Source: Caulobacter sp. (GTDB lineage Bacteria; Pseudomonadota; Alphaproteobacteria; Caulobacterales; Caulobacteraceae). Taken from it: a stretch of DNA of 64,000 nucleotides. Shown here one piece after another: positions 1-64,000 of this stretch; position 1 is the stretch's first letter, and the number at the start of each line of letters is the position of its first letter. The position numbers were made by a program, and so were the translations under genes. A model generated the notes under the pieces. The model made no database searches and was not told where the DNA came from. It worked only from the letters and a program-made list of their open reading frames with translations. The stretch lies in assembly GCA_016125585.1 (NCBI GenBank), contig WGLL01000015.1, positions 47,668-111,667 on the forward strand, given 5' to 3'.

Positions 1-2
1 TG

Positions 3-602
3 TCGGGCGCGCGGATCTGTGTCCAGGCGGGGACGACGTCGGAACTCAATCTGGCGGACTTTTTCAAGATCCGCGGCATCCACATGACCCCGGTGCCGGC
101 GACCTCAGCCGAGGACGCGCGCAACCGCTATCAGCGCGAGGAATGCGACGCCCTGACCGCCGACATCTCCAGCCTGGCCTCGAGCCGGGCGGTGATGGAC
201 AATCCCGGCGCCCATGTGCTGCTGCCCGATGTCATCTCCAAGGAGCCGATGGGGCCGGTGGTGCGGCAGGGCGATCCTGGCTGGACCGACATCGTTCGCT
301 GGACGCTCAACGCCATGATCCTGGCCGAGGAACTGGGCCTGGATTCCAGGACCGTAAAGGCGGCGCGCACCGAGTCGACCAATCCGGAGGTTCGCCGTCT
401 GCTGGGGGTTGATGACAAGCTGGGCGCCGGCCTGGGTCTGTCCGGGGACTGGGCTTACCGCATCATCAGCCAGGTCGGCTCCTACGGCGAGGTCTTCGAC
501 CGCAATCTCGGCGCCTCCTCGGGCCTCGACCTGGCGCGGGGCCAGAACGCCCTGTGGACCGCCGAGAAGCCCGGCCTGATGTATTCGCCGCCGGCGAGGT
601 AG
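3..602 (+). CDS. aapJ: General L-amino acid ABC transporter substrate-binding protein (AapJ/BztA family), 5'-truncated by the window edge
   Basis: Frame is open from position 3 (SGARICVQAGTTSELNLADFF...). Contains ISKEPMGPVVRQGD and VGSYGEVFDRNLG and ends in LMYSPPAR, typical of AapJ. Confidence 0.85.
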   Translation, partial: SGARICVQAGTTSELNLADFFKIRGIHMTPVPATSAEDARNRYQREECDALTADISSLASSRAVMDNPGAHVLLPDVISKEPMGPVVRQGDPGWTDIVRWTLNAMILAEELGLDSRTVKAARTESTNPEVRRLLGVDDKLGAGLGLSGDWAYRIISQVGSYGEVFDRNLGASSGLDLARGQNALWTAEKPGLMYSPPAR

Positions 603-620
603 GGCCCCGCTTCGACGCCG

Positions 621-1472
621 CTATTGCGCCGGACCGGTCACCACCTCGGTGTCGTCGCGGCCGCCCCATTCCGCCCAGGAGCCGTCGTAGACGGCGGTGC
701 GGTCGCGGCCCAGGCGCGCCAGGGCCAAAGCCAGGATGCCGGCGGTGATGCCCGAGCCGCAGGTGGTGACGATGGGACGGTCCAGGGACACGCCCGCCGC
801 CTCGAACACGGCCCGCAGCTGTTCGGCGCTCTTCATGGTGCCGTCAGGGGCCAGGACGCTGGAGGAGGGCACGTTGCGCGCGCCCGGCATGTGACCGCCG
901 CGCACGCCGGGACGGGGCTCCGGCGCCTCGCCGGTGAAGCGGGCGGCGGGCCTGGCGTCGACCAGCTGTTCGCGGCCGCTGGCCAGGGCGCGACGGACCT
1001 GGGCCAGGTCGCGCACCAGGTCGTTGTTGTAGCGGGTGGTGAAGTGGCGCTCGCGCGGCGGCGGGACGCCGTCCTCGATCGGCCGGCCCTCGGCGATCCA
1101 TTTGGGCAGGCCGCCGTCGAGCACCGCCACATCCTCGTGGCCCATGGCCCGGAAGGTCCACCAGACCCGCGCCGCCGAGAACAGGCCCTGGCTGTCATAG
1201 ATGACCAGCCGCACCCCGTCTCCGAGACCGATCTTGCGGACCCGAGAGGCGAACTTCACCGGCGAGGGCAGCATGTGGGGCAGGTCGGTGGAGTCGTCGA
1301 CGATGTCGTCGATGTCGAAGAAGACCGCGCCGGGAATGTGGGCCACGGCGAATTCGGCGCGGGGGTCGCGGGACTCGCCGGGCAGGAACCAGCTGGCGTC
1401 GATGATGCGCACATCGGGCGCCTCGAGGTGTTCAGCCAGCCAGGCCGTGGAGACGAGCGGGTCCAGCGCCAT
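621..1472 (-). CDS. sseA: 3-mercaptopyruvate sulfurtransferase (tandem rhodanese)
   Basis: LVSTAWLAEHL, HIPGAVFFDID, GHMPGARN, active loop CGSGITA, YDGSWAEWG. Confidence 0.93.
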   Translation of the reverse strand: MALDPLVSTAWLAEHLEAPDVRIIDASWFLPGESRDPRAEFAVAHIPGAVFFDIDDIVDDSTDLPHMLPSPVKFASRVRKIGLGDGVRLVIYDSQGLFSAARVWWTFRAMGHEDVAVLDGGLPKWIAEGRPIEDGVPPPRERHFTTRYNNDLVRDLAQVRRALASGREQLVDARPAARFTGEAPEPRPGVRGGHMPGARNVPSSSVLAPDGTMKSAEQLRAVFEAAGVSLDRPIVTTCGSGITAGILALALARLGRDRTAVYDGSWAEWGGRDDTEVVTGPAQ

Positions 1473-1587
1473 GCGGAAAGGTCCTTCCTGGGGTCACGCC
1501 GGCATCGGGAAGACTCACCCCAATTCCAGACAACGTGATCTATTTCAATTCGTTAGAGCAATCTTATGCGACGGGTAGGGCCCCAGT

Positions 1588-2601
1588 CTAACGCATTCCG
1601 CTCTGGAGCCAATCGGGTGTCGGCAGCCCCTTTTCGGCCAGGAAGGCCGGATTGAAAAGCTTGCTCTGGTATCGCGAGCCATGATCGCACAGCACCGTCA
1701 CGATGGTGTGGCCCGGCCCCAGCTCCCGCGCCAGGCGGATGGCGCCGGCGACATTGATGCCGCTGGAGCCGCCCATCAGCAGACCCTCGTGGCTGGCCAG
1801 GTCGAAGACGATCCGCAGCATCTCCTCGTCGTCGATGCGCCAGCTGTGGTCGGGGCGGAAGCCCTCGAGGTTGGCGGTGATGCGGCCCTGGCCGATGCCT
1901 TCGGTGATCGAACCGCCCTCCGACTTCAGCTCGCCGGTGGTGTAGTAGCTGTGCAGCGCCGCGCCGTAAGGGTCGGCCAGGCCGATGCGGACCTTTGGAT
2001 TGCGCGCCCGCAGCGCCGCCGCCACCCCCGCCAGGGTGCCGCCGGAGCCGACCGCGCAGATGAAGCCGTCGACGCCCCCGGCGGTCTGTTCCCAGATCTC
2101 CGGCCCGGTGGTCTCCTCATGGGCCCGGCGGTTGGCGACATTGTCGAACTGGTTGGCCCAGATGGCGCCGGCCGGCTCACGGGCGTTCAGTTCCTCGGCC
2201 AGGCGACCGGAATAGCGGACGTAGTTGTCGGGATTGGAATAGGGCGCGGCGTCGACCTCGACCAGCTCGGCCCCGGCCAGGCGGATGGCGTCCTTCTTCT
2301 CCTGGCTCTGGGTGCGGGGCATGACGATGGTGGTGCGGTAGCCGAGCGCCGAGGCGACCATGGCCAGGCCGATGCCGGTATTGCCCGCCGTGCCCTCGAC
2401 GATGCGGCCGCCGGGCCGCAGCCGGCCGCTGTCGATGGCGTCCTGGATGATGTAGCGCGCCGCCCGGTCCTTGACCGACTGGCCCGGATTCATGAACTCG
2501 GCCTTGCCGAGAATCTCACAGCCGGTGGCCTCGCTGGCGGCCCGCAGGCGGATCAGCGGCGTATTGCCAATAGCCTCGATCACACTTGGGTTTGCAGACA
2601 T
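1588..2601 (-). CDS. cysK: Cysteine synthase (O-acetylserine thiol-lyase)
   Basis: IGNTPLIRL, KAEFMNPGQSVKDR (PLP lysine), EGTAGNTG, GSGGT, EGIG. Confidence 0.92.
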   Translation of the reverse strand: MSANPSVIEAIGNTPLIRLRAASEATGCEILGKAEFMNPGQSVKDRAARYIIQDAIDSGRLRPGGRIVEGTAGNTGIGLAMVASALGYRTTIVMPRTQSQEKKDAIRLAGAELVEVDAAPYSNPDNYVRYSGRLAEELNAREPAGAIWANQFDNVANRRAHEETTGPEIWEQTAGGVDGFICAVGSGGTLAGVAAALRARNPKVRIGLADPYGAALHSYYTTGELKSEGGSITEGIGQGRITANLEGFRPDHSWRIDDEEMLRIVFDLASHEGLLMGGSSGINVAGAIRLARELGPGHTIVTVLCDHGSRYQSKLFNPAFLAEKGLPTPDWLQSGMR

Positions 2602-2677
2602 GCGCCGGGCCTCGACTGTTGCGTCCTGGCCCTTCTAGATCGTCATGCCGGCGGCGAGCGCAAGGCCCGAAATTCTA

Positions 2678-3913
2678 TCAGCCCCGCGAGAGTCCCAACT
2701 GGATCACATTGGTCCGCTCGCTGCGGAAGCCCGCCTCGCAATAGGCGAGGTAGAAGCGCCACAGGCGGCGGAACCGCTCGTCGAAGCCCTGGGCCCGCAC
2801 CTGGTCCCACACCGCGTCGAAGCGGTGCAGCCACTGGTTCAGGGTGTCGGCGTAGCACTGGCCGAAGCGGTTGACCCCGGTCCAGTCGAGGCCGGCGCGG
2901 TCGGTCTGTTCCTTCAGCTTGCCCTCGCTGGGCAGCATGCCGCCGGGGAAGATGTACTTCTGGATGAAGTCGGCGTGGCGGCGGTAGTGGTCGAAGAACT
3001 CGTCGCGGATGGTGATGATCTGCAGGCCGGCGCGGCCCCCGGGCGACAGCACCTCGTGGATCTTGCCGAAATAGGTCGGCCAGTATTCCTGACCCACCGC
3101 CTCGAACATCTCGATGGAGGCGACCCGGTCGAAGCGGCCGTCCACGTCGCGGTAGTCGATCAGCTGGATCTTCGCCTTCTCGGCCAGGCCGGCCTTGAAC
3201 AATCGCTCCCGGGCGTAGTCGTACTGGGCCTGGGAGATGGTGATGCCGGTCACGTTCGCCCCGACCTCGCGGGCGGCGAACTCGGCGAACCCGCCCCAGC
3301 CGCAGCCGATTTCAAGAACCGTCTGATCGGGCTTCAGGTCGATGGACCGGGCCAGGGCCGCATACTTCTCGTGCTGGGCGGCTTCCAGCGGCTGGTCGGC
3401 GCTTTCGAACCGGGCCGAGGAGTAGGTCATCGACGGGTCGAGCCACAGCTCATAGAAGCTGTTGCCCAGGTCGTAATGGGCGTGGATGTTCTTCCTCGCC
3501 CCCTCGCGGTCGTTGCGCCGCATCAGGTGGACGATGAAGTTGTAGGCCTTGACCAGAGGATTGCCGGCCATGATCCGGCCGATCTGATCGAGGTTGAAGG
3601 TGAAGGCGGTCAGCAGGGCCGGCAGGTCGGGGGTGTCCCATTCGCCGGCCATATAGCCCTCGGCGAACCCGATGTCGGCCGCCGACATCACCCGGCCGAT
3701 GGCCCGGTAGTCCCTGACGATCAGCTCGGCGGTCGGCCCGGCCTCGCGGCCGCGGAAGGTGAGCCGGCGTCCGCTCGGCATCACGACGTCAAGATTGCCC
3801 GTCGTCCAGTTGGTCCGGAGCACCTTCATGGCCGTGCGGAAGGTCGCCGGCGCGGCCCTGAAGTCAGGCGCTTCCCAGTCGGACGAGGTGGCGTTCACGG
3901 CGAATTCGCTCAT
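2678..3913 (-). CDS. cfa: Cyclopropane-fatty-acyl-phospholipid synthase family SAM methyltransferase (CfaS/UfaM-like)
   Basis: NIHAHYDLGNSFY, MTYSSA, VLEIGCGWG, SIEMFEAVG, FIQKYIFPGGMLPS, YLAYCEAGF. Start placed at ATG 3913, which has GAGGAG upstream. Confidence 0.92.
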   Translation of the reverse strand: MSEFAVNATSSDWEAPDFRAAPATFRTAMKVLRTNWTTGNLDVVMPSGRRLTFRGREAGPTAELIVRDYRAIGRVMSAADIGFAEGYMAGEWDTPDLPALLTAFTFNLDQIGRIMAGNPLVKAYNFIVHLMRRNDREGARKNIHAHYDLGNSFYELWLDPSMTYSSARFESADQPLEAAQHEKYAALARSIDLKPDQTVLEIGCGWGGFAEFAAREVGANVTGITISQAQYDYARERLFKAGLAEKAKIQLIDYRDVDGRFDRVASIEMFEAVGQEYWPTYFGKIHEVLSPGGRAGLQIITIRDEFFDHYRRHADFIQKYIFPGGMLPSEGKLKEQTDRAGLDWTGVNRFGQCYADTLNQWLHRFDAVWDQVRAQGFDERFRRLWRFYLAYCEAGFRSERTNVIQLGLSRG

Positions 3914-3997
3914 CTTCGCTCCTCTGACTTTGCTGAAGTTTAACACTGTTTTGCGGTTGCGCGACCCCCGGTCGGGCAACCTGGGGGCGCCCCTGGG

Positions 3998-4876
3998 TCA
4001 GGCGGCGGCGGATCGGGGCCGGACCTTGTCGATCGGGCCGGCGGGACGTTTGCAAGGCGCCGCCCCCCGCGAGGCCTCGCCGCGGCTCGCCGACGCCCTG
4101 GGGCCGGGCGGTCTGGCGCCGAAGGGCGCGCCCTTCAACCACAGCCGCAGGGCCTCCCAGTGAATGGCCAGCACCACCTTGGCCGTCATCAGGGGGATGG
4201 ACCAGAACAGCGCCGCAAGCTTTTGATCACAAAGCGTTTCGCGGCGGGCTTCCTGGGTGGCGACGAAGTCAGGCTGGCCGTCGACGGCCTTGACGATGGT
4301 CATGTCGAAGGTCTCGCCCGGGGCGGCGATATCGAAGCGATACTCCCCCTCGACCTTGTAGAAGGGAGAGACATAGAGGCGCTTGGTCGCCCGCTGTTGC
4401 TCGCGCGCCGCGCCGCTGGCGGGGATCACATAGGCATGGGTCTGGCCGAAGGTGTTGTTGACCTCATAGACCACTGCTTCCAGCCGCCCGTCGCCGCCAT
4501 GAACGAAGAAGATCGACAGCGGATTGAAGACAAATCCGAGCACCCGGGGAAAACACAGCAGCCTGATGCTCGTCGCCTCGGCCGCGACGCCGGCCTCCCG
4601 CAAACGGGCCGTCACCCAGGGCCGCAGCGAGGCGGTCTGGCGGTCGCCATGGTCGCGGGGCTCAAAGCTCATGACCCCGAAGCGCCCCGGCCGCATCAGC
4701 CTCAGGCCGGAAAGGGCCGTGTCGAGACGGTCGATATCGATCAGGATCTGGAACAGGCGATAGCGGAAGGCGTGGGGCCGGGGGGCGAAGCGCTTGTGCC
4801 AGGTGCTGCCGACATAGAGGCAGGCCGGGGGGAGGCAGGCCGGCGGGAGACAGGCCGGAGAGGCGAAGGGGCTCAT
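3998..4876 (-). CDS. DUF1365 family protein (UfaO-like)
   Basis: LYVGSTWHKRFAP..HAFRY, LLCFPRVLGFVFNPLS, YEVNNTFG, YVSPF. ATGA overlap with the upstream gene. Confidence 0.88.
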   Translation of the reverse strand: MSPFASPACLPPACLPPACLYVGSTWHKRFAPRPHAFRYRLFQILIDIDRLDTALSGLRLMRPGRFGVMSFEPRDHGDRQTASLRPWVTARLREAGVAAEATSIRLLCFPRVLGFVFNPLSIFFVHGGDGRLEAVVYEVNNTFGQTHAYVIPASGAAREQQRATKRLYVSPFYKVEGEYRFDIAAPGETFDMTIVKAVDGQPDFVATQEARRETLCDQKLAALFWSIPLMTAKVVLAIHWEALRLWLKGAPFGARPPGPRASASRGEASRGAAPCKRPAGPIDKVRPRSAAA

Positions 4877-6183
4877 GCCGCCTCGACCTTCGGCGGCGCC
4901 GTCGTGCGGCCGTCAAAGCTGGCGACCCGATGATCAACGAAGTCCCAGGGCACGCGGCCGCCCAACTCCAGGGCGACCTTGACCCCCGAGGTGACCCCGT
5001 CCTCGTGGAAGCCGTAGCCCAGCCAGGCGCCCGCATACCAGACTCCGCCGCGGCCCTGGATGCGGCCGATGCGGCGCTGGGCGGCGAGGGCCGGGGTGTC
5101 GAACTGGGGATGGTCGTAATCGAACTCGGCGATCACCAGGGCCGGGTCGGCGGACGGTCCATTGAGGGTGACAAACAGCGGCTCTGGGGTCTCGAGCATC
5201 TGCAGGTTGTTCATCCAGTAGGTGACGTAAGGCGTTGAAGTTGCTTTGCCATCGTTGATGTAGTTCCAGCTGCCCCAGGCCTGTTTGCGGCCAGGCATCA
5301 GGGCCGGATCGCGATGCAGAACCGCCTTGTTGGGGGCATAGCGCACGGCGCCGAGGAAGGCTCGCTCCTCGGGGTCGGCGTCGGCCAGCAGGCGCAGGCT
5401 CTGGTCGGAGTGGCAGGCGAGGATGACCTGGTCGAAGCGTGCAACCCCGCCGGCGCTGTCTTCAATCATCACCCCGCGCGGGTCCCGCCAGATGCGGCGG
5501 GCGCCGGTCCCCAGCCGCACCCGGTCGCCGAGGATGGCGGCGATCCTGTCGACGTAGGTCTGGCTGCCGCCGACCACCGTCTTCCACAGCGGCGGCGTGA
5601 ACTGCAGCAGCCCATGGTTGGACAGAAACCTGAGGAAGCTTTCCGCCGGGAAATCGCCGATCCGGCCCTCGGTGGTCGACCAGATGGCCGCGCCCATCGG
5701 CAGCAGATAGCGGTCGCGGAAGCCTTCGCAGAAGCCTCTCAGCTTGAGATAGGCCCCCAGGGTCAGATCCTTCAGATCGGCCTTGAGCAGGTCATTGCGC
5801 GCAAGATCATTGAACCGGCGGATGTCATTGAGCATCCACAGGAAGGAAGGGTTCAGCAGATTGCGCTTCTGGGCAAAGACCCCGCGCGGAAAGTTCGACG
5901 ACCACTCCACCCCGCCGCCGGCGCAGGCAAAGCTCATATCGGTCACCTTGGTCTCGACGCCCAGGCTGTCGAGCAGGCCGACGAGGTTGGGATAGTTGCT
6001 CTCGTTGTAGACGATGAAGCCGGTGTCGACCGCCACGGCCTCGCCGGCGCAGTCCACCACCACGGTATTGGCGTGACCGCCCAGCCGGGTTTCCTTCTCA
6101 TAGAGCACGACATCATGCGCGTCTTTCAACGCCAGGGCCGCGCCCAGACCCGAGACTCCCGAACCGATCACCGCGATCTTCAC
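4873..6183 (-). CDS. FAD-dependent oxidoreductase, amine-oxidase family (UfaD-like fatty acid desaturase)
   Basis: KIAVIGSGVSG, RLGGHANT, VDTGFIVYN, YDHPQF, GAWLGYGFHEDG. GTGA overlap with the photolyase gene. Confidence 0.88.
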   Translation of the reverse strand: MKIAVIGSGVSGLGAALALKDAHDVVLYEKETRLGGHANTVVVDCAGEAVAVDTGFIVYNESNYPNLVGLLDSLGVETKVTDMSFACAGGGVEWSSNFPRGVFAQKRNLLNPSFLWMLNDIRRFNDLARNDLLKADLKDLTLGAYLKLRGFCEGFRDRYLLPMGAAIWSTTEGRIGDFPAESFLRFLSNHGLLQFTPPLWKTVVGGSQTYVDRIAAILGDRVRLGTGARRIWRDPRGVMIEDSAGGVARFDQVILACHSDQSLRLLADADPEERAFLGAVRYAPNKAVLHRDPALMPGRKQAWGSWNYINDGKATSTPYVTYWMNNLQMLETPEPLFVTLNGPSADPALVIAEFDYDHPQFDTPALAAQRRIGRIQGRGGVWYAGAWLGYGFHEDGVTSGVKVALELGGRVPWDFVDHRVASFDGRTTAPPKVEAA

Positions 6184-7652
6184 TTGGGCGTCTCTCCCTG
6201 CCGAGTGGCCCTCAGGGCCGAATAGGCCTCCAGCGCGCGGTCACGGGCCTTGCCGTGGTCGACGATGGGGTCCGGATAACGCGGACCGGATGGATGGTCT
6301 TCCGCCGCGAGCAATTCAGATACGTCGCTGTGGGGGAGGTGGATGACCTTGGTTGGCAAATTCCGCAGTTCGGGGACCCAGCGGCGGATGTATTCGCCGT
6401 CGGGATCGAACTTCTGGCCCTGGGTGACAGGATTGAAGATGCGGAAATAGGGAGCGGCGTCGGCGCCGGATCCGGCGACCCACTGCCAGTTGGCGGCGTT
6501 CTGCGCCAGATCGGCGTCCACCAGCGTATCCCAGAACCAGGCCTCGCCCCGCCGCCAGTCGATCATCAGGTCCTTGATCAGGAAGGAGGCGGCGATCATC
6601 CGTACACGGTTGTGCATGAAGCCGGTGGCCCACAATTCCCGCATGCCGGCGTCGACGATCGGATAGCCGGTCCGGCCCCGGGTCCAGGCGGTGAAGGCCG
6701 CCTCGTCGTCCCGCCATTCGAAGGCGTCCCACTCCGGCCGGAAGTTCTTAGTCGCCAGGTCCGGATTGTAGAACAGCAGGTGGTGATGGAATTCCCGCCA
6801 GCCCAGTTCGGACAGGAACTTGTCGACCTGGCGCTCGCTGGCGCCGCGGGCGGCCGCGTCCTGGGCGGCGCGCCAGACCTGCCGCGGGCCGATCTCGCCA
6901 AAGTGCAGGTGCGGAGACAGCCGGGACGTGCCGTCGCGGTCGGGGCGGTCGCGATCGTCGCTGTAGGATTTGATCGCATCGTCGAGAAAGGCCTCCAGGG
7001 CCTCCCGGGCGCCGGCCTCTCCCGGGGCCCAGTCGCCAAAGCCGTCCGACCAGTCCGGCGAGGTCGGATGCAGGCCCCAACTGTCGAGATCATCGCTGTC
7101 AGGCCAGGTTTTGGGGGCGGTCAGACCCTCCGGCGCCGGGTCCGGCGACACCGCGCCGATCCGCTCCCGCGCCGTCCGCCAGTAGGGCGTGTAGACCCGG
7201 TAGGGGTCCCCCGACCCGTTGGCGATCGTCCAGGGCTCGTTCAGCAGGGCGGCGTTGAAGGAGCGGCACGAGATCCCCGCGTCCGTCAGGCGACTCTTGA
7301 GGGCCTTGTCACGCTCGATCACCGCGCCGTCGTAGAGCCGGTTCCAGCACACCGCGCCGGCGCCGGTTTCCTCGACCAGCGCCTCCAGCACCCGCGCCGC
7401 CTCGCCACGGCGCAGGATCAGCCGCGAGCCGCGCGCCTCCAGGTCGGCGGCCAGGGCCCGCAGGGACTTGTCCAGCCACCACAGCGACGCCCCGCCCGGC
7501 GGACGGATCCCGGGCGTCTCATCGAGAATGTACACCGGGATGACCGGTCCTGACGCCGCGGCCGAGAGCGCCGGGTTATCGGCCAGTCTCAGGTCCTGGC
7601 GAAACCACATCAGGGTCGGCGGGGCGGGGGTGTTGGGCTTTGACGTCGTCAC
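6180..7652 (-). CDS. phrA: Deoxyribodipyrimidine (CPD) photolyase
   Basis: MWFRQDLRLADNPAL, TSRLSPHLHFGEI, GRTGYPIVDAGMREL..TGFMHNRVRM, WQWVAGSGADAAPYFRIFNP. Start inferred at GTG 7652; the longer ORF-track start overlaps hldE. Confidence 0.92.
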   Translation of the reverse strand: MTTSKPNTPAPPTLMWFRQDLRLADNPALSAAASGPVIPVYILDETPGIRPPGGASLWWLDKSLRALAADLEARGSRLILRRGEAARVLEALVEETGAGAVCWNRLYDGAVIERDKALKSRLTDAGISCRSFNAALLNEPWTIANGSGDPYRVYTPYWRTARERIGAVSPDPAPEGLTAPKTWPDSDDLDSWGLHPTSPDWSDGFGDWAPGEAGAREALEAFLDDAIKSYSDDRDRPDRDGTSRLSPHLHFGEIGPRQVWRAAQDAAARGASERQVDKFLSELGWREFHHHLLFYNPDLATKNFRPEWDAFEWRDDEAAFTAWTRGRTGYPIVDAGMRELWATGFMHNRVRMIAASFLIKDLMIDWRRGEAWFWDTLVDADLAQNAANWQWVAGSGADAAPYFRIFNPVTQGQKFDPDGEYIRRWVPELRNLPTKVIHLPHSDVSELLAAEDHPSGPRYPDPIVDHGKARDRALEAYSALRATRQGETPK

Positions 7653-7657
7653 GAGGG

Positions 7658-7686
7658 CGATACGGTCTGGGGCGACGGCCGGATCA
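7658..7686 (-). promoter_or_regulatory. SigE(RpoE-ChrR)-type ECF promoter of the phrA operon
   Basis: Minus strand reads TGATCC-N18-TATCG, 5 nt upstream of the phrA GTG. This matches the TGATCC -35 element of the singlet-oxygen SigE regulon, whose known targets include phrA and cfaS. Confidence 0.7.
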
Positions 7687-7764
7687 CCGCAACCGGCGTT
7701 GCATGGCCTTGATGGAGGATCAATTCTTGACCGCCCCCACGTCAAAGAGCACAGCCTGACCTTT

Positions 7765-9228
7765 ATGGAACTGGCCGGTCTGCAAAACCTTCTGGACGCT
7801 GTAACGGGCGCGCGGGTCGCCTGCGTCGGCGACGTCATGATCGATCGCTTCGTCTATGGCGAGGTCAGTCGCACCAGCCCGGAGGCCCCGGTTGCGGTGC
7901 TGGCTCTCGGCCGGGAGTCGGTGATGCTGGGCGGGGCGGGCAATGTGGCGCGCAACGTCGCCGCGCTTGGCGGCAAGGCGGCGCTGGCCGGGATGATCGG
8001 CGACGATCCGGCCGGTCGCGAGGCGCTTGGCCTGATCGGCGGCGAGCCCGGGATGGAAAGTCATCTGGTCACCGACGCGGCGCGGCCGACGACGGTCAAG
8101 ACCCGCTATGTCGCCGCCGGGCAGCAGCTGCTGCGGGTCGATTCGGAAGACCCGGCTCCGGCGACGCGGGACACGGAAAACAGGATCGCCGCCGCGGCCC
8201 GCTACGCCGCCGAGGGCGCCGGGGCCATCCTGCTCTCTGACTACGGCAAGGGCGCCGTGACGCAGAAGGTGATCGAGGCCTGCCTTGAGGCCCGCGCCGC
8301 GGGGGCGGTGCTGATCGTCGACTCCAAGGCCCGCAGCTTTGCCCGCTATGGCGCCGCCGATCTGGTCAAGCCCAATGCCTCCGAACTGGCCCGGGCGACC
8401 GACCTGCCGACCGAGACCGACGAGGAGGTCGAGGCGGCGCTTAAGCACGCGCTGGAACTGTCCCGCTGCAAGGCGGTGCTGGTCACCCGCGCCGCCAAGG
8501 GCATGAGCCTGGCCGTGCGCGGGGAGGGGGTGCGCCACTATCCGGGACGCCCCCGCGAGGTGTTCGACGTGTCCGGCGCCGGCGACACCGCCCTGGCCGC
8601 CCTGGGCCTGGCCCTGGCGGCCGGTCAGTCGATTGATGACGCCGTCACCTTCGCCCTGCTGGCCAGCGGCGTGGTGGTCGGCAAGGCCGGCACCGCCACG
8701 GCGACCCCGCGAGAGCTGGTCGAGGCCGAGATCGCCGCCCATCTGGCCCCGGCCGAAGCCAAGCTGGCCAGTCCGGCGCAAATGGCCGCCCAGGCGGCCG
8801 CCTGGCGCAAGAAGGGCCTCAAGGTCGGCTTCACCAACGGCTGCTTCGACATTCTCCACAAGGGCCATGTCGCCTATCTGGCCCAGGCCCGGGGCTGGTG
8901 CGACCGGCTGATCGTGGCGGTCAACAGCGACAGCTCGGTCAGGGCCCTCAAGGGCGAGGGCCGGCCGGTCAATGACCTGGAATCCCGCGCCGTGGTGCTG
9001 GCGGGCCTGGCCCATGTCGATTTGGTCACGGCCTTCGACGAGGAAACCCCCATCGAGCTGATCCGCGCCGCCCGCCCCGATGTGCTGATCAAGGGCGCCG
9101 ACTACACCGTCGAGGGCGTGGTCGGTCATGAGGAGGTTCTGGGCTGGGGCGGCGAGGTCAGGCTCGCCCCCCTGGTCGACGGCTATTCCACCACCGCCGC
9201 CATCGCCCGCATGACCGCTAAGAACTGA
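7765..9228 (+). CDS. hldE: Bifunctional heptose-7-phosphate kinase / heptose-1-phosphate adenylyltransferase
   Basis: VGDVMIDRF, SPEAPV, GGAGNVARN, DVSGAGDT, TNGCFDILHKGH, GYSTT. Confidence 0.93.
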   Translation: MELAGLQNLLDAVTGARVACVGDVMIDRFVYGEVSRTSPEAPVAVLALGRESVMLGGAGNVARNVAALGGKAALAGMIGDDPAGREALGLIGGEPGMESHLVTDAARPTTVKTRYVAAGQQLLRVDSEDPAPATRDTENRIAAAARYAAEGAGAILLSDYGKGAVTQKVIEACLEARAAGAVLIVDSKARSFARYGAADLVKPNASELARATDLPTETDEEVEAALKHALELSRCKAVLVTRAAKGMSLAVRGEGVRHYPGRPREVFDVSGAGDTALAALGLALAAGQSIDDAVTFALLASGVVVGKAGTATATPRELVEAEIAAHLAPAEAKLASPAQMAAQAAAWRKKGLKVGFTNGCFDILHKGHVAYLAQARGWCDRLIVAVNSDSSVRALKGEGRPVNDLESRAVVLAGLAHVDLVTAFDEETPIELIRAARPDVLIKGADYTVEGVVGHEEVLGWGGEVRLAPLVDGYSTTAAIARMTAKN

Positions 9229-9235
9229 GGACGCC

Positions 9236-10237
9236 ATGACCCGTCGTATTGCTTTCGTCACCGGAGGCGCCGGCTTCATCGGCTCCAACATCGTCGCCCG
9301 GCTCTGCGAGGACCCCACCCTCGATGTGGTCGTCTGCGACTGGCTGGGCAGCGCCGAGGGCGGAAAGTGGCGCAATATCGCCAAGCATCCGATCGGCGAT
9401 TTCGTGCCGCCGGAAGAGATGTTCGACTGGCTGGAAAAGCGCTGGCGCGACATCGAGATGGTCATCCACATGGGCGCTATCTCCTCGACCACCGAGGCGG
9501 ACGCCGACAAGATCATCCAGACCAACTTCTGCCTGTCGCGCGACCTTTATCGCTGGTGCGCCGACCGCCAGCGCCGCTTCATCTACGCCTCCAGCGCCGC
9601 CACCTATGGCGACGGCGCCGCCGGGTTCGAGGACAATGACGATCTGGAGGCGCTGAAGGCGCTGCAGCCGCTGAACGCCTACGGCTGGTCCAAGGCGTTG
9701 TTCGATGTCTTCGCGGCGCGTCAGGCGGCGCGGGATTACAAGCCGCCTCAATGGGTTGGGCTGAAGTTCTTCAACGTCTACGGCCCCAACGAGCACCACA
9801 AGGACAGCATGAAGTCGGTGGCCGCCCAGATCTTCCCGAAGGTCAAATCCGGCCACACGGTTCAGCTGTTCAAGAGCCACAACCCCGACTACCCCGACGG
9901 CGGCCAGCTGCGCGACTTCGTCTATGTTCGCGACGTGGCCGACGTGGTGGCCTGGCTGATGGACAACCCGCAGGTCAACGGCGTCTACAATCTGGGGTCC
10001 GGCGCGGCGCGCAGCTTCGCCGACATGGCCGAGGCGGTGTTCAAGGCGGCCGGCAAACCGCCGCTGATCGACTACGTCGACATGCCCTACAGCATCCGCG
10101 ACAAGTACCAGTACTTCACCCAGGCGCGCATGGATCGTCTGCGCGAGGCCGGCTACCCGGGGCAGTTCACGCCCCTGGAGGACGGCATCACCGAATATGT
10201 GCAGCGCTACCTGACCGCCAGCGACCCGTATCGCTGA
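9236..10237 (+). CDS. hldD: ADP-L-glycero-D-manno-heptose 6-epimerase
   Basis: VTGGAGFIGSN, HMGAISSTT, YASSAATYG, PLNAYGWSK, GLKFFNVYGPNE.HK. Confidence 0.93.
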   Translation: MTRRIAFVTGGAGFIGSNIVARLCEDPTLDVVVCDWLGSAEGGKWRNIAKHPIGDFVPPEEMFDWLEKRWRDIEMVIHMGAISSTTEADADKIIQTNFCLSRDLYRWCADRQRRFIYASSAATYGDGAAGFEDNDDLEALKALQPLNAYGWSKALFDVFAARQAARDYKPPQWVGLKFFNVYGPNEHHKDSMKSVAAQIFPKVKSGHTVQLFKSHNPDYPDGGQLRDFVYVRDVADVVAWLMDNPQVNGVYNLGSGAARSFADMAEAVFKAAGKPPLIDYVDMPYSIRDKYQYFTQARMDRLREAGYPGQFTPLEDGITEYVQRYLTASDPYR

Positions 10238-10296
10238 GACTCCCCTGGCGGACCGACCTCGAGGGCCACGATGGGACTTAACCCTCGCCGCTGCTC

Positions 10297-11511
10297 ATGC
10301 GAGGTTGGGGCATGTTTCGCAATCTGACTGGCCTTAATCTGACCGGCGTCCGACTGTGGATCGCCCTGGCCGGCGCCGCCGTGGTGCTGCTCCTCATCGT
10401 CGGGCTGCTGGTGTTCCGGGTCGACATTCTGCGCACCTCGCTGGATCCGAGGGTCCCTTTCCAGACCTATGATCCGCCCAACGGCCCCGACTACAGCGAG
10501 AGCCGCGCCTGGGCCCTGATTCCCGGCGCCCCGGCCAGTCCCCGCGCCGACGACCCGCCGGCCGACATCTTCTTCATCCATCCCACCACCTATGACGGCG
10601 GCGATCACTGGAACGGGCCGTTCCGCGACGCCCGGGCCACCCGCATCAACAGCCAGGTGATGCTGCCCAACTATGCCGGACCCTTCGCCAGCGCCGGCCG
10701 GGTGTTCGCGCCCCATTACCGGCAGGCCAGCCTCTATGCCCAGCTGACCCTGCGCGAGGACGCCCGCGAGGCGCGGGAGTTCGCCTATGGCGACGTCCTG
10801 GCCGCCTTCCGAAAATGGAAGGCCGACTATGGCGGCGATCGGCCGTTCATTCTGGTCGGGGTAGAGCAGGGCGGGGTGCTGGCCGCCCGCCTGCTGGCCG
10901 AGGAGATCGCCCCGGACCCGGCGCTGATGAAGCGGATGGCCGCGACCTATCTGATCGAGACCGTGGTTCCGGCCGAGGCCTACGGGCCGACCTCGCCGCC
11001 GCCGGCCTGCACCAGCCGGGCCCAGGCCGGCTGCGTCCTGGCCTGGAAGTCCGGCTCGGCGGTCGAGCGGGGCCGCATCCGCGAGCGATCGCTGGTCTGG
11101 GACAAGGCGGGCCGGCTGGTCAGCCTCGCCGGCCGCCAGCCGCTCTGCGTCAATCCGCTGACCGGAACCGCCACCGATGACCTGATTGCCGCGCGCGCCA
11201 ATCTGGGCGCCGCCAATGCCACCGGCCTCGACTGGGGCGATCGCCCGCCGCTGGTCGCCCGCGCCGTCGAGGCCCAGTGCGAGGATGGGGTGCTCAAGGT
11301 CTCGCGGCCCAAGTCACGCACCCTGCGGCGCAGCGGGGGCTGGGCCGACCGCCTGCGGATGCCGCCCTACAATCTGTTCTACGCCGACATCGAGGCAGAC
11401 GCCCGGGCCCGGGTCGCGGCCCGCATGGGACTGTCGGCCTTCCCGCAGATGGCCCCGCCGATCACCCGCTCGGTGCCCGTCCGCACCGTGCCGACGCACC
11501 GGATAAACTAG
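10297..11511 (+). CDS. DUF3089 domain protein (alpha/beta-hydrolase-like, N-terminal membrane anchor)
   Basis: DIFFIHPTT, RVFAPHYRQA, RPFILVG, LCVNPL. Confidence 0.75.
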   Translation: MRGWGMFRNLTGLNLTGVRLWIALAGAAVVLLLIVGLLVFRVDILRTSLDPRVPFQTYDPPNGPDYSESRAWALIPGAPASPRADDPPADIFFIHPTTYDGGDHWNGPFRDARATRINSQVMLPNYAGPFASAGRVFAPHYRQASLYAQLTLREDAREAREFAYGDVLAAFRKWKADYGGDRPFILVGVEQGGVLAARLLAEEIAPDPALMKRMAATYLIETVVPAEAYGPTSPPPACTSRAQAGCVLAWKSGSAVERGRIRERSLVWDKAGRLVSLAGRQPLCVNPLTGTATDDLIAARANLGAANATGLDWGDRPPLVARAVEAQCEDGVLKVSRPKSRTLRRSGGWADRLRMPPYNLFYADIEADARARVAARMGLSAFPQMAPPITRSVPVRTVPTHRIN

Positions 11512-11879
11512 CCCTCTTCGAGGGTTTTCAGCCCGGCGTAGTTAGGCTGGTCGATGCGCACCTGATCGATGATCGAGGCCTTCAGATGGGCCAGCAGGGC
11601 CGGATCGGTGGGGGAAATCTCGCCCTCGCGGATCCTGGCGCAGAGCTCGCCGTTCAGGCTGCTCCAGTCGCCACCGTGGCCCAGCAGGGCGATCAGCCGC
11701 TCGACCTGGGCCGCCTCGGCGGCGGCCCCGCTCGCCATTTCCCGCTTGATCGCGGCCAGGGCGTTGACCGCCACCCGGGCGTGGAAGGCGTCGCGATCCT
11801 TCAGCTGCGGGCTGACCCGCTCCGCGATGAAGCGGATGACGCTGTCCATCAGTTCGGCGCTGGTGGGATGGCTGATCAT
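11508..11879 (-). CDS. DUF6285 family protein (LvaB-like kinase partner)
   Basis: PTSAELMDSV..F, FHARVAVNAL, HLKASIIDQVRIDQPNY. ATGA overlap with the upstream kinase gene. Confidence 0.75.
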   Translation of the reverse strand: MISHPTSAELMDSVIRFIAERVSPQLKDRDAFHARVAVNALAAIKREMASGAAAEAAQVERLIALLGHGGDWSSLNGELCARIREGEISPTDPALLAHLKASIIDQVRIDQPNYAGLKTLEEG

Positions 11880-12853
11880 GATGCGGCCTCCAGCAGGGCG
11901 ACCAGATCGATCTCGGTCTCGCTGGTCCGCCGCCCGATCATCGCCCGCTCGACCGAGGGGTCCGACCCTGTCGCATAGGCCAGGTACATGGTCAGGCACA
12001 TGCAGCCCCACTTCAGCGACCCCAGCATTTCCCAATAGAGCACCCGCTCCAGCGACACCGCCTTGCCGCCCGCCGCCTCATAGGCCTCCAGCAGGTCGGC
12101 ATAGTCGCCAAAGCCGCCGACGGGCTTGCCCCCACCGAAGCGCCAGCTGCGGGTGCAGATCCAGCCCAGGTCCTCGGCCGGATCGCCCAGATGGGCCAGT
12201 TCCCAGTCCAGAACGCCCGTCAGGCCCTGTTCGGGGTGAACCATGATGTTGCCGTTGCGAAAATCGCCGTGCACCAGCACCGGCGTATCCATCTTCGGCG
12301 CCCGGTCCCGAAGGTAGCGAATGGCGGCCTCGAAGATCGGTCGCTCGGCCCCGGCGCTGCGATAGACGGCCTCGTATTTCTCAAGCTCGGTCAAGGCGCT
12401 GGAGGTGACTAGCTCAGGCAATCCTTCAAGAGGAATGCTGTGGATCGCCGCCAGGGCCTTGCCGCACTGCGCCGCCAGGCCGGGGCGCACGCCGGCGAAG
12501 GGCGGGTCGCGGGCGATGCGCTTGCCCAGGGTCTCGCCCTCCAGCCGGCCCATCACATAGGCCTCGCCGATCTCGCTGTCCGGGGCGCTGACCGCCAGCA
12601 CCCTGGGCACGGGCGCGCCCGCCTTAGACGCCGCCTGGATCAGGGCGGCCTCGGTGGCCAGGGGCACGGCGTTGCCGCTGCCGGCGGCGCTTGGCGGCTT
12701 GCGACGCAGGATCAGCGGCACGCCGGTATCGGTCTCGAAGGCCCAGGTTTCCTGGCTGGCCCCGCCGGACAGGCGGCGCAGGTTGACGGTGGTCTTCGCG
12801 CCGGCGTCAAGGGTCGGGGCGAGGGCGGACAGGGCCTGTTCCAGATCGCTCAT
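11876..12853 (-). CDS. APH/ACAD10-11-like phosphotransferase (LvaA-like)
   Basis: LSGGASQETW, VHGDFRNGN, LDWELAHLGDPAEDLGW. Confidence 0.85.
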   Translation of the reverse strand: MSDLEQALSALAPTLDAGAKTTVNLRRLSGGASQETWAFETDTGVPLILRRKPPSAAGSGNAVPLATEAALIQAASKAGAPVPRVLAVSAPDSEIGEAYVMGRLEGETLGKRIARDPPFAGVRPGLAAQCGKALAAIHSIPLEGLPELVTSSALTELEKYEAVYRSAGAERPIFEAAIRYLRDRAPKMDTPVLVHGDFRNGNIMVHPEQGLTGVLDWELAHLGDPAEDLGWICTRSWRFGGGKPVGGFGDYADLLEAYEAAGGKAVSLERVLYWEMLGSLKWGCMCLTMYLAYATGSDPSVERAMIGRRTSETEIDLVALLEAAS

Positions 12854-12972
12854 GGTCCTCGATTCCGACCTCTCACGCCGCGTCAGTCAAACCCAATCGC
12901 CGCGACTTGCCAGAGGTGACCGTCCGCGCCATCCTCGCCACGCTTTCACGCCCTCGTGGAAGGAGTCAAACC

Positions 12973-12993
12973 ATGCAGGCCACCGCTAGCTGA
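12973..12993 (+). other. Candidate leader peptide MQATAS* upstream of the MFS gene
   Basis: AAGGAG Shine-Dalgarno at 12960-12965, ATG at 12973, TGA at 12991-12993. The SD and start are complementary to 13080-13098. Confidence 0.5.
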
Positions 12994-13111
12994 TCGATCG
13001 CCCGGCGCCAGAGGCGCGCCGAGTGACCATCGCCCAACGCCCTCTCCGGGCGTGGTTTGTCGCGCGCGCCGCGCCGACCGGCCTGCATCGCACTCCTTTT
13101 CGAAAGCTTTC

Positions 13112-14359
13112 ATGACCAGCACCCTCTGGCGTCATGCCGACTTCCTGAAGCTCTGGGCGGCCCAGGCCGTCTCCGCCTTCGGCTCCCGCATCACCCGCGA
13201 GGGCCTGCCGATGGCCGCCGTCCTCACCCTAGACGCCCGGCCGGGAGAGCTTGGCCTGCTGGCCGCCCTCAGCCTTGGTCCGGGCGTCGTCATCGGCCTG
13301 TTCGCCGGCGGCTGGGCCGATCGGCGCAGCCGAAGGCCGATCCTGATCGGCGCCGATATCGCCCGGGTCCTGTTGCTGCTCAGCGTGCCCATCGCCGCCT
13401 GGACGCATCTGCTGGCCATGCCGCAGCTCTATGTCGTCGCCGCCCTCGTCGGCGCCGCCAGCGTGGTCTTCGCCATCGCCGACCACGCCTATCTGCCGGT
13501 GTTGCTGGACCGTGACCAGCTGCTCGACGGCAACAGCAAGCTGGGGGTCACCGACTCCATCGCCGAGATGGGCGGGCCGGCCCTGGCCGGTCTGCTGTTC
13601 CAGATCTTCACCGCGCCCGTCGCCCTGCTGGCCAACGCCGGGACCTATCTGGTCTCGGCGGTCTTCCTGATGGCCATCGGCAAGGTCGAGGCGCCGCCGA
13701 CCGCGCCAAAGGTCCGCAGGCATCCGCTGGAAGACGTCGCCTTCGGCTTTTCAGCGGTCTGGCGCCAACCGCTGATCCGGCCCCTGCTGCTGATGACGGT
13801 GGTGCAGACGCTGTTCGGGTCGTTCTTCTCCAGCCTCTATGTCTTGTTCTGCATCCGGACGGTGGGCCTCTCTCCCGGCCTGCTGGGGGTCGCCATCGGC
13901 GTCGGCGGATTCGCCGCCCTGTTCGGCGCGCTTCTGGTTCCGCGCGCGATCCGGATGCTGGGCTATGGCCGCGCCATCATCATCACTGCGGTGCTGTCGG
14001 CCATCGGCGCCCTGATGACCCCCCTGGCGCCGGCCAGTCTCGTCGCCGGGGCGGCGGTGTTGATCCTCGGCCAGTTCGTCGCCGACCTGTTCGGCGTGGC
14101 GGCGATGATCCCGGCCTCGACCCTGAGGCAGGCGGTGTTTCCGCCGGAGATCCTGGGGCGCACCGGCGCCGTCTTCCACGTGGCGCGGGGCGGCTTCGCC
14201 GTTGTCGGGGCCCTGGTCGGCGGCGTACTTGGCGAGATGATCGGGGTGCGCGAGGCGCTGTTCATCGGCTGTCTTGGCATTCTCGCGGGACCCCTGATCC
14301 TGGTGTCCTCGCCGCTGCGGTCGTTGAAGGCGTTGTCGGAACAACATCCCTCTCCCTGA
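13112..14359 (+). CDS. MFS transporter (DHA3/Mef-like efflux family)
   Basis: WRHADFLKLWAAQAVSAFG, motif A-like GGWADRRSRRPIL, about 12 hydrophobic segments. Confidence 0.85.
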   Translation: MTSTLWRHADFLKLWAAQAVSAFGSRITREGLPMAAVLTLDARPGELGLLAALSLGPGVVIGLFAGGWADRRSRRPILIGADIARVLLLLSVPIAAWTHLLAMPQLYVVAALVGAASVVFAIADHAYLPVLLDRDQLLDGNSKLGVTDSIAEMGGPALAGLLFQIFTAPVALLANAGTYLVSAVFLMAIGKVEAPPTAPKVRRHPLEDVAFGFSAVWRQPLIRPLLLMTVVQTLFGSFFSSLYVLFCIRTVGLSPGLLGVAIGVGGFAALFGALLVPRAIRMLGYGRAIIITAVLSAIGALMTPLAPASLVAGAAVLILGQFVADLFGVAAMIPASTLRQAVFPPEILGRTGAVFHVARGGFAVVGALVGGVLGEMIGVREALFIGCLGILAGPLILVSSPLRSLKALSEQHPSP

Positions 14360-14383
14360 GGGAGAGGTTGGTCCTCGCGCCCC

Positions 14384-16453
14384 TCAGTCCCCTGGTCCGG
14401 CCGGCTTCCAGTCGAACAGTTCCTGCAGCATGCGCAGGGCCTCGCCGCGTTCGGTTCTGAGGGCCGGGTCGCGGGCCAGGATCAGCCGGGCGTCATCGGC
14501 GGCCACGGCGATCAGGTCCCGGTGCGCCACCGGATCGGCCAGGCGGTAGGCGGGAAAACCGCTCTGCTTGAGACCGAGGGGATCGCCGCCGCCGCGCAGT
14601 TCCAGGTCCTTCTCGGCGATCTCGAAGCCGTCGTCGGTCTTTCGCAGGATGTCGAGCCGCTTTTCGGCGGTCTCGCCCAGCGGCGGGTCGTAGACCAGCA
14701 GGCAGCTGCTCTCGCGCCGCCCGCGCCCGACCCGGCCGCGCAGCTGGTGCAGCTGGGCCAGGCCGAAGCGCTCGGCCTGTTCGATGACCATGATGGTGGC
14801 GTTGGGCACATTGACCCCGACCTCGACCACCGTGGTCGCCACCAGCACCGGCAGCCGCCCCTCGGCGAACTCGGCCATGACATGGTCCTTCTCGGGGCCC
14901 GGCATCTGGCCGTGGACCAGGCCGACATGGCCGCCCATTACCTGCCGCAGTTCGACGGCCCGCTTTTCCGCCGCCATCAGGTCCATCTCCTCCGACTCCG
15001 AGACCAGCGGACAGATCCAGAAGGCCTGCGCCCCCTCGGCTACGGCCGCCTTCAGCCGGGCGATCACCTGCGGCAGGCGCGGGGAGGGGACCGCCGCCGT
15101 GGCCACCGGGGTGCGGCCGGGCGGCTTCTCGTCGATGCGGCTGACGTCCAGATCGCCGAACACGGTCAGCTCCAGGGTCCGCGGGATCGGCGTCGCCGAC
15201 ATGGCCAGCAGATGCACCGCCTCGCCCTTGTCCTGCAGCCGCTTGCGCTCATTGACCCCGAACCGATGCTGCTCGTCGATCACCGCCAGGCTCAGGGCCC
15301 GGAACCTCACCTCGTCCTGGAACAGGGCGTGGGTGCCGACCGCCACCCCCGCCGTGCCGTCCATGATGGCCATGACCTTCTCGGCCCTCGCCCCGCCCTT
15401 GTCGCGGCCGGTCAGCAGCACCACCCGCACCCCCTGGGCCTCCAGCAGCGGGGCGATGGTCTCGAAATGCTGCCGGGCCAGGATTTCCGTCGGGGCCATG
15501 AAGGCCGCCTGCCGGCCGGCGTCCAGCACATCGGCCATGGCCAGCATGCAGACCACGGTCTTGCCGCTGCCGACATCGCCCTGCAGCAGCCGGCTCATCC
15601 GCTCGCCGCTGGCCAGATCGCCCCGGATTTCGGAGAGCGCCCGGATCTGCGCGCCGGTCAGTTTCCAGGGCAGGGCGGCCTCCAGCCGTCCGGCCAGAGT
15701 TCCGGCCTGGATCGGCGTCGCCGGATGGGCGCGCCTCGCCGCCTTGCGCTGGGCAAGAGCCAGTTGGTGGGCCAGCAGTTCGTCATAACCCAGCCGCCGC
15801 CGCGCCGCCGACTGCGGCGAGATCTCCGCCTCGCCGACCGGGTTGTGCAGGCTGTCCAGCGCCGCCCGCCAGGATGGCCATTTCTCGCGCGCCAGCCAGG
15901 CGCCGTCCTGCCATTCGGGAAGCTCCGGCGCCCGCTCCAGCGCCTCATGCACCAGCTTGCGCACGGTGCGCGGCGGTAGGCCGGCGGTCGCCGGATAGAT
16001 GGCCTCGATCTCCGGCACCTCGGCGGCCCGCTCGATGGGCAGCAGATAGTCGGGATGGACGATCTGCATCTCCGAACCGAACCGCTCGACCTTGCCGGAC
16101 ACGATGCGCTTGGCCCCGACCGGATGCTGCCGCTCCAGATGCGGACCATGGCCCTTGAAGAAGGCCAGGGTGACAAACCCGGTGGAGCCGTCGAAGGCCC
16201 GGATGCGCCAGGGCTGCTGCAGGGCGCGCGGCGGCATATGGCTGTCGATGGTGACGGTCAGGGTCGCGACCTCGCCCTCGACCAGCCCCATGAAGCTGGA
16301 CGGCCGCCGCTTGACCAGGCTGTGAGGCGCCAGGAACAGCAGGTCGCGCACCAGCGGCCCGGCCAGCTTCTCGACCAGCGGCGCAACCTTCGGCCCCACG
16401 CCCTTCAGCGAGGTCACCGGCGCGAACAGGGGGAACAGAATCTCGGGGCGCAT
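14384..16453 (-). CDS. recG: ATP-dependent DNA helicase RecG
   Basis: MRPEILFPLF, RLLQGDVGSGKT, IDEQHRFG, MSATPIPRTL, QLHQLRGRVGRG. Confidence 0.96.
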   Translation of the reverse strand: MRPEILFPLFAPVTSLKGVGPKVAPLVEKLAGPLVRDLLFLAPHSLVKRRPSSFMGLVEGEVATLTVTIDSHMPPRALQQPWRIRAFDGSTGFVTLAFFKGHGPHLERQHPVGAKRIVSGKVERFGSEMQIVHPDYLLPIERAAEVPEIEAIYPATAGLPPRTVRKLVHEALERAPELPEWQDGAWLAREKWPSWRAALDSLHNPVGEAEISPQSAARRRLGYDELLAHQLALAQRKAARRAHPATPIQAGTLAGRLEAALPWKLTGAQIRALSEIRGDLASGERMSRLLQGDVGSGKTVVCMLAMADVLDAGRQAAFMAPTEILARQHFETIAPLLEAQGVRVVLLTGRDKGGARAEKVMAIMDGTAGVAVGTHALFQDEVRFRALSLAVIDEQHRFGVNERKRLQDKGEAVHLLAMSATPIPRTLELTVFGDLDVSRIDEKPPGRTPVATAAVPSPRLPQVIARLKAAVAEGAQAFWICPLVSESEEMDLMAAEKRAVELRQVMGGHVGLVHGQMPGPEKDHVMAEFAEGRLPVLVATTVVEVGVNVPNATIMVIEQAERFGLAQLHQLRGRVGRGRRESSCLLVYDPPLGETAEKRLDILRKTDDGFEIAEKDLELRGGGDPLGLKQSGFPAYRLADPVAHRDLIAVAADDARLILARDPALRTERGEALRMLQELFDWKPAGPGD

Positions 16454-16456
16454 CGG

Positions 16457-16879
16457 TCAGATCAGCATCGCCGGAACGCCGACCAGAGGGGCCGCTTCCG
16501 ACAGCCGCCTGTCCATGGTGCAGACGGTCGCGCCGTATTCGGCGGCGATTCCCAGATGCAGCGCATCGGCGCCTCTCAGCCCCAGACCATGCTGGTCGGC
16601 GAAACCGGCGGCCGCGGAAAAGCAGTTGGGGACCACTTCGACAAGGCGGAGCGAGTCGGCCACAAGGGCGTGATAGGCCGCCAGGGCGAGGTTTCGGGAG
16701 GCCAGATCAATCTGTCCGGTCCGCAGTTTGAGCGAAAGGGCGGATGACACTTCCGTCGTCACCCACCAACTCACTGTGAGATCCTGTTCGACTTGCTGGG
16801 ACAACCAGGCATAGGCGTCCGGGCTTCGCGGCTCGTTGGTGATCGCCGATATGATCAGGGAGGTGTCGAGATAGAGCAT
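16457..16879 (-). CDS. vapC: VapC PIN-domain toxin
   Basis: MLYLDTS, TEVSSAL, LRGADALHL, CTMDRRL (acidic PIN tetrad). Confidence 0.9.
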   Translation of the reverse strand: MLYLDTSLIISAITNEPRSPDAYAWLSQQVEQDLTVSWWVTTEVSSALSLKLRTGQIDLASRNLALAAYHALVADSLRLVEVVPNCFSAAAGFADQHGLGLRGADALHLGIAAEYGATVCTMDRRLSEAAPLVGVPAMLI

Positions 16880-17127
16880 CAGTAGCGGTCATCATCCCGC
16901 ATCCGCCGCACGAAATCGCCTGCGCTCTCGGTCTCCCGCGGCATCGCGCCGGTCATCTCGCGCAGCGCCGCCACATCGATAGGCCGCCGCGTCTTCAGTG
17001 GCGGGGCCAGCTCGGCGACCAGCTTTCCGCGCCGCGTGATGCTGATCCGCTCGCCGGCCTCGGCCCGCTCGACCAGGGCGCTGAGATGGGTCTTGGCTTC
17101 CGCCAGATTGACCTTCGCCGTCATCAT
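16879..17127 (-). CDS. Phd/YefM family antitoxin
   Basis: VNLAEAKTHLSALVERAEAGERISITRRGKLVAEL. TGATG overlap with vapC. Confidence 0.9.
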   Translation of the reverse strand: MMTAKVNLAEAKTHLSALVERAEAGERISITRRGKLVAELAPPLKTRRPIDVAALREMTGAMPRETESAGDFVRRMRDDDRY

Positions 17128-17136
17128 TGAGCTCCA

Positions 17137-17152
17137 GACCAACAAGTTGGTC
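17137..17152. promoter_or_regulatory. Putative TA autoregulatory operator
   Basis: Perfect inverted repeat GACCAAC-AA-GTTGGTC immediately upstream of the antitoxin RBS. Confidence 0.6.
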
Positions 17153-17186
17153 ACTTTACCACGCAGCTCCCTGCGTCGCCAGCCGG

Positions 17187-18542
17187 TCAGAAGCGCCGCA
17201 TCGGTGCAATCGCCTTCAGGAAGTCCTCGTGCGTGCCGTACCCGCGATGGTCGTCGATCTGCGGCTCCAGCGAATCCGCCTCCAGGATCCACCGCGTCGC
17301 CGCCTTGTAGCGTTCGGTCCGCCGCCAGCGGGCCGTGTCCTCGACCATCGCCCGCAACAGCAGGGCCGCCGCCAGCGGCTGTCGCGCCTCCAGCATCCGC
17401 GCCGCCGGCTCCAGCACCTCGACCGCATCCCCCTTCAGCTCGCCCAGCCGCTCGAAGACCAGGGCCGCCGCCTCGGTTCCCGCCGGCCATTCGGTGAAGA
17501 ACCGCAGGGCAAACAGGGCCTTGGGAAACCGCCGGGCATGGGCCAAGGCCCGGTCCTCGGCCTCGACGTCGTCGAAATCCCCGAGCCGCTTGAGATGATC
17601 GCGCAGCATCGTCGCGTCCAGCCGCTCCTCGAACCGCGCCCAGCGCACCTCCTGCGCCTCGGCGCCGCGGCCCTGGGCCTCCAGCGCCCGCAGCCAGGCC
17701 TTGTCCCAGTCGACCGCGCCCAGGGTGCGGACGTCGCGCTTGGGACGCGAGCGTTCCAGCGCCGCCACGGCCTCATCGACCCGCCCGGCCTGGATCAGCC
17801 GCCCGGCGATCTGGGCCCCGACCCAGGGGTCGGCCGTCTCGCTGTGGCTCCAGGTGGCGACGTAGCCCTCGATGTCGCCCATGGCGTCGGCGATCAGCTG
17901 CACACAGCGGCGCAGGGGCTGGCTGGTGCGGGCCCGGCGGTTCATCACCTGGGTGATCCGGTCGCGCAGCCAGATCATTGCCGGGCGGTCCAGCGCCGGC
18001 AGCACGCCGCCGACCATGCCTTCGGCCAGCCCCAGCTCGTCGGCGGTGACCGCGTCGAACACCCGCTCGGCCAGGCCCTGCGGCGTGGCCTTGGCCGCCA
18101 CCGCCAGCGGCCCCAGATCGGCGACCGCCGCCTGCAGCACCGCTTCGACCTCGCCCTTGCTGTCGTCGACGCGGTCCATCACCGGGTCAGCCAGGGCGAT
18201 CAGCCGCCACATCAGCTCCAGCGCCACGAAGGGGTTCAGCTGCGCCATCGGCCCGGCGATCGCCGCCCTGAGCTGCCGGAACTCCCGGACAAACTCGCCA
18301 TACCGCCGCCAGGTGATGCGCGTGCGCTTCTCGGCGATGGAGGCCATCCGCTTGTCGAGTTCGCCGGCCAGATCCTCCGGCCCGGCTTCTCCGGCCAACT
18401 CCAGCCGCAGCCGCCGCTTGATCGCCGCCTGACCCTCGGTGATCTCCATCATCAGGGCGGCCAGCCGCTCGGCCCCCAGGCTTTCGAGGTTGGCGAGGTT
18501 GAGGGTCTTCTTCGAGCCGGTGCGTTTGGCGGGCGCCTTCAT
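17187..18542 (-). CDS. DUF6880-like uncharacterised helical protein
   Basis: KKTLNLANLESLGAERLAALMMEI...KRRLRLELAG N-terminus. Host-like codon usage. Confidence 0.7.
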   Translation of the reverse strand: MKAPAKRTGSKKTLNLANLESLGAERLAALMMEITEGQAAIKRRLRLELAGEAGPEDLAGELDKRMASIAEKRTRITWRRYGEFVREFRQLRAAIAGPMAQLNPFVALELMWRLIALADPVMDRVDDSKGEVEAVLQAAVADLGPLAVAAKATPQGLAERVFDAVTADELGLAEGMVGGVLPALDRPAMIWLRDRITQVMNRRARTSQPLRRCVQLIADAMGDIEGYVATWSHSETADPWVGAQIAGRLIQAGRVDEAVAALERSRPKRDVRTLGAVDWDKAWLRALEAQGRGAEAQEVRWARFEERLDATMLRDHLKRLGDFDDVEAEDRALAHARRFPKALFALRFFTEWPAGTEAAALVFERLGELKGDAVEVLEPAARMLEARQPLAAALLLRAMVEDTARWRRTERYKAATRWILEADSLEPQIDDHRGYGTHEDFLKAIAPMRRF

Positions 18543-18597
18543 GGCTCCGGGATAGCGGAGGTTGCCTCCGACACAAAGCGCCGACGCCAACGCCCGC

Positions 18598-18733
18598 CGT
18601 CATCCTGGCCCCGTGCCCAGGATCCCTCTATCCGCTGCGACAGGCCGGGAGGGGGAGGGCGCCTCCGGCGCGGGCCAGGCCCTGGTCCGCGCCAACGCGA
18701 CCATGGGTCCCGGGCACAGGGCCCAGGACGACG
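18598..18733. repeat. REPIN-like inverted repeat pair (family A)
   Basis: CGTCATCCTGGCCCCGTGCCCAGGATCCC (18598-18626) and GGGTCCCGGGCACAGGGCCCAGGACGACG (18705-18733). Confidence 0.7.
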
Positions 18734-18801
18734 ATAGGGCTCTGCCCCGCATCCTTTCCCACTGGCCTCGACCACCGGCCCGCCCTATATCCGGCCGCTT
18801 C

Positions 18802-19063
18802 ATGGATGAGACTCGACTCAAGCGCATCAGGACGCGCGCCTGGCGGCGCGGCTTCCGGGAAATGGACCTCATTCTGGGGCCGTTCGCGGACCAGCACGCC
18901 CAGAGTCTGGATGAGGCCGAGCTGGCGGCGTTCGAGGCCCTGCTGACCGCTGACGATCAGGACGTCTACGGCTGGATCATCGGTCGGGAACCGCCGCCGC
19001 CCGAGCACGACACGCCGCTGATGGTGAAGCTGCAGGCTTTCGACCCCAGCCAGGGCATCGATC

Positions 19064-19074
<11 letters not shown>
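18802..19074 (+). CDS. sdhE: FAD assembly factor SdhE
   Basis: RAWRRGFREMDLILGPFA, DQDVYGWI. Confidence 0.92.
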
Positions 19075-22531
<3,457 letters not shown>

Positions 22532-22643
22532 GGGCAGAACGGGGGCGGGTTGTCCGACCAGCCGCCTATCGACACTGGAGTGGCCCTTCAGTGCAATAGT
22601 TATTATCAGCAGAAAAATTCGCGTGCATAGGACGCGCGAGACC

Positions 22644-22747
22644 GGCGCGTGTCCCGATGAGTGGGAGCCGGTAATCGGATCAAACACGCGGCAACAAAAG
22701 ATCTGGAGCAGCGCGGTTTGATTCCATCAAATCGCGCCCTGCTCTAG
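22644..22747. repeat. CIR/BRU-RS-like two-hairpin intergenic repeat with GANTC in the loop (family B)
   Basis: Hairpin 1 is CGCGTGT..AGTGG..CCGG..ACACGCG, the linker is AACAAAAGAT, and hairpin 2 is GAGCAGCGCGGTTTGATTCCATCAAATCGCGCCCTGCTCTAG with GATTC at 22720-22724. Confidence 0.7.
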
Positions 22748-22765
22748 GGGGGCGAGGCGAGGCGA

Positions 22766-23215
22766 CTACGGCCCATGGCCCGGTGCGGCTGGCCAGGGCT
22801 CGGTCGGCCAGCGGGGCGTCGCGCCGTCTCGTCGCTTCAAGTACCAGTCGGGCAGCGGCGGCGGCCGGCACGGGCCCTCCGCTTGGCAGAAGAGCACTGG
22901 CACCACCACCTTTTGGCCCTTGGGCAGAGTCCCGTGCGACTTCGTCGTCAGTTTCGGCTGCATGTCCAGTGCGGCCTTGCCGAACCCCCAATCGACCGGA
23001 TTCTCGTAGCCGACGATGCAGTTCTTGACGCCCTGGTCGCCCGTGGCCTCGCAGATCAGGAGCACCCGCCCGCCGACGTTGGCATTCAGCGCGCGTTCCG
23101 GGGTGTAGGCGGAGCCCCGGTTCTCCCTCGGGCCGGCGTAGTTCTCGCCGTAGATCCGCTCGGCCGCACAGCCCGCCAGGGCCAGCGCCGCGACCAAGAT
23201 GCCCATCCGCTTCAT
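22766..23215 (-). CDS. TonB C-terminal-domain lipoprotein
   Basis: Lipobox LAGC; AYTPERALNANVGGRVLLIC...CIV..ENP..WGFGKAAL. Confidence 0.7.
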   Translation of the reverse strand: MKRMGILVAALALAGCAAERIYGENYAGPRENRGSAYTPERALNANVGGRVLLICEATGDQGVKNCIVGYENPVDWGFGKAALDMQPKLTTKSHGTLPKGQKVVVPVLFCQAEGPCRPPPLPDWYLKRRDGATPRWPTEPWPAAPGHGP

Positions 23216-23808
23216 AGAAATCGCCCCCAACCACCCCGCAAGGCTAGCGTCGCCGGCCCTCTATCGACAAGCCGGAGGACTGGAAAGACCCCCTCGCTTG
23301 AGACAGTGATATAATGACAGCTCATTGCTGCCGTTTGCGCCATGGGCTGCTGCGCGGCAGCCCCCAGTCTGGTTTGCTTCGTACTTGAACCGCGACGGTG
23401 CACAAACTGCCATTGTCCGCTCGCTGTACAGATTGCGATTTAGCTGCATCGGGACGGGTTGTCTGACCCACCGTCCCGCCCATTGACCGGACCGGACCAA
23501 CCTGTCCCGGTTTCATGCTCCGGAGACCATGCGATAATCAGCGACCGCTTCGCTTCCGCTGGCCTGCTCCCCCCGCCAACGGCCGTCTCTCAAACGCACC
23601 GGAGTCTCACGCGCGGCTTACGGTCCCCTGATCCCGGCCTTATCAGACCCTGATCCGCACCCACCCTAAGACTCCGCACAAGACCTTGAAAACGCTTGCC
23701 AATCCGCTGTTTTCCGCCGATCCCGGGAAAATCTTGGTTCGGAACGTCGTGAAAATGTCGGCGACCCGCCCTATGACGACGCCGAACCTCTCCCACAGGA
23801 ACCGCTTC

Positions 23809-25569
23809 ATGTCGCTACGCCGCTGGTCCAGCGCCCTTGCCGCCTTCGCCCTGCTCGCCGTCCCGGCCCTGGCCGCCGCCGCCGAACCCAAGGCGCCGCC
23901 GAAGCTGGTGGTGGTGATCAGCGTCGACCAGTACAGCGCCAACCTGTTCGATCAGTATCGCGGCAAATACACCGGCGGCCTGCGCACCCTGGCCGACCAG
24001 GGGCTGGTCTATATCAACGGCTACCAGAGCCACATGGGCACCGAGACCTGCCCCGGCCATTCGACCATCCTGACCGGCAAGCATCCCAACAAGACCGGCA
24101 TCCCGGCCAACGACTGGCTCGATCCGGAAACCGGCGAGGAGGTCTACTGTTTCGAGAACAAGGCCAACGCCCTGGCCGACCCGCTGGGCGGCGGCAACGG
24201 TCCGGTCGGTCCCGACAACATGAAGGCCACCACCCTCGGCGACTGGCTCAAGGCCGCCGCGCCGTCGAGCCGGGTGTTCGGCATTTCCGGCAAGGACCGC
24301 GGCGCCATCGCCCTGTCCGGTCACCATGGCGACGGCGTCTTCTGGTGGCGGGATGGCTTTGGCTTCACCACCTTCGTCGAGCCCGGTCAGGACGCCCAGG
24401 CCCGGCTGGCGCCCGTCGCCCCGCTCAACGCCGAACTGAAGGCCCGTTTCGTCGCCAACCCGCCGGTCTGGACCTATCGCCAGGACGAATGCCGCAAGCT
24501 GGAAGGCGACTATGTCATCGCCGGGGAGGCCTGGCACACGACCATTCCGCCGAAGAAATACAGCTTCGAGACCTCGCCATTCCTCGATGAGGTGACCGTC
24601 GAGGGCGCGCTGCGCCTGCTGAAGGACGAGAAGCTGGGCGCCGGCGACACCACCGACATCCTGGCCATCAGCCTCTCGGGCACCGACCGCATCGGCCACG
24701 GTTTCGGCACCCAGGGGCCGGAGATGTGCGAGCAGATGTATCGCCTGGACACGGCCCTCGGAACCCTGCTGACGGCGCTCAAGGACGTGCCCGGCGGGGC
24801 GATCGTGGTGCTGACCGCCGACCATGGCGGCTCCGACTTCCCCGAGCGGCTGGCCATGCGCGGCTATCCTGACGCCCGCCGCGTCGACTTCACGATCCTG
24901 CCCCGCGTCAACGCCGCCCTGAAGGCCCGGTTCAATCTGACCGTCGATCCGATCGCCTATGACGGCAGCGGCTTCAACATCGTCGGTGAGGGCAAGAAAC
25001 GCCTGCCGCAGCCCCTGCGCGGCGAGGTCGCCCGGGCGGCGGTCGCGCTGCTGGCGGCGGAGCCCGATGTCGCCGCCGCCTTCACCCTGGAAGATCTGCT
25101 GGCCACGCCCGACCCGGCGCCCGGCACGCCGCCGGAGATGTTCACCCTCAGGCAGCGCGCGGCCCTCAGCGCCGTCGCCGGCCGCTCGCCCGATGTGGCG
25201 GTGATCCTCAAGCCCGGCGTCTACCCCCTGCGGGCCAGGGTCGGCGGGGCGATCAGCACCCATGGCAGCGCCTGGGACTACGACCGCCGGGTGCCGATCC
25301 TGGTCTGGTGGCCGGGCGCGACCGGTCAGGAGCGGATGCTGCCCATCGACACCACCGACATCGCCCCGACCCTGGCCCATCTGCTGGGCCTGACCCCACC
25401 GGCTGATGTCGACGGCCGGTGCATCGACCTGGGTGGCTTTACGGTCGACGCCTGTCCGGCGGCGCCGGTCGCTCAGCCGGCTCCGCCCGTCGAAGCGGCG
25501 CCCGCGCCGGCTCCGGCCAAGCCCGAGAAGAAGTCGGGCTTCCGCTGGCCCTGGGAAAAGAAGGCCTAG
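23809..25569 (+). CDS. Alkaline phosphatase family protein (PafA/NPP-like), exported
   Basis: Signal peptide; VVVISVDQ, TETCPGHSTILTG (Thr nucleophile), TDRIGH, LTADHG, THGS. Confidence 0.88.
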   Translation: MSLRRWSSALAAFALLAVPALAAAAEPKAPPKLVVVISVDQYSANLFDQYRGKYTGGLRTLADQGLVYINGYQSHMGTETCPGHSTILTGKHPNKTGIPANDWLDPETGEEVYCFENKANALADPLGGGNGPVGPDNMKATTLGDWLKAAAPSSRVFGISGKDRGAIALSGHHGDGVFWWRDGFGFTTFVEPGQDAQARLAPVAPLNAELKARFVANPPVWTYRQDECRKLEGDYVIAGEAWHTTIPPKKYSFETSPFLDEVTVEGALRLLKDEKLGAGDTTDILAISLSGTDRIGHGFGTQGPEMCEQMYRLDTALGTLLTALKDVPGGAIVVLTADHGGSDFPERLAMRGYPDARRVDFTILPRVNAALKARFNLTVDPIAYDGSGFNIVGEGKKRLPQPLRGEVARAAVALLAAEPDVAAAFTLEDLLATPDPAPGTPPEMFTLRQRAALSAVAGRSPDVAVILKPGVYPLRARVGGAISTHGSAWDYDRRVPILVWWPGATGQERMLPIDTTDIAPTLAHLLGLTPPADVDGRCIDLGGFTVDACPAAPVAQPAPPVEAAPAPAPAKPEKKSGFRWPWEKKA

Positions 25570-26582
25570 GCGCCCAGCATCCGGGCGGCGCGGGGCGCGA
25601 AATAGGTGATCACGCCGGCGCATCCGGCCCGCTTGAAGGCGCCCAGGCTCTCCAGGATGGCGCGCTCCTCGTCGATCCAGCCGTTCTGGGCCGCCGCCAT
25701 GATCATGGCGTACTCGCCGCTGACCTGGAACGCGAAGGTGGGCATGGCGAACGCATCCACCAGCCGCCGGGCGATATCCAGATAGGGCATGCCGGGCTTG
25801 ACCATCACCATGTCGGCCCCCTCGGCGATGTCCAGGGCCACCTCGCGGATCGCCTCGTCGCTGTTGGCGGCGTCCATCTGGTAGGTCTTCTTGTCGCCGG
25901 GGTTGTCGATGTCGCCGGACCCCAGCTTCCCCGAGCCGATGGCGTCGCGATAGGGACCGTAGAAGGCCGAGGCGTATTTGGCGGCGTAGGACATGATCAT
26001 CACGTCCTGCAGGCCCTCGGCCTCCAGCGCGGCGCGGATGACGCCGACACGGCCGTCCATCATGTCCGACGGGGCCAGGATATCGCAGCCGGCCCGGGCC
26101 TGGACCAGGGCCTGCTCGACCAGCCGTTCGATGGTGGCGTCGTTAACGATCTTGCCGTCCTTCAGCACCCCGTCGTGGCCGTGGGTGGTGAAGGGGTCCA
26201 GCGCCACGTCGCACATGATCCCGACCTCCGGCGCGGCGGCCTTCATGGCCCGCACGGCGCGGCAGATGACGCCGTCCTCCTCGGCCGCCAGAGATCCCTC
26301 GGCGTCCTTCCGGGCGCCGTCGATGTGGGGGAAGATGGCGATGCAGGGGATGCCCAGCTCGCGGGCCTCGACAGCCGCCTTGGCCGCTTCCTCGACGCTG
26401 AGGCGTTCGACCCCCGGCATCGACGCCACCGGGATGCGGCCCTCGCCCTCATGCACCACCATCGACCAGATCAGGTCGGATGGTTGCAGGCTGGTTTCCC
26501 GCACCATCCGGCGGGTCCAGTCAGACTGGCGCAGGCGGCGCAGGCGGGTGGCGGGATAGGCGGCGAGGGGAGGAACGGTCAT
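25566..26582 (-). CDS. hemB: Porphobilinogen synthase
   Basis: YPATRLRRLR, DVALDPFT.HGHDG, APSDMMDGRV, YAAKYAS, VMVKPG. Confidence 0.96.
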   Translation of the reverse strand: MTVPPLAAYPATRLRRLRQSDWTRRMVRETSLQPSDLIWSMVVHEGEGRIPVASMPGVERLSVEEAAKAAVEARELGIPCIAIFPHIDGARKDAEGSLAAEEDGVICRAVRAMKAAAPEVGIMCDVALDPFTTHGHDGVLKDGKIVNDATIERLVEQALVQARAGCDILAPSDMMDGRVGVIRAALEAEGLQDVMIMSYAAKYASAFYGPYRDAIGSGKLGSGDIDNPGDKKTYQMDAANSDEAIREVALDIAEGADMVMVKPGMPYLDIARRLVDAFAMPTFAFQVSGEYAMIMAAAQNGWIDEERAILESLGAFKRAGCAGVITYFAPRAARMLGA

Positions 26583-26622
26583 GGCGGCGGTGTCGCGCAA
26601 CAGCGGCGCGGGCGCAAGCGGC

Positions 26623-27093
26623 TCATGCCTGTGGCTGGGGCGGGGCGGCGGTGATCAGTCGAATGAAGCCCACGGCGGGGGCAACGAGGGCCCAGAGGGT
26701 CATCAGCACCAGCGACACCGCCGAGGCGATGAACAGGCCGATCACCTGCGGCTTCAGATCCAGCTGCTGGATATCGATGTCGACGCCGGATGCGTCATCG
26801 ACCGACACATGCCCGTTGCCCCAGACCTGTCCGGCGAAGTCCAGCACTGCCCACAGCCCGCAGATGCCGGCGATCAGCCCGAGCAGGAAGGCGATCCAGA
26901 AGATCTGGATCTGGAAGCGGTAGTGATTGCGCATCATCGGCGTCGCGCCGCCCTTCTGGGCGTAGGCGATGACGACCGCCACGATCCCCGGCACGCCAAC
27001 GAAAAAGAGCGAGGCGAACAGCAGGCCGTAGTTGATCAGACCCAGAACCCTGTCGGTTTCGAACCGGCTGGTCTCGTCTTGCGTGACCGTCAT
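26623..27093 (-). CDS. DUF4870-like membrane protein
   Basis: GIVAVVIAYAQK...NHYRFQIQIFW; three hydrophobic segments. Confidence 0.7.
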   Translation of the reverse strand: MTVTQDETSRFETDRVLGLINYGLLFASLFFVGVPGIVAVVIAYAQKGGATPMMRNHYRFQIQIFWIAFLLGLIAGICGLWAVLDFAGQVWGNGHVSVDDASGVDIDIQQLDLKPQVIGLFIASAVSLVLMTLWALVAPAVGFIRLITAAPPQPQA

Positions 27094-27206
27094 GCGCTCT
27101 CCCCCGGGGCGACGCCGCCCGACATTGACAGCTTGGCCTGTCGGCGTCAGGTCATCAAGCCACAAGGAAAGAGGCAACTCTTCGCACCGATCAGGACTTA
27201 CCAAGC

Positions 27207-28346
27207 ATGGATTTCTCCCTCTCCGACGATCAGCGGGCCATTCAGGAGATGGCTCAGGCCTTCGCCAGGGATGAACTCGCCCCGCACGCCGCCAGATGGG
27301 ACGAGGAAAGCCACTTCCCGGTCGACGTTCTGCGCCAGGCCGCCGCACTTGGCTTCGCCGGGGTCTATGTGCAGGAGGACGTCGGCGGCTCGGGCCTGTC
27401 GCGCCTCGACGCCAGCCTGATCTTCGAGGCCCTGAGCTACGGCTGTGTGCCGACGGCGGCCTATCTGACCATCCACAACATGGCCTCCTGGATGATCGAC
27501 CGCTTCGCCGGCGACGAGTTGCGCCACAGGTACCTGCCGCGGCTGACGACCATGGAGCTGATCGCCAGCTACTGCCTGACCGAGCCGGGCAGCGGTTCGG
27601 ACGCCGCCGCCATGCGCACCTCGGCCCGGCTGGACGGCGACCACTATGTTCTCAACGGCTCCAAGGCCTTCATCTCGGGCGCCGGGGTCTCGGACGTCTA
27701 TGTCGTCATGGCCCGCAGCGGCGGCGACGGTCCCAAGGGCGTCTCGGCCTTCGTGGTCGAGAAGGGCTGGGAGGGCCTGTCCTTCGGCGCCAACGAAAAG
27801 AAGATGGGCTGGAAGTCGCAGCCGACCGCCCAGGTCAATTTCGACAACGTCCGGGTGCCGGTCGAAAACCGCATCGGCGGCGAGGGCGAGGGTTTCCGCT
27901 TCGCCATGATGGGCCTGGATGGCGGCCGCCTGAACATCGCCAGCTGCTCTCTGGGCGGGGCCGCCTTCGCGCTCGACACGGCCAAGGCCTACATGGAGAG
28001 CCGCAACCAGTTCGGCCGGCCGCTGAAGGACTTCCAGGCCCTGCAGTTCAAGATCGCCGACATGGCCACCGAGCTTACGGCCTCACAGCTGATGGTCCGC
28101 AACGCCGCCAGCGCCCTCGATAGTCGCGATCCCCAGGCGACCAAGCTCTGCGCCATGGCCAAGCGCTTCGCCACCGACAGTTGCTTCGAGGTCGCCAACA
28201 ACGCCTTGCAGCTGCATGGCGGCTACGGCTACCTCGCCGACTACCCGATGGAACGCATCGTCCGCGACCTCCGCGTCCACCAGATCCTCGAGGGCACCAA
28301 TGAGATCATGCGGGTGATCATCGGCAGGGAGATGTTCCGTCAGTGA
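27207..28346 (+). CDS. Isobutyryl-CoA dehydrogenase-like acyl-CoA dehydrogenase
   Basis: [40 protein letters not shown]. Clustered with HIBCH and mmsB. Confidence 0.9.
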
Positions 28347-28816
28347 GACGGCCTGGGCCGCCCTGGTCCTGGATCGCCCTGATCGTCAGCGCGATTTCGA
28401 TCGGCGCGGTCATGACCCTGGGCACGTTCTTCACCGCCGGCTTCCGCCGGGGGCTCGACGCGGACATGCTGTTCGCGTTGTCGCGAATGACTGGCCTGGA
28501 GCTGCTGGCCGTCGTGACGACGATGGGTGGGTTTGGCCTGGTCTTTCTGCTGCCCGCATGGTGGCTTACCCGGATGACACGGCGAGGCAGCCGGACCTTC
28601 CTCCTGCTTTCAGCGGGAATTCCGACGCTGCTGCGGGCCGGGATGACCACCTTCTACATTGTGTCCGCAGCCCTTGAGACGGCGTCGAACATCACGCCGT
28701 TCCCGGCCAACGGCGTCTTCTACCTGCCCAACTGGCTGGAGCTGGCGGTCACCTTCGCGGCCATGTCGGCCGGCGTCGCTACCTACCTATCGGTGGCGCG
28801 GGCTGCTAAAGGCTGA
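28343..28816 (+). CDS. Hypothetical membrane protein (about 4 TM segments)
   Basis: GTGA overlap with the acyl-CoA dehydrogenase stop, 2 nt gap to the next gene, four hydrophobic stretches. Confidence 0.65.
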
Positions 28817-28818
28817 GC

Positions 28819-29871
28819 ATGACCGACGAACCCGAAGTCCTTACCCGCATCGAAAGCGGCGTCGGCCGCATCACCCTCAATCGGCCCAGGGCGCTCCACG
28901 CCCTGACCACCAGCATGTGCGCCCTGATGACCGAAGCCCTGCTGGCCTGGCGCGAGGATGCGGCGGTTCACACCATCCTCATCGACCACAGCGGCGAGCG
29001 GGGCTTCTGCGCCGGCGGCGACATCCGCATGCTGGCCGAAAGCGGGGCGGGGGACGGCAAGGCCGCCCGTGAGTTCTTCCACACTGAATACCGGCTGAAC
29101 CATCTGCTGTTCACCTATCCCAAGCCCGTTGTGACGGTGATGGACGGGGTGACCATGGGCGGCGGCGTGGGCCTCGCCATGCCCTCCAGCGTGAGGATCG
29201 CCACCGAACGGACCACCTTCGCCATGCCCGAGACCGGCATCGGTCTGTTTCCCGATGTCGGCGGGGGCTGGTTCCTGCCCCGGCTGCCGGGGAAGAGCGG
29301 CCTCTGGCTGGCCCTGACCGGCGCGCGGATCAAGGGCGCGGACTGCGTGCGTCTGGGCATCGCCACCCACTACATGCCGTTCGAGCATGTCGAGGGCTTC
29401 AAGGCCGCGCTGATCGAGCATCCCGACGCCATCGCCGGCGCCCTGGCCCACTATGTTCGCGACGCCGGGCCGGCCCCGATCGAAGCGCATCTGGAGGACA
29501 TCGACCGGCTGTTCGGGCTGGCCTCGGTGGAGGCCATTCTCGCCGCCCTGCTGGCCGACGGCGGCGAATGGGCGAGGGCGCAACTGGCTGTGCTGGCGAC
29601 CAAGTCGCCCCAGACCCTGAAAGTCGCCTTCCGCCAACTGGCCCACGGCGCCGCCTTCGACGACTTCGCCGACAACATGACCATGGAATACCGCATCGGC
29701 GCTCGGGTGGTGCAACGCCATGATTTCCTTGAGGGAGTCCGGGCCGTGATCATCGACAAGGACAACAATCCGCGGTGGGATCCGGCGACGGTCGAGGCGG
29801 TCGGCGACGACCTGCTGGACGCCATTTTCGCGCCGCTGCCGGCGAATGAGGAATGGTCGCCGCTGACTTGA
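28819..29871 (+). CDS. 3-hydroxyisobutyryl-CoA hydrolase (enoyl-CoA hydratase/isomerase family)
   Basis: ITLNRPRALHAL, FCAGGDI, AMPETGIG.FPDVG, DF.EGVRAVIIDKD. Confidence 0.9.
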   Translation: MTDEPEVLTRIESGVGRITLNRPRALHALTTSMCALMTEALLAWREDAAVHTILIDHSGERGFCAGGDIRMLAESGAGDGKAAREFFHTEYRLNHLLFTYPKPVVTVMDGVTMGGGVGLAMPSSVRIATERTTFAMPETGIGLFPDVGGGWFLPRLPGKSGLWLALTGARIKGADCVRLGIATHYMPFEHVEGFKAALIEHPDAIAGALAHYVRDAGPAPIEAHLEDIDRLFGLASVEAILAALLADGGEWARAQLAVLATKSPQTLKVAFRQLAHGAAFDDFADNMTMEYRIGARVVQRHDFLEGVRAVIIDKDNNPRWDPATVEAVGDDLLDAIFAPLPANEEWSPLT

Positions 29872-29939
29872 GGCGCGGTTTGACCTATGGAGGAGGTCGG
29901 TCGGGGGACCGAGACAAGAACAGCGTCCAGGAGAGACCC

Positions 29940-30740
29940 ATGAAACCCCGCGCCCATTGGCTTGCCCTGGCGGCCGTGCTCGCCCTGTCCGCCTGCGCCA
30001 CCGTGCCTCCGCCGCCGCCGCCGCCGATCGAGGCCGGCGCGCCGTTGCCGCTGTGGCTGGAGAACGCCCTTCGCGATCCCTCGCGCCCCGCCGCCGACAT
30101 GGCCCGCGACGCCCAGCGCCACCCCGGCGAGACCCTGCTGTTCGCCGGCCTGCGTCCTGGCATGAAGGTCGCTGACCTGATTCCCGGCCAGGGCTATTTC
30201 ACCCGGATCTTCTCCAAGGCCATCGGTCCGAAGGGCCGTGTCTACGCCTATGTGCCCGATGAGCTGACCAAACTGGCCAAGCGCGAGCCGGCCGTGGCGG
30301 CTCTGGGGCGCGATCCGGAATACGCCAACGTCCGGATGACGCTGGACACCCTGCCCAACTTCGGCGCGCCCGAGCGGTTGGACATGGTCTTCACCGCCCA
30401 GAACTATCACGACATGCACGCCGACTTCATGGGTCCGGTGGATGTCGCCGCGGTCAATCGCCGGGTGTTCCAGGCGCTGAAACCCGGCGGCGTCTATCTG
30501 ATCATCGACCATCGAGCCAAGGCGGGCAGCGGTCTGGGAACCGCCAACACCCTGCACCGCATCGATCCGGCCATCGTCCGCCGCGAGGTCGAGGCGGCCG
30601 GGTTCATCTTTGACGGCGAAGCCTCCTTCCTGCGCTCGCCCAAGGACAATCTCACCCTGAACGTCTTCGACAAGTCGATCCGGGGTGACACCGACCAGTT
30701 CGTCTATCGCTTCAGAAAGCCTGGGAGGGCGCGGCGTTGA
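29940..30740 (+). CDS. Class I SAM-methyltransferase-fold lipoprotein (COG4798-like), copy 1
   Basis: Lipobox LSAC; RHPGETLLFAGLRPGMKVADLIPGQGYFT, QNYHD, LKPGG.Y.IIDH, LHRI, TDQFV. Confidence 0.8.
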   Translation: MKPRAHWLALAAVLALSACATVPPPPPPPIEAGAPLPLWLENALRDPSRPAADMARDAQRHPGETLLFAGLRPGMKVADLIPGQGYFTRIFSKAIGPKGRVYAYVPDELTKLAKREPAVAALGRDPEYANVRMTLDTLPNFGAPERLDMVFTAQNYHDMHADFMGPVDVAAVNRRVFQALKPGGVYLIIDHRAKAGSGLGTANTLHRIDPAIVRREVEAAGFIFDGEASFLRSPKDNLTLNVFDKSIRGDTDQFVYRFRKPGRARR

Positions 30741-31492
30741 ACAAGACCCTGATTGCATCCCTGGCCGGGGCGATCGCCCTGGCCCTCGCCGGCGTGGTCA
30801 GCGCCGGACCCGTCGCCGGCAATATCGCCGCCGCGGTCAGCGACACGGCGCGGCCCGAAGCGGACGTGTCGCGCGACGCGGTCCGCAAGCCGGCGGAAAT
30901 CCTGGCGTTCGCCGACGTCAAACCGGGCGACAAGGTTGCCGATTTCGCCATGGGCGGCGGCTATTTCACCCGCCTGTTCTCCGTTGCCGTGGGCCCGACC
31001 GGCAAGGTCTACGCCTATCAGCCGGCCGAGTTCATCCAGTACGACGCCCAGTACGGCAAGGATCTGGAGACGGTTTCAGCGGCCTACGCCAACGTCGAAC
31101 CGCTGAAGAACAGCCTTGGCGCCATGGCTTTTCCCGAGCCGCTGGACCTGATCTTCACCGCCCAGAACTATCATGACCTGTTCCTCGGCTTCATGCCGGA
31201 AACGGCCATCGCGGCGATCGACAAGGGCTTCTACGACAGCCTCAAGCCCGGCGGGGCCCTGGTCATCATCGATCACTTCGCCGCCGACGACGCCGGCCTG
31301 GACAGCACCAGCAAGCTGCACCGCATCAACATCGCCACGGTCAAGGCGCGGATGGTGGCGGTCGGGTTCGTTCTGGAGTCGGAGGGCGCCATGCTCCGCA
31401 ATCCCGCAGATCCCCGGACCGCCAGCGTCTTCGACGCCTCGATCAAGGGCAAGACCGACCAGTTCGTGCTGAAGTTCCGTAAACCCGCCTGA
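30737..31492 (+). CDS. Class I SAM-methyltransferase-fold exported protein (COG4798-like), copy 2
   Basis: TTG start overlapping the copy 1 stop; signal peptide; RKPAEILAFADVKPGDKVAD..GGGYFT, QNYHD, LHRI, TDQFV. Confidence 0.8.
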   Translation: MNKTLIASLAGAIALALAGVVSAGPVAGNIAAAVSDTARPEADVSRDAVRKPAEILAFADVKPGDKVADFAMGGGYFTRLFSVAVGPTGKVYAYQPAEFIQYDAQYGKDLETVSAAYANVEPLKNSLGAMAFPEPLDLIFTAQNYHDLFLGFMPETAIAAIDKGFYDSLKPGGALVIIDHFAADDAGLDSTSKLHRINIATVKARMVAVGFVLESEGAMLRNPADPRTASVFDASIKGKTDQFVLKFRKPA

Positions 31493-31530
31493 GCTCCGGC
31501 CGGCGCCGCAACAAGAGGTCTCCAGGTCAA

Positions 31531-32427
31531 ATGACCCGTATCGCATTCATCGGCGTCGGCAACATGGGCGCCGGCATGGCGTCAAACCAGGTCAAGGCGG
31601 GCAGGGCGGTCAGCGCCTTTGACCTGTCCGCCGCCGCGCTTGATCGGGCCGTGGCCGGGGGCTGCACCCCCGCCGGCTCCGTGGCCGAGGCGGTCAAGGA
31701 CGCCGAGGTGGTCATCACCATGCTGCCGGCCGGCAAGCATGTCAGGGCGGTCTATGAGACCGACATCCTGCCCAACGTTCCCAGGACGGCGCTGCTGATC
31801 GATTGCTCGACCATCGACGTCGACAGCGCCCGGGCGGTCGGCGAGATGGCCCGGGCCGCCGGTGTTCGTTTCGGCGACGCCCCGGTCAGCGGCGGCATCA
31901 TGGCCGCTGACGCCGGCACCCTGGCCTTCATGGTCGGCTGCGAGGAAGCGGATTTCGCCGCCTTCGAGGACGCCCTGTCGCCGATGGCCCGCGCCGTGTT
32001 CCATGCCGGCGCGCTCGGGGCCGGGCAGGCGGCCAAGATCTGTAACAACATGGTGCTGGGCATCTCGATGCTGGGCGTCTGCGAGGCCTTCGCCCTGGCC
32101 GAGAAGCTGGGCCTAGCGCCGGAGAAGTTCTTCGACATCGCCTCCAAGTCGTCGGGCCAATGCTGGTCCCTGACCACCTACTGCCCCTGGCCGGGGCCGG
32201 TGGAGGCGGCGCCGTCCAATCGCGGCTACGAGGGCGGGTTCCTCACGGCCCTGATGCTGAAGGACCTGAAGCTGGCCCAGGATGCCGCCGCCAAGGCCAA
32301 TGCGACCACGCCGATGGGGGCTCAGGCCGAGGCGCTGTTCGCCATGTTCGACGGCCTGGGCTACGGCCAGAAGGACTTTTCGGCCGTCCTGCAGCTGATG
32401 CGCGGCAAGCTTGGCGAGCTGGCGTGA
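31531..32427 (+). CDS. mmsB: 3-hydroxyisobutyrate dehydrogenase
   Basis: FIGVGNMG, DAPVSGG, KICNNM, WSL..YCP.PG. Confidence 0.93.
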   Translation: MTRIAFIGVGNMGAGMASNQVKAGRAVSAFDLSAAALDRAVAGGCTPAGSVAEAVKDAEVVITMLPAGKHVRAVYETDILPNVPRTALLIDCSTIDVDSARAVGEMARAAGVRFGDAPVSGGIMAADAGTLAFMVGCEEADFAAFEDALSPMARAVFHAGALGAGQAAKICNNMVLGISMLGVCEAFALAEKLGLAPEKFFDIASKSSGQCWSLTTYCPWPGPVEAAPSNRGYEGGFLTALMLKDLKLAQDAAAKANATTPMGAQAEALFAMFDGLGYGQKDFSAVLQLMRGKLGELA

Positions 32428-32595
32428 GAAGCTGAGAACCATTCGCGCGAGACCCGCGACGATAGGCCCAGTATTGTGACTACGTAACTTTCCTTAATTG
32501 GACAGGGGCGCGGAACGGTGCAAAACCGCCGCTGTCGCCAGATTGCAACGAAAAGGGGCCGGCCGGGCGAGAGCTGCAAGGCCGGATCGTCATCG

Positions 32596-33822
32596 ATGGA
32601 CTACAAAGCTGCGTTCAGGACCGCCGTTGAGCAGGTCCGGTCCGAAGGCCGATATCGCGTCTTCGCCGATCTCAAGCGGCATCGCGGAGCCTTTCCGCGC
32701 GCCACCTGGACCCGGGACGACGGCAGCAGCAAGGACATCGTGGTCTGGTGTTCCAACGACTACCTGGGCCAGGGCCAGAATCCGGTGGTGCTCGACGCCA
32801 TGCACGCGGCCATCGACGCCAACGGCTCGGGCTCCGGCGGCACCCGCAACATCTCCGGCACCACGCACCATCACGTCGAGCTGGAGCAGGAACTGGCCGA
32901 CCTGCACCGCAAGGATGCGGCGCTGCTGTTCACCTCCGGCTATGTGGCCAATGAGGCGACCCTGTCGGTCCTCTACAAGATCCTGCCCGGCCTGATCATC
33001 TTCTCGGACGAGCTGAACCACGCCAGCATGATCGCCGGCATCCGCAATGGCGGCGGCGAGCGCAAGATCTTCCGCCACAACGACCTTGAGCACCTGGAAT
33101 CGCTGCTGGCCGGCGCGCCGGCCGACGCGCCGAAGCTGATCGCCTTCGAGAGCGTCTATTCGATGGACGGCGACATTGCCGACCTGGCCGGCACCATCGC
33201 CCTGGCCAAGAAGTACGGCGCCATGACCTATCTCGACGAGGTCCACGCGGTCGGCCTCTACGGCCAGCGCGGCGCCGGCGTCGCCGAGCGCGACGGGGTC
33301 ATGGCCGACATCGACATCATCGAGGGCACGCTGGGCAAGGCCTTCGGCGTCATGGGCGGCTACATCGCCGGCAATGTCGAGGTGATCGACGCCATCCGCA
33401 GCTACGCCTCCGGCTTCATCTTCACCACCTCGCTGCCGCCGGCCCTCACCGCCGGCGCGGCCGCCTCGGTCCGCTGGCTGAAGGCCCACAACGAGGTTCG
33501 CGAGATCCACCAGGAACGGGCCGAGACCCTGAAGAAGATGTTCGCCGACGCCGGCCTGCCGGTGATGCCGTCCGTCAGCCACATCGTGCCGGTGCTGGTC
33601 GCCGATCCGGTCCACTGCAAGATGGTCTCCGACATGCTGCTGGAAGACCACGGCATCTATGTGCAGCCGATCAACTACCCGACCGTGCCGCGCGGCACCG
33701 AACGCCTGCGCTTCACCCCCACGCCGTTCCACACCGACGACATGATGCGCGAGCTGGTCGGGGCGATGGAAAAGCTCTGGGCCCACTGCAATATCGCCCG
33801 CCTCGGCGGCGTAGCCGCCTAG
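32596..33822 (+). CDS. hemA: 5-aminolevulinate synthase
   Basis: [47 protein letters not shown]. Confidence 0.96.
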
Positions 33823-33861
33823 ACCGCTGGGAAAGCTGCGGCGTCGCCGCCTGATCTGGAG

Positions 33862-34293
33862 CTATTTCCGCCGAACGCCTTTTCCCAACCCGATCTTCTT
33901 GGCGAAGTCCGAGCGCCGCTCGGAATAGGCCGGCGCGACCATCGGATATTCCGGCGGCAGGCCCCATTTGCGACGATATTCTTCCGGGCTCAGGTTGTAG
34001 CGGGCGCGCAGATAGCGCTTCAGCATCGACAGGCGTTTCCCGTCCTCGAGGCAGACGATGTAGTCGTGCTGCACCGATCGCGATATCGGCACGGCCGGTT
34101 TCTGCTTCACCGCGGGCTCCGGTGGGGCCGCGGTCTGGTCGAGTTCGGTCAGGGTCTGGTGAATGTCCCGAATCAAGTCCGGCAGGGCGGACATGCCGAC
34201 GCTGTTTCTCGCCACATAGGCCGAAACGATCTCGGAACTCAGGTGAAGCAATTCGGTGTCTGCCGCTGCCGGATCGCCGTTTTCGTCGGCCAT
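33862..34293 (-). CDS. mucR: MucR/Ros family zinc-finger regulator
   Basis: IVSAYV, PAVPI..SV..DYIVCLEDGK.LSMLKRYL, YR.KWGLP..YPMVAPAY. Confidence 0.93.
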   Translation of the reverse strand: MADENGDPAAADTELLHLSSEIVSAYVARNSVGMSALPDLIRDIHQTLTELDQTAAPPEPAVKQKPAVPISRSVQHDYIVCLEDGKRLSMLKRYLRARYNLSPEEYRRKWGLPPEYPMVAPAYSERRSDFAKKIGLGKGVRRK

Positions 34294-34455
34294 GCCCTCA
34301 AAACCTTTCAAACTCAAACACTAAGGCGGCCCAGCATGGTCGCCTGACACCTATGGACCACCCAACGCGCCCGGCCCGGAGCAGTTCCGATTGATCCCCG
34401 CCTCGCCACCCCTTAACAGGACCGGGCCCGCGTCCCGGCCAGCCGGAGAGACCCC

Positions 34456-35745
34456 ATGACCGCCCACTCGCCCATCGCCCCCGCCTTTTTCGGCGCCGAC
34501 CTCGCGTCCGCTGACCCGGAGATCGCCAAGGCCATCGCCTTCGAACTGACGCGCCAGCGCGACCAGATCGAACTGATCGCCTCGGAAAACATCGTTTCCC
34601 GCGCTGTGCTGGAGGCCCAGGGCTCGATCCTGACCAACAAATACGCCGAGGGGTATCCGGGTCGGCGCTACTACGGCGGCTGCGAATATGTCGACGTCAT
34701 CGAACAGCTGGCCATCGACCGGGCCAGAACCCTGTTCGGCGCGGCCTACGCCAACGTCCAGCCGCACAGCGGCTCCCAGGCCAACCAGGCGGTGTTCATG
34801 GCCCTGATGAAGCCGGGCGACACCTTCATGGGCATGGACTTGGCCGCCGGCGGGCATCTGACCCACGGCAGCCCGGCCAATCAGTCCGGAAAGTGGTTCA
34901 AGCCGGTCAGCTACAGCGTCCGTCAGCAGGACCAGATGATCGACTATGATCAGGTGCAGGAGGTGGCGACGGCCGAGAAGCCGAAGCTGATCATCGCCGG
35001 CGGCAGCGCCTACGGCCGGGTCATCGACTTCGCCCGCTTCCGTCAGATCGCCGACAGCATCGGCGCCTATCTGATGGTCGACATGGCCCACTTCGCCGGT
35101 CTGGTGGCTGGCGGCGTCTACCCCAGCCCGATCCCGCACGCCCATGTGGTGACCACCACCACCCACAAGACCCTGCGCGGTCCGCGCGGCGGGCTGATCC
35201 TCAGCAACGACCCCGATCTGGGCAAGAAGTTCAACAGCGCCATCTTCCCCGGCATCCAGGGCGGCCCCCTGGAGCACGTCATCGCCGCCAAGGCGGTCGC
35301 CTTCGGCGAAGCCCTGCAGCCGGCGTTCAGGGACTATGCGCGGCAGGTGATCGACAATGCCGTGGCCCTCGCCGACTCCCTGCAGGCCGCAGGGCTGAAC
35401 ATCGTCTCGGGCGGCACCGACAGCCATGTGATGCTGGTCGACCTGCGGCCCAAGAACGTCACCGGCAAGGCGGCCGAGCACGCCCTCGAGCGGGCCCACA
35501 TCACCACCAACAAGAACGGCATCCCGTTCGATCCGCTGCCCCCGGCGACGACCTCGGGCATCCGGGTCGGGACCCCGGCCGGCACCACCCGCGGCTTCGG
35601 CGAGGCGGAGTTCCGTCAGATCGGCAAGTGGATCGGCGAAGTGCTCGACGGCCTGTCGAGCAATGAAGCGGGCGATCCGGTCGTGGAAGCCCGCGTCCGC
35701 GAGGACGTCATCGCATTGACGAAACGCTTCCCGATCTACAACTAG
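34456..35745 (+). CDS. glyA: Serine hydroxymethyltransferase
   Basis: [36 protein letters not shown]. Confidence 0.97.
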
Positions 35746-35775
35746 TAGGCCGAAGCGCCTCGGAGGGGCCACATC

Positions 35776-36243
35776 ATGCGTTGCCCGTTCTGCGGACACA
35801 TGGAAAGCCAGGTCAAGGACAGCCGCCCGTCGGAAGACGGCGCGGCCATCCGTCGCCGTCGACTCTGCCCCGAATGCGGCGGCCGCTTCACCACCTTCGA
35901 GCGGGTGCAGCTGCGCGAGCTGACCATCCTCAAGCGGTCCGGCCGGCGGTCGCCGTTCGATCGCGAAAAGCTGGTCCGCTCCATCTCCATCGCCACCCGC
36001 AAGCGGCCGATCGATCCCGAGCGGGTCGACCGTCTGGTCAACGGCATCGTCCGCCAGCTGGAAAGCATGGGCGAGACCGAACTGGCCAGCAGCGTGGTCG
36101 GCGAAATGGTGATGAAGGCGCTCAAGAGCCTCGATGACGTGGCCTATGTCCGCTATGCCAGCGTCTACCGCGACTTCCGCCACACCGACGACTTCGCCAA
36201 GTTCCTCTCCGACGAGGGGCTGAACGAAGAGGGAGAGGACTAG
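35776..36243 (+). CDS. nrdR: Transcriptional repressor NrdR
   Basis: [35 protein letters not shown]. Confidence 0.97.
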
Positions 36244-36257
36244 GGGCTCTACTCAAT

Positions 36258-36378
36258 TCCGCTCATCCCGACGAAAGTCGGGACTCAGTGTCACCGGCGG
36301 AGCCGACGCCGGCTCTGATCAGAGCAGAACCTCAATCAGCCTGCCAGCTGGGTCCCGACTTTCGTCGGGATGAGCGGA
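36258..36378. repeat. REPIN-like inverted repeat pair (family C, copy 1)
   Basis: 31-bp arms TCCGCTCATCCCGACGAAAGTCGGGAC(T/C)CAG with one mismatch. Confidence 0.85.
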
Positions 36379-36395
36379 GGGGTAGGGAAGGGCCA

Positions 36396-37088
36396 ATGCG
36401 CGTCACCCTGAAACTCGCGACCTCCCTCGACGGCCGGATCGCCACCGCGTCCGGCGAGAGCCGCTGGATCACCGGCCCGGCCGCCCGGGAGGAGGTTCAC
36501 CGCCTGCGGGCCATGCACCAGGCCGTGCTGGTGGGGGTCGAGACCGCCATCGCCGATGATCCGGAGCTGACCGTCCGTCTGCCGGGCTATGTCGGCATGC
36601 AGCCGACGCGGGTGGTGCTGGACAGCCGCCAGCGCCTGCCGGGCGGGTCGAAACTGGTGCATGAGGCCAGCAGGCTGAACACGGTGGTGATCACGACCAG
36701 CAATCCAAACAAGCGTTTGACTGACGCTGGGGTCACCGTGCTCCCTGTGTCGTCCAACGACGGACGGCCCGATCTGGCCGAGGCGCTCGCGGCCCTGCGG
36801 TCGCATCTGACCGGCCGGCTGGTGCAGCTGTTGCCGCAGGCGGCGCCGACGGACGGATACCAGCCGGCGGTGCTGGTTGAGGGCGGCGGCCAGGTGGCGG
36901 CCAGCTTCCTGGGCGCCGGGCTGGTGGACGCCATCGAGTGGTTCCGGGCCCCGATCATCCTCGGCGACGAGGGGCGGCCGGCGGTCGGGGAGTTTGTGCT
37001 GAACCGGCTGGCTGATGCGCCCCGGTTCAAACGGGTTGCGGTCCAGGAGGTCGGCGAGGATCTCTGGGAGCGATACGAAAGGCTCTGA
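36396..37088 (+). CDS. ribD: RibD C-terminal reductase domain only (no deaminase domain)
   Basis: VTLKLATSLDGRIA, SRWITG, DDPELTVR, VEGG. No HAE..PC..C deaminase motif. Confidence 0.85.
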   Translation: MRVTLKLATSLDGRIATASGESRWITGPAAREEVHRLRAMHQAVLVGVETAIADDPELTVRLPGYVGMQPTRVVLDSRQRLPGGSKLVHEASRLNTVVITTSNPNKRLTDAGVTVLPVSSNDGRPDLAEALAALRSHLTGRLVQLLPQAAPTDGYQPAVLVEGGGQVAASFLGAGLVDAIEWFRAPIILGDEGRPAVGEFVLNRLADAPRFKRVAVQEVGEDLWERYERL

Positions 37089-37089
37089 G

Positions 37090-37683
37090 ATGTTTACCGG
37101 AATTGTCACCGACGTCGGGCGGGTGCGGTCCGTCCGCCAGACCAACCGCGACCGCCGCTATGAGATCGAGACCGGCTATGACGTCGCCACCATCGACATG
37201 GGCGCCTCGATCAGCCACGCCGGCTGCTGCCTGACGGTGGTCGAGAAGGGCGAGGGCTGGTTCGCCGTCGAGGTGTCGGCCGAGACCCTGGCCCACACCA
37301 CCCTCGGCGACTGGGAGGAGGGCCAGCCGGTCAATCTCGAACGCGCTGCGCGGCTGGGCGACGAAATGGGTGGCCATGTGGTCAGCGGCCATGTCGACGG
37401 CGTCGGCGAGGTCTTGTCGATCGAGGCGGAGGGCGGTTCGCACCGCTATCGCATCCGCGCGCCCCGGCCGCTGCACCGGCTGATCGCTCCCAAGGGCTCG
37501 ATCGCCGTCGAGGGCGTCAGCCTCACGGTCAATGAGGTCGATGACGATGTTTTCGGCCTGAACATCATTCCCCACACCTGGGACGTCACCACGCTTGGCC
37601 GGCTCAAACCCGGTTCGAGGGTGAATCTCGAGATTGATATGCTGGCGCGATACCTCGCGCGGTGGCAGGAGACCGCCTCATGA
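37090..37683 (+). CDS. ribE: Riboflavin synthase
   Basis: MFTGIV N-terminus, GCCLTV, GGHVVSGHVDG, VNLEID. Confidence 0.95.
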   Translation: MFTGIVTDVGRVRSVRQTNRDRRYEIETGYDVATIDMGASISHAGCCLTVVEKGEGWFAVEVSAETLAHTTLGDWEEGQPVNLERAARLGDEMGGHVVSGHVDGVGEVLSIEAEGGSHRYRIRAPRPLHRLIAPKGSIAVEGVSLTVNEVDDDVFGLNIIPHTWDVTTLGRLKPGSRVNLEIDMLARYLARWQETAS

Positions 37684-38801
37684 GCCATGACACCCAGATC
37701 TCTCCCATCGAGGACATCATCGAGGACGCCCGCAACGGCCGTCCCTACATCCTGGTCGACGCCGAGGACCGTGAGAACGAGGGCGATGTCATCATCCCCG
37801 CCCAGTTCGCCACCCCCGAACAGATCAACTTCATGGCCCGCTTCGCCCGCGGCCTGATCTGCCTGTCTATCACCCATGAGCGGGCCCGGCAGCTGCGCCT
37901 GCCCCCGATGGCCGCGGAAAACCGCGAAAGCATGGGCACCGCCTTCACCGTTTCCATCGAGGCGAAGGAGGGGGTGACAACCGGCATTTCCGCCCACGAC
38001 CGGTCGCACACCGTCGCCGTGGCCATCGATTCCTCCAAGGGCCCCGACGACATCGTCACCCCCGGCCATGTGTTTCCGCTGGTCGCCAAGGATGGCGGCG
38101 TCCTGGTCCGGGCCGGACACACCGAGGCGGCGATCGACATCTCGCGGCTGGCCGGCCTCAACCCCAGCGGCGTGATCTGCGAGATCATGAACGACGACGG
38201 CACCATGGCCCGTCTGCCGGAACTGACCGCCTTCGCCCAGCTGCACGGCCTGAAGATCGGCACCATCGCCGACCTGATCGCCTATCGCCGGCGCAACGAG
38301 CGTCAGGTCGAGCGGGTGCTGGAAACGCCGTTCAAGTCGGTGCACGGCGGCGATTTCCGCATGATCGTCTATCGCAACAGCGTCGACGGCTGCGAGCACA
38401 TCGCCCTGGTAAAGGGCCGGATCGACGCCGATCATCCGACCCTGGTCCGCATGCACCAGGTCGATATGGCCGTCGATGTGCTCGGCTTCGCCGGCGCCCG
38501 CCGCGACTATGTGCCCGCCGCCCTGAGGGCGATCGGCGACCATGACGGCCCGGGCGTGGCGGTGTTCATCCGCGATCCCAATCCGGGGTCGCTGAGCGAG
38601 CGCTACGGGGGCGAGCATGCCGCCGGCGCGCAATATCGTAACAACGCCTTGCGCGACTATGGCGTCGGGGCGCAAATCCTCCTCGACCTTGGCGTCCGCG
38701 AGATGATCCTTTTGACCTCCAGCCCGTTCAAACCGGCGGCGCTGGAAGGCTATGGCCTGAAGATTGTCGGGCGTGCGCCGATTACCGGAGAGGCTGAATG
38801 A
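37680..38801 (+). CDS. ribB: 3,4-dihydroxy-2-butanone-4-phosphate synthase fused to a degenerate GTP cyclohydrolase II domain (RibBX-type)
   Basis: [33 protein letters not shown]. The C-terminal domain lacks the zinc-binding Cys residues. Confidence 0.9.
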
Positions 38802-39262
38802 CCGACGACCCCGTCCGCATCCTGATCGTCGAGGGGCGGTTCTATGACGATCTCTCGGACGAGCTTCTCCGCGGGGCGACCGATGCGATCACCGCCTATG
38901 GCGCCGTGTGCGACGTCATCACCGTGCCGGGCGCGCTCGAGATCCCGGGCGTGATCGCGCTCGCCGAAGAGGGCGGACGCGGTCCGGCGGGCGTACGCTA
39001 TGATGGCTACGTCGCCCTGGGCGTCGTCATCCGGGGCGAAACCTACCATTTCGAGATCGTCTCCAATGAGTCGTGCCGGGGCGTCATGGACCTGACCCTG
39101 CGCGGTCTGCCGATCGGCAACGGAATCCTGACCGTCGAGGACGAGGAACAGGCCTGGGCGCGGGCCCGTGTCTCCGAGGGCGACAAGGGCGGCGGCGCCG
39201 CCCGCGCCTGCCTCGAGGTTCTGGGCGTCAAGCGCCGTCTTCTGGAGGGCGCCGGTCGATGA
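38798..39262 (+). CDS. ribH: 6,7-dimethyl-8-ribityllumazine synthase
   Basis: [25 protein letters not shown]. Confidence 0.95.
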
Positions 39263-39795
39263 CCCAGCAGTCCAGGCCCGCCTCGCTGAAGGACGCCTTC
39301 GAAAAGCTTCAGGCCGCGACGGACCAGAAGCCCGGGACCAATCTGTCAGGCCGCCAGCGCCGGGCGCGCACGGTCGCGCGACTGGCGGCGGTCCAGGCCC
39401 TCTACCAGCTGGAAATGACCGGCGCCGGGGTCGAGGTGGTGATCCGCGAGTTCAGCGAACATCGCTTCGACCGCGATCTTGAGGGCGAGCCGCTGGCCGA
39501 GGCCGACGAGACCTTCTTCTCCGAACTGGTGCGGGGCGCGGTGTCGCTGCAGAGCGAGATCGACAAGGCGGTGACCGCCCGCCTGGCCAGCAACTGGAAG
39601 CTGGAACGGCTCGACGCCACAGCCCGCGCCATCCTTCGGGCCGGCGCCTGGGAGCTGCTGCACCGCGCCGACGTGCCGATGGAGGTGGCCATCGACGAAT
39701 ATGTCGAGATCGCCAAGTCCTTCTTCGAGGGGCCGGAGCCGGGCTTCATCAACGGCGCGCTGGACGGGATCGCCAAGGATGCCAAGCGCACCTGA
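39259..39795 (+). CDS. nusB: Transcription antitermination factor NusB
   Basis: [17 protein letters not shown]...[22 protein letters not shown]. Confidence 0.95.
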
Positions 39796-40756
39796 AGACC
39801 CCCCGGGCGACGAGGGGGAGTTCGGCTGGATCGAACGCCTCCTGCGCCCTCTGACACGCGGCGCCCCCGAAGCGCTCAATCTGCTCGACGATGCGGCGCT
39901 GATCTCGCCGCGGCCGGGGTTTGACCTGGTGGTGACCAAGGACACGATGGTCGCCGGCGTTCACTTCCTGCCTGACGATCCCCTCGACACCGTGGCCCGC
40001 AAGCTGCTGGCGGTGAATCTGTCCGACCTGGCGGCCAAGGGGGCCGGACCGCTGGGCTATTTCCTCTCGGCCGCCTGGCCCCGAACAGCGACCTGGGCGG
40101 ACAAGGCGCTGTTCGCCGAAGGCCTTCGCCAGGCGGGAGACGCCTGGTCCCTGCCGTTGCTGGGCGGAGACACGGTGTCCACGCCGGGCCCTCTGACCCT
40201 GTCGGCGACCCTGATGGGCGAGGTTCCGGCGGGACGGATGGTGCGGCGCTCAACCGCCCGCCCTGGAGATATTCTGATGGTCAGCGGGACCATCGGCGAC
40301 GGCTGGCTGGGCCTGCAAGCCGCCCGGGGACAGGTCTCCGACCCTGACGGCTATCTGGCCGGTCGCTACCGCACCCCGACGCCCCGGCTCGACCTCATCG
40401 ACGCCGTCAGCACCCTGGCCTCAGCCAGCGCCGACGTCTCGGACGGCCTGCTGGCCGACGCCGGCCGCATCGCCATCGCCAGCGGATGCGGAGTCGTGAT
40501 CGACCTGGACGCCGTCCCCCTGTCGCCCGCGGCGGCGAGCTGGCTGGCTGGGCAGCCGGACGAGATGGCCGGCCGGCGGACGCTGGCCTCGGGCGGCGAC
40601 GACTATGAGATTCTGTGCGCGGCGACGGCGGAGGCGGTCCCGGCGCTGGCCGCGGCTGGCCTGACGGCGGTCGGCAGGGTCGTGGCCGGGCAGGGGGTCG
40701 AGGCTCGTTTCGACGGCCAGTCGGTCGATGCCGGGTCGCTGGGCTGGACCCACTAG
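39779..40756 (+). CDS. thiL: Thiamine-monophosphate kinase
   Basis: [41 protein letters not shown]. Confidence 0.94.
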
Positions 40757-40843
40757 CCCTCCCCCTCATCCGCCCGGCGATCCCCTCCCTCGGTTGCCCC
40801 CCGCCGAAACCGCCCCTTAACCCTGCCGGGCCATAACCGCCCC

Positions 40844-41278
40844 ATGAATCGCCGTCATCTCCTTGCCATCGCCCCTCTGATGCTGGCCGCCACCGCCGCG
40901 CGGGCGTCGGAGGGCGGGGAGGGCAAGAAGGAGGCCGCGGGGCAATACGTCGATCTGTCGCCGGTCGCCCTGCCGATCGTCGTCGACGGCCGCCTGATCA
41001 ACTATGTGTTCGTCTCGGTGCGGCTGAACCTGGCGCCCAGCGCGGACTCGGTGAAATGGCGGGCCAAGGAGCCCTACTTCCGGGATGCTCTGGTGCGGGC
41101 AGGGCATCGCACGCCCTTCACCAACCCCAAGAACTACACCGTCATCGACGAAGCCAGGCTCAAGTCGACGATGTTGCGCGAGGCGAGGGCGATCGGCGGC
41201 GACAAGTACTTCACCTCGGTGACGGTCACCTCCCAGACTCCCAAGCAGCGCAGCGGCCTGCCGCGTCCGCCGTCCTAG
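40844..41278 (+). CDS. FliL-like protein with a Tat-like signal
   Basis: MNRRHLL..A-R-A signal; YVDLSPVALP...INYVFVSVRL...EPYFRDALV. Confidence 0.55.
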   Translation: MNRRHLLAIAPLMLAATAARASEGGEGKKEAAGQYVDLSPVALPIVVDGRLINYVFVSVRLNLAPSADSVKWRAKEPYFRDALVRAGHRTPFTNPKNYTVIDEARLKSTMLREARAIGGDKYFTSVTVTSQTPKQRSGLPRPPS

Positions 41279-41327
41279 AGCAGGCGCGCCGGATCCCCTT
41301 CCGGTCCCACTTGTCGGACCTTGCTCC
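41276..41327. repeat. Half CIR-like element (family B)
   Basis: TAGAGCAGG...CCGGTCCCACTT...CCTTGCTCC. Its TAG is the stop codon of the upstream gene. Confidence 0.5.
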
Positions 41328-41488
41328 CGGGCCGTTCAAAAGGCGCCATTGCGCCCACCCCTTCTATTTGGCAAACACGGGCGTCTTTTCGCAACGGGCG
41401 GATTCCGCCCGAGCAAGAAGGGGGTCTGGAAGCCGCGTGCGTCGCGGGCCAAAGCCTCCCGTGCAAGGAAACAAGGGGCGCTTTTCAT

Positions 41489-43621
41489 ATGACTACCGAC
41501 AACTTCCTTCTGCTCGCCATGGGGGCCGGCGTTCTCGCCGTTCTCTATGGCGTGTTCCAGACCATGGCGCTGATGCGCAAATCGCCGGGCAACGCCCGGA
41601 TGCAGGAAATCGCCGCGGCCATTCAGGAAGGCGCCCAAGCCTATCTGAACCGCCAGTACGCCACGATCGGCATGATCGGCGCGGTCATCCTGATCGCCCT
41701 GTTCTTCCTGCTCGGCCTGTATCCGGCCATCGGCTTCGCGGTCGGCGCGGTGCTCTCGGGCGCCGCCGGCTTCGTCGGCATGCTGATCTCGGTCCGGGCC
41801 AACGTCCGCACCGCCCAGGCCTCCTCGGAGAGCCTCGGCAAGGGTCTGTCGGTCGCCTTCACCTCCGGCGCCATCACCGGCATGCTGGTCGCCGGCTTCG
41901 CTCTGCTGGGCGTGGCGGGCTACTACTTCTTCCTGACCAAGGTGGTCTCGGTTGAGCCCCGCGCGATTATCGACAGCCTCGTGGCCCTGGGCCTCGGCGC
42001 CTCGCTGATCTCCATCTTCGCCCGTCTGGGCGGCGGCATCTTCACCAAGGGCGCCGACGTCGGCGGCGACATGGTCGGCAAGGTTGAAGCCGGCATCCCG
42101 GAAGACGATCCCCGCAACGCGGCCACCATCGCCGACAACGTGGGCGACAATGTCGGCGACTGCGCCGGCATGGCCGCCGACCTGTTCGAGACCTATGCGG
42201 TGACCACGGTCGCCACCATGGTCCTGGCCTCCATCCTGTTCGCGGGTGAAACCGCCACCAATATGATGATGCTGCCGCTGGCCATCTGCGGCGTCTGCAT
42301 CGTCACCTCGATCATCGGCACCTTCGCCGTGCGTCTGGGCAAGTCGCAGAACATCATGGGCGCTCTCTACCAGGGCCTCATCGTCACCGGCGTCCTGTCG
42401 GTGCCGGCCGTTTACTGGGTCATCAACAGCCTGGTGCCCGCGGCGGGCGTCGAAATCGGCGGCATCCTGCGCAGCCAGATGGACCTGTTCTGGTGCGGCA
42501 TGGCCGGCCTGGTCGTCACCGCCCTGATCGTGGTCATCACCGAATACTACACCGGCACCGGCTTCCGCCCGGTCCGCTCGGTGGCCCAGGCTTCGGTTTC
42601 CGGCCACGGCACCAACGTCATCCAGGGCCTGGCCATGAGCCTGGAAGCCACCGCGCTTCCGGCCCTGACCATCATCGTCGGCATCGTCGTCACCTACCAG
42701 CTGGGCGGCCTGTTCGGCATCGCCGTGGCCACCACCACCATGCTGTCCCTGGCCGGCTTCATCGTCGCCCTGGACGCCTTCGGTCCGGTCACTGACAACG
42801 CCGGCGGCATCGCCGAAATGGCCGGTCTTCCCCCGGAAGTCCGCGTCACCACCGACGCCCTCGACGCCGTCGGCAACACCACCAAGGCCGTCACCAAGGG
42901 CTATGCCATCGGTTCGGCCGGTCTCGGCGCCCTGGTGCTGTTCGCCGCCTATACCCAGGACCTGAATTTCTTCGCCGGCATCGCCGAGCCGGGGACGTTC
43001 TTCCACGGCCTGGGCGAGGTCGCCTTCGACCTGTCCAACCCCTACGTCGTCGTCGGTCTGCTGTTCGGGGGGCTGCTGCCCTTCCTGTTCGGCGGCATGT
43101 CGATGACCGCCGTGGGCCGCGCCGCTGAGGCGGTGGTGCATGAGGTTCGCCGTCAGTTCCGGGAAAACCCCGGCATCATGACCGGCGAGGTCAAGCCCGA
43201 GTATGGCAAGGCCGTGGACATCCTGACCAAGGCCGCGATCCGCGAGATGATCGTGCCGTCGCTGCTGCCGGTCGTCTCGCCGGTCGCCCTGTTCTTCATC
43301 CTCGACGCCATCACCACCCGCCAGAACGCCTTCGCCGGCCTCGGCGCGATGTTGATGGGGGTGATCGTCACCGGTCTGTTCGTCGCCATCTCGATGACCA
43401 GCGGCGGCGGCGCCTGGGACAACGCCAAGAAGATCATCGAGGAGGGCTTCACCGACAAGGACGGCGTCCTCCACAGCAAGGGATCGGAAGCCCACAAGGC
43501 CGCCGTCACCGGCGACACCGTCGGCGACCCCTACAAGGACACCTCGGGGCCCGCCGTGAACCCGATGATCAAGATCACCAACATCGTCGCCCTGCTGCTG
43601 CTGGCCATCCTGGCGCACTAG
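41489..43621 (+). CDS. hppA: Membrane H+-translocating pyrophosphatase, K+-independent type
   Basis: [36 protein letters not shown] (Lys determinant), [14 protein letters not shown]. Confidence 0.96.
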
Positions 43622-43646
43622 GCTTCGGCTCTGGTTGAAATGCGGA

Positions 43647-43676
43647 CGCCCCGGAGAGCAATCTCCGGGGCGTTTT
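43647..43676 (+). terminator. Intrinsic terminator after hppA
   Basis: CGCCCCGGAGA-GCAA-TCTCCGGGGCG followed by TTTT. Confidence 0.8.
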
Positions 43677-43776
43677 GCATTTCCCCATCAGGGAAGGGCG
43701 GGCGCCGCTCTCCCAATTCCATTGGAGCCCGGCCCCGCGGCGGGCCATACTTGCCTCCGGGCGAGAGGAGTGAGGG

Positions 43777-44388
43777 TTGGACCGGGAGGCCGACAACAGG
43801 GCGAAGGGGGCAGGGCCACGCGGCATCGACGAGGCCCTCGACACCATGCTCGCCGACACCCACGGCAAGGATCACATTCGGATCGGCGACATTCTCGACA
43901 CCTTCGGCCGTCAGGCGTTCGGCCCCCTGATCCTGGTCCCGGCGGTCCTCCTGACCCTGCCGACCGGCGCGCTCCCGGGCGTGCCGCTGGTGCTGGGCGC
44001 CTTCATCGCCGTCATCTGTTTCGAGATCGTGCTGGGGACCCACAAGCCGACCATCCCGCGGCTGTTCTCCCGCCTGAAGATGAAGCGGCAATCGGTCGTG
44101 AAGGCGCGTCAGGGCGCCGACGGGATCATCGGCTTTGTCGACCGGCTGATCCGGCCGCGCCTGACCTTTCTGGTCGGGCATCCGTTTCTGGAGATCATCG
44201 CGGTGATCTGCATCGCGCTTTGCATGCTGCTGTTGCCGCTGGAATTCGTGCCCTTCGCCACCGCCATCCCCGGGACGGTCCTCATCCTGATGGGTCTGGC
44301 GATCACCGCCAGGGACGGCCTGCTGGCCATGCTTGGCCTCATCTCCGCCGGCGGCGCAGGGGTCGGCGCCTGGGCGATGCTGTCCTGA
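43777..44388 (+). CDS. exoD: ExoD family membrane protein
   Basis: GDILDTFGRQAFGPLIL, LP...PG, PLE.VPF...IPG. Confidence 0.85.
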   Translation: MDREADNRAKGAGPRGIDEALDTMLADTHGKDHIRIGDILDTFGRQAFGPLILVPAVLLTLPTGALPGVPLVLGAFIAVICFEIVLGTHKPTIPRLFSRLKMKRQSVVKARQGADGIIGFVDRLIRPRLTFLVGHPFLEIIAVICIALCMLLLPLEFVPFATAIPGTVLILMGLAITARDGLLAMLGLISAGGAGVGAWAMLS

Positions 44389-44489
44389 CGTCTCCGGCGC
44401 CGGCGCTCTTGGGCGGGAGCCGGCGGACGCCATTGCGGGCTACTCCCACGCGAAAACCTCGGGTCCGGCCCCTGCCTTTGGCGGCCGAT

Positions 44490-44582
44490 CTACGGTCGCC
44501 GCCGAATGGCCCATATGACTTGCGCCACGGCGGCGATGAGGACGGCGAAGCCTGCGAGAAGCGTGGGGGTCAAAATGATCAT
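44490..44582 (-). CDS. 30-aa single-TM peptide MIILTPTLLAGFAVLIAAVAQVIWAIRRRP (not in the ORF track)
   Basis: Translated by hand. ATG 44582 overlaps the TGA of the upstream gene (ATGA); the hydrophobic core is followed by RRRP. Confidence 0.65.
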   Translation of the reverse strand: MIILTPTLLAGFAVLIAAVAQVIWAIRRRP

Positions 44583-45139
44583 AGCGAAAAAACATCCACG
44601 TCTTTCTTCCAAACGAGCCCCGCCAGTTCGGCGGCCTTCTTGAGGTACCGCTTCACCTCATCGGAAGAATTGTTCGTCGCTGCGTACCAGCCGGGCTTCA
44701 ATTCCGCCGAGAATTGCTGAGCCTGCTTTCGATTGTCGTAGAGATCTTCTGGTTGGCGGGCGACGGGCCGCTTGGACCTGGGGCGATAGCTTGCCAACTT
44801 GTCCAGTGTGCCGGGCCTCGCATCCTCCAGCTGCCGCATTCCACCCAGCCATGCCGCTTTCCATGACTTAAACTCGGTACGGGATCCCAGCAGTTCGAAG
44901 AATACCGAGCCCGTCCTTCGGCCAGCGACTTGGTCAAAATGCACGGCAGGAGCGGAGACGATTTCGTCTCCATCCAGCCTAGTAAGTCGTTCCAAGCCGA
45001 AATCGAACTCGAAGCGGGCAACAGGGTAGTTTCCCGCTAGCCAACGATCTTGGACAATCCAGACGGTGAATGATGGGTGGTCAGCAGCCAGGCTCGTCAT
45101 AGCCGCTGCGGCGTTTGAAATCTTTGCGACGCGGGCCAT
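44579..45139 (-). CDS. Orphan lower-GC protein; C-terminal half resembles a SeqA-C-like DNA-binding domain
   Basis: GAGGGAG RBS 7 nt upstream; spot counts of two 60-nt blocks give 53-57% GC; C-terminal motif KRPVAR.PEDLY...LKPGWY..TNNS. Confidence 0.7.
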   Translation of the reverse strand: MARVAKISNAAAAMTSLAADHPSFTVWIVQDRWLAGNYPVARFEFDFGLERLTRLDGDEIVSAPAVHFDQVAGRRTGSVFFELLGSRTEFKSWKAAWLGGMRQLEDARPGTLDKLASYRPRSKRPVARQPEDLYDNRKQAQQFSAELKPGWYAATNNSSDEVKRYLKKAAELAGLVWKKDVDVFSL

Positions 45140-45146
45140 CGCCTAA

Positions 45147-45194
45147 CTCCCTCACAATATCCTTATAAGCGCTTATAAGGATATTGTGAGGGAG
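45147..45194. repeat. Perfect 48-bp palindrome with no spacer
   Basis: CTCCCTCACAATATCCTTATAAGC|GCTTATAAGGATATTGTGAGGGAG, checked base by base. Confidence 0.95.
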
Positions 45195-45260
45195 CCGCAA
45201 GCCAGGTTTCCTCCTTTCAAAGCAGGCGATATTCTTCGAGCTTTCCGATACACCCCCGCC

Positions 45261-46568
45261 ATGTCCGACCTCTTCGCCGCCTCCGGCCTCACGCCCCACG
45301 CGCCCGCGCCGCTGCCAGAGCGGCTGCGGCCCCAGACCCTCGACGATGTCGTCGGTCAGGAGCATCTGCTGGGGCCGGGCGGGCCGATCCGCCGCATGGT
45401 CGACGGCAATCGGCTGGCCTCGATGATCCTCTGGGGCCCGCCAGGCACCGGCAAGACCACCATCGCCCGCCTGCTGGCCAAGGCGGCCGGCTATGAATTC
45501 CAGCAGCTTTCGGCCGTCTTCTCCGGCGTCGCCGACCTGAAGAAAGCCTTCGAACAGGCCCGCATGCGCCGCGCCGCCGGCCAGTCGACCCTGCTGTTCG
45601 TCGACGAGATCCACCGCTTCAACCGCGCCCAGCAGGACGGCTTCCTGCCCTTTGTCGAGGAGGGCGTCATCACCCTGGTCGGCGCCACCACCGAAAACCC
45701 CAGCTTCGAGCTCAACGGGGCGCTGCTCTCCCGCTGTCAGGTCTTCGTGCTTCGCCGTCTCGATGATGACGCCCAGCGAAACCTCCTGGCCAAGGCCGAG
45801 ACGGTCGAGGGCCGTCCGTTGCCGGTGGATGACAATGCCCGCGAGGCCCTGATCGCCATGGCTGACGGCGACGGCCGCTATCTGCTGACCCTGGCCGACA
45901 CCCTGCTGGGCCTCGACTTTCCGCAGCCCCTCGACACCGCCGGTCTGGCCCAGGTGCTGCAGAAGCGCAGCCCCGCCTACGACAAGGACCGGGAGGGCCA
46001 CTACAACCTGATCTCGGCCCTGCACAAATCGGTGCGCGGTTCGGATCCCGACGCCGCCCTTTACTGGCTGGCGCGGATGCTGGACGGCGGCGAGAACCCG
46101 CTGTTCCTGGCCCGCCGGCTGGTGCGGATGGCGAGCGAGGATATCGGCCAGGCCGATCCCCTGGCCCTGGTCATCGCCAACGCCGCCAAGGACGCCTACG
46201 ACTTCCTCGGCAGCCCGGAAGGCGAGCTGGCCCTGGCCCAGGTCGTGGTGCACCTGGCCGCCGCCCCCAAGTCCAACGCCGTCTACAAGGCCTTTGGCGA
46301 GGCGAGGAAGGCGGCGAAGGAGACCGGCTCCCTGACGCCCCCGGCCCACATCCTCAATGCCCCGACCGAGCTGATGAAGGACATCGGCTACGGAAAGGGC
46401 TACGCCTACGACCCCGACACCCCCGAAGGCTTCTCTGGCCAGAACTACTTTCCCGACGGCATGGAGCGCCGCACCTTCTACCGACCCAGGGGAGACGGCG
46501 CCGAGGGCCGGATCAAGGAGCGCCTCGAACGCTGGGCCGCCATGCGGGACGCCAGGCGTGAAGGGTAG
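45261..46568 (+). CDS. rarA: Replication-associated recombination protein A (RarA/MgsA)
   Basis: [49 protein letters not shown]. Confidence 0.96.
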
Positions 46569-46576
46569 GGCCAGTG

Positions 46577-46731
46577 TCCTTCTCCCCCTGGGGGAGAAGG
46601 TGTCGGCGGAGCCGACGGATGAGGGGTCGCGCCGGTCTATCCCGCCGGGTCGGCCCACGCGATCGTCCGACGCCTGCTCAACCCCTCATCCGACCCCTTC
46701 GGGGCCACCTTCTCCCCCAGGGGGAGAAGGA
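46577..46731. repeat. Inverted repeat pair (family D, full element)
   Basis: CCTTCTCCCCCTGGGGGAGAAGGTG..GGATGAGGGG and CCCCTCATCC..CACCTTCTCCCCCAGGGGGAGAAGG. Confidence 0.85.
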
Positions 46732-46733
46732 TT

Positions 46734-47468
46734 TTGAGTTCCCCCAACCTCACTGAAGCCGACATCGCCTTCGTCCGCTCCCTCGTCATTCACGAAGACG
46801 ACGCCATTATCGCCTTCAACAAGCCGTCGGGCCTCTCCAGCCAGGGCGGGCGGATCAAGGCCCATACGCTGGACGACCTGCTGTTCGCCTTCGCCAGGTC
46901 ATCGGGCAACCGGCCCCGCCTGATCCACCGCCTCGACCGCGACACCAGCGGCGTCATCCTCACCGCCCGCACCAAGCCGGCGGCGGGATTTCTCGGCAAG
47001 GCGATGATGGGGCGGCGGTTTCGCAAGACCTATCTGGCCATCGTCGGCGGCGGCGCGCCGGAGCCGGCGGGCGGGGTCATCGAGGCGCCCCTGCGCCGCA
47101 TGGAGATCGGCCGCGAAAGCTACATGAAGGTCTGCCCGGCCGATCATCCGGACGCCGAGACCGCCGTCACCCGCTACCGAACCCTGGCCAGGACGGCCGA
47201 GGCCGCGCTGGTCGAATGCAGCCCCCAGACCGGGCGCATGCATCAGCTGCGGGTGCACCTGGCCAGCCTCGGCCGCCCGATCGCCGGCGACGCCCGCTAC
47301 GGCGGCGCCCTGACCCTTGGCGGGGTGGCGGTTCCCCGGCTGATGCTGCATGCGGCCAGGCTGAGTTTTCCCCATCCTGACGGCGGGACCACGACCATCG
47401 AGGCGCCGATGCCGGAGGATATGGCGACGATGGCGGCGGCGCTGGGGCTGGCCGTTCCGGTTCCCTGA
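46734..47468 (+). CDS. RluA family pseudouridine synthase
   Basis: NKPSGL, IHRLDRDTSG, TGRMHQLRVH, GD.RYG, LMLHA. Confidence 0.93.
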   Translation: MSSPNLTEADIAFVRSLVIHEDDAIIAFNKPSGLSSQGGRIKAHTLDDLLFAFARSSGNRPRLIHRLDRDTSGVILTARTKPAAGFLGKAMMGRRFRKTYLAIVGGGAPEPAGGVIEAPLRRMEIGRESYMKVCPADHPDAETAVTRYRTLARTAEAALVECSPQTGRMHQLRVHLASLGRPIAGDARYGGALTLGGVAVPRLMLHAARLSFPHPDGGTTTIEAPMPEDMATMAAALGLAVPVP

Positions 47469-47479
47469 CCCCCCAATAC

Positions 47480-47600
47480 CCGCTCTTCCCGACGAAAGTC
47501 GGGATCCAGCTGGCAATCAGCCTGCAGGTTCGGCGCTGATTTGCGCCAGTGCTTGTTCCGCAAGTGGACACTGGATCCCGACTTTCGTCGGGAAGAGCGG
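47480..47600. repeat. REPIN-like inverted repeat pair (family C, copy 2)
   Basis: Perfect 30-bp arms CCGCTCTTCCCGACGAAAGTCGGGATCCAG. Confidence 0.85.
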
Positions 47601-47633
47601 AGGATGGGAGCTATCGCGAACGGGGCCCGGAGG

Positions 47634-48626
47634 TTAGCCCCTCACCGCCGCGTCCGTCGCCCGGATCAGGCCGTCGATGATGCCGGGCTCGGTCGAGGCG
47701 TGCCCCGCGTCCCAGATGATCTCGAACTTCGCCTCCGGCCAGGCCTTGTGCAGGGCCCAGGCCGTCTCCAGCGGCGTCACCACATCGAAGCGCCCCTGAA
47801 CGATCCAACCGGGAATGTCGCGGATGCGGCCGACGTTGTTGAGCAGCCAGCCGTCCTCGTCGAAGAAGCCCTTGTTGGCGAAGAAGTGGTTCTCGATGCG
47901 GGCGAAGGCCACGGCGAAGTCGCTCTCGTTGAACTTCGGCGGCCGGGCCTCGGGCCCGCGAATGGAGATGGTGTCGCCTTCCCACTGGCTCCAGGCGGCG
48001 GCGGCCTCGGCCTGCACCTTGCGGTCCGATCCGGTCAGGCGGCGATGATAGGCGGCGATCAGGTCGCCCCGCTCGGCCTCCGGGATCGGCGCCTTGAACT
48101 TCTCGAAGGCGTCGGGAAACAGCATGCCGGCGCCATCCTGATAGAACCACTTCAGCTCGCGCTGGGTGACCAGGAAGATGCCGCGCAGCACCAGGCCGGA
48201 GACCCGCTCGGGATGGGTGATGGCGTAGGCCAGGGCCAGGGTCGAGCCCCAGCTGCCGCCGAACACCACCCACTTCTCGATGCCCAGATGCTCGCGCAGC
48301 CGCTCGATGTCCTCGATCAGGCTCCAGGTGGTGTTGTTCTCGAGGCTGGCGTTGGGCCGGCTCTTGCCGCAGCCGCGCTGGTCGAACAGCGCCACGCGAT
48401 ACGTCTGCGGATCGAAGAACCGCCGCATGGTCGGGTTGATCGCCCCGCCGGGCCCTCCGTGCAGCACCACGGCTGGGACGCCGTCCCGGTTGCCGCATTC
48501 CTCGAAGAAGATCTCGTGTGGCCCGTCGGTCTTCAGCCAGCCGAAGTTGAAGGGGTCAATCTCGGGATAGAGACCGCGACGGCCGCTTGACTGACCGATG
48601 GAGGAATTGGGGGAGGGACGATCCAT
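47634..48626 (-). CDS. pip: Proline iminopeptidase
   Basis: LYPEI, HGGPG, FDQRGCGKS, GGSWGSTL, QGRFD. Confidence 0.94.
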   Translation of the reverse strand: MDRPSPNSSIGQSSGRRGLYPEIDPFNFGWLKTDGPHEIFFEECGNRDGVPAVVLHGGPGGAINPTMRRFFDPQTYRVALFDQRGCGKSRPNASLENNTTWSLIEDIERLREHLGIEKWVVFGGSWGSTLALAYAITHPERVSGLVLRGIFLVTQRELKWFYQDGAGMLFPDAFEKFKAPIPEAERGDLIAAYHRRLTGSDRKVQAEAAAAWSQWEGDTISIRGPEARPPKFNESDFAVAFARIENHFFANKGFFDEDGWLLNNVGRIRDIPGWIVQGRFDVVTPLETAWALHKAWPEAKFEIIWDAGHASTEPGIIDGLIRATDAAVRG

Positions 48627-48681
48627 GAGGCGGTTCTAAGGTGGTTTCCGCTAGGTCGCCAGCCGAAGTTCCTCCTTCTGG

Positions 48682-48899
48682 TTCCTCCCTCGGCGCGCCG
48701 AAGGCGCGACGGGGGAGGGGGACCGCCCGCGAAGCGGGGGGTGGAGGGGGCGGCGCCGAAGGTGGCAATTGTCATGAACGCAGCTCTCACGGCCGCGCCA
48801 GAACGCACTTCAGCCTGACCGGCCGGGCGCTGCCCCCTCCACCCCGCGCCTATCCGCGCGCGGTCCCCTCCCCCGTGCGCTACGCCCCCGGGGGAGGAA
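48682..48899. repeat. Inverted repeat pair (family E, full element)
   Basis: TTCCTCCC..GGGGGAGGGGGACCGC..GGTGGAGGGGGC and GCCCCCTCCACC..CGGTCCCCTCCCCC..GGGAGGAA. Confidence 0.75.
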
Positions 48900-49896
48900 T
48901 GGGAAACCGCCGCCCCAGCCAGTCGAGCAGGGCCTTGTTGGTTTCCGCCGGCTTCTCCTGCTGGGTCCAGTGGCCGCTGCCCTTGATCAGGGTCTTCTCC
49001 AGATCGTCGCAGATCGCCTCCATCCCGTCGGCGGAGGAGGGCGGCAGCACCGCGTCCTTCTCGGCCATGACCATCAGGGCCGGCTGGCGCACGCGATGTT
49101 CGATCTTCTCGGCCTGTTCCCAGTTGCGGGTGAAGTTGCGGTACCAGTTGATGCCGCCGGTGAAGCCGGTCCGCTCGAAGGTCTCGGCGAAGACCTCGAA
49201 CTCCTCGTCGGTCAGGAAGAAGGGGCGCGGGTCCACCTCCGGGCTCCAGGCCTCCAGCGCGTCGACCAGGGCGAACAGCGACGGATCGCCCTCCTTGCGT
49301 TCGGTGGCGAAGCCGGCCGAGGCGTCTGCTGGCATGTCGATGGGGCTGCGCAGGAAGAAGTCCATCACCTTGCGCGGATTGGCGTCCAGCACCGCGTCGG
49401 CCTCGCCGGGCGTCTGGAAATGGACGATGTACATCCGCTCGCCCAGCCGCTTGCGCATGATGGCGATGGGGTCGAAGGGCGCGCGCGGCTGGAAGGGCGT
49501 GTTGAGGCTGATCACCCCGGCGACGCGGTCGGGATAGCGGATCGACATGTACCAGACGACAAAGCCGCCCCAGTCGTGACCGCAGAAGATCGCCTTCGGG
49601 GCTCCGATGTGATCCATCAGCGCCACAAGATCGGCGCAGAGGGTCTCGAGGTCGTAGCTGGTCACCTCCTCGGGCCGTTCGGTGAGGCCGTAGCCGCGCT
49701 GGTCGGGCGCGACGACCCAGCGGCCGGCGTCGGCCAGCGCCTTGATCTGGTGACGCCAGCTGAAGGCCAGTTCGGGGAATCCGTGGCTGAAGATGACCGG
49801 CACCCCCGTCTTCGGCCCGGCCTCGTACCAGGCCATGCGGATGCCGTTGATCTGGGCGTACTGCACCGGCGGCATCATGGTCTCGATCGCGGACAT
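48880..49896 (-). CDS. Alpha/beta hydrolase, epoxide hydrolase family
   Basis: HGFPE..FSWRHQ, APDQRGYG, GHDWGG, INWYRN, GHWTQQE. Confidence 0.9.
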   Translation of the reverse strand: MSAIETMMPPVQYAQINGIRMAWYEAGPKTGVPVIFSHGFPELAFSWRHQIKALADAGRWVVAPDQRGYGLTERPEEVTSYDLETLCADLVALMDHIGAPKAIFCGHDWGGFVVWYMSIRYPDRVAGVISLNTPFQPRAPFDPIAIMRKRLGERMYIVHFQTPGEADAVLDANPRKVMDFFLRSPIDMPADASAGFATERKEGDPSLFALVDALEAWSPEVDPRPFFLTDEEFEVFAETFERTGFTGGINWYRNFTRNWEQAEKIEHRVRQPALMVMAEKDAVLPPSSADGMEAICDDLEKTLIKGSGHWTQQEKPAETNKALLDWLGRRFPIPPPGA

Positions 49897-49967
49897 CGGC
49901 GGGCTCCCATCCCTTGGTTTGCCACAAGCTGAACCGGTAGCCCCCACGGAAAGCAACCCCCCGAAAA

Positions 49968-50043
49968 TCCTCCTCCGGCGCGAAGCGGCGGGGGAGGGGG
50001 ACCGCCGGCCCGACTGAGGGCCGGGGGTGGAGGGGGCGGCGCC
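49968..50043. repeat. Single arm of family E repeat
   Basis: TCCTCCTCC..GGGGGAGGGGGACCGC..GGTGGAGGGGGCGGCGCC, matching the arm at 48682-48757. Confidence 0.7.
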
Positions 50044-50139
50044 GGCGCCTTGCGATGACCATGAACACAGCAGTCATCGGCGTCGTCCCCCCAGGCGGCG
50101 TTTGCGCTCTTCACCCAACCGGCCTAGATCACCGCCACC

Positions 50140-51363
50140 TTGACCCAGACATCGCCTCAGACCCTCCCGCCGCCGGCCGCCACGCCCTGGGGCCTCGTCA
50201 TCCTGCTCGGGGCGATGACCGCCTTCGCCCCGATGTCGATCGACATGTATCTGCCGGCCCAGATCGCCATCGGAACGGCGCTGGCGGCCGATCATTCCCA
50301 GGTCGAGCTGACGCTGGCGACCTTCCTCGCCGGCATGGCCATCGGCCAGTTCTTCTATGGCCCGGCCTCGGACCGCTTCGGGCGGCGGGCGCCGGTGCTG
50401 GTCGGCTGCGCCATCTATGTGATCGCCTCGGCCGTCTGCGCCCTGACCAACAGCATCGAGGCCCTAATCGCCGCCCGCTTCGTCCAGGCCCTGGGCGGGT
50501 GCGCCGGAGGCGTCGTCGCCCGGGCCATCGTGCGGGACAATTTCGACCACCGCGACACTGCCCGCATCCTGTCGCTGCTGATGCTGGTCATGGGCCTGGC
50601 GCCGATCCTGGCGCCGATCGCCGGCAGCTTCGTCCTGACCATCGCCGACTGGCGGGCCATCTTCTGGTGCCTGGCGGCCTTCGGGGTGCTGGTGGCCCTG
50701 GCGGTCTGGCTGCGGCTCAAGGAGTCGCGCTCGGAGGAGACCGCCGCCCAGGCCCGGCTGGAAAATCCCTTCCAGGCCTTCGGGGCCCTGCTCGTTCAGC
50801 CGCGGCTGATCGGCTACCTGCTGGCCGGATCGCTGAACGGGGCGGTGCTCTTCACCTACATCTCGGCCTCACCGGGCCTGATCATGGGCATCTACGGGGT
50901 CTCGCCGGTGGCCTACAGCTGGCTGTTCGGGATCAACGCGGTCGGCATCATCGGCATGAACCAGGTCAACCGCGTGCTGCTGCGCACCTGGTCGCCCGAC
51001 GCGATCCTCCGCGCCGCCAGCACGGCGGGGATCGGCTTCGGGCTGTTGCTGGCGACGGCCGCCATGACCGGACTGGGCGGCCCCTGGACCGTGCTGCCGC
51101 TGCTGTTCGTGACCCTGGCGACCTACGCCCTGATGGCCGGCAACACCACGGCCGGCGCCCTCAACTGCGATCCCCGCCGCGCCGGCTCGATCTCGGCGCT
51201 CAGCGGCGGGCTGTCGTTCGGGGCCGGGGCGGTGGCCTCCGGGATCGGCGGGGCGCTGTATAACGGCACCCCCGTGCCGATGGCGGCCGTGATGTTGATC
51301 TGCCTGGTCGGGTCAGGCGCCGCTCTTCGGTTACTGGCCCTGCGCCCTCAGCGCGCGCCCTGA
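50140..51363 (+). CDS. Bcr/CflA (DHA1) multidrug MFS transporter
   Basis: P.SIDMYLP, GQFFYGPASDRFGRRAP, IVRD, APILAP. Confidence 0.9.
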   Translation: MTQTSPQTLPPPAATPWGLVILLGAMTAFAPMSIDMYLPAQIAIGTALAADHSQVELTLATFLAGMAIGQFFYGPASDRFGRRAPVLVGCAIYVIASAVCALTNSIEALIAARFVQALGGCAGGVVARAIVRDNFDHRDTARILSLLMLVMGLAPILAPIAGSFVLTIADWRAIFWCLAAFGVLVALAVWLRLKESRSEETAAQARLENPFQAFGALLVQPRLIGYLLAGSLNGAVLFTYISASPGLIMGIYGVSPVAYSWLFGINAVGIIGMNQVNRVLLRTWSPDAILRAASTAGIGFGLLLATAAMTGLGGPWTVLPLLFVTLATYALMAGNTTAGALNCDPRRAGSISALSGGLSFGAGAVASGIGGALYNGTPVPMAAVMLICLVGSGAALRLLALRPQRAP

Positions 51364-51722
51364 GTCCGCAGGGCGGAAGCCGCCAGCAACAGCCAGCCGA
51401 TCATGAAGGCCAGGCCGCCGACCGGCGTCACAGCCCCCAGCCAGCGCGGCCCGCCAAAAGCCATGGCGATCAGCGAGCCGCTGAACAGCACCACGCCGAC
51501 GAGAAAGGCCGAGCGGGTTCCGGCGATGACCCGGAGACCTGACCGGGCAAGGGCCGCGACGGCCAGCACCGCCAGGGCGTGCAGGCCGGCATACTGGCTG
51601 GCGGTCTTCAACCAGCCGATGGTTTTCTCGTCGGTCATGCCATGGGCGGCGAAGGCGCCGAAGGCGACCGAGGCCAGGCCGACCAGGGCCGCGATGGCGA
51701 TATCCGGATTTCTGTCTGTCAT
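51348..51722 (-). CDS. DUF423 family membrane protein
   Basis: GAFAAHG, TASQY..LH, FSGSL, GAVTPVGG. Confidence 0.88.
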   Translation of the reverse strand: MTDRNPDIAIAALVGLASVAFGAFAAHGMTDEKTIGWLKTASQYAGLHALAVLAVAALARSGLRVIAGTRSAFLVGVVLFSGSLIAMAFGGPRWLGAVTPVGGLAFMIGWLLLAASALRTQGAR

Positions 51723-51839
51723 CGCCGATTGACCTTCCGTCACCGTTGTAATCGCCTTCCGGGCGCGTAACCTGAACACTGATAAGGCAACGGCGTCCCG
51801 CAGCGAGACGCGGACCTTTCACAGGGAAGGACATACCCC

Positions 51840-52949
51840 ATGGCGCTGACCCGTGGCGACGACTATCCGATCCATCAGACGCCCGAGCCGATCGCCTATG
51901 GAGGCACGGACCGCAACTTCTACGACCGCTATTTCTTCAACGGCTATCATCCGTCGGCGGGAGACGATTTCTTCGCCCTGGCCTTCGGTGTCTATCCCCA
52001 CCTGAATGTCACCGACGCCGCCTTCGTGGTGGTCCGCAATGGCGTCGAGGTCGCCCTGCACGCCAGCGGCTGGCTGCGCGACCGGATGGACATGGCGGTC
52101 GGGCCGATCCGCATCGAGGTGCTGGAGCCCCTGCAGAAACACCGCATCAGCGTCGACGCCCCGGACAAGGGCATCAAGGCCGAGATCGTCTTCGAAGGCC
52201 GCTCGTTCCCGATCGAGGAGCCGCGTTTCATCCGTCGCAACGGCACCCGCGCCTTCATGGACTACACCCGCCTGACCCAGAACGGTCGCTACAGCGGCTG
52301 GATCGAGCTGGACGGCGAGCGCCGCGCGGTCGACGGCTTTGTCGGCACCCGCGACCGCTCCTGGGGGGTCCGCCCGGTCGGCGCCCGCGACAGCCAGGAC
52401 GTCGTGCCGCCCCAGGCGCCGCAGTTCTACTGGCTCTGGTCGCCCAGTAGTTTCGACAACGGCAGCTTCTTCTTCCACTCCAACGAGGACGCCTTGGGCC
52501 GCGCCTGGAACACCCGCGCGGTCTGGGCGCCCGATGGCGCCGGCGAGGACGGCTTTGAACACCTCAACGGCGATGCGAGCATCGTCTGGAAGAGCGGCAC
52601 GCGCCACGCGGCCAGCGCCGTGGTCGAGCTGTCGGACGATTTCGGCAAGTCGGCCGGCAAGGTCGAGTTCGCGCCGCTCTACGAGTTCCAGATGATGGGC
52701 CTCGGCTACACCCACCCCAAATGGGGCCACGGCGCCCTGCACGGCGAACTGACCGTCGAGCGCGAGGACATCGTCCTGGCCGACGCCGATCCCAAGATGC
52801 CGTTCAATCTGCATGTCCAGGCCCTGTCGGACGTCACCTACACCAATCCCGACGGCAAGGTGTTCAAGGGCCGGGGGGTTCTCGAACAGCTGGTCATCGG
52901 ACCGCATCGCCCGTCCGGGTTCAAGGAAATGCTGGATTTCGCCCCGTGA
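51840..52949 (+). CDS. Conserved hypothetical protein, probably a beta-rich AttH/CrtC/tocopherol-cyclase-like fold
   Basis: DDYPIHQTPEP, NFYDRYFFNG, GTRDRSWGVR; aromatic and beta-strand-rich. The fold assignment is inference. Confidence 0.65.
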   Translation: MALTRGDDYPIHQTPEPIAYGGTDRNFYDRYFFNGYHPSAGDDFFALAFGVYPHLNVTDAAFVVVRNGVEVALHASGWLRDRMDMAVGPIRIEVLEPLQKHRISVDAPDKGIKAEIVFEGRSFPIEEPRFIRRNGTRAFMDYTRLTQNGRYSGWIELDGERRAVDGFVGTRDRSWGVRPVGARDSQDVVPPQAPQFYWLWSPSSFDNGSFFFHSNEDALGRAWNTRAVWAPDGAGEDGFEHLNGDASIVWKSGTRHAASAVVELSDDFGKSAGKVEFAPLYEFQMMGLGYTHPKWGHGALHGELTVEREDIVLADADPKMPFNLHVQALSDVTYTNPDGKVFKGRGVLEQLVIGPHRPSGFKEMLDFAP

Positions 52950-53959
52950 CCCTGCAGGCTCAACTGGAAGCCTATCTGACCCGCACCAGCGGCAAGCCGA
53001 CCAGGGTCCATGACCTGTCGCGCATTCCCGGCGGGGCCAGCCGCGAGACCTATCGCTTCGACGCCGAGGTGGACGGCGCGCGCCGCGGCCTGATCCTGCG
53101 CCGCGACCCGGTCGGCAGCCTGATCGACACCGAGCGCAAGCTGGAGTTCCTGGCCTTCCGATCCTTCCACGGCAAAGGCCTGCCGGTGCCGGAGGCCGTT
53201 GCTCTGGAAGAGGAGGGGGCCGAGCTCGAGCGGCCCTTCTTCATCATGGGCCGCATCGACGGCGGCAAGGCCCAGAGCCCGTTCAGCCTGCCGCCCTATG
53301 GCGAGCATGCCGAGGCGATCGGGGAACAGTTCTTCTCGCATCTGGGGGCCATCGCCGCCGCCGATCCCGCCGGCCTGCCGATCGCCGAGGCCGCGCCGAC
53401 CCCGGCCCCGGACGCCTGCTGGAGCCAGGCCCTCGACTACTGGGAGGGCGTGATCGACGCGGACGAGGAGCATCCGCAGATGATCGTCCGCGCCGCCCTT
53501 CGCCGGCTGCGCCGCAACCCGCCGCCGCCGGCCCAGAAACTCAGCGTGGTTCACGGCGACTACCGGACCGGCAACTTCATGCATGACGGCGCCGGCAGGA
53601 TCATCGCCCTGCTGGACTGGGAGATGGCCCATATCGGCGATCCCCTGGAGGATCTCGGCTGGGCGATCGAACCGCTGTGGTCCTACGGCGAAACAGACCG
53701 CGTTTCGGGCATGGTCCCACGCGAGACCGCCATCGCCATCTGGGAGCGGGCCAGCGGCCGGAAGGTCGACCCGGCGGCCTTTGCCTGGTGGGAGCTGTTC
53801 GCCTCGGTCAAGGGCGCCGCCATCTGGATATCCTCGGCAAAGGAATACCGCGCCGGCGGCCTGAAGGACCCGGTGCTGGGGTTGTCGGGATGGTACACCG
53901 CCCGTCGTCAGGACCAGATCATCGCCAATGCTCTGGCCAGGCTGGAGGGCCTGTCATGA
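52946..53959 (+). CDS. APH/ACAD10-11-like phosphotransferase
   Basis: GTGA overlap; GGASRETY, VHGDYRTGN, LDWEMAHIGDPLEDLGW. Confidence 0.85.
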   Translation: MTLQAQLEAYLTRTSGKPTRVHDLSRIPGGASRETYRFDAEVDGARRGLILRRDPVGSLIDTERKLEFLAFRSFHGKGLPVPEAVALEEEGAELERPFFIMGRIDGGKAQSPFSLPPYGEHAEAIGEQFFSHLGAIAAADPAGLPIAEAAPTPAPDACWSQALDYWEGVIDADEEHPQMIVRAALRRLRRNPPPPAQKLSVVHGDYRTGNFMHDGAGRIIALLDWEMAHIGDPLEDLGWAIEPLWSYGETDRVSGMVPRETAIAIWERASGRKVDPAAFAWWELFASVKGAAIWISSAKEYRAGGLKDPVLGLSGWYTARRQDQIIANALARLEGLS

Positions 53960-54372
53960 CCCCGACCGTGTCCGAACTGCTGCTCGGCAACTTCCTGGCC
54001 CTGTCCGAGCCGCCGCCGCCCGAGTCCATGGGCGACTTCATGGCCGGCAGGATCGGCGTCACCGGCATGATCGCCATGCTGGCCGCCCAGGAGGCCGAAC
54101 GCGGCGCCGAGGCCCGGCTGTGGGAAAACGCCGCCATCCGCGACCTTCTCACGCGGGGCGGCGCAGCCATCCCCGCCGGCGCCGCGACGGAAGAGGGCTT
54201 TTCCATCACCGGCCTCGACCGCGTGAACGCGATCCTGCGCAAGGCCCTGATCGCCCTGCACATCGCCGCCGAAGAGAAGGGCGACACCGCCCTCGACCAC
54301 GCCATCCTGCGCTTCTACGTCAAGAGCGCCGACATGCGCCGCCTCGACATGCCCCCGCTGCCGCCGGGCTAG
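53956..54372 (+). CDS. Hypothetical helical protein, probable kinase partner
   Basis: ATGA overlap with the kinase; same position as DUF6285 in the first module. Confidence 0.65.
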   Translation: MTPTVSELLLGNFLALSEPPPPESMGDFMAGRIGVTGMIAMLAAQEAERGAEARLWENAAIRDLLTRGGAAIPAGAATEEGFSITGLDRVNAILRKALIALHIAAEEKGDTALDHAILRFYVKSADMRRLDMPPLPPG

Positions 54373-54382
54373 CACCGCCGCG

Positions 54383-54433
54383 TCCTTCTCCGGCTTGCCG
54401 GGAGAAGGTGGCCCCGAAGGGGTCGGATGAGGG
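54383..54433. repeat. Single arm of family D repeat
   Basis: GGAGAAGGTGGCCCCGAAGGGGTCGGATGAGGG is identical to the reverse complement of the right arm at 46682-46731. Confidence 0.8.
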
Positions 54434-54488
54434 CGGCGCCGGCCGAGGGCGATTTCAGCGTCTGCCGATGCGCGCTACGCTTGTTCCA

Positions 54489-55055
54489 ATGACTCGCGCC
54501 ACAAACCTGCTCGTTCTTGGTCTGGCGCCTCTCGTCGCCTGCCAGACGGCGGGTCCCGTTGTCCAAGTTCCAGCCGCCCCGTCGCAGGACCACCTCCCCG
54601 CCACAGCCCCGACCTTTGTCGAAGCGGTCCGGGACGGCGATGGCTGCGCCGTGCTCGAGGGCGATCGCGACATACCGCTGATCAAGGCTCGCCTCGCGCC
54701 CGGACTCATCCTTTGGGGCGCCCCGTGTCGATCAGGCGCCTACAGCTTCCACTACAGCCTCTTCACTACCAACGAGCAGGGCGGCGATCGACGCAATTTG
54801 ACCTTCCGATATGTCGCCGCCGGAATGGATTCCCGAATCGTCTGGGACGCCCAGTACGATCCCAGGACTATGGTGCTGTCGGGGCTGCGCCGGGGCAGGG
54901 GGCTGGGCGACTGCGGTGTCTTCACCCGCTGGGCCTGGAACGGGAGGGCCTTCGCCCTGGTTTACGACAGCCAGTCCGACGACTGCGGGGCGGAAAAGCA
55001 GCCCGATCAGTGGCCCGTTCTCTATCAAGCGATCGTCAAGCAGGCGTCCCAATGA
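54489..55055 (+). CDS. DUF1176-like lipoprotein
   Basis: Lipobox LVAC; C..GAY, RGRGLGDCG...W.WNG..F. Confidence 0.7.
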   Translation: MTRATNLLVLGLAPLVACQTAGPVVQVPAAPSQDHLPATAPTFVEAVRDGDGCAVLEGDRDIPLIKARLAPGLILWGAPCRSGAYSFHYSLFTTNEQGGDRRNLTFRYVAAGMDSRIVWDAQYDPRTMVLSGLRRGRGLGDCGVFTRWAWNGRAFALVYDSQSDDCGAEKQPDQWPVLYQAIVKQASQ

Positions 55056-55303
55056 CCAAGCCCATCACCCTCGATCGCCAGACCCAGGACATCCTTGAGC
55101 GCAAGATCCGCGCCCATCTGCAGGACGAATACGGCTTCGAGCTTGGCCAGTTCGAAGCCCTTGACCTCATCGACTGGCTCGCCGAGACCCTCAGCCCCCT
55201 TTGGTACAACCAGGCGCTCTATGACGCCCAGACCTTGCTCCGGAAGAAGTCGGACGACCTGATCGAGGCCGTCTCCGCCATCGAGAAACCGGTCAGGCTA
55301 TGA
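55052..55303 (+). CDS. DUF2164 family protein
   Basis: ELGQFEA..L, P.WYNQAL.DA; ATGA overlaps on both sides. Confidence 0.8.
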   Translation: MTKPITLDRQTQDILERKIRAHLQDEYGFELGQFEALDLIDWLAETLSPLWYNQALYDAQTLLRKKSDDLIEAVSAIEKPVRL

Positions 55304-55881
55304 GCCCGTTCGAATTCTTCTTCAGCTTCTACGGCCTGCTGCTCGGCCTCTCGGTCGCCGTTCTGGCCACCGGCGCGGCCCGCGCCTTCAAGCATCGCAG
55401 GACCCGCCCCGTCGGCTGGCTCACCCCGCTGCTGGCCGTCTTCGTCGCCCTCGACATCTCCACTTTCTGGGAAGCGGCCTGGGTGAACTACCGCAACCTG
55501 CCGGTCAGCTACGGCCTGCTGGTCGGCGGCCTTGTCGTCGCCGTCGTCTATTTCATCGCCGCCGCCCTGGTCTTCCCGGACGACAGCGACGCACCGGCGC
55601 CGCTCGACGACCACTTCTGGGCCAACCGGCGCGCGACACTGCTGCTGTTGATCCTCGCCAACCTGCTCGGCGTCGCCGGCCAGATGGCGGTCAACCTGAC
55701 CCGTGAGAACGGCGCCGGGCTGGCGACGGCCTACGCCATCAACATGGGCATCTACGTCGTCCTGATCGGCTGCGCGGCGTGGACCCGGCGCCGCTGGCTG
55801 TTCGCCCTGACGATCGGCGCCCATACCCTGCTTTATCTCTACATCGCGGTGGTCTCGATCCTGCGGCCGCCGCCGGTCTGA
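55300..55881 (+). CDS. Hypothetical membrane protein
   Basis: MSPFEFFFSFYGLLLGL; five or six hydrophobic segments. Confidence 0.75.
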   Translation: MSPFEFFFSFYGLLLGLSVAVLATGAARAFKHRRTRPVGWLTPLLAVFVALDISTFWEAAWVNYRNLPVSYGLLVGGLVVAVVYFIAAALVFPDDSDAPAPLDDHFWANRRATLLLLILANLLGVAGQMAVNLTRENGAGLATAYAINMGIYVVLIGCAAWTRRRWLFALTIGAHTLLYLYIAVVSILRPPPV

Positions 55882-55998
55882 ATTTCACCCGGGGAAAATG
55901 GGGCGGGCAACGTTCCGGCTCACTCCGGCCTTCGTCGCGGGGTCCGCCGGTCCGGGGCGGCCAGTCCGCCTGACGTCTTCACTGCAGGCGCGACCCGC

Positions 55999-56070
55999 CC
56001 TACAAACCCGGCCTGTCGCCCTACAGCCCGACCTACGCTTCAGCCTACATCCGGCCAGGCCCGAACTACG
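55999..56070. repeat. Phased array of five (C/A)CTAC motifs
   Basis: Motifs start at 55999, 56020, 56032, 56044 and 56065 (spacing 21-12-12-21). Confidence 0.55.
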
Positions 56071-56224
56071 CAACGGCCCACGCCCGCTGGCGTTTTGGCC
56101 GCAATTTATCCCCGCTTGAAGGGCGTCGGCCGTTTTGTGGGTCGGCGGCCCTGCGGTACAATGCTCGCCGCTTCCATAAGCCCTCCCGAGGCGAACCTCC
56201 GGGCGACTCCTGCTAACGGACCCC

Positions 56225-57367
56225 ATGCCCACGTCGCTCCGCCTTGGCCTGTTCTACGCGGCGATCTTCATCGGCACCGGCGCCAGCCTGCCCTACATCC
56301 CGGTCTGGTTCCGGGCCCAGGGGCTGAGCGGCGCGCAGATCGGCGTCATCCTCGCCGCGCCCATGATGGTGCGCATCGTCATCTCGCCGATGCTGGCCAT
56401 CTGGGCCGACGGCTTTTCGCTGCGCCGGACTCCGCTGTTCATCCTCGGCCTTGGCGCGGCGGTCGCCTACGGGGCGATGGGACTCATTCATGGCTTCTGG
56501 GCCTGGCTGGCCGCCTGGCTGCTCGGCGCCTGTCTGCTCGGAACGATCGCGCCCCTGGGCGACGTCCTCGGCCTCAGGCTCTCCCGGCGGGAAGGCTTCG
56601 CCTACGCCTGGTCGCGCGGCATCGGCTCCCTGGCCTTTGTCGCCGGCAACATCGGTATGGGGGCGTTGCTGACGGTCCTGAAGCCGGATCTGGTGCTGTA
56701 CTGGACCGTCGGGGCGGCGCTGCTGGCGGCCCTGGCGAGCTTCGGCCTGCCGCCCGAACCGGTCCATGAGGGCGACGCCTCGCCCCGGACCTCTCGCCTG
56801 CGGGGCACGGCCGACCTCCTCCGCAATCGCCCCTTCCTGCTGGCGATCGCCGGCAGCGGCGTGATCCAGGCGACCCACGCCTTCTACTACGGCTTCTCGG
56901 CCCTGCTTTGGCGGCGCCAGGAGATCGGCGAAATCTACATCGGCCTGCTCTGGGGGCTGGGGGTGCTGGTGGAGATCGCCTTTCTCTGGTTCGGCGAACC
57001 GATCCGGCGGCGGATCCGTCCTGAATGGATGGTCGCGATCGGCGGCGCGGCGGCCCTTGTCCGATGGACAGCCCTGGCCTTTTCGCCGCCGCTCTGGCTG
57101 CTGTTTCCGCTGCAGGCGCTGCATGCCTTGAGCTTCATGGCCAGCTTCATGGGATCCCTGGCCCTGATCGAACGCTATGCGCCGCCGCACGCCGCCTCCG
57201 CCGCCCAGACCCTCAGCTCGGCCTGCGCCGGGGGCCTCTTCATCGGCCTGGCGACCCTGATGTCCGGGCCGTTGTTCGACGCCTTTGGGGCGCTGGGCTA
57301 TCTGGGCATGACCGCGATGACCCTGGTCGGACTGGGCGCGACCGCCATGCTCATTCGTCGCCCGTGA
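56225..57367 (+). CDS. MFS transporter (HcaT/MFS_1-like)
   Basis: LFYAAIF..G..LPY.PVW, Y..SR..GS, YYGFSAL.W, EI.F. Confidence 0.85.
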   Translation: MPTSLRLGLFYAAIFIGTGASLPYIPVWFRAQGLSGAQIGVILAAPMMVRIVISPMLAIWADGFSLRRTPLFILGLGAAVAYGAMGLIHGFWAWLAAWLLGACLLGTIAPLGDVLGLRLSRREGFAYAWSRGIGSLAFVAGNIGMGALLTVLKPDLVLYWTVGAALLAALASFGLPPEPVHEGDASPRTSRLRGTADLLRNRPFLLAIAGSGVIQATHAFYYGFSALLWRRQEIGEIYIGLLWGLGVLVEIAFLWFGEPIRRRIRPEWMVAIGGAAALVRWTALAFSPPLWLLFPLQALHALSFMASFMGSLALIERYAPPHAASAAQTLSSACAGGLFIGLATLMSGPLFDAFGALGYLGMTAMTLVGLGATAMLIRRP

Positions 57368-57482
57368 GCCACGCGGCCATCCTTTCGGAAAGTTCATCTT
57401 CGGACATATTGCCACGCCAGGGAACTCAGTCGATAACCTCGATATCTCATTCTGGGGGGAGGGACGCCCCTTGCACGCGTTG

Positions 57483-57689
57483 ATGGAATTGATCACGATG
57501 GTCGTCGTCTGGCTGGCCGTCGCCACCTTGAACCAGATCGGGATCAAGGTTGACCTGCCGCAGCCGGAACCCAAGGCCGAGCGGGTGATCCGTCGCGAAT
57601 CGGTGACGACCGAAGAATCGGCCTCGCGGAACGATCCGTGCCCTGAAGCTGTGCCTGTCAAACCGAAAACCGCCGCCGCGGCCGTCTGA
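57483..57689 (+). CDS. Small hypothetical protein with an N-terminal hydrophobic segment
   Basis: MELITMVVVWLAVATLNQIG..; host-like codons. Confidence 0.5.
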   Translation: MELITMVVVWLAVATLNQIGIKVDLPQPEPKAERVIRRESVTTEESASRNDPCPEAVPVKPKTAAAAV

Positions 57690-57716
57690 ACGGCGTTTTC
57701 CAACCGTATGAATTCG

Positions 57717-57732
57717 TTACAAGCCGCTTAAC
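57717..57732 (+). promoter_or_regulatory. CtrA-like box upstream of tipN
   Basis: TTAC-N7-TTAAC against the consensus TTAA-N7-TTAAC (one mismatch). Confidence 0.55.
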
Positions 57733-57831
57733 GCGCAGAGCAATCGCGGCTAAGTTTCTCCCCGTGCGCGAGGACGAGGGGTCGGGGTCCCGCGCAATGG
57801 GTAACCCGGCCATTCAGGACCACGCCCGCGC

Positions 57832-60297
57832 ATGAAGGCCAAGAAGCGCCCGACGCTCGATTTCACCCGCATTGCGCCGGAAGGGATCGTCCCCCGTTTT
57901 GAGCCCGCCCCCGATCAGCGCCCTGACGCGCCGCCGGTGGTCGAGGCCGAGCTGGAGATCGTCGAGGCTCCCGCGGTGGAGATGGCGGCCGAGCCGTCCG
58001 CCGACCTGACGCCGCCGACCCCGGAGACCCGCGTGCGGCCTGCCGCCGAGGCGCCGTTTCCGCCGGCGGTCATTGGCGGGCTGCCGCGCGTGAAGGAACA
58101 ATCGTCCGTCGCCATCTGGGTCGGAGCCAGCCTGGTCTCGGCGTTGTGGGCCGCCGCGCCGGTCGCCTACGCCTTCGGCTACCGCCAGGGCGTCGTTCCC
58201 CTGCAGTCCGATCCGCTGGCCATGACGGTCTTCGCGCTGCTGGTCGTCGGGCCGCTCGCCCTGATCTGGATCGCCGCCTATCTGATGCGCCAGGGTCAAC
58301 GCCTGTCCAGCGACATCCGCCTGACCCGCGAGCTGGCCCAGACCATGGTCGGTCCCGCCGCCCTGGCCGCCGCCGAGTCCGGCGCCGCGGTCGAACTGAT
58401 CCGGCAGCAGATCGACGCCGCCGCCGCCTCGGCGTCCGAGGCCCGCGAAACCATGCTGGCCCTTCGGCAGGCCCTGGCCGAGGAAACCGAGCGTCTGGCC
58501 GAGGAGGCCGCCGGCGCGGAGCGCACCTCCATGACCCTGGCGGAGGCGCTCGGCCGGCAACGGGAGTCGCTGGGCGCCCTGAGCGGCGAGCTCGACAGCC
58601 GCGCCGCCGCGGTTTCCGACAGCATCTCCATGCAGGCGCGAATGGTGGCCGAGGCCTCCGACCTGGCTGAAACCCAGTTGCGGGAAGCCGAGGCGGCCCT
58701 CGCCGCCCGCGCCGCTGACCTGGCTGCCGCCGCCGGAGAGGCCAGCGACGCGGCCCGCGTCGCCGGGGAGGATCTGGCCCGCCAGGTCGCCCGACTGGAA
58801 ACCGCCGGGGTCGGCGTGGGCGACCAGATGCGCATTGTCGAGGCCGGCCTGTCCGAGCAACGCGCCTCGCTGGTCACCGTGTCCCACGCGATCCGGGCCG
58901 ATCAGGAAGACTTCGCCGCCCAGGCGGAAACCCGCGCGGCCCAGCTGACCGAATTCATGACCCAGGCGACGATGAGCGCATCGAACCTGGGCGAAACCGC
59001 CGCCAAGGGCGGCGAGGCCCTGCGCGATCTGATCGGCGAGGCCGCCGCCCAGATGCAGGCCCTGCTGGAAACCGCCGCCGCCGAACGCGAGACTCTGACC
59101 GGGGAAGCCCAGAGCGCCCTGTCGTTGCTCACCGACGCGGCCGCCGGCGAGCGGGCCCGTCTTGAACGCGAGCTGCGGGAAGCGGTTGATCGTCTGACCC
59201 GGGCCGCCAATGAGGCGCGCGAGGCCGCGGAAGGCCACGCCGAAGCCGCCCAGAGCCGTGTCGACCAACTCAGTGAAGCCGCCTTCAATGCCCACCAACA
59301 GGCCGACGCCGTGTTCCAGGCGCGGCTGGAGGAAGCCCGCGACCTGATCGAGACCTCGGCGCAGATGGTCGAGCAGGCCGGCGCCCGCACCGCGGGCCGT
59401 CTGGAGGAAGGGGCGGCGTCGGCCCGGACCACGCTGGCTGAGTTGCAGGCCCTTCTCACCGATCTGGAAAACCGCACCCGTGATCTGCCGGAGAAGGCCC
59501 GCGCCCAGACCGAGGAGGTCAAGGCGGCCATGGATCGCGGCATGGGCGACCTGATGGAAACCGCGCGCCGCACCGCCGAGGAGACCCAGGCGATCGACAA
59601 CGCCTTCCAGGAACGGGTGCGCCGCAACTACGACATGCTCACCGACGCGGTGAAGTTGATGGGCGTGGTCGCCGGAGCCGCCGGACAGACGCCGTCCTCG
59701 CCGGCCACGCCGCCGCCCGCGTCCCTGCGCAGCCGGGAGATTTCGGGAGACCCGGCCCCTTCGCGCGAGTCCGGCCTGCGCCCCCGTCTGCGCCTGACGC
59801 CGACCGCGACCGACGAGGAATTCCGCAGCGTCTTCGAAACCGCCGGAGGCCGGGCGCCCGCCGAGGCCGCGCCGGAAGGCGAGGGCAACTGGAGCTGGAA
59901 GGACCTGCTCTCATCGATCGATGGCGACAGCAGCGACGCCGAGGGGCTGGCTGAACGGCTGCTCGGCGAGATCGAGGCCATGGGGATTGATCCGTCGGCC
60001 CTGCTGCCGCGCGGCCGCATCGACGAGATCGCGGCGGCCATCCAGACCCGCGATCAACAGGGCGCCCGCGAGGTGGTTCGCCGCCTGGCCCCGGCCGCCA
60101 TCCGCCGCCTGATCCGCCGACTGTTCTCCGACGCCTCCCTGCGCGGCCAGACCGAGCGCTATCTTCGCCGGTTCAGCGGCATGCTGGACGAAGCGGCGGA
60201 ACGGGACCGCGGGGGGCTCCTCGTCGCCTCGCTGCTCTCGTCCGACGCGGGGCGGGCCTGGTTGCTGCTGGACGCCGCCGCGGGAGATCTGGCCTAG
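57832..60297 (+). CDS. tipN: Polar landmark protein TipN
   Basis: MKAKKR..LDF N-terminus, two TM segments, long Ala/Glu coiled coil, WSWKDLL and LSSDAGRAWLLLDAAAGDL C-terminus. Confidence 0.85.
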   Translation: MKAKKRPTLDFTRIAPEGIVPRFEPAPDQRPDAPPVVEAELEIVEAPAVEMAAEPSADLTPPTPETRVRPAAEAPFPPAVIGGLPRVKEQSSVAIWVGASLVSALWAAAPVAYAFGYRQGVVPLQSDPLAMTVFALLVVGPLALIWIAAYLMRQGQRLSSDIRLTRELAQTMVGPAALAAAESGAAVELIRQQIDAAAASASEARETMLALRQALAEETERLAEEAAGAERTSMTLAEALGRQRESLGALSGELDSRAAAVSDSISMQARMVAEASDLAETQLREAEAALAARAADLAAAAGEASDAARVAGEDLARQVARLETAGVGVGDQMRIVEAGLSEQRASLVTVSHAIRADQEDFAAQAETRAAQLTEFMTQATMSASNLGETAAKGGEALRDLIGEAAAQMQALLETAAAERETLTGEAQSALSLLTDAAAGERARLERELREAVDRLTRAANEAREAAEGHAEAAQSRVDQLSEAAFNAHQQADAVFQARLEEARDLIETSAQMVEQAGARTAGRLEEGAASARTTLAELQALLTDLENRTRDLPEKARAQTEEVKAAMDRGMGDLMETARRTAEETQAIDNAFQERVRRNYDMLTDAVKLMGVVAGAAGQTPSSPATPPPASLRSREISGDPAPSRESGLRPRLRLTPTATDEEFRSVFETAGGRAPAEAAPEGEGNWSWKDLLSSIDGDSSDAEGLAERLLGEIEAMGIDPSALLPRGRIDEIAAAIQTRDQQGAREVVRRLAPAAIRRLIRRLFSDASLRGQTERYLRRFSGMLDEAAERDRGGLLVASLLSSDAGRAWLLLDAAAGDLA

Positions 60298-60300
60298 ATC

Positions 60301-61359
60301 ATGCCCAGGAAGCCGCCGACCGACGGAGAGGCCGACACCGGCGTCTCGCGAACCCGCCGCGCGACCATCAATGATGTCGCGCGCTTGGCCGGCGTGTCCA
60401 AGAAGACCGTTTCGAGGGTTATCAACGCCTCCCCGTCGGTGCAGCAGGCGACCCGCGAGCGCATCGAGGCGGTCATTCGCGAGACCGGCTATGTACCCGA
60501 TCCCCAGGCCCGGGGTCTGGCGTTCCGGCGCTCATTCCTGATCGGGCTGATCTACGACAACCCCAACCCGCAGTATGTGGTCAACATGCAGCTGGGCCTG
60601 CTGGACGCCATGCGCGGCTCGGGCTTCGAACTGGTCGTCCATCCCTGCGATCGCGGCAGCGAGACCCTGGTTGAGGACATCCGCTCCTTCATCGAGCGCC
60701 AGAAGCTGTTCGGGGTCGTCCTGACGCCGTCGGTGTCCGAGGATGAGCGGGTCGCCGAGGTAATGCGTGAGATCGGCTGCGAATACATCCGGGTCGCGTC
60801 GGTCACCGTCGACGCGCCGGGCCACATGATCGAGACCCAGGATCGGCTCGGCGGTCTGGCCGCCGCGCGTCATCTGATCTCGCTTGGCCATCGGCGGATC
60901 GGCTTCATCTCGGGCGTCGCCACCTTCCGCTCGTCTCATGAGCGCCGGTCGGGCCTGGAAGAGGGGTTGGCCGAAGGGGGTTTGAGCCTCGATCCCGCCC
61001 TGGTCGCCGAGGGGGCCTATACCTTCGAGTCAGGACAGGAATGCGCCCGGCGCCTGCTGTCGCTGACGGATCGACCGACCGCGATCTTCGCCGGCAACGA
61101 TGAAATGGCCGCCGGGGCGTTGCATGCGGCGCGGGAGCTGGGGCTTTCGGTTCCGGCCGATGTCTCGATCGTCGGCTATGACGATTTCCAGATCGCCGCC
61201 CGCGTCTGGCCGCCCCTGACCACCATCCACACCCCGACCCGCAAGATCGGGCGGATGGCGGCGGAAAAGCTGATGGGGCGGGAAGCGTCGGACACCGCGG
61301 CCGAGGGGCATCTGCCGACCCTGGTGGTCCGGCAGTCCAGCGGGCCGGCTCCCGTCTGA
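60301..61359 (+). CDS. LacI family transcriptional regulator
   Basis: TINDVARLAGVSKKTVSRVIN, IFAGND, GYDD, PPLTT. Confidence 0.95.
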   Translation: MPRKPPTDGEADTGVSRTRRATINDVARLAGVSKKTVSRVINASPSVQQATRERIEAVIRETGYVPDPQARGLAFRRSFLIGLIYDNPNPQYVVNMQLGLLDAMRGSGFELVVHPCDRGSETLVEDIRSFIERQKLFGVVLTPSVSEDERVAEVMREIGCEYIRVASVTVDAPGHMIETQDRLGGLAAARHLISLGHRRIGFISGVATFRSSHERRSGLEEGLAEGGLSLDPALVAEGAYTFESGQECARRLLSLTDRPTAIFAGNDEMAAGALHAARELGLSVPADVSIVGYDDFQIAARVWPPLTTIHTPTRKIGRMAAEKLMGREASDTAAEGHLPTLVVRQSSGPAPV

Positions 61360-61400
61360 TCTGGGCGCCGTGCCGGCGAAGGGGTGCTTGCCTATCGCTA

Positions 61401-61414
61401 TGACACCGGTTACC
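61401..61414. promoter_or_regulatory. Putative LacI-type operator of kduI-kduD
   Basis: TGACACCGGTTACC fits the LacI-family TGN2ANCGNTN2CA pattern with one mismatch and lies in the lacI-kduI gap. Confidence 0.55.
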
Positions 61415-61449
61415 TGATGGCAAAGACAGCGTTTCGGAGGAGACCGCGC

Positions 61450-62283
61450 ATGTTCGCCAAGACCCTACAGGCCACCCATCCGGACATGATGGACGGCGCC
61501 ACCAACGACCATCTCCGCGACCGCTATCTGCTGACCGGCCTGTTCACCGAGGGGGCGGTCAACCTCAACTACAGCCACAACGAACGCTTCGTCATCGGCG
61601 GCGCGGCCCCGGGCGCTTCGCCTCTGAAGCTGCCTGACCAGACCGAACCGGAAAGCGCCAGGGGTCATCCCTTCCTGGAGCGGCGCGAGATGGGTGTGGT
61701 CAATGTCGGCGGCCCGGGCCGCGTGACCGTCGATGGCCAGGTCTTCGATCTGGCCCCCCGTGACGGCCTCTATCTGCCGATGGGAACCCGGGAGGTCGTC
61801 TTTGAAGGGCAGGGCGCGCGCTTCTACCTCGCCTCGACGCCGGCCCACGCCGCCTTGCCGGTGAAGAAGATCTCCATCAACGAGGCCACGCCCCTGCAGC
61901 GGGGGTCGCTGGAGACCTCCAACGAGCGGACCATCTACCAGTACATCATTCCGGGCGTCTGCCAGTCCGCGCAGCTGCTGCTCGGTCTGACCATCCTCAA
62001 CACCGGCAGCGTCTGGAACACCATGCCGCCGCACCTGCACGACCGTCGCTCCGAGGTCTATTTCTACTTCGATCTCAAGGACGACGAGCGGGTGTTCCAC
62101 TTCATGGGCGAACCCGACAGCGCCCGTCACATCGTCGTCGCCAACGAAGAGGCGGTGGTCAGTCCGCCCTGGTCGATTCACATGGGCTCGGGCACGGCGA
62201 ACTACGCCTTCATCTGGGCCATGGGCGGTGAGAACCTCGACTACACCGACATGAACGTCCTCGACATCTGCCAGCTCAAATAG
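61450..62283 (+). CDS. kduI: 5-dehydro-4-deoxy-D-glucuronate isomerase
   Basis: [46 protein letters not shown]. Confidence 0.95.
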
Positions 62284-62290
62284 GACCGCC

Positions 62291-63061
62291 ATGAGCGATC
62301 TCTTCAGTCTCTCGGGCCGCACCGCCATGGTGACCGGCGCCAACACCGGCCTGGGCCAGGCCATGGCGGCGGCGCTCGCTGTGGCGGGGGCGGACATCGT
62401 CGCCGTCGGCCGCTCGGTTCCCGATGAGACCGAGGGTCTCGTTTGCGCCGCGGGCCGCGGGTTTCATTTCATCGAGGCGGATCTGGGGAACCCGGGCGTC
62501 TGCGGCGATGTCATCGCCGCGGCCAAGGCGGCCGCGGCGGCGCCGGACATCCTGGTCAACAACGCCGGCATCATCCGCCGCAACGACGCCTTGGACTTCA
62601 CCGAGGACGACTGGGACGCGGTGATGGACGTCAATCTCAAGACCTGCTTCTTCCTGACCCAGGCGGCCGCGCGGGAGATGCTCGGCCGGCCCGCGACCCG
62701 GGGCGGCGCCGGAAAGGTGATCAACATCGCCTCCATGCTGTCTTTTCAAGGCGGGGTCCGCGTGGCCTCCTATGCGGCGAGCAAGAGCGGCGTGGCGGGA
62801 CTGACGCGGCTGCTGGCCAACGAATGGGCCGCCAAGGGAATCAATGTGAACGCCATCGCGCCCGGATATTTCTCGACCAACAACACCGAGGCCCTGCGCG
62901 CCGACGAGACCCGCAACCGGTCGATCCTCGAGCGGATTCCGGCTGGTCGGTGGGGAGAGCCTTCCGATCTGGGCGGCGCCGCCGTCTTCCTGGCGTCGCG
63001 GGCGTCCGACTATGTCCATGGCGCCATCCTGCCGGTGGATGGGGGATGGTTGGCCCGCTGA
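62291..63061 (+). CDS. kduD: 2-dehydro-3-deoxy-D-gluconate 5-dehydrogenase
   Basis: VTGANTGLGQ, NNAGIIRR, SMLSFQGG.RV.SY.ASK, PAGRWG. Confidence 0.94.
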   Translation: MSDLFSLSGRTAMVTGANTGLGQAMAAALAVAGADIVAVGRSVPDETEGLVCAAGRGFHFIEADLGNPGVCGDVIAAAKAAAAAPDILVNNAGIIRRNDALDFTEDDWDAVMDVNLKTCFFLTQAAAREMLGRPATRGGAGKVINIASMLSFQGGVRVASYAASKSGVAGLTRLLANEWAAKGINVNAIAPGYFSTNNTEALRADETRNRSILERIPAGRWGEPSDLGGAAVFLASRASDYVHGAILPVDGGWLAR

Positions 63062-64000
63062 CCCGTTCCGCGTCCCCGGAGAGCCCGACCAATGGTCAGG
63101 TTCGCAAGAACCTGGACTTCCTCGACGGGCTGTTCGCCGAGGCCATCCGATACCTGGACGGCGAGGATACGGCGCGGCTGATCGACTCCGCCCGGGCGGC
63201 GTCGCAGACCGACGGTGAGACTCCCCACCTGGGCTTTCTGTTTCAGGCGGTGACGACGGATGAGGCCTCGCTGCTGGCGAGGGCCTTCGCCTGCGCCTCG
63301 ATGCTGGCCAACATCGGCGAGGATGTCGCCGGTCGCCGCCGGGCGGCGGAATCGGAAAGCTTGAAGGGCGGCGACACCCTGACAGCCGCCCTGGAGGCGC
63401 TGGGCGAGGAGGGGCGCAAGGCGCTGGCCGGACTGTCGGTCACCCCTGTGCTGACCGCTCATCCGACCGAGGTGCGACGCCGCGCCCTGGTCGAGCGGCA
63501 ATCGGAAATCGCCCGGCTGATGGCGCTGCGCCGGCATCACCTGCCGGCCGACCTCGACGCCCATATCCGCGAGGACCTGTTTCGCGAGGTGGCGCTCTTG
63601 TGGCGCACCCGGCTCTACCGACCGGAAAAGATCACCGTCACCGACGAGATCCGCAACGCCCTGTCGGTGGTTCGCACCTCGATCCTGCCGGCGCTGGTCG
63701 AGATCTATGAGCGCTGGATCGATGATCTGGGAGACATCGGGCCGATCCTGACCCTTGGCACCTGGCTGGGGGGAGACCGCGACGGTCACCCCGGCGTCGG
63801 GGCCGACACCCTGGCGCTGGCCCTGCGCTCCCAGGCGCGTCTGATCCTGGATTTCTACGCCGGCGAAGTGCGGCGGCTCTGGTCGGATCTTGCGGTCTCC
63901 ACCGCCTACGGTCCGGTTTCCGAAGCCCTGCAGGCCCTCGCCATGCAGGCGGATCAGCCGTCTGTTCACCGCCTCGACGAGCCCTATCGCCTGGCTTTCG
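63046..64000 (+). CDS. ppc: Phosphoenolpyruvate carboxylase, 3'-truncated by the window edge (absent from the ORF track)
   Basis: Translated by hand from ATG 63046: VLTAHPTEVRRR, LWRTRL, TVTDEIRN, GTWLGGDRDGHP. No stop before the window end. Confidence 0.92.
   Translation, partial: MVGPLTRSASPESPTNGQVRKNLDFLDGLFAEAIRYLDGEDTARLIDSARAASQTDGETPHLGFLFQAVTTDEASLLARAFACASMLANIGEDVAGRRRAAESESLKGGDTLTAALEALGEEGRKALAGLSVTPVLTAHPTEVRRRALVERQSEIARLMALRRHHLPADLDAHIREDLFREVALLWRTRLYRPEKITVTDEIRNALSVVRTSILPALVEIYERWIDDLGDIGPILTLGTWLGGDRDGHPGVGADTLALALRSQARLILDFYAGEVRRLWSDLAVSTAYGPVSEALQALAMQADQPSVHRLDEPYRLAF

Follow-up and report, generated by a model that had tools for sequence, protein, structure and literature searches.

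A candidate leader-peptide translational attenuator preceding an MFS transporter gene in Caulobacter

The transporter gene and its leader

The window analysed here is a 64,000-nucleotide stretch of Caulobacter sp. DNA, and all positions refer to it. It contains a gene for an MFS transporter (Pfam MFS_1, 6.7e-23; MFS_3, 1e-20), which starts at ATG 13112, a start common to the orthologues. Upstream and in the same orientation lies a very small open reading frame, arranged as AAGGAG, a 6-nucleotide spacer and six codons that begin with ATG and are closed by the TGA stop at 12991-12993; 118 nucleotides then lead to the transporter ATG. All elements named in the original prediction are present in the sequence at the positions it gave, and its statement that the transporter lacks a clear Shine-Dalgarno (SD) sequence was borne out, no GGAG-type SD preceding ATG 13112. 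Since 75% of Caulobacter coding sequences have no SD (PMC4117421), an SD-less start governed by structure is normal in these bacteria. The parts of the locus are the following:

12907-12913, + strand: -35-like box TTGCCAG of a putative leader promoter (TTGCCA at 12907-12912), from the sequence
12926-12935, + strand: possible -10-like element GCGCCATC / CATCCT (CATCCT at 12930-12935), suggested by the sequence
12942-12947, + strand: P1 5' strand GCUUUC, in the minimum free energy (MFE) fold, at or near the putative mRNA 5' end
12960-12966, + strand: leader SD AAGGAGU, which is also the P2 5' strand (sequence, fold and repeat search)
12973-12993, + strand: leader ORF ATG CAG GCC ACC GCT AGC TGA (MQATAS*), from the sequence; its first 9 nucleotides are the P3 5' strand
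12998-13075, + strand: variable leader interior with GC-rich hairpins (fold and repeat search), including the hairpin ACGCCC/TCTCC/GGGCGT at 13037-13053
13080-13088, + strand: P3 3' strand GGCCUGCAU, anti-AUG (repeat search and fold)
13092-13098, + strand: P2 3' strand ACUCCUU, an anti-SD mimic (repeat search and fold)
13102-13107, + strand: P1 3' strand GAAAGC (fold), between -10 and -5 relative to the transporter AUG
13112-14359, + strand: proposed regulated gene, MFS transporter of 415 amino acids with an SD-less start (Pfam)

Judged by its sequence, the transporter is a 12-TM-type MFS protein of the DHA3-like/MFS_3 kind. It cannot be assigned to the curated DHA3 drug:H+ antiporters (TIGR00900; Mef, Tet(V)) because it stays below every resistance-family cut-off: the best NCBIfam match, TIGR00900, reached 173.2 bits (cut-off 319.6), the Tet(V) model 52.7 bits (cut-off 640) and the Mef(A/B/C) models 28-37 bits (cut-offs 675-870). 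The match to EntS was weak. The scores below the cut-offs speak against an attenuator reading, and so does an older partnership of the transporter with DUF3089, which hints at a non-drug substrate. PDB sequence searches with the transporter and with DUF3089 gave no match, and no TetR/MarR-type regulator was found among the neighbouring ORFs scanned.

Of the promoter that had been proposed for the leader, TTGCCA-N17-CATCCT, both boxes are present, but they are only consensus-like, and an E. coli-type promoter scan of the leader region scored none. In each of 15 orthologues, however, a TTGC box precedes the leader ATG by 62-71 nucleotides. A (C/T)AT motif resembling a -10 box was seen by eye, without tool scoring, at the same place in the orthologues. 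The -10-like element would put the transcription start of the leader near 12940. A scan for intrinsic terminators between 12700 and 13300 returned no terminator-like site and no U-tracts were visible after the hairpins in the leader sequences of the relatives, so that the terminator hairpin with U-tract which marks terminator-based leader-peptide attenuators (trpL, bmrB, mef/mel) is absent.

Folding of the leader and its conservation

Folding of the region 12940-13130 with RNAfold, a check proposed with the original prediction, gave an MFE of -82.8 kcal/mol (z = -3.4), which was equalled by 1 of 200 shuffles. Both arm pairs on which the prediction was built, AAGGAGT with ACTCCTT and ATGCAGGCC (12973-12981) with GGCCTGCAT (13080-13088), are 100% complementary in the repeat search and are part of the MFE fold. 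The fold also contains an outer helix that had escaped notice, P1, in which GCUUUC (12942-47) pairs with GAAAGC (13102-07). The 5' strand of P1, GCUUUC, resembles CCUUUC in the 16S 3' tail. When the leader initiation region (-14 to +9) is paired with the 40 nucleotides that precede the transporter ATG, the duplex has an energy of -25.3 kcal/mol and ranks within the best 0.5% among 819 background 40-nucleotide windows of the same locus. In the predicted fold the leader initiation site pairs with the region preceding the transporter as claimed, but the transporter AUG itself lies outside the helix. The 3' arm spans -32 to -14 of the transporter start, plus -10 to -5 via P1; toward the start, pairing stops at -14 in the SD helix or at -5 in P1 and leaves the AUG unpaired. 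In the predicted ground state the SD/AUG of the leader is itself sequestered, and an attenuator model consequently requires co-transcriptional loading. The window has three leader hairpins, compared with two in the relatives. It also has an alternative pairing (repeat I2) that is specific to it and not common to the relatives; a conserved alternative pairing was not found among the orthologue folds.

For the comparison we used 16 distinct Caulobacter transporters with at least 62% identity (62-92%), 15 of which were folded with their leaders. All 16 orthologous leaders carry an upstream ORF (uORF) of 6-7 codons. Loss of the leader ORF in relatives had been named as a refutation of the attenuator; instead, every one of the 16 leaders retains the SD, the length and the stop, with six codons in the window and seven in most relatives. 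The ten peptide variants are MQATAS, MQATAI, MQATAIR, MQATVTR, MQATATR, MQVTAIR, MQATAIG, MKATSIR, MKVASIR and MQVTTTA; position 4 is invariably Thr or Ala, and Ala, Ser and Thr are frequent at positions 3-5. Among ten relatives, leader codons 1-4 are 99% identical compared with about 33% for the leader interior. The 5' strand of P1 is 98% identical across the ten relatives aligned to covariance model R1, and its 3' strand GAAAGC is 97% identical in the relatives. The stop is retained through indels and also through a two-base TAG/TGA difference between leaders L127 and L129. The leader codons show no third-position bias, as judged by eye, so selection on the peptide itself is not proven, a point against the attenuator reading. 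The leader SD matches 6-8 nucleotides of the 16S tail, the SD of the relatives, GAAAGGAG, being an 8-nucleotide match to CUCCUUUC, and the P2 3' strand ACUCCUU compares with CACCUCCUUUC of the tail; the tail was read in a congener, the 16S 3' end not being found in the draft assembly of the Caulobacter sp. itself.

In 401 Caulobacteraceae genomes the leader motif occurs in the genus Caulobacter only, once per genome and always before this transporter. The uORF has two kinds of surroundings: either it diverges from an APH-family gene or it immediately follows a DUF3089 gene. Leader-bearing transporters form one clade (81/95), next to a sister clade without leader, and SD-led mini-ORFs were not found before distant homologues (36-55% identity) from Phenylobacterium, Chloroflexota and actinobacteria. 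A pattern scan of metagenomes returned 80 loci, six of them with a short ORF after the motif; one, L182, is a true homologue and the remaining matches were dismissed as chance. The 172-nucleotide leader of the window has no second copy in its own genome, which excludes a repeat or mobile-element family.

The pairing is conserved as well. Each of the 15 orthologues, folded individually, pairs its leader initiation region with the stretch before the transporter, and the MFE fold always joins the leader SD, in some cases together with the AUG, to positions between -33 and -5 relative to the transporter start. The arms differ between lineages: L011 and L126 use GGGGUGAUCC:GGAUCACCC, which abuts the transporter AUG (position -1) and covers the transporter SD, the arms of L127 and L129 are GGGGAGUC:GAUUCCUC and include two G.U pairs, and P3 contains a G.U pair in the metagenomic homologue L182. 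Covariance model R1, built from six relatives, detects the element of the window with 50.5 bits (E ~1e-10); it missed these four most divergent leaders (L011, L126, L127 and L129), whose pairing was judged from individual folds. The covariation that had been suggested as a check was found in an alignment of 11 sequences, fitted to the RNA model and including register shifts: 88.8% of cells are paired, compared with 37-47% with slid partners, and 20 pairs change on both sides, compared with 8.8 +/- 1.8 in shuffles. Helix 1 (P1) has 95.5% of cells paired and never varies on both sides, and helix 4 (P3) likewise has 95.5% paired. In helix 3 (P2), 8 of 11 pairs change on both sides, partly through register shifts in the model-fitted alignment, and the interior hairpins persist too, as in helix 9, where 7 of 9 pairs change on both sides. 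An empirical background was used for the duplex energies because z-scores from mononucleotide shuffles of the long arms were uninformative for most relatives. Against this background the arm-arm duplex of most relatives is only in the top 4-20%, with L139 at 62%; the case for the structure thus lies in positional conservation and a few covarying lineages.

A model for the leader and its rivals

Taken together, we consider a leader-peptide translational attenuator of the cat-86/cmlA type, acting in cis, the most probable reading, at roughly 60%; the element, conserved in about 16 Caulobacter lineages, would be a previously undescribed ribosome-sensing switch of a familiar kind. Stalling of ribosomes on the leader by a drug which the pump then exports is what we infer, and so are an mRNA start ahead of the leader, the nature of the inducer and the strength of the effect. 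The mRNA would probably start near 12940, and the mini-ORF with its strong SD would be translated as it emerges from the polymerase. About 110 nucleotides later the polymerase would make the anti-SD/anti-AUG segment, which could pair with the leader SD and the first three codons (P2 and P3), while P1 would join the mRNA 5' end to -10 to -5 of the transporter start. Once the leader ribosome has gone, a composite helix of about 22 bp would close and bury the 5' half of the SD-less initiation region of the transporter together with the leader's own initiation site, resulting in a locked OFF state. A ribosome held on the leader, for instance by a translation inhibitor, would occupy the 5' arm with its footprint and its SD-anti-SD contact, so that the 3' arm would stay single-stranded and the transporter could be translated.

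Computed energies are in line with this sequence of events, since masking the leader with a ribosome cuts the cost of opening the transporter initiation region in 14 of 15 sequences; the predicted gain is modest, averaging 2.6 kcal/mol and reaching 4.3 kcal/mol in the window, with no gain in L010. The predicted rise in unpaired probability is small (from 0.46 to 0.53), which counts against an attenuator. In its favour we count the Ala/Ser/Thr-rich positions 3-5 of the leader, since Ala, Ser and Thr as penultimate residues favour arrest by chloramphenicol or linezolid after 3-6 residues (10.1101/2021.06.17.448903). It is also conceivable, albeit doubtful, that the element is a self-locking, single-shot co-transcriptional sensor and at the same time defines a new alphaproteobacterial class of arrest peptides for chloramphenicol-like inhibitors of the peptidyl transferase centre (PTC). 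One of the two strands that close the helix would be the leader's own SD/AUG, so only the first, co-transcriptionally loading ribosome could report inhibition; with the helix closed, leader and transporter start would be shut for the life of the mRNA. The arrest class would be marked by position 4, invariably Thr or Ala, and by a core rich in Ala, Ser and Thr (M-Q-A-T-A-I-R), and these peptides would control a DHA3-like pump that has no described regulator.

The same conserved parts also fit a constitutive module of uORF and structure that responds to no drug. Such a module would keep transporter translation constant and low or make the mRNA more stable by its 5'-terminal stem, and leader translation would transiently open the helix, a positive translational coupling at a distance. 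The small predicted difference between on and off, a transporter that is not a recognised resistance gene and the housekeeping neighbourhood all agree with it. However, a strong extended SD, a strict 6-7 codon ORF and a self-sequestering helix would be elaborate for a fixed set-point, the sister clade does without the leader via direct coupling to DUF3089, and the known elements of this anatomy, cat, cmlA and erm, are inducible; we regard this explanation as rather unlikely. Transcriptional control, if any, would have to go through Rho given the lack of an intrinsic terminator: as in tna, a ribosome that pauses at the leader stop could cover an entry site for Rho within the C-rich spacer, and transcription would run on into the transporter gene. 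The untranslated spacer of 82-118 nucleotides indeed has more C than G in 15 of 15 sequences (C/G 1.27-1.68; C 36-47%), but nearly all of it is predicted to be taken up by the base pairs of GC-rich hairpins, a poor setting for Rho loading, and Rho would leave the complementarity between the leader SD/AUG and the segment before the transporter start unexplained. This makes Rho-dependent attenuation improbable.

Finally, the element might not be an RNA switch at all: the complementarity could be a by-product of GC richness or of an inverted repeat in the DNA (an operator or a mobile remnant), or a small ORF on the minus strand could be the real gene. GC-rich arms do give strong random duplexes; the background mean is -14 kcal/mol and several relatives are only one standard deviation better. 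This reading is nevertheless largely refuted by the uniqueness of the region in its genome, the restriction of the motif, among the 401 Caulobacteraceae genomes, to a single site per genome ahead of this transporter, and minus-strand ORFs that vary in frame and sequence between relatives; G.U pairs on the + strand only and the maintained uORF stop also oppose it, and we consider it very improbable. The minus-strand ORF itself (41 amino acids in the window, where it starts with its own AAGGAGT-N3-ATG) was discarded since neither frame nor sequence is conserved. A riboswitch was rejected as well, the interior being poorly conserved (33%) and the hairpin number variable. Rfam 15 covariance models gave only chance-level matches in 12500-13500 (E above 1, far under the gathering scores) and did not match the Phenylobacterium leaders.

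Comparison with known leader-peptide systems

Leader-peptide attenuators are the classic switch of resistance genes when ribosomes are under attack. To our knowledge, almost every example characterised so far was found in Firmicutes, in actinobacteria or on mobile elements. If our reading is correct, the genus Caulobacter has a chromosomal, vertically inherited attenuator with natural variation at hand (ten peptide variants and three arm architectures). This compact system of 180 nucleotides would make it possible to ask which inhibitors a nascent chain of 6-7 residues senses and to test whether a sequestered leader initiation site leads to one-shot co-transcriptional sensing. It would also offer a handle on what this transporter family carries, a family otherwise tied to the hydrolase-like DUF3089 gene.

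The closest parallels are cat-86 and cmlA (Tn1696), for which Lovett's work established chloramphenicol-inducible translation attenuation with the leaders MVKTDKISS and MSTSKNADK. As in these systems, a very short, co-oriented leader ORF with its own SD is present, and there is no terminator. A stem of two arms has its 5' arm in the leader and its 3' arm toward the initiation region of the regulated gene, the AUG being unpaired here, and Ala, Ser or Thr residues occur where they could be penultimate at arrest. With cmlA the element also shares an MFS exporter and a Gram-negative host. In contrast to cat-86 and cmlA, the 5' arm consists of the leader SD and codons 1-3 rather than codons 2-6, which makes the leader self-sequestering, the arms are about 100 nucleotides apart with two to three hairpins between them, the regulated start is SD-less with its AUG outside the helix, and the leader has 6-7 codons instead of 9, with a dissimilar sequence.

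The proposed mechanism resembles ermC and ermB in that drug-dependent stalling on the leader would remodel the mRNA and expose a downstream initiation site. The erm leaders, however, are 8-36 codons long and carry the arrest motifs IFVI, RLR or +x+, which occur in 0 of the 10 peptide variants found here. The erm attenuators rely on four segments whose hairpins exclude one another; in Caulobacter, a conserved alternative pairing was not seen. A short leader peptide ahead of a DHA3 MFS pump is known from mef(E)/mel, where MTASMRLR is part of a transcriptional attenuator (PMC4335068). The Caulobacter leader likewise precedes a Mef/DHA3-like MFS exporter and its core of small residues is loosely similar (M-Q-A-T-A compared with M-T-A-S), but mef/mel works via an intrinsic terminator, of which none was found here, and its macrolide motif RLR is absent. 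Induction of efflux by a sensor of ribosome stalling is also known from the whiB7 uORF in actinobacteria. In Gram-negative bacteria, PA5471.1/armZ-mexXY acts in this way (PMC12057347). In both systems, as proposed here, a uORF reports general inhibition of ribosomes and switches on efflux; there, however, the target is the transcription of a regulator gene, whereas in Caulobacter it would be the translation of the pump mRNA itself.

Elements of the leader and their predicted fold

The sequence was predicted originally to carry a short leader ORF whose initiation site can pair with the region before an MFS transporter ATG. Reading of 12600-13400 found the promoter-like boxes, the Shine-Dalgarno (SD) sequence, the mini-ORF, the hairpin and both arms where the original prediction had placed them, and the transporter ATG indeed lacks an upstream GGAG-type SD. 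Both arm pairs were recovered as exact inverted repeats by a repeat search of the region and are part of the minimum-energy structure of 12940-13130 computed with RNAfold, which adds an outer helix (P1) that had not been noticed before.

Elements of the leader (sequence reading of 12600-13400; P1 from RNAfold) and neighbouring genes
10297-11511: DUF3089 gene
after the APH gene: DUF6285 gene
11876-12853, minus strand: APH phosphotransferase family gene without specific assignment, divergent, upstream of the leader
12907-12912, plus strand: -35-like TTGCCA
12930-12935, plus strand: -10-like CATCCT
12942-12947 with 13102-13107, plus strand: P1, GCUUUC:GAAAGC, 3' strand at -10 to -5 of the MFS start
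12960-12966, plus strand: leader SD, AAGGAGT
12973-12993, plus strand: leader ORF, ATG CAG GCC ACC GCT AGC TGA (MQATAS*)
13037-13053, plus strand: hairpin ACGCCC/TCTCC/GGGCGT
13080-13088, plus strand: 3' arm of P3 (pairs with leader codons 1-3), GGCCTGCAT
13092-13098, plus strand: 3' arm of P2 (pairs with the leader SD), ACTCCTT
13112-14359, plus strand: MFS transporter, 415 amino acids, Pfam MFS_1 and MFS_3

The fold has an energy of -82.8 kcal/mol (z = -3.4), and one of 200 shuffled sequences folded equally well. With the 40 nucleotides that precede the MFS ATG, the leader initiation region of the window forms a duplex of -25.3 kcal/mol, which ranks in the top 0.5% of a background of 819 40-nt windows taken at this locus. 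The repeat search also revealed that CGCCAGAGG (13006-13014, first interior hairpin) is an exact complement, over 9 bp of which one was added by eye, of CCUCUGGCG (13123-13131), which is transporter codons 4-7 (LWR motif). This complementarity is confined to the window and the related locus L119 and might serve these lineages as an additional clamp on the first part of the coding region.

The best NCBIfam match of the transporter is TIGR00900 (DHA3 H+ antiporter subfamily; 173 bits, below the cut-off of 319.6), and EntS, Tet(V) and Mef(A/B/C) are matched weakly, far under the respective cut-offs; judged by these profiles, it is efflux-like but no named resistance gene. In the window only, its frame stays open upstream as far as a GTG at 12956, whereas in relatives it is closed a few codons 5' of the common ATG, thus 13112 is the transporter start. 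Farther out, the neighbouring genes are of housekeeping type (photolyase, heptose synthesis, RecG), and no TetR/MarR-type regulator was found among the neighbouring ORFs scanned. The motif CGTCAGTCAA(A/C)C, in the interval that separates the APH start from the putative leader promoter, is kept in all window-type contexts; in the window, the motif GTCAGTCAA lies at about 12882-12890, within 12854-12900. Read on the minus strand, the conserved motif gives TTGACTGACG, which is -35-like and located about 35-40 nucleotides before the APH ATG, so that the APH mRNA may be leaderless or nearly so.

Conservation of the leader ORF and of the pairing

Transporter orthologues were drawn from 127 genomes of the genus Caulobacter, GTDB species genomes and metagenomes, and at protein identities of 62% or more, each distinct orthologue has an SD-led mini-ORF of 6-7 codons in the same place. 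Conservation of the leader ORF, on which the prediction depended, thus holds for all 16 orthologous leaders (15 distinct upstream sequences and one metagenomic sequence). The peptide is MQATAS* in the window and L119 and MQATAI* in the metagenomic homologue L182; the others read MQATAIR*, MQATVTR*, MQATATR*, MQVTAIR*, MQATAIG*, MKATSIR*, MKVASIR* and MQVTTTA*. The stop is kept through indels (6 versus 7 codons) and through a two-base difference (TAG in L127, TGA in L129). In ten relatives aligned to R1, a covariance model of the leader RNA built from six relatives, leader codons 1-4 are 99% identical to the window and the leader interior 33%. Comparable SD-led mini-ORFs were not found before more distant homologues in Phenylobacterium, Chloroflexota and actinobacteria. 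A Rhizomicrobium MAG (L051) carries a three-codon ATG AAG GCG TAA (MKA*) about 110 nucleotides before the MFS start, with a complementary CTTCAT about 60 nucleotides downstream and no SD, which may be a strongly reduced analogue or a coincidence.

The predicted pairing is conserved as well: the leader SD pairs within -33 to -5 of the transporter AUG in 15 of 15 minimum-energy folds, usually joined by the leader AUG, and P1 is formed in most of them. In L011/L126 both arms have diverged and are still complementary, GGGGUGAUCC, abutting the 5' side of the leader AUG, pairing with GGAUCACCC, which abuts the transporter AUG and contains its AAGGA SD. Both arms have likewise diverged in L127/L129 (GGGGAGUC:GAUUCCUC, including two G.U pairs), and in L123 they are lengthened together (GAAG-AG-GAG with CUC-UC-UUC); L182 has a G.U pair within P3. 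Such G.U pairs are possible only on the plus-strand RNA. R1 recovers the window element at full length (50.5 bits, E about 1e-10) and four further non-seed leaders, and misses the four most divergent ones. Standard pairs fill 88.8% of cells in the 11-sequence R1 alignment, versus 37-47% with slid partners. Changes on both sides of a pair number 20, versus 8.8 +/- 1.8 in shuffles (0 of 500 reach 20), in an alignment fitted to the structure, where register shifts account for part of the double changes; P1 and P3 hardly vary and are uninformative on covariation. The arm-arm duplex is in the top 4-20% of background windows in most relatives and at 62% in L139. Taken together, the pairing is a conserved design, strongest in the window's own lineage and backed by real but moderate covariation.

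The leader occurs in two contexts, divergent from an APH gene as in the window, or immediately 3' of a DUF3089 stop codon (C. ginsengisoli L127, and L129). Orthologues at 53-61% identity have no leader, and their transporter start abuts or overlaps the DUF3089 stop. In the protein tree the leader-bearing transporters, joined by a single long-branch intruder, make up one clade (support 81/95), and this clade is sister to that of the leaderless DUF3089-MFS operons (100/99). Gene order has shifted around the transporter (10297-14359 in the window): DUF3089-MFS with abutting stop and start in the sister clade (L012-L014), DUF3089, leader, MFS in C. ginsengisoli, and DUF3089, an inverted DUF6285-APH pair, leader, MFS in the window. 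This long-standing association with DUF3089 might be a clue to the transporter substrate. Phenylobacterium orthologues (L055, L058, L059, L060, L062; about 50% identity) carry a conserved leader of another kind about 130 nucleotides 5' of the MFS start (roughly 2740-3000 in locus coordinates), consisting of a promoter-like AAGCTTGACTT, a hairpin GGTGAGCC-N18-GGCTCACC and two more GC hairpins, with no obvious uORF and no Rfam match. It may be an independent, undescribed regulatory leader of the same transporter family.

Initiation and promoter-like signals

The 16S rRNA 3' end in a leader-bearing congener is GGAUCACCUCCUUUCU. The leader SD of most relatives (GAAAGGAG) matches it over 8 nucleotides, and that of the window (AAGGAG) over 6. 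Two strands of the fold, the 3' arm with CACUCCUUUUC and GCUUUC on the 5' side of P1, resemble this tail and thus act as anti-SD mimics. A TTGC box lies 62-71 nucleotides before the leader ATG in 15 of 15 sequences and is kept even inside the DUF3089 coding region (L127/L129). TTGCCAG-N12-GCGCCATC in the window resembles the Caulobacter sigma-73 consensus, TTGaCgS-N10-14-GCtANAWC; from this putative promoter the RNA would begin near the P1 strand. An SD is absent from 75.4% of C. crescentus CDSs (PMC4117421), thus an SD-less transporter start is ordinary. It should depend mainly on lack of structure, and the strong leader SD is the unusual feature.

The conserved 16S rRNA 3' end has no match in the window's own draft assembly (20 contigs), which apparently lacks the rRNA operon or has only part of it. 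The search for this tail brought up a copy of the Caulobacter sRNA CC2171 (RF01867, 78.6 bits) on contig C5 at about 131757-131922; CTGGATCACCTCCTTTC lies on the strand opposite to it, and a perfect extended SD, GAAAGGAGGUGAUCCAG, is thus part of the sRNA itself.

A candidate translational attenuator and its alternatives

The leader has the anatomy of a two-arm translational attenuator and probably works as one (probability about 0.6). In a kinetic version, the leader ORF would be translated co-transcriptionally, and if the leader ribosome is gone by the time the 3' arm emerges, about 110 nucleotides later, P1-P2-P3 would close, burying the transporter initiation region from -33 to -5 together with the leader's own SD and AUG. 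A ribosome held on the 6-7 codon ORF would occupy the 5' arm with its footprint and SD-anti-SD contact, leaving the transporter start open. When the leader is masked in silico, opening the transporter start (-18 to +12) costs less in 14 of 15 sequences, on average 8.1 instead of 10.7 kcal/mol, with a change of 4.3 kcal/mol in the window and of 5.4-6.9 in L011/L126. The gain in mean unpaired probability is small (0.46 to 0.53), and P1 can remain in the masked fold; the modelled effect is consistent in direction and modest in size.

The peptides may offer a clue to the inducer. All variants have Thr or Ala as their fourth residue, most residues at positions 3-5 are Ala, Ser or Thr, and several peptides read ...T-A-I. 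Chloramphenicol and linezolid arrest ribosomes at chains of 3-6 residues with a penultimate Ala, Ser or Thr, MTI and MAI serving as model peptides for this arrest (10.1101/2021.06.17.448903).

It is unlikely that the leader is instead a constitutive set-point or mRNA-stability module. Rho-dependent attenuation appears still less probable: the C/G ratio is 1.27-1.68 in every spacer between leader and transporter, but the spacer is heavily structured. An intrinsic terminator was not found in a terminator scan of the leader region. A chance or DNA-level repeat is hardly credible and largely excluded, since the leader is unique in the genome, the motif precedes only the transporter and the minus-strand ORF is not conserved. 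In particular, the 172-nt leader has no second copy in its own 3.96-Mb genome, and GGAGTCA-N(1-6)-CATGCAGGYCACC was found in 7 of 401 Caulobacteraceae genomes, all Caulobacter, in one copy each and always before the MFS transporter, with zero control matches. The arms also create a mirror-image SD and ATG on the minus strand with an ORF of 40-41 amino acids, which shifts frame and sequence in relatives and is therefore not coding.

Rfam gave chance-level matches only, with no family for the leader, and the element is not described in the literature found by searching. Erm-type attenuators have an arrest motif and a four-segment alternative, and terminator-type attenuators a terminator, all of which the leader lacks, as it lacks the defining features of riboswitches. 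In its working the proposed attenuator comes nearest to the translation attenuation of cat-86 and cmlA. Its architectural peculiarity, observed directly, is that the leader's own initiation site forms one arm of the helix; if this is functional, the leader would represent a variant logic of attenuation.

Follow-up and report, generated by a model that had tools for sequence, protein, structure and literature searches.

The window, i.e. the whole stretch of 64,000 nucleotides that was analyzed, originates from Caulobacter sp.; the features found in and around the interval between its hppA and rarA genes are collected in Table 1. According to the initial annotation, the part of this interval between exoD and rarA contained, within about 700 bp of lower-GC DNA, a 48-bp palindrome including a ribosome-binding site, followed on the minus strand by an ORF of 186 codons and by an ATGA-coupled ORF of 30 codons. 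All these elements were recovered: the palindrome is perfect over 24+24 nt and ends with a Shine-Dalgarno-like sequence, the two ORFs follow it in that order, and the GC content is 0.53-0.59 over positions 44500-45250 versus 0.65-0.72 (about 68%) in the flanks.

Table 1. Features of the hppA-rarA interval and of its borders, in window coordinates.
Feature	Position	Strand	Details
hppA intrinsic terminator hairpin	43645..43676	+	Kept in relatives; left edge of the variable site
Strain-specific islet	43677..45256		exoD-like gene, SeqA-like gene and small ORF; blastn/tblastn versus the closest relatives, G019 and G440
ExoD-family membrane protein gene	43777..44388	+	PF06055, E 9e-40; start codon uncertain
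30-aa hydrophobic ORF	44490..44582	-	MIILTPTLLAGFAVLIAAVAQVIWAIRRRP; ATGA overlap of its ATG with the stop (TGA) of the 186-aa ORF
186-aa CDS	44579..45139	-	Unannotated family, SeqA-like architecture; from the ORF list
C-terminal SeqA-C-like domain, putative DNA-binding	44582..44926	-	Residues about 72-186
Linker	44927..44959	-	Residues about 61-71; low pLDDT (58)
N-terminal domain	44960..45139	-	Residues 1-60; one helix (7-20) and four strands in the AF2 model
Perfect palindrome, 48 bp	45147..45194		Arms 45147-45170 and 45171-45194; 24/24 complementary, no spacer
Shine-Dalgarno-like GAGGGAG	45147..45153	-	Final 7 nt of the palindrome, 7 nt 5' of the 186-aa ORF ATG
Proximal CTTATAAG core	45162..45169		10 bp from the distal core
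Distal CTTATAAG core	45172..45179		Itself an 8-bp palindrome; read from the sequence and the family motif
rarA/mgsA	45261..46568	+	Core gene; PF12002, E 4e-65

In the closest relative, G019, the site is empty: hppA and the terminator are followed by roughly 50 nt and then by rarA. Homology with relatives starts only at, or just before, the rarA ATG (45244-45259), and the islet therefore replaced the DNA upstream of rarA. Since G019 lacks the interval and the exoD paralogues of relatives are just 30-34% identical to the islet gene, the whole region of about 43677-45256 was considered as strain-specific. Thus, the description of exoD and rarA as host-like flanking genes was valid in part. Both genes were identified by their Pfam families, but the exoD-like gene does not belong to the core genes of the host: it is an accessory gene at this site, with no linkage to the 186-aa family at other loci.

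As the initial annotation had stated, no integrase was found between hppA and rarA, and no convincing direct repeats were seen at the borders of the islet, which therefore shows neither the integrase or transposase nor the flanking repeats of an integrative element. Across 26 other loci of the family, integrase-family matches were limited to two flanking ORFs. The 186-aa gene was present in one of 25 genomes of the genus and in three of 401 genomes of the class, and the GC content of the gene was below that of its flanks in 25 of 27 family loci (mean difference of 8.4 points). No conserved neighbor emerged: the 147 flanking ORFs contained 144 Pfam families and corresponded to unrelated housekeeping genes, one family member being adjacent to a TIR-domain gene. 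A phage or plasmid origin was rejected on current sampling, as the family was absent from IMG/VR (pattern scan), INPHARED and PLSDB (tblastn) and gave no structural match in BFVD.

The 186-aa protein had been regarded as an orphan. This view had to be abandoned, since 324 representative clusters were related to it at E<1e-3 (114 at E<1e-10); the members in this sampling belong to the Alphaproteobacteria. The related loci were gathered with a degenerate sequence pattern. When searched directly, the protein of the window had no match at E<=1 in Pfam, PF03925 included, nor any in PHROGs or NCBIfam, and PADLOC returned no family at E<=1 for either the 186-aa or the 30-aa ORF. The family profile had no match at E<=10 among PDB sequences, and no paper on the family, or on its motif in bacteria, was found in the literature.

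The AF2 model of the protein (mean pLDDT 92.9) was compared with the PDB by Foldseek. The best five matches were all SeqA, with probabilities of 0.72-0.99 and TM(target) values of 0.39-0.62, the E-values being weak (0.05-0.4). The motifs R121-S-K-R124 and T155-N-N-S158 correspond to SeqA G115-R-T-R118 and T149-N-T-N152. With hhalign, RTKR was matched with GRTR and GWWxGTNNS with PYWVITNTNT, at low probability and with an E-value of 0.015 for one pair. Furthermore, PF03925 was matched weakly by 12 of 60 family members (best E 1.3e-4), and the distant relative P0083 passes this family (35.9 bits versus a gathering score of 25.5) over a segment corresponding to residues 70-182 of the 186-aa protein. 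Together, the Foldseek matches, the PF03925 matches of relatives and hhalign back the label SeqA-C-like given to this protein and support a predicted SeqA-C fold for its C-terminal half.

The N-terminal domain is of another kind. For residues 1-60, no structural match was found in the PDB by Foldseek and no SeqA_N-type match was obtained, unlike a protein of genome G220 (L018:4208-4852), which carries a SeqA-N-like N-terminus. G36, D46 and E50 of this domain are near-invariant in the family alignment, in which R74 is also listed as near-invariant. By analogy with SeqA, we propose that the domain serves in oligomerization. The linker which follows it is variable in length across the family, with Pro-rich insertions of 0-40 aa in relatives.

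Upstream of the gene, one to three copies of CTTATAAG or CTTACAAG, usually in the form CCTTATAAGG, lie no more than about 100 nt 5' of the start codon in 24 of 28 homologous loci, a count that uses the corrected start codon of locus L034. Exact 8-mer matches numbered 38 in 3,640 nt of upstream DNA versus 5 in the other 192,590 nt of these loci, i.e. they were about 400 times denser upstream. The candidate site CCTTATAAGG, which contains neither GATC nor GANTC, is kept across proteins with just 30-40% identity. A hint of covariation was also noticed: the proteins of loci L006 and L012 have TNNN..QTT in place of TNNS..ET, and their cores are CTTAAG, CTTGCAAG or CTTACAAG, CTTATAAG being absent. 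In seven of the 11 two-site loci, the copies are spaced by 19-20 bp; some spacings of 15-18 bp do not fit binding on the same face. The initial annotation had suggested an autoregulated pair made of a symmetric site and a putative DNA reader, and this part gained weight, the predicted SeqA-C fold and the core kept 5' of most members both pointing to it.

At the genome scale, a host regulon for the site was ruled out, as CTTATAAG has three copies in its own genome, two of them in the 48-bp palindrome, and CCTTATAAGG has 0-1 copies per genome in eight carrier genomes. Avoidance of the site by carrier genomes cannot be claimed, since the motif is rare class-wide (0-2 copies in most large genomes).

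The 48-bp palindrome had no comparable match among 100 shuffles. A REP/MITE repeat element was ruled out by its single copy in the 3.96-Mb genome, and an intrinsic terminator by the absence of a T-run and a negative terminator scan. With its two cores 10 bp apart, it was read as a duplicated form of the operator/promoter element of the family, and the best explanation for its perfect symmetry is that a segment including promoter, operator and Shine-Dalgarno sequence underwent an inverted duplication. Two candidate promoters can be traced on it: P1, in which TTGCGG (45195-45200) is followed after 17 nt by the TATAAG of the distal core, and P2, in which CTCACA (45185-45190) is followed after 17 nt by that of the proximal core. 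The symmetry creates a mirror -35/-10 arrangement on the plus strand, towards rarA.

With a probability of roughly 0.6, we propose that the 186-aa gene encodes a solitary, horizontally acquired and self-repressed site-specific DNA-binding protein of SeqA-like build, which would constitute a two-part unit with its own operator. As judged from the sequence, it is most likely that the gene would repress itself via the palindromic site on its own promoter, the -10 of which would be embedded in the probable operator, the palindrome CCTTATAAGG. First, the protein would oligomerize via its N-domain. Then, each C-domain would contact one CTTATAAG core via the conserved R-(S/T)-K-R and T-N-N-S loops, aligned with those through which SeqA contacts DNA. 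Paired cores exposed on the same face (10 bp apart here, mostly 19-20 bp in relatives) would be filled together, and the occupied cores would occlude the -10 and the start-site region, resulting in self-repression. The inverted duplication would also aim a mirror-image promoter at rarA. Because near-perfect genomic sites occur only in the gene's own promoter, any further target would be found among foreign DNA, weaker sites or modified versions of the site.

The only evident target of the gene is the gene itself, which leaves its selective value without explanation; this was counted against the self-repression reading.

Part of the motif conservation could reflect promoter function, because the motif overlaps a -10-like hexamer. 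It is usually the -10 of a TTGAC-N17-TATAAG promoter, a TTGAC-like -35 lying 16-18 nt upstream of it in 17 of 23 loci. On this basis, CTTATAAG might simply be a strong mobile -10 that moves along with the gene, and the palindrome might be an inverted duplication selected as a new divergent promoter for rarA, the protein binding elsewhere or non-specifically. The islet took the place of the DNA upstream of rarA up to the ATG, so that rarA needs a promoter, and on either strand of the palindrome the same -35/-10 layout can be read. However, the -10 element alone does not explain the conservation, because the flanking bases are conserved symmetrically, with C before the core and G after it, each in about 19 of 23 aligned loci (counted by eye). 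Such symmetric flanks are not promoter features, nor are the longer perfect palindromes, such as CTTCCTTATAAGGAAG, found at some family loci. Moreover, some loci have additional copies of the motif at other places, namely 5' of the -35, inside the spacer or beyond the start site, and the covariation with the TNNS loop, if real, points to the protein. In addition, a -10 ending with G is unfavorable for sigma-70, and a consensus promoter scan called none at the palindrome region. Promoter function as the sole explanation was considered unlikely.

The protein might also be a restriction-like or exclusion factor encoded by a single gene, reading the site, or its (hemi)methylation, on incoming DNA; its N-domain would then be a small nuclease or another effector, and binding to the promoter would set its dose. 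In distant relatives, the C-domain is fused to an HSDR_N PD-(D/E)xK nuclease domain, and SeqA domains are known as building blocks of proteins of the R-M type (PMC4738411). The patchy distribution, the low GC content, the occurrence as an isolated single-gene island at variable sites and the absence of a host regulon would agree with such a role. However, sixty residues are small for a nuclease domain, and Pfam, PDB Foldseek and BFVD revealed neither a nuclease nor another enzymatic fold for residues 1-60. The conserved lysine or histidine that would complete a catalytic motif is absent from the alignment, and PADLOC gave no match. An exclusion factor of this type thus seems improbable.

The initial annotation had interpreted the locus as a three-part autoregulated cassette for defence, abortive infection or addiction, with a small membrane effector. 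In such a cassette, the DNA reader would sense or regulate and the translationally coupled 30-aa membrane peptide would be the toxic effector; the layout resembles that of a type II toxin-antitoxin operon. The ORF codes for a single, strongly hydrophobic helix with a basic RRRP tail, it is coupled to the upstream gene by ATGA, and G or C is the final base of 24 of its 30 codons (counted by eye). Just 0.18% of the ATGA sites in the genome open a membrane-like ORF of 25-60 aa; dismissal of the micropeptide may therefore be wrong, since it is statistically unusual (a chance of 0.18-1.8% per site), but this per-site probability overstates the significance because the ORF was picked post hoc, after the whole window had been read. 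Autoregulatory palindromes are typical of toxin-antitoxin operons. The strain-specific nature of the islet and the variability of its site, the TIR-domain neighbor of one member and the PD-(D/E)xK fusions of distant relatives could also be invoked in favor of a cassette.

However, the coupled peptide was specific to this locus: scans of the 29 other family loci retrieved no small membrane ORF, either directly downstream of the gene or in the 400 nt flanking it on each side. At L074, whose protein is 44% identical, a terminator lies 3' of the gene and no coupled ORF is present (read by eye); the sequence of L072 ends 19 nt beyond the stop codon. No homologue was found for the peptide, which counts for little, as a query of 30 aa was too short for the search and short ORFs are rarely annotated; its 40-aa TTG-start version gave no shared words, and Pfam, PADLOC, PHROG and NCBIfam searches were negative. 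Thus, of the predicted association of the gene with a palindrome and a small membrane ORF in homologues, only the upstream motif was retrieved. The three-part module was not supported, nor was its defence, abortive-infection or addiction role: PADLOC was negative, neighbors at other loci were housekeeping genes with none conserved, and no effector domain was recognized. Such a cassette is quite improbable, and we place the 30-aa ORF outside the conserved family unit, either as a strain-specific addition or as a chance ORF in the 3' UTR.

Little credit is given to a mixed scheme, in which the family would be an alphaproteobacterial counterpart of SeqA that serves, as a single gene, for exclusion or defence. 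A dose-limited, self-repressed oligomer would sequester or mark incoming DNA with CCTTATAAGG-like sites or with a given methylation state of these sites, and in this strain the coupled membrane peptide would have been recruited as its effector. If true, this would be a type of defence or addiction architecture that has not been described before.

Finally, the idea that the palindrome, if transcribed whole, acts as a 24-bp 5' UTR hairpin (predicted fold of -44 kcal/mol, z = -8.1) which includes GAGGGAG and sequesters the Shine-Dalgarno sequence, translation being off until the hairpin is melted or cleaved, is very improbable, as the -10 lies inside the motif, so that transcription would start within the ATG-proximal arm and the hairpin would not form, and as a long hairpin is lacking in other members of the family that carry the motif.

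SeqA is viewed as a replication regulator of Gammaproteobacteria that is linked to Dam. Here, its DNA-binding fold and domain layout are predicted in a rare, mobile and unannotated alphaproteobacterial family, the members of which appear to recognize a 10-bp palindrome located on the promoter of their own gene. The pairing of protein and site is unusually clean, the site being nearly unique per genome and kept across divergent proteins; the pair could provide a new orthogonal repressor-operator couple, and the family a model for specificity change in the SeqA fold. A false lead is removed as well, since neither the membrane micropeptide nor the reading as a defence cassette characterizes the family.

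Among known systems, the 30-aa ORF resembles the small membrane toxins of type I/II toxin-antitoxin systems (Hok, Ldr and TisB class) by its single hydrophobic helix and basic tail; it differs from them in that no sequence homologue was retrieved and in that it is not kept in the family. Whereas toxin-antitoxin modules are conserved pairs of adjacent, co-oriented genes, the small ORF accompanied the 186-aa gene in one of 30 family loci, and its product matched no known toxin family; a palindromic site, to which binding is predicted, does lie on the gene's own promoter. Fusions of nucleases with readers of modified DNA are also known, among them SeqA/RAMA fusions (PMC4738411). DpnI-like type IV enzymes are approached by the HSDR_N fusions of the distant relatives, but in these enzymes a nuclease is joined to the reader, while in the 186-aa family the reader domain is present and no nuclease domain is recognizable, residues 1-60 included.

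The controller C-proteins of R-M systems and type II antitoxins likewise have a palindromic operator over their own -10 and start region, with two adjacent sites, as is putatively the case at this locus, and their genes travel with the operator, as the 186-aa gene does. They have HTH, RHH or AbrB folds in contrast to the predicted SeqA-C fold, and the 186-aa gene, unlike R-M and toxin-antitoxin modules, has no conserved restriction enzyme, methyltransferase or toxin partner.

Compared with SeqA of E. coli and V. cholerae (PF03925; PDB 1LRR, 3FMT, 3SK7), the 186-aa protein comes from an alphaproteobacterium, its N-domain of one helix and four strands is not a SeqA_N fold, and it stays below the Pfam threshold; its gene is accessory, rare and foreign-looking. 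The candidate site CCTTATAAGG, devoid of GATC and GANTC, lies on its own promoter, in contrast to the genome-wide sites of SeqA. Nevertheless, the two proteins would have in common the C-terminal DNA-binding fold, the positions of two DNA-contact loops, and a build in which a small N-terminal domain and a flexible linker precede a C-terminal reader. For the 186-aa protein, the predicted use of short palindromic sites in pairs, with a spacing of one to three helical turns, parallels the way in which SeqA uses paired GATC sites.

The layout that the initial annotation had described on the minus strand at 44490-45194, a palindrome followed by a 186-aa ORF and a 30-aa ORF, was present as claimed when the sequence and its ORFs were read. 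The GC content of this segment was indeed lower (0.53-0.59, against 0.65-0.72 in the surroundings), and its neighbours are an ExoD-family gene on one side and rarA/mgsA on the other. No integrase lies between the flanking genes, as had been stated, and a convincing flanking repeat was likewise absent (window ORFs, repeat scan). The palindrome had no comparable match among window shuffles and occurs once in the 3.96-Mb genome. Its final seven bases, GAGGGAG, are located 7 nt 5' of the ATG of the 186-aa ORF, whose TGA stop overlaps the ATG of the 30-aa ORF.

Features of the palindrome and the SeqA-like gene (window positions)
Feature	Position	Strand	Details
Perfect palindrome, 48 bp	45147-45194		24-nt arms, spacer 0; repeat scan
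CTTATAAG cores of the palindrome	45172-45179 and 45162-45169		10 bp apart
186-aa ORF	44579-45139	minus	
30-aa ORF	44490-44582	minus	MIILTPTLLAGFAVLIAAVAQVIWAIRRRP
Candidate promoter P1		minus	TTGCGG-N17-TATAAG
Candidate promoter P2		minus	CTCACA-N17-TATAAG

The 186-aa protein, first taken for an orphan, belongs to a family of 324 representative clusters at E<1e-3, 114 of them at E<1e-10, with lengths mostly of 185-210 aa. These figures come from exhaustive phmmer; a word-based search returned two relatives only. In the family alignment, the N-terminal region is conserved (G36, D46 and E50) and is joined, by a linker that has Pro-rich insertions of 0-40 residues, to a strongly conserved C-terminal module, PGTLEKLS...R(S/T)KR(I/P)VAR...L(F/Y)...GWWxGTNNSxxE...WLxRAxxxAGL. 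The window protein matched no model of Pfam, PADLOC, PHROG or NCBIfam. When GTDB species genomes were scanned with a degenerate DNA pattern derived from GW...TNN...E...A...A, 35 loci were retrieved, 25 of which encode true family members. All are from Alphaproteobacteria, including Caulobacter, Brevundimonas, Sphingomonas, Mesorhizobium, Acetobacteraceae, Rhodospirillales and Dongiaceae. Metagenomic loci were added to give 30 in total.

The 147 ORFs flanking 26 family loci fell into 144 Pfam families, mostly housekeeping and none recurring in more than three loci; two of the ORFs matched an integrase family. In 25 of 27 loci the GC content of the family gene was below that of its surroundings (mean difference, 8.4 points). 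The gene was found in 1/25 genomes of the genus and 3/401 of the class, and was absent from the plasmid, phage and viral-contig collections searched. From these sequence comparisons, it behaves like a solitary, horizontally moving gene with its own promoter and a putative operator.

One route of this movement is shown by locus L006 (598-3815; also L007-L009), where the family gene lies in a small integrative element, behind (in this order) a tyrosine integrase, an AlpA-like gene and four small ORFs. At locus L012 (1016-2256), two ORFs come after the family gene, one of 87 aa and one for a 315-aa TIR_2/Y4lF-domain protein, the latter being the sole defence-like neighbour among about 30 loci.

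In the closest relative (G019), whose rarA DNA is 90-91% identical to that of the window, the H+-pyrophosphatase gene hppA, its terminator, about 50 nt and rarA follow one another, corresponding to an empty site. Since homology with this genome ends at 43675 and returns at 45244-45259, the 1.58-kb interval is strain-specific; besides the 186-aa and 30-aa ORFs it contains an exoD-like gene, and it has replaced the native DNA 5' of rarA. With the exoD paralogues of the relatives, the exoD-like gene shares no more than 30-34% identity, which makes it accessory as well. In a second relative (G440), this site is occupied by other genes, together with a duplicated hppA 3' end. The hppA-terminator/rarA junction (43645-45260) is thus a hot spot for variable genes.

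In this second relative (L066, G440:C1:1876500-1880600), a 358-aa gene stands between the two hppA 3' end/terminator copies (1541-1621 and 2913-2990); about 80 bp are repeated, along with an hppA C-terminal fragment of 62 residues, and a 175-aa ORF is also present. In the window, the rarA frame can be read further 5', as far as a GTG (45186, +) within the palindrome, giving a 460-aa ORF (45186-45260 being the extension), but homology with the relatives begins only at ATG 45261 (MSDLF...), so that a pipeline could annotate a falsely extended rarA. The 760-aa ORF antisense to hppA (41336-43618, minus) is a spurious long ORF typical of a high-GC genome and no gene.

Four concordant lines of evidence assign a SeqA-C fold to the C-terminal domain of the window protein. 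PF03925, the SeqA C-terminal domain, was weakly matched by 12/60 family members. P0083, a distant relative of 545 aa, aligned with residues 70-182 (E 1.7e-13) and, in the equivalent segment, scored over the PF03925 gathering score. The best five PDB matches of the AlphaFold2 model (mean pLDDT 92.9) were SeqA-DNA complexes and V. cholerae SeqA, with probabilities of 0.72-0.99 and, for the best SeqA alignment, an rmsd of 2.1 A over 89 columns; no PDB match other than SeqA rose above noise. Furthermore, hhalign paired R-T-K-R with G115-R-T-R118 of E. coli SeqA and GWWxGTNNS with PYWVITNTNT; in SeqA, these are the two DNA-contact segments.

Upstream of the family gene, CTTATAAG, CTTACAAG or CTTGTAAG occurs one to three times at nearly all loci, mostly as CCTTATAAGG, within about 100 nt 5' of the start codon. 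Exact 8-mers numbered 38 in 3,640 upstream nt and 5 in 192,590 nt elsewhere in the same loci, an enrichment of about 400-fold. With a corrected start for L034, at least one exact copy was present in 24/28 loci; the remaining four have degenerate versions. The motif was also present at the two closest homologues (43-44% identity). It is nearly unique within each genome: each of eight carrier genomes had one CCTTATAAGG or none, and CTTATAAG occurred three times in the window's own genome, twice at the SeqA-like locus. The general rarity of the motif across the class precludes any claim of avoidance. In the L006 and L012 proteins the recognition loop is altered (TNNN..QTT), and their promoters have CTTAAG, CTTGCAAG or CTTACAAG cores without CTTATAAG; these two cases hint that loop and core covary.

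Since a TTGAC-like hexamer sits 16-18 nt 5' of the motif's TATAAG (17/23 loci, the ATG following 30-43 nt further on), the motif overlaps the -10 of a sigma-70-type promoter. In the window, P1 and P2 overlap, each being built on a CTTATAAG core, and the outer arms of the palindrome mirror the 5' UTR and Shine-Dalgarno sequence. Its perfect symmetry probably arose via inverted duplication of the promoter-operator-SD segment, which would also direct an identical candidate promoter at rarA. It is nevertheless unlikely that the motif is a promoter only and that the palindrome serves rarA: the flanking C and the flanking G are each conserved in about 19/23 loci (alignment read by eye), several sites are longer perfect palindromes (e.g. 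GCTTCCTTATAAGGAAGC), and additional copies lie outside the -10 (on the -35, within the spacer or close to the start site), with a spacing of 19-20 bp in 7/11 two-site loci. These features point to more than a -10 element.

The best-supported explanation, to which we give a probability of about 60%, is an autorepressed, site-specific DNA-binding protein of SeqA architecture. The 186-aa protein would bind the motif on its own promoter, presumably with oligomerisation, and repress its own gene. As the host genome is without other near-perfect sites, one may speculate that foreign DNA or modified sites are targets besides this promoter.

Alternatively, the protein could be a single-gene restriction-like factor with the N-domain as an unrecognised effector. 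Residues 1-60, predicted as one helix and four strands, had no match in structure searches (residues 61-70 are of low model confidence), and in distant relatives (among them P0117, P0118 and two tandem paralogues of G053) the C-terminal domain is fused to HSDR_N PD-(D/E)xK nuclease domains. R-M-type proteins with SeqA domains as modules have been described (PMC4738411). For the window protein itself, this reading is distinctly unlikely. The G053 paralogues (368 and 418 aa; L017, G053:C1:704000-718000, 5208-6314 and 6589-7845), in which KNR or KHM replaces TNN in the C-terminal SeqA-C-like domain, could be restriction-like enzymes; a repeated segment of about 190 bp lies upstream of each, and the CCTTATAAGG motif is absent there.

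A three-part defence or addiction cassette, as initially proposed, is very unlikely. Chance is not a trivial explanation for the 30-aa ORF, as 0.18% of 25,192 ATGA sites in the genome open a 25-60-aa ORF of comparable hydrophobicity (1.8% for any ORF with such a segment). The coupled membrane peptide was not borne out as a part of the module, however: at the 29 other loci, scripts found no hydrophobic same-strand ORF starting near the stop codon and, with both strands searched, no small membrane-like ORF within 400 nt. Inspection of L074 by eye showed a terminator in its place, and the L072 sequence extends 19 nt beyond the stop. No homologues were found by a search that is weak for sequences so short. 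The 30-aa ORF could encode a genuine, strain-specific small protein or have arisen by chance in the 3' UTR; it lies outside the family unit. Finally, sequestration of the ribosome-binding site by an RNA hairpin is highly improbable, as transcripts from P1 or P2 would start in the downstream arm, nearer the ATG, and the full palindrome hairpin (predicted at -44 kcal/mol) would therefore be absent from the mRNA.

Neither the SeqA-C fold nor the principle of an autoregulatory operator is new. The libraries and literature searched had no description of the family, of its N-domain, of its occurrence in Alphaproteobacteria or of the conserved CCTTATAAGG site. In a 1.5-Mb alphaproteobacterial genome (G220), a 214-aa protein (L018, G220:C1:175000-184000, 4208-4852) combines a SeqA-N-like N-terminus with a C-terminus that is SeqA-C-like; its gene lies between near-identical copies of a 133-aa gene (3539-3940 and 5035-5436). 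The SeqA-like family offers a directly testable protein-site prediction. Like SeqA, the window protein has a small N-domain, a flexible linker and a C-terminal reader; unlike in SeqA, this layout is built on a different N-domain.
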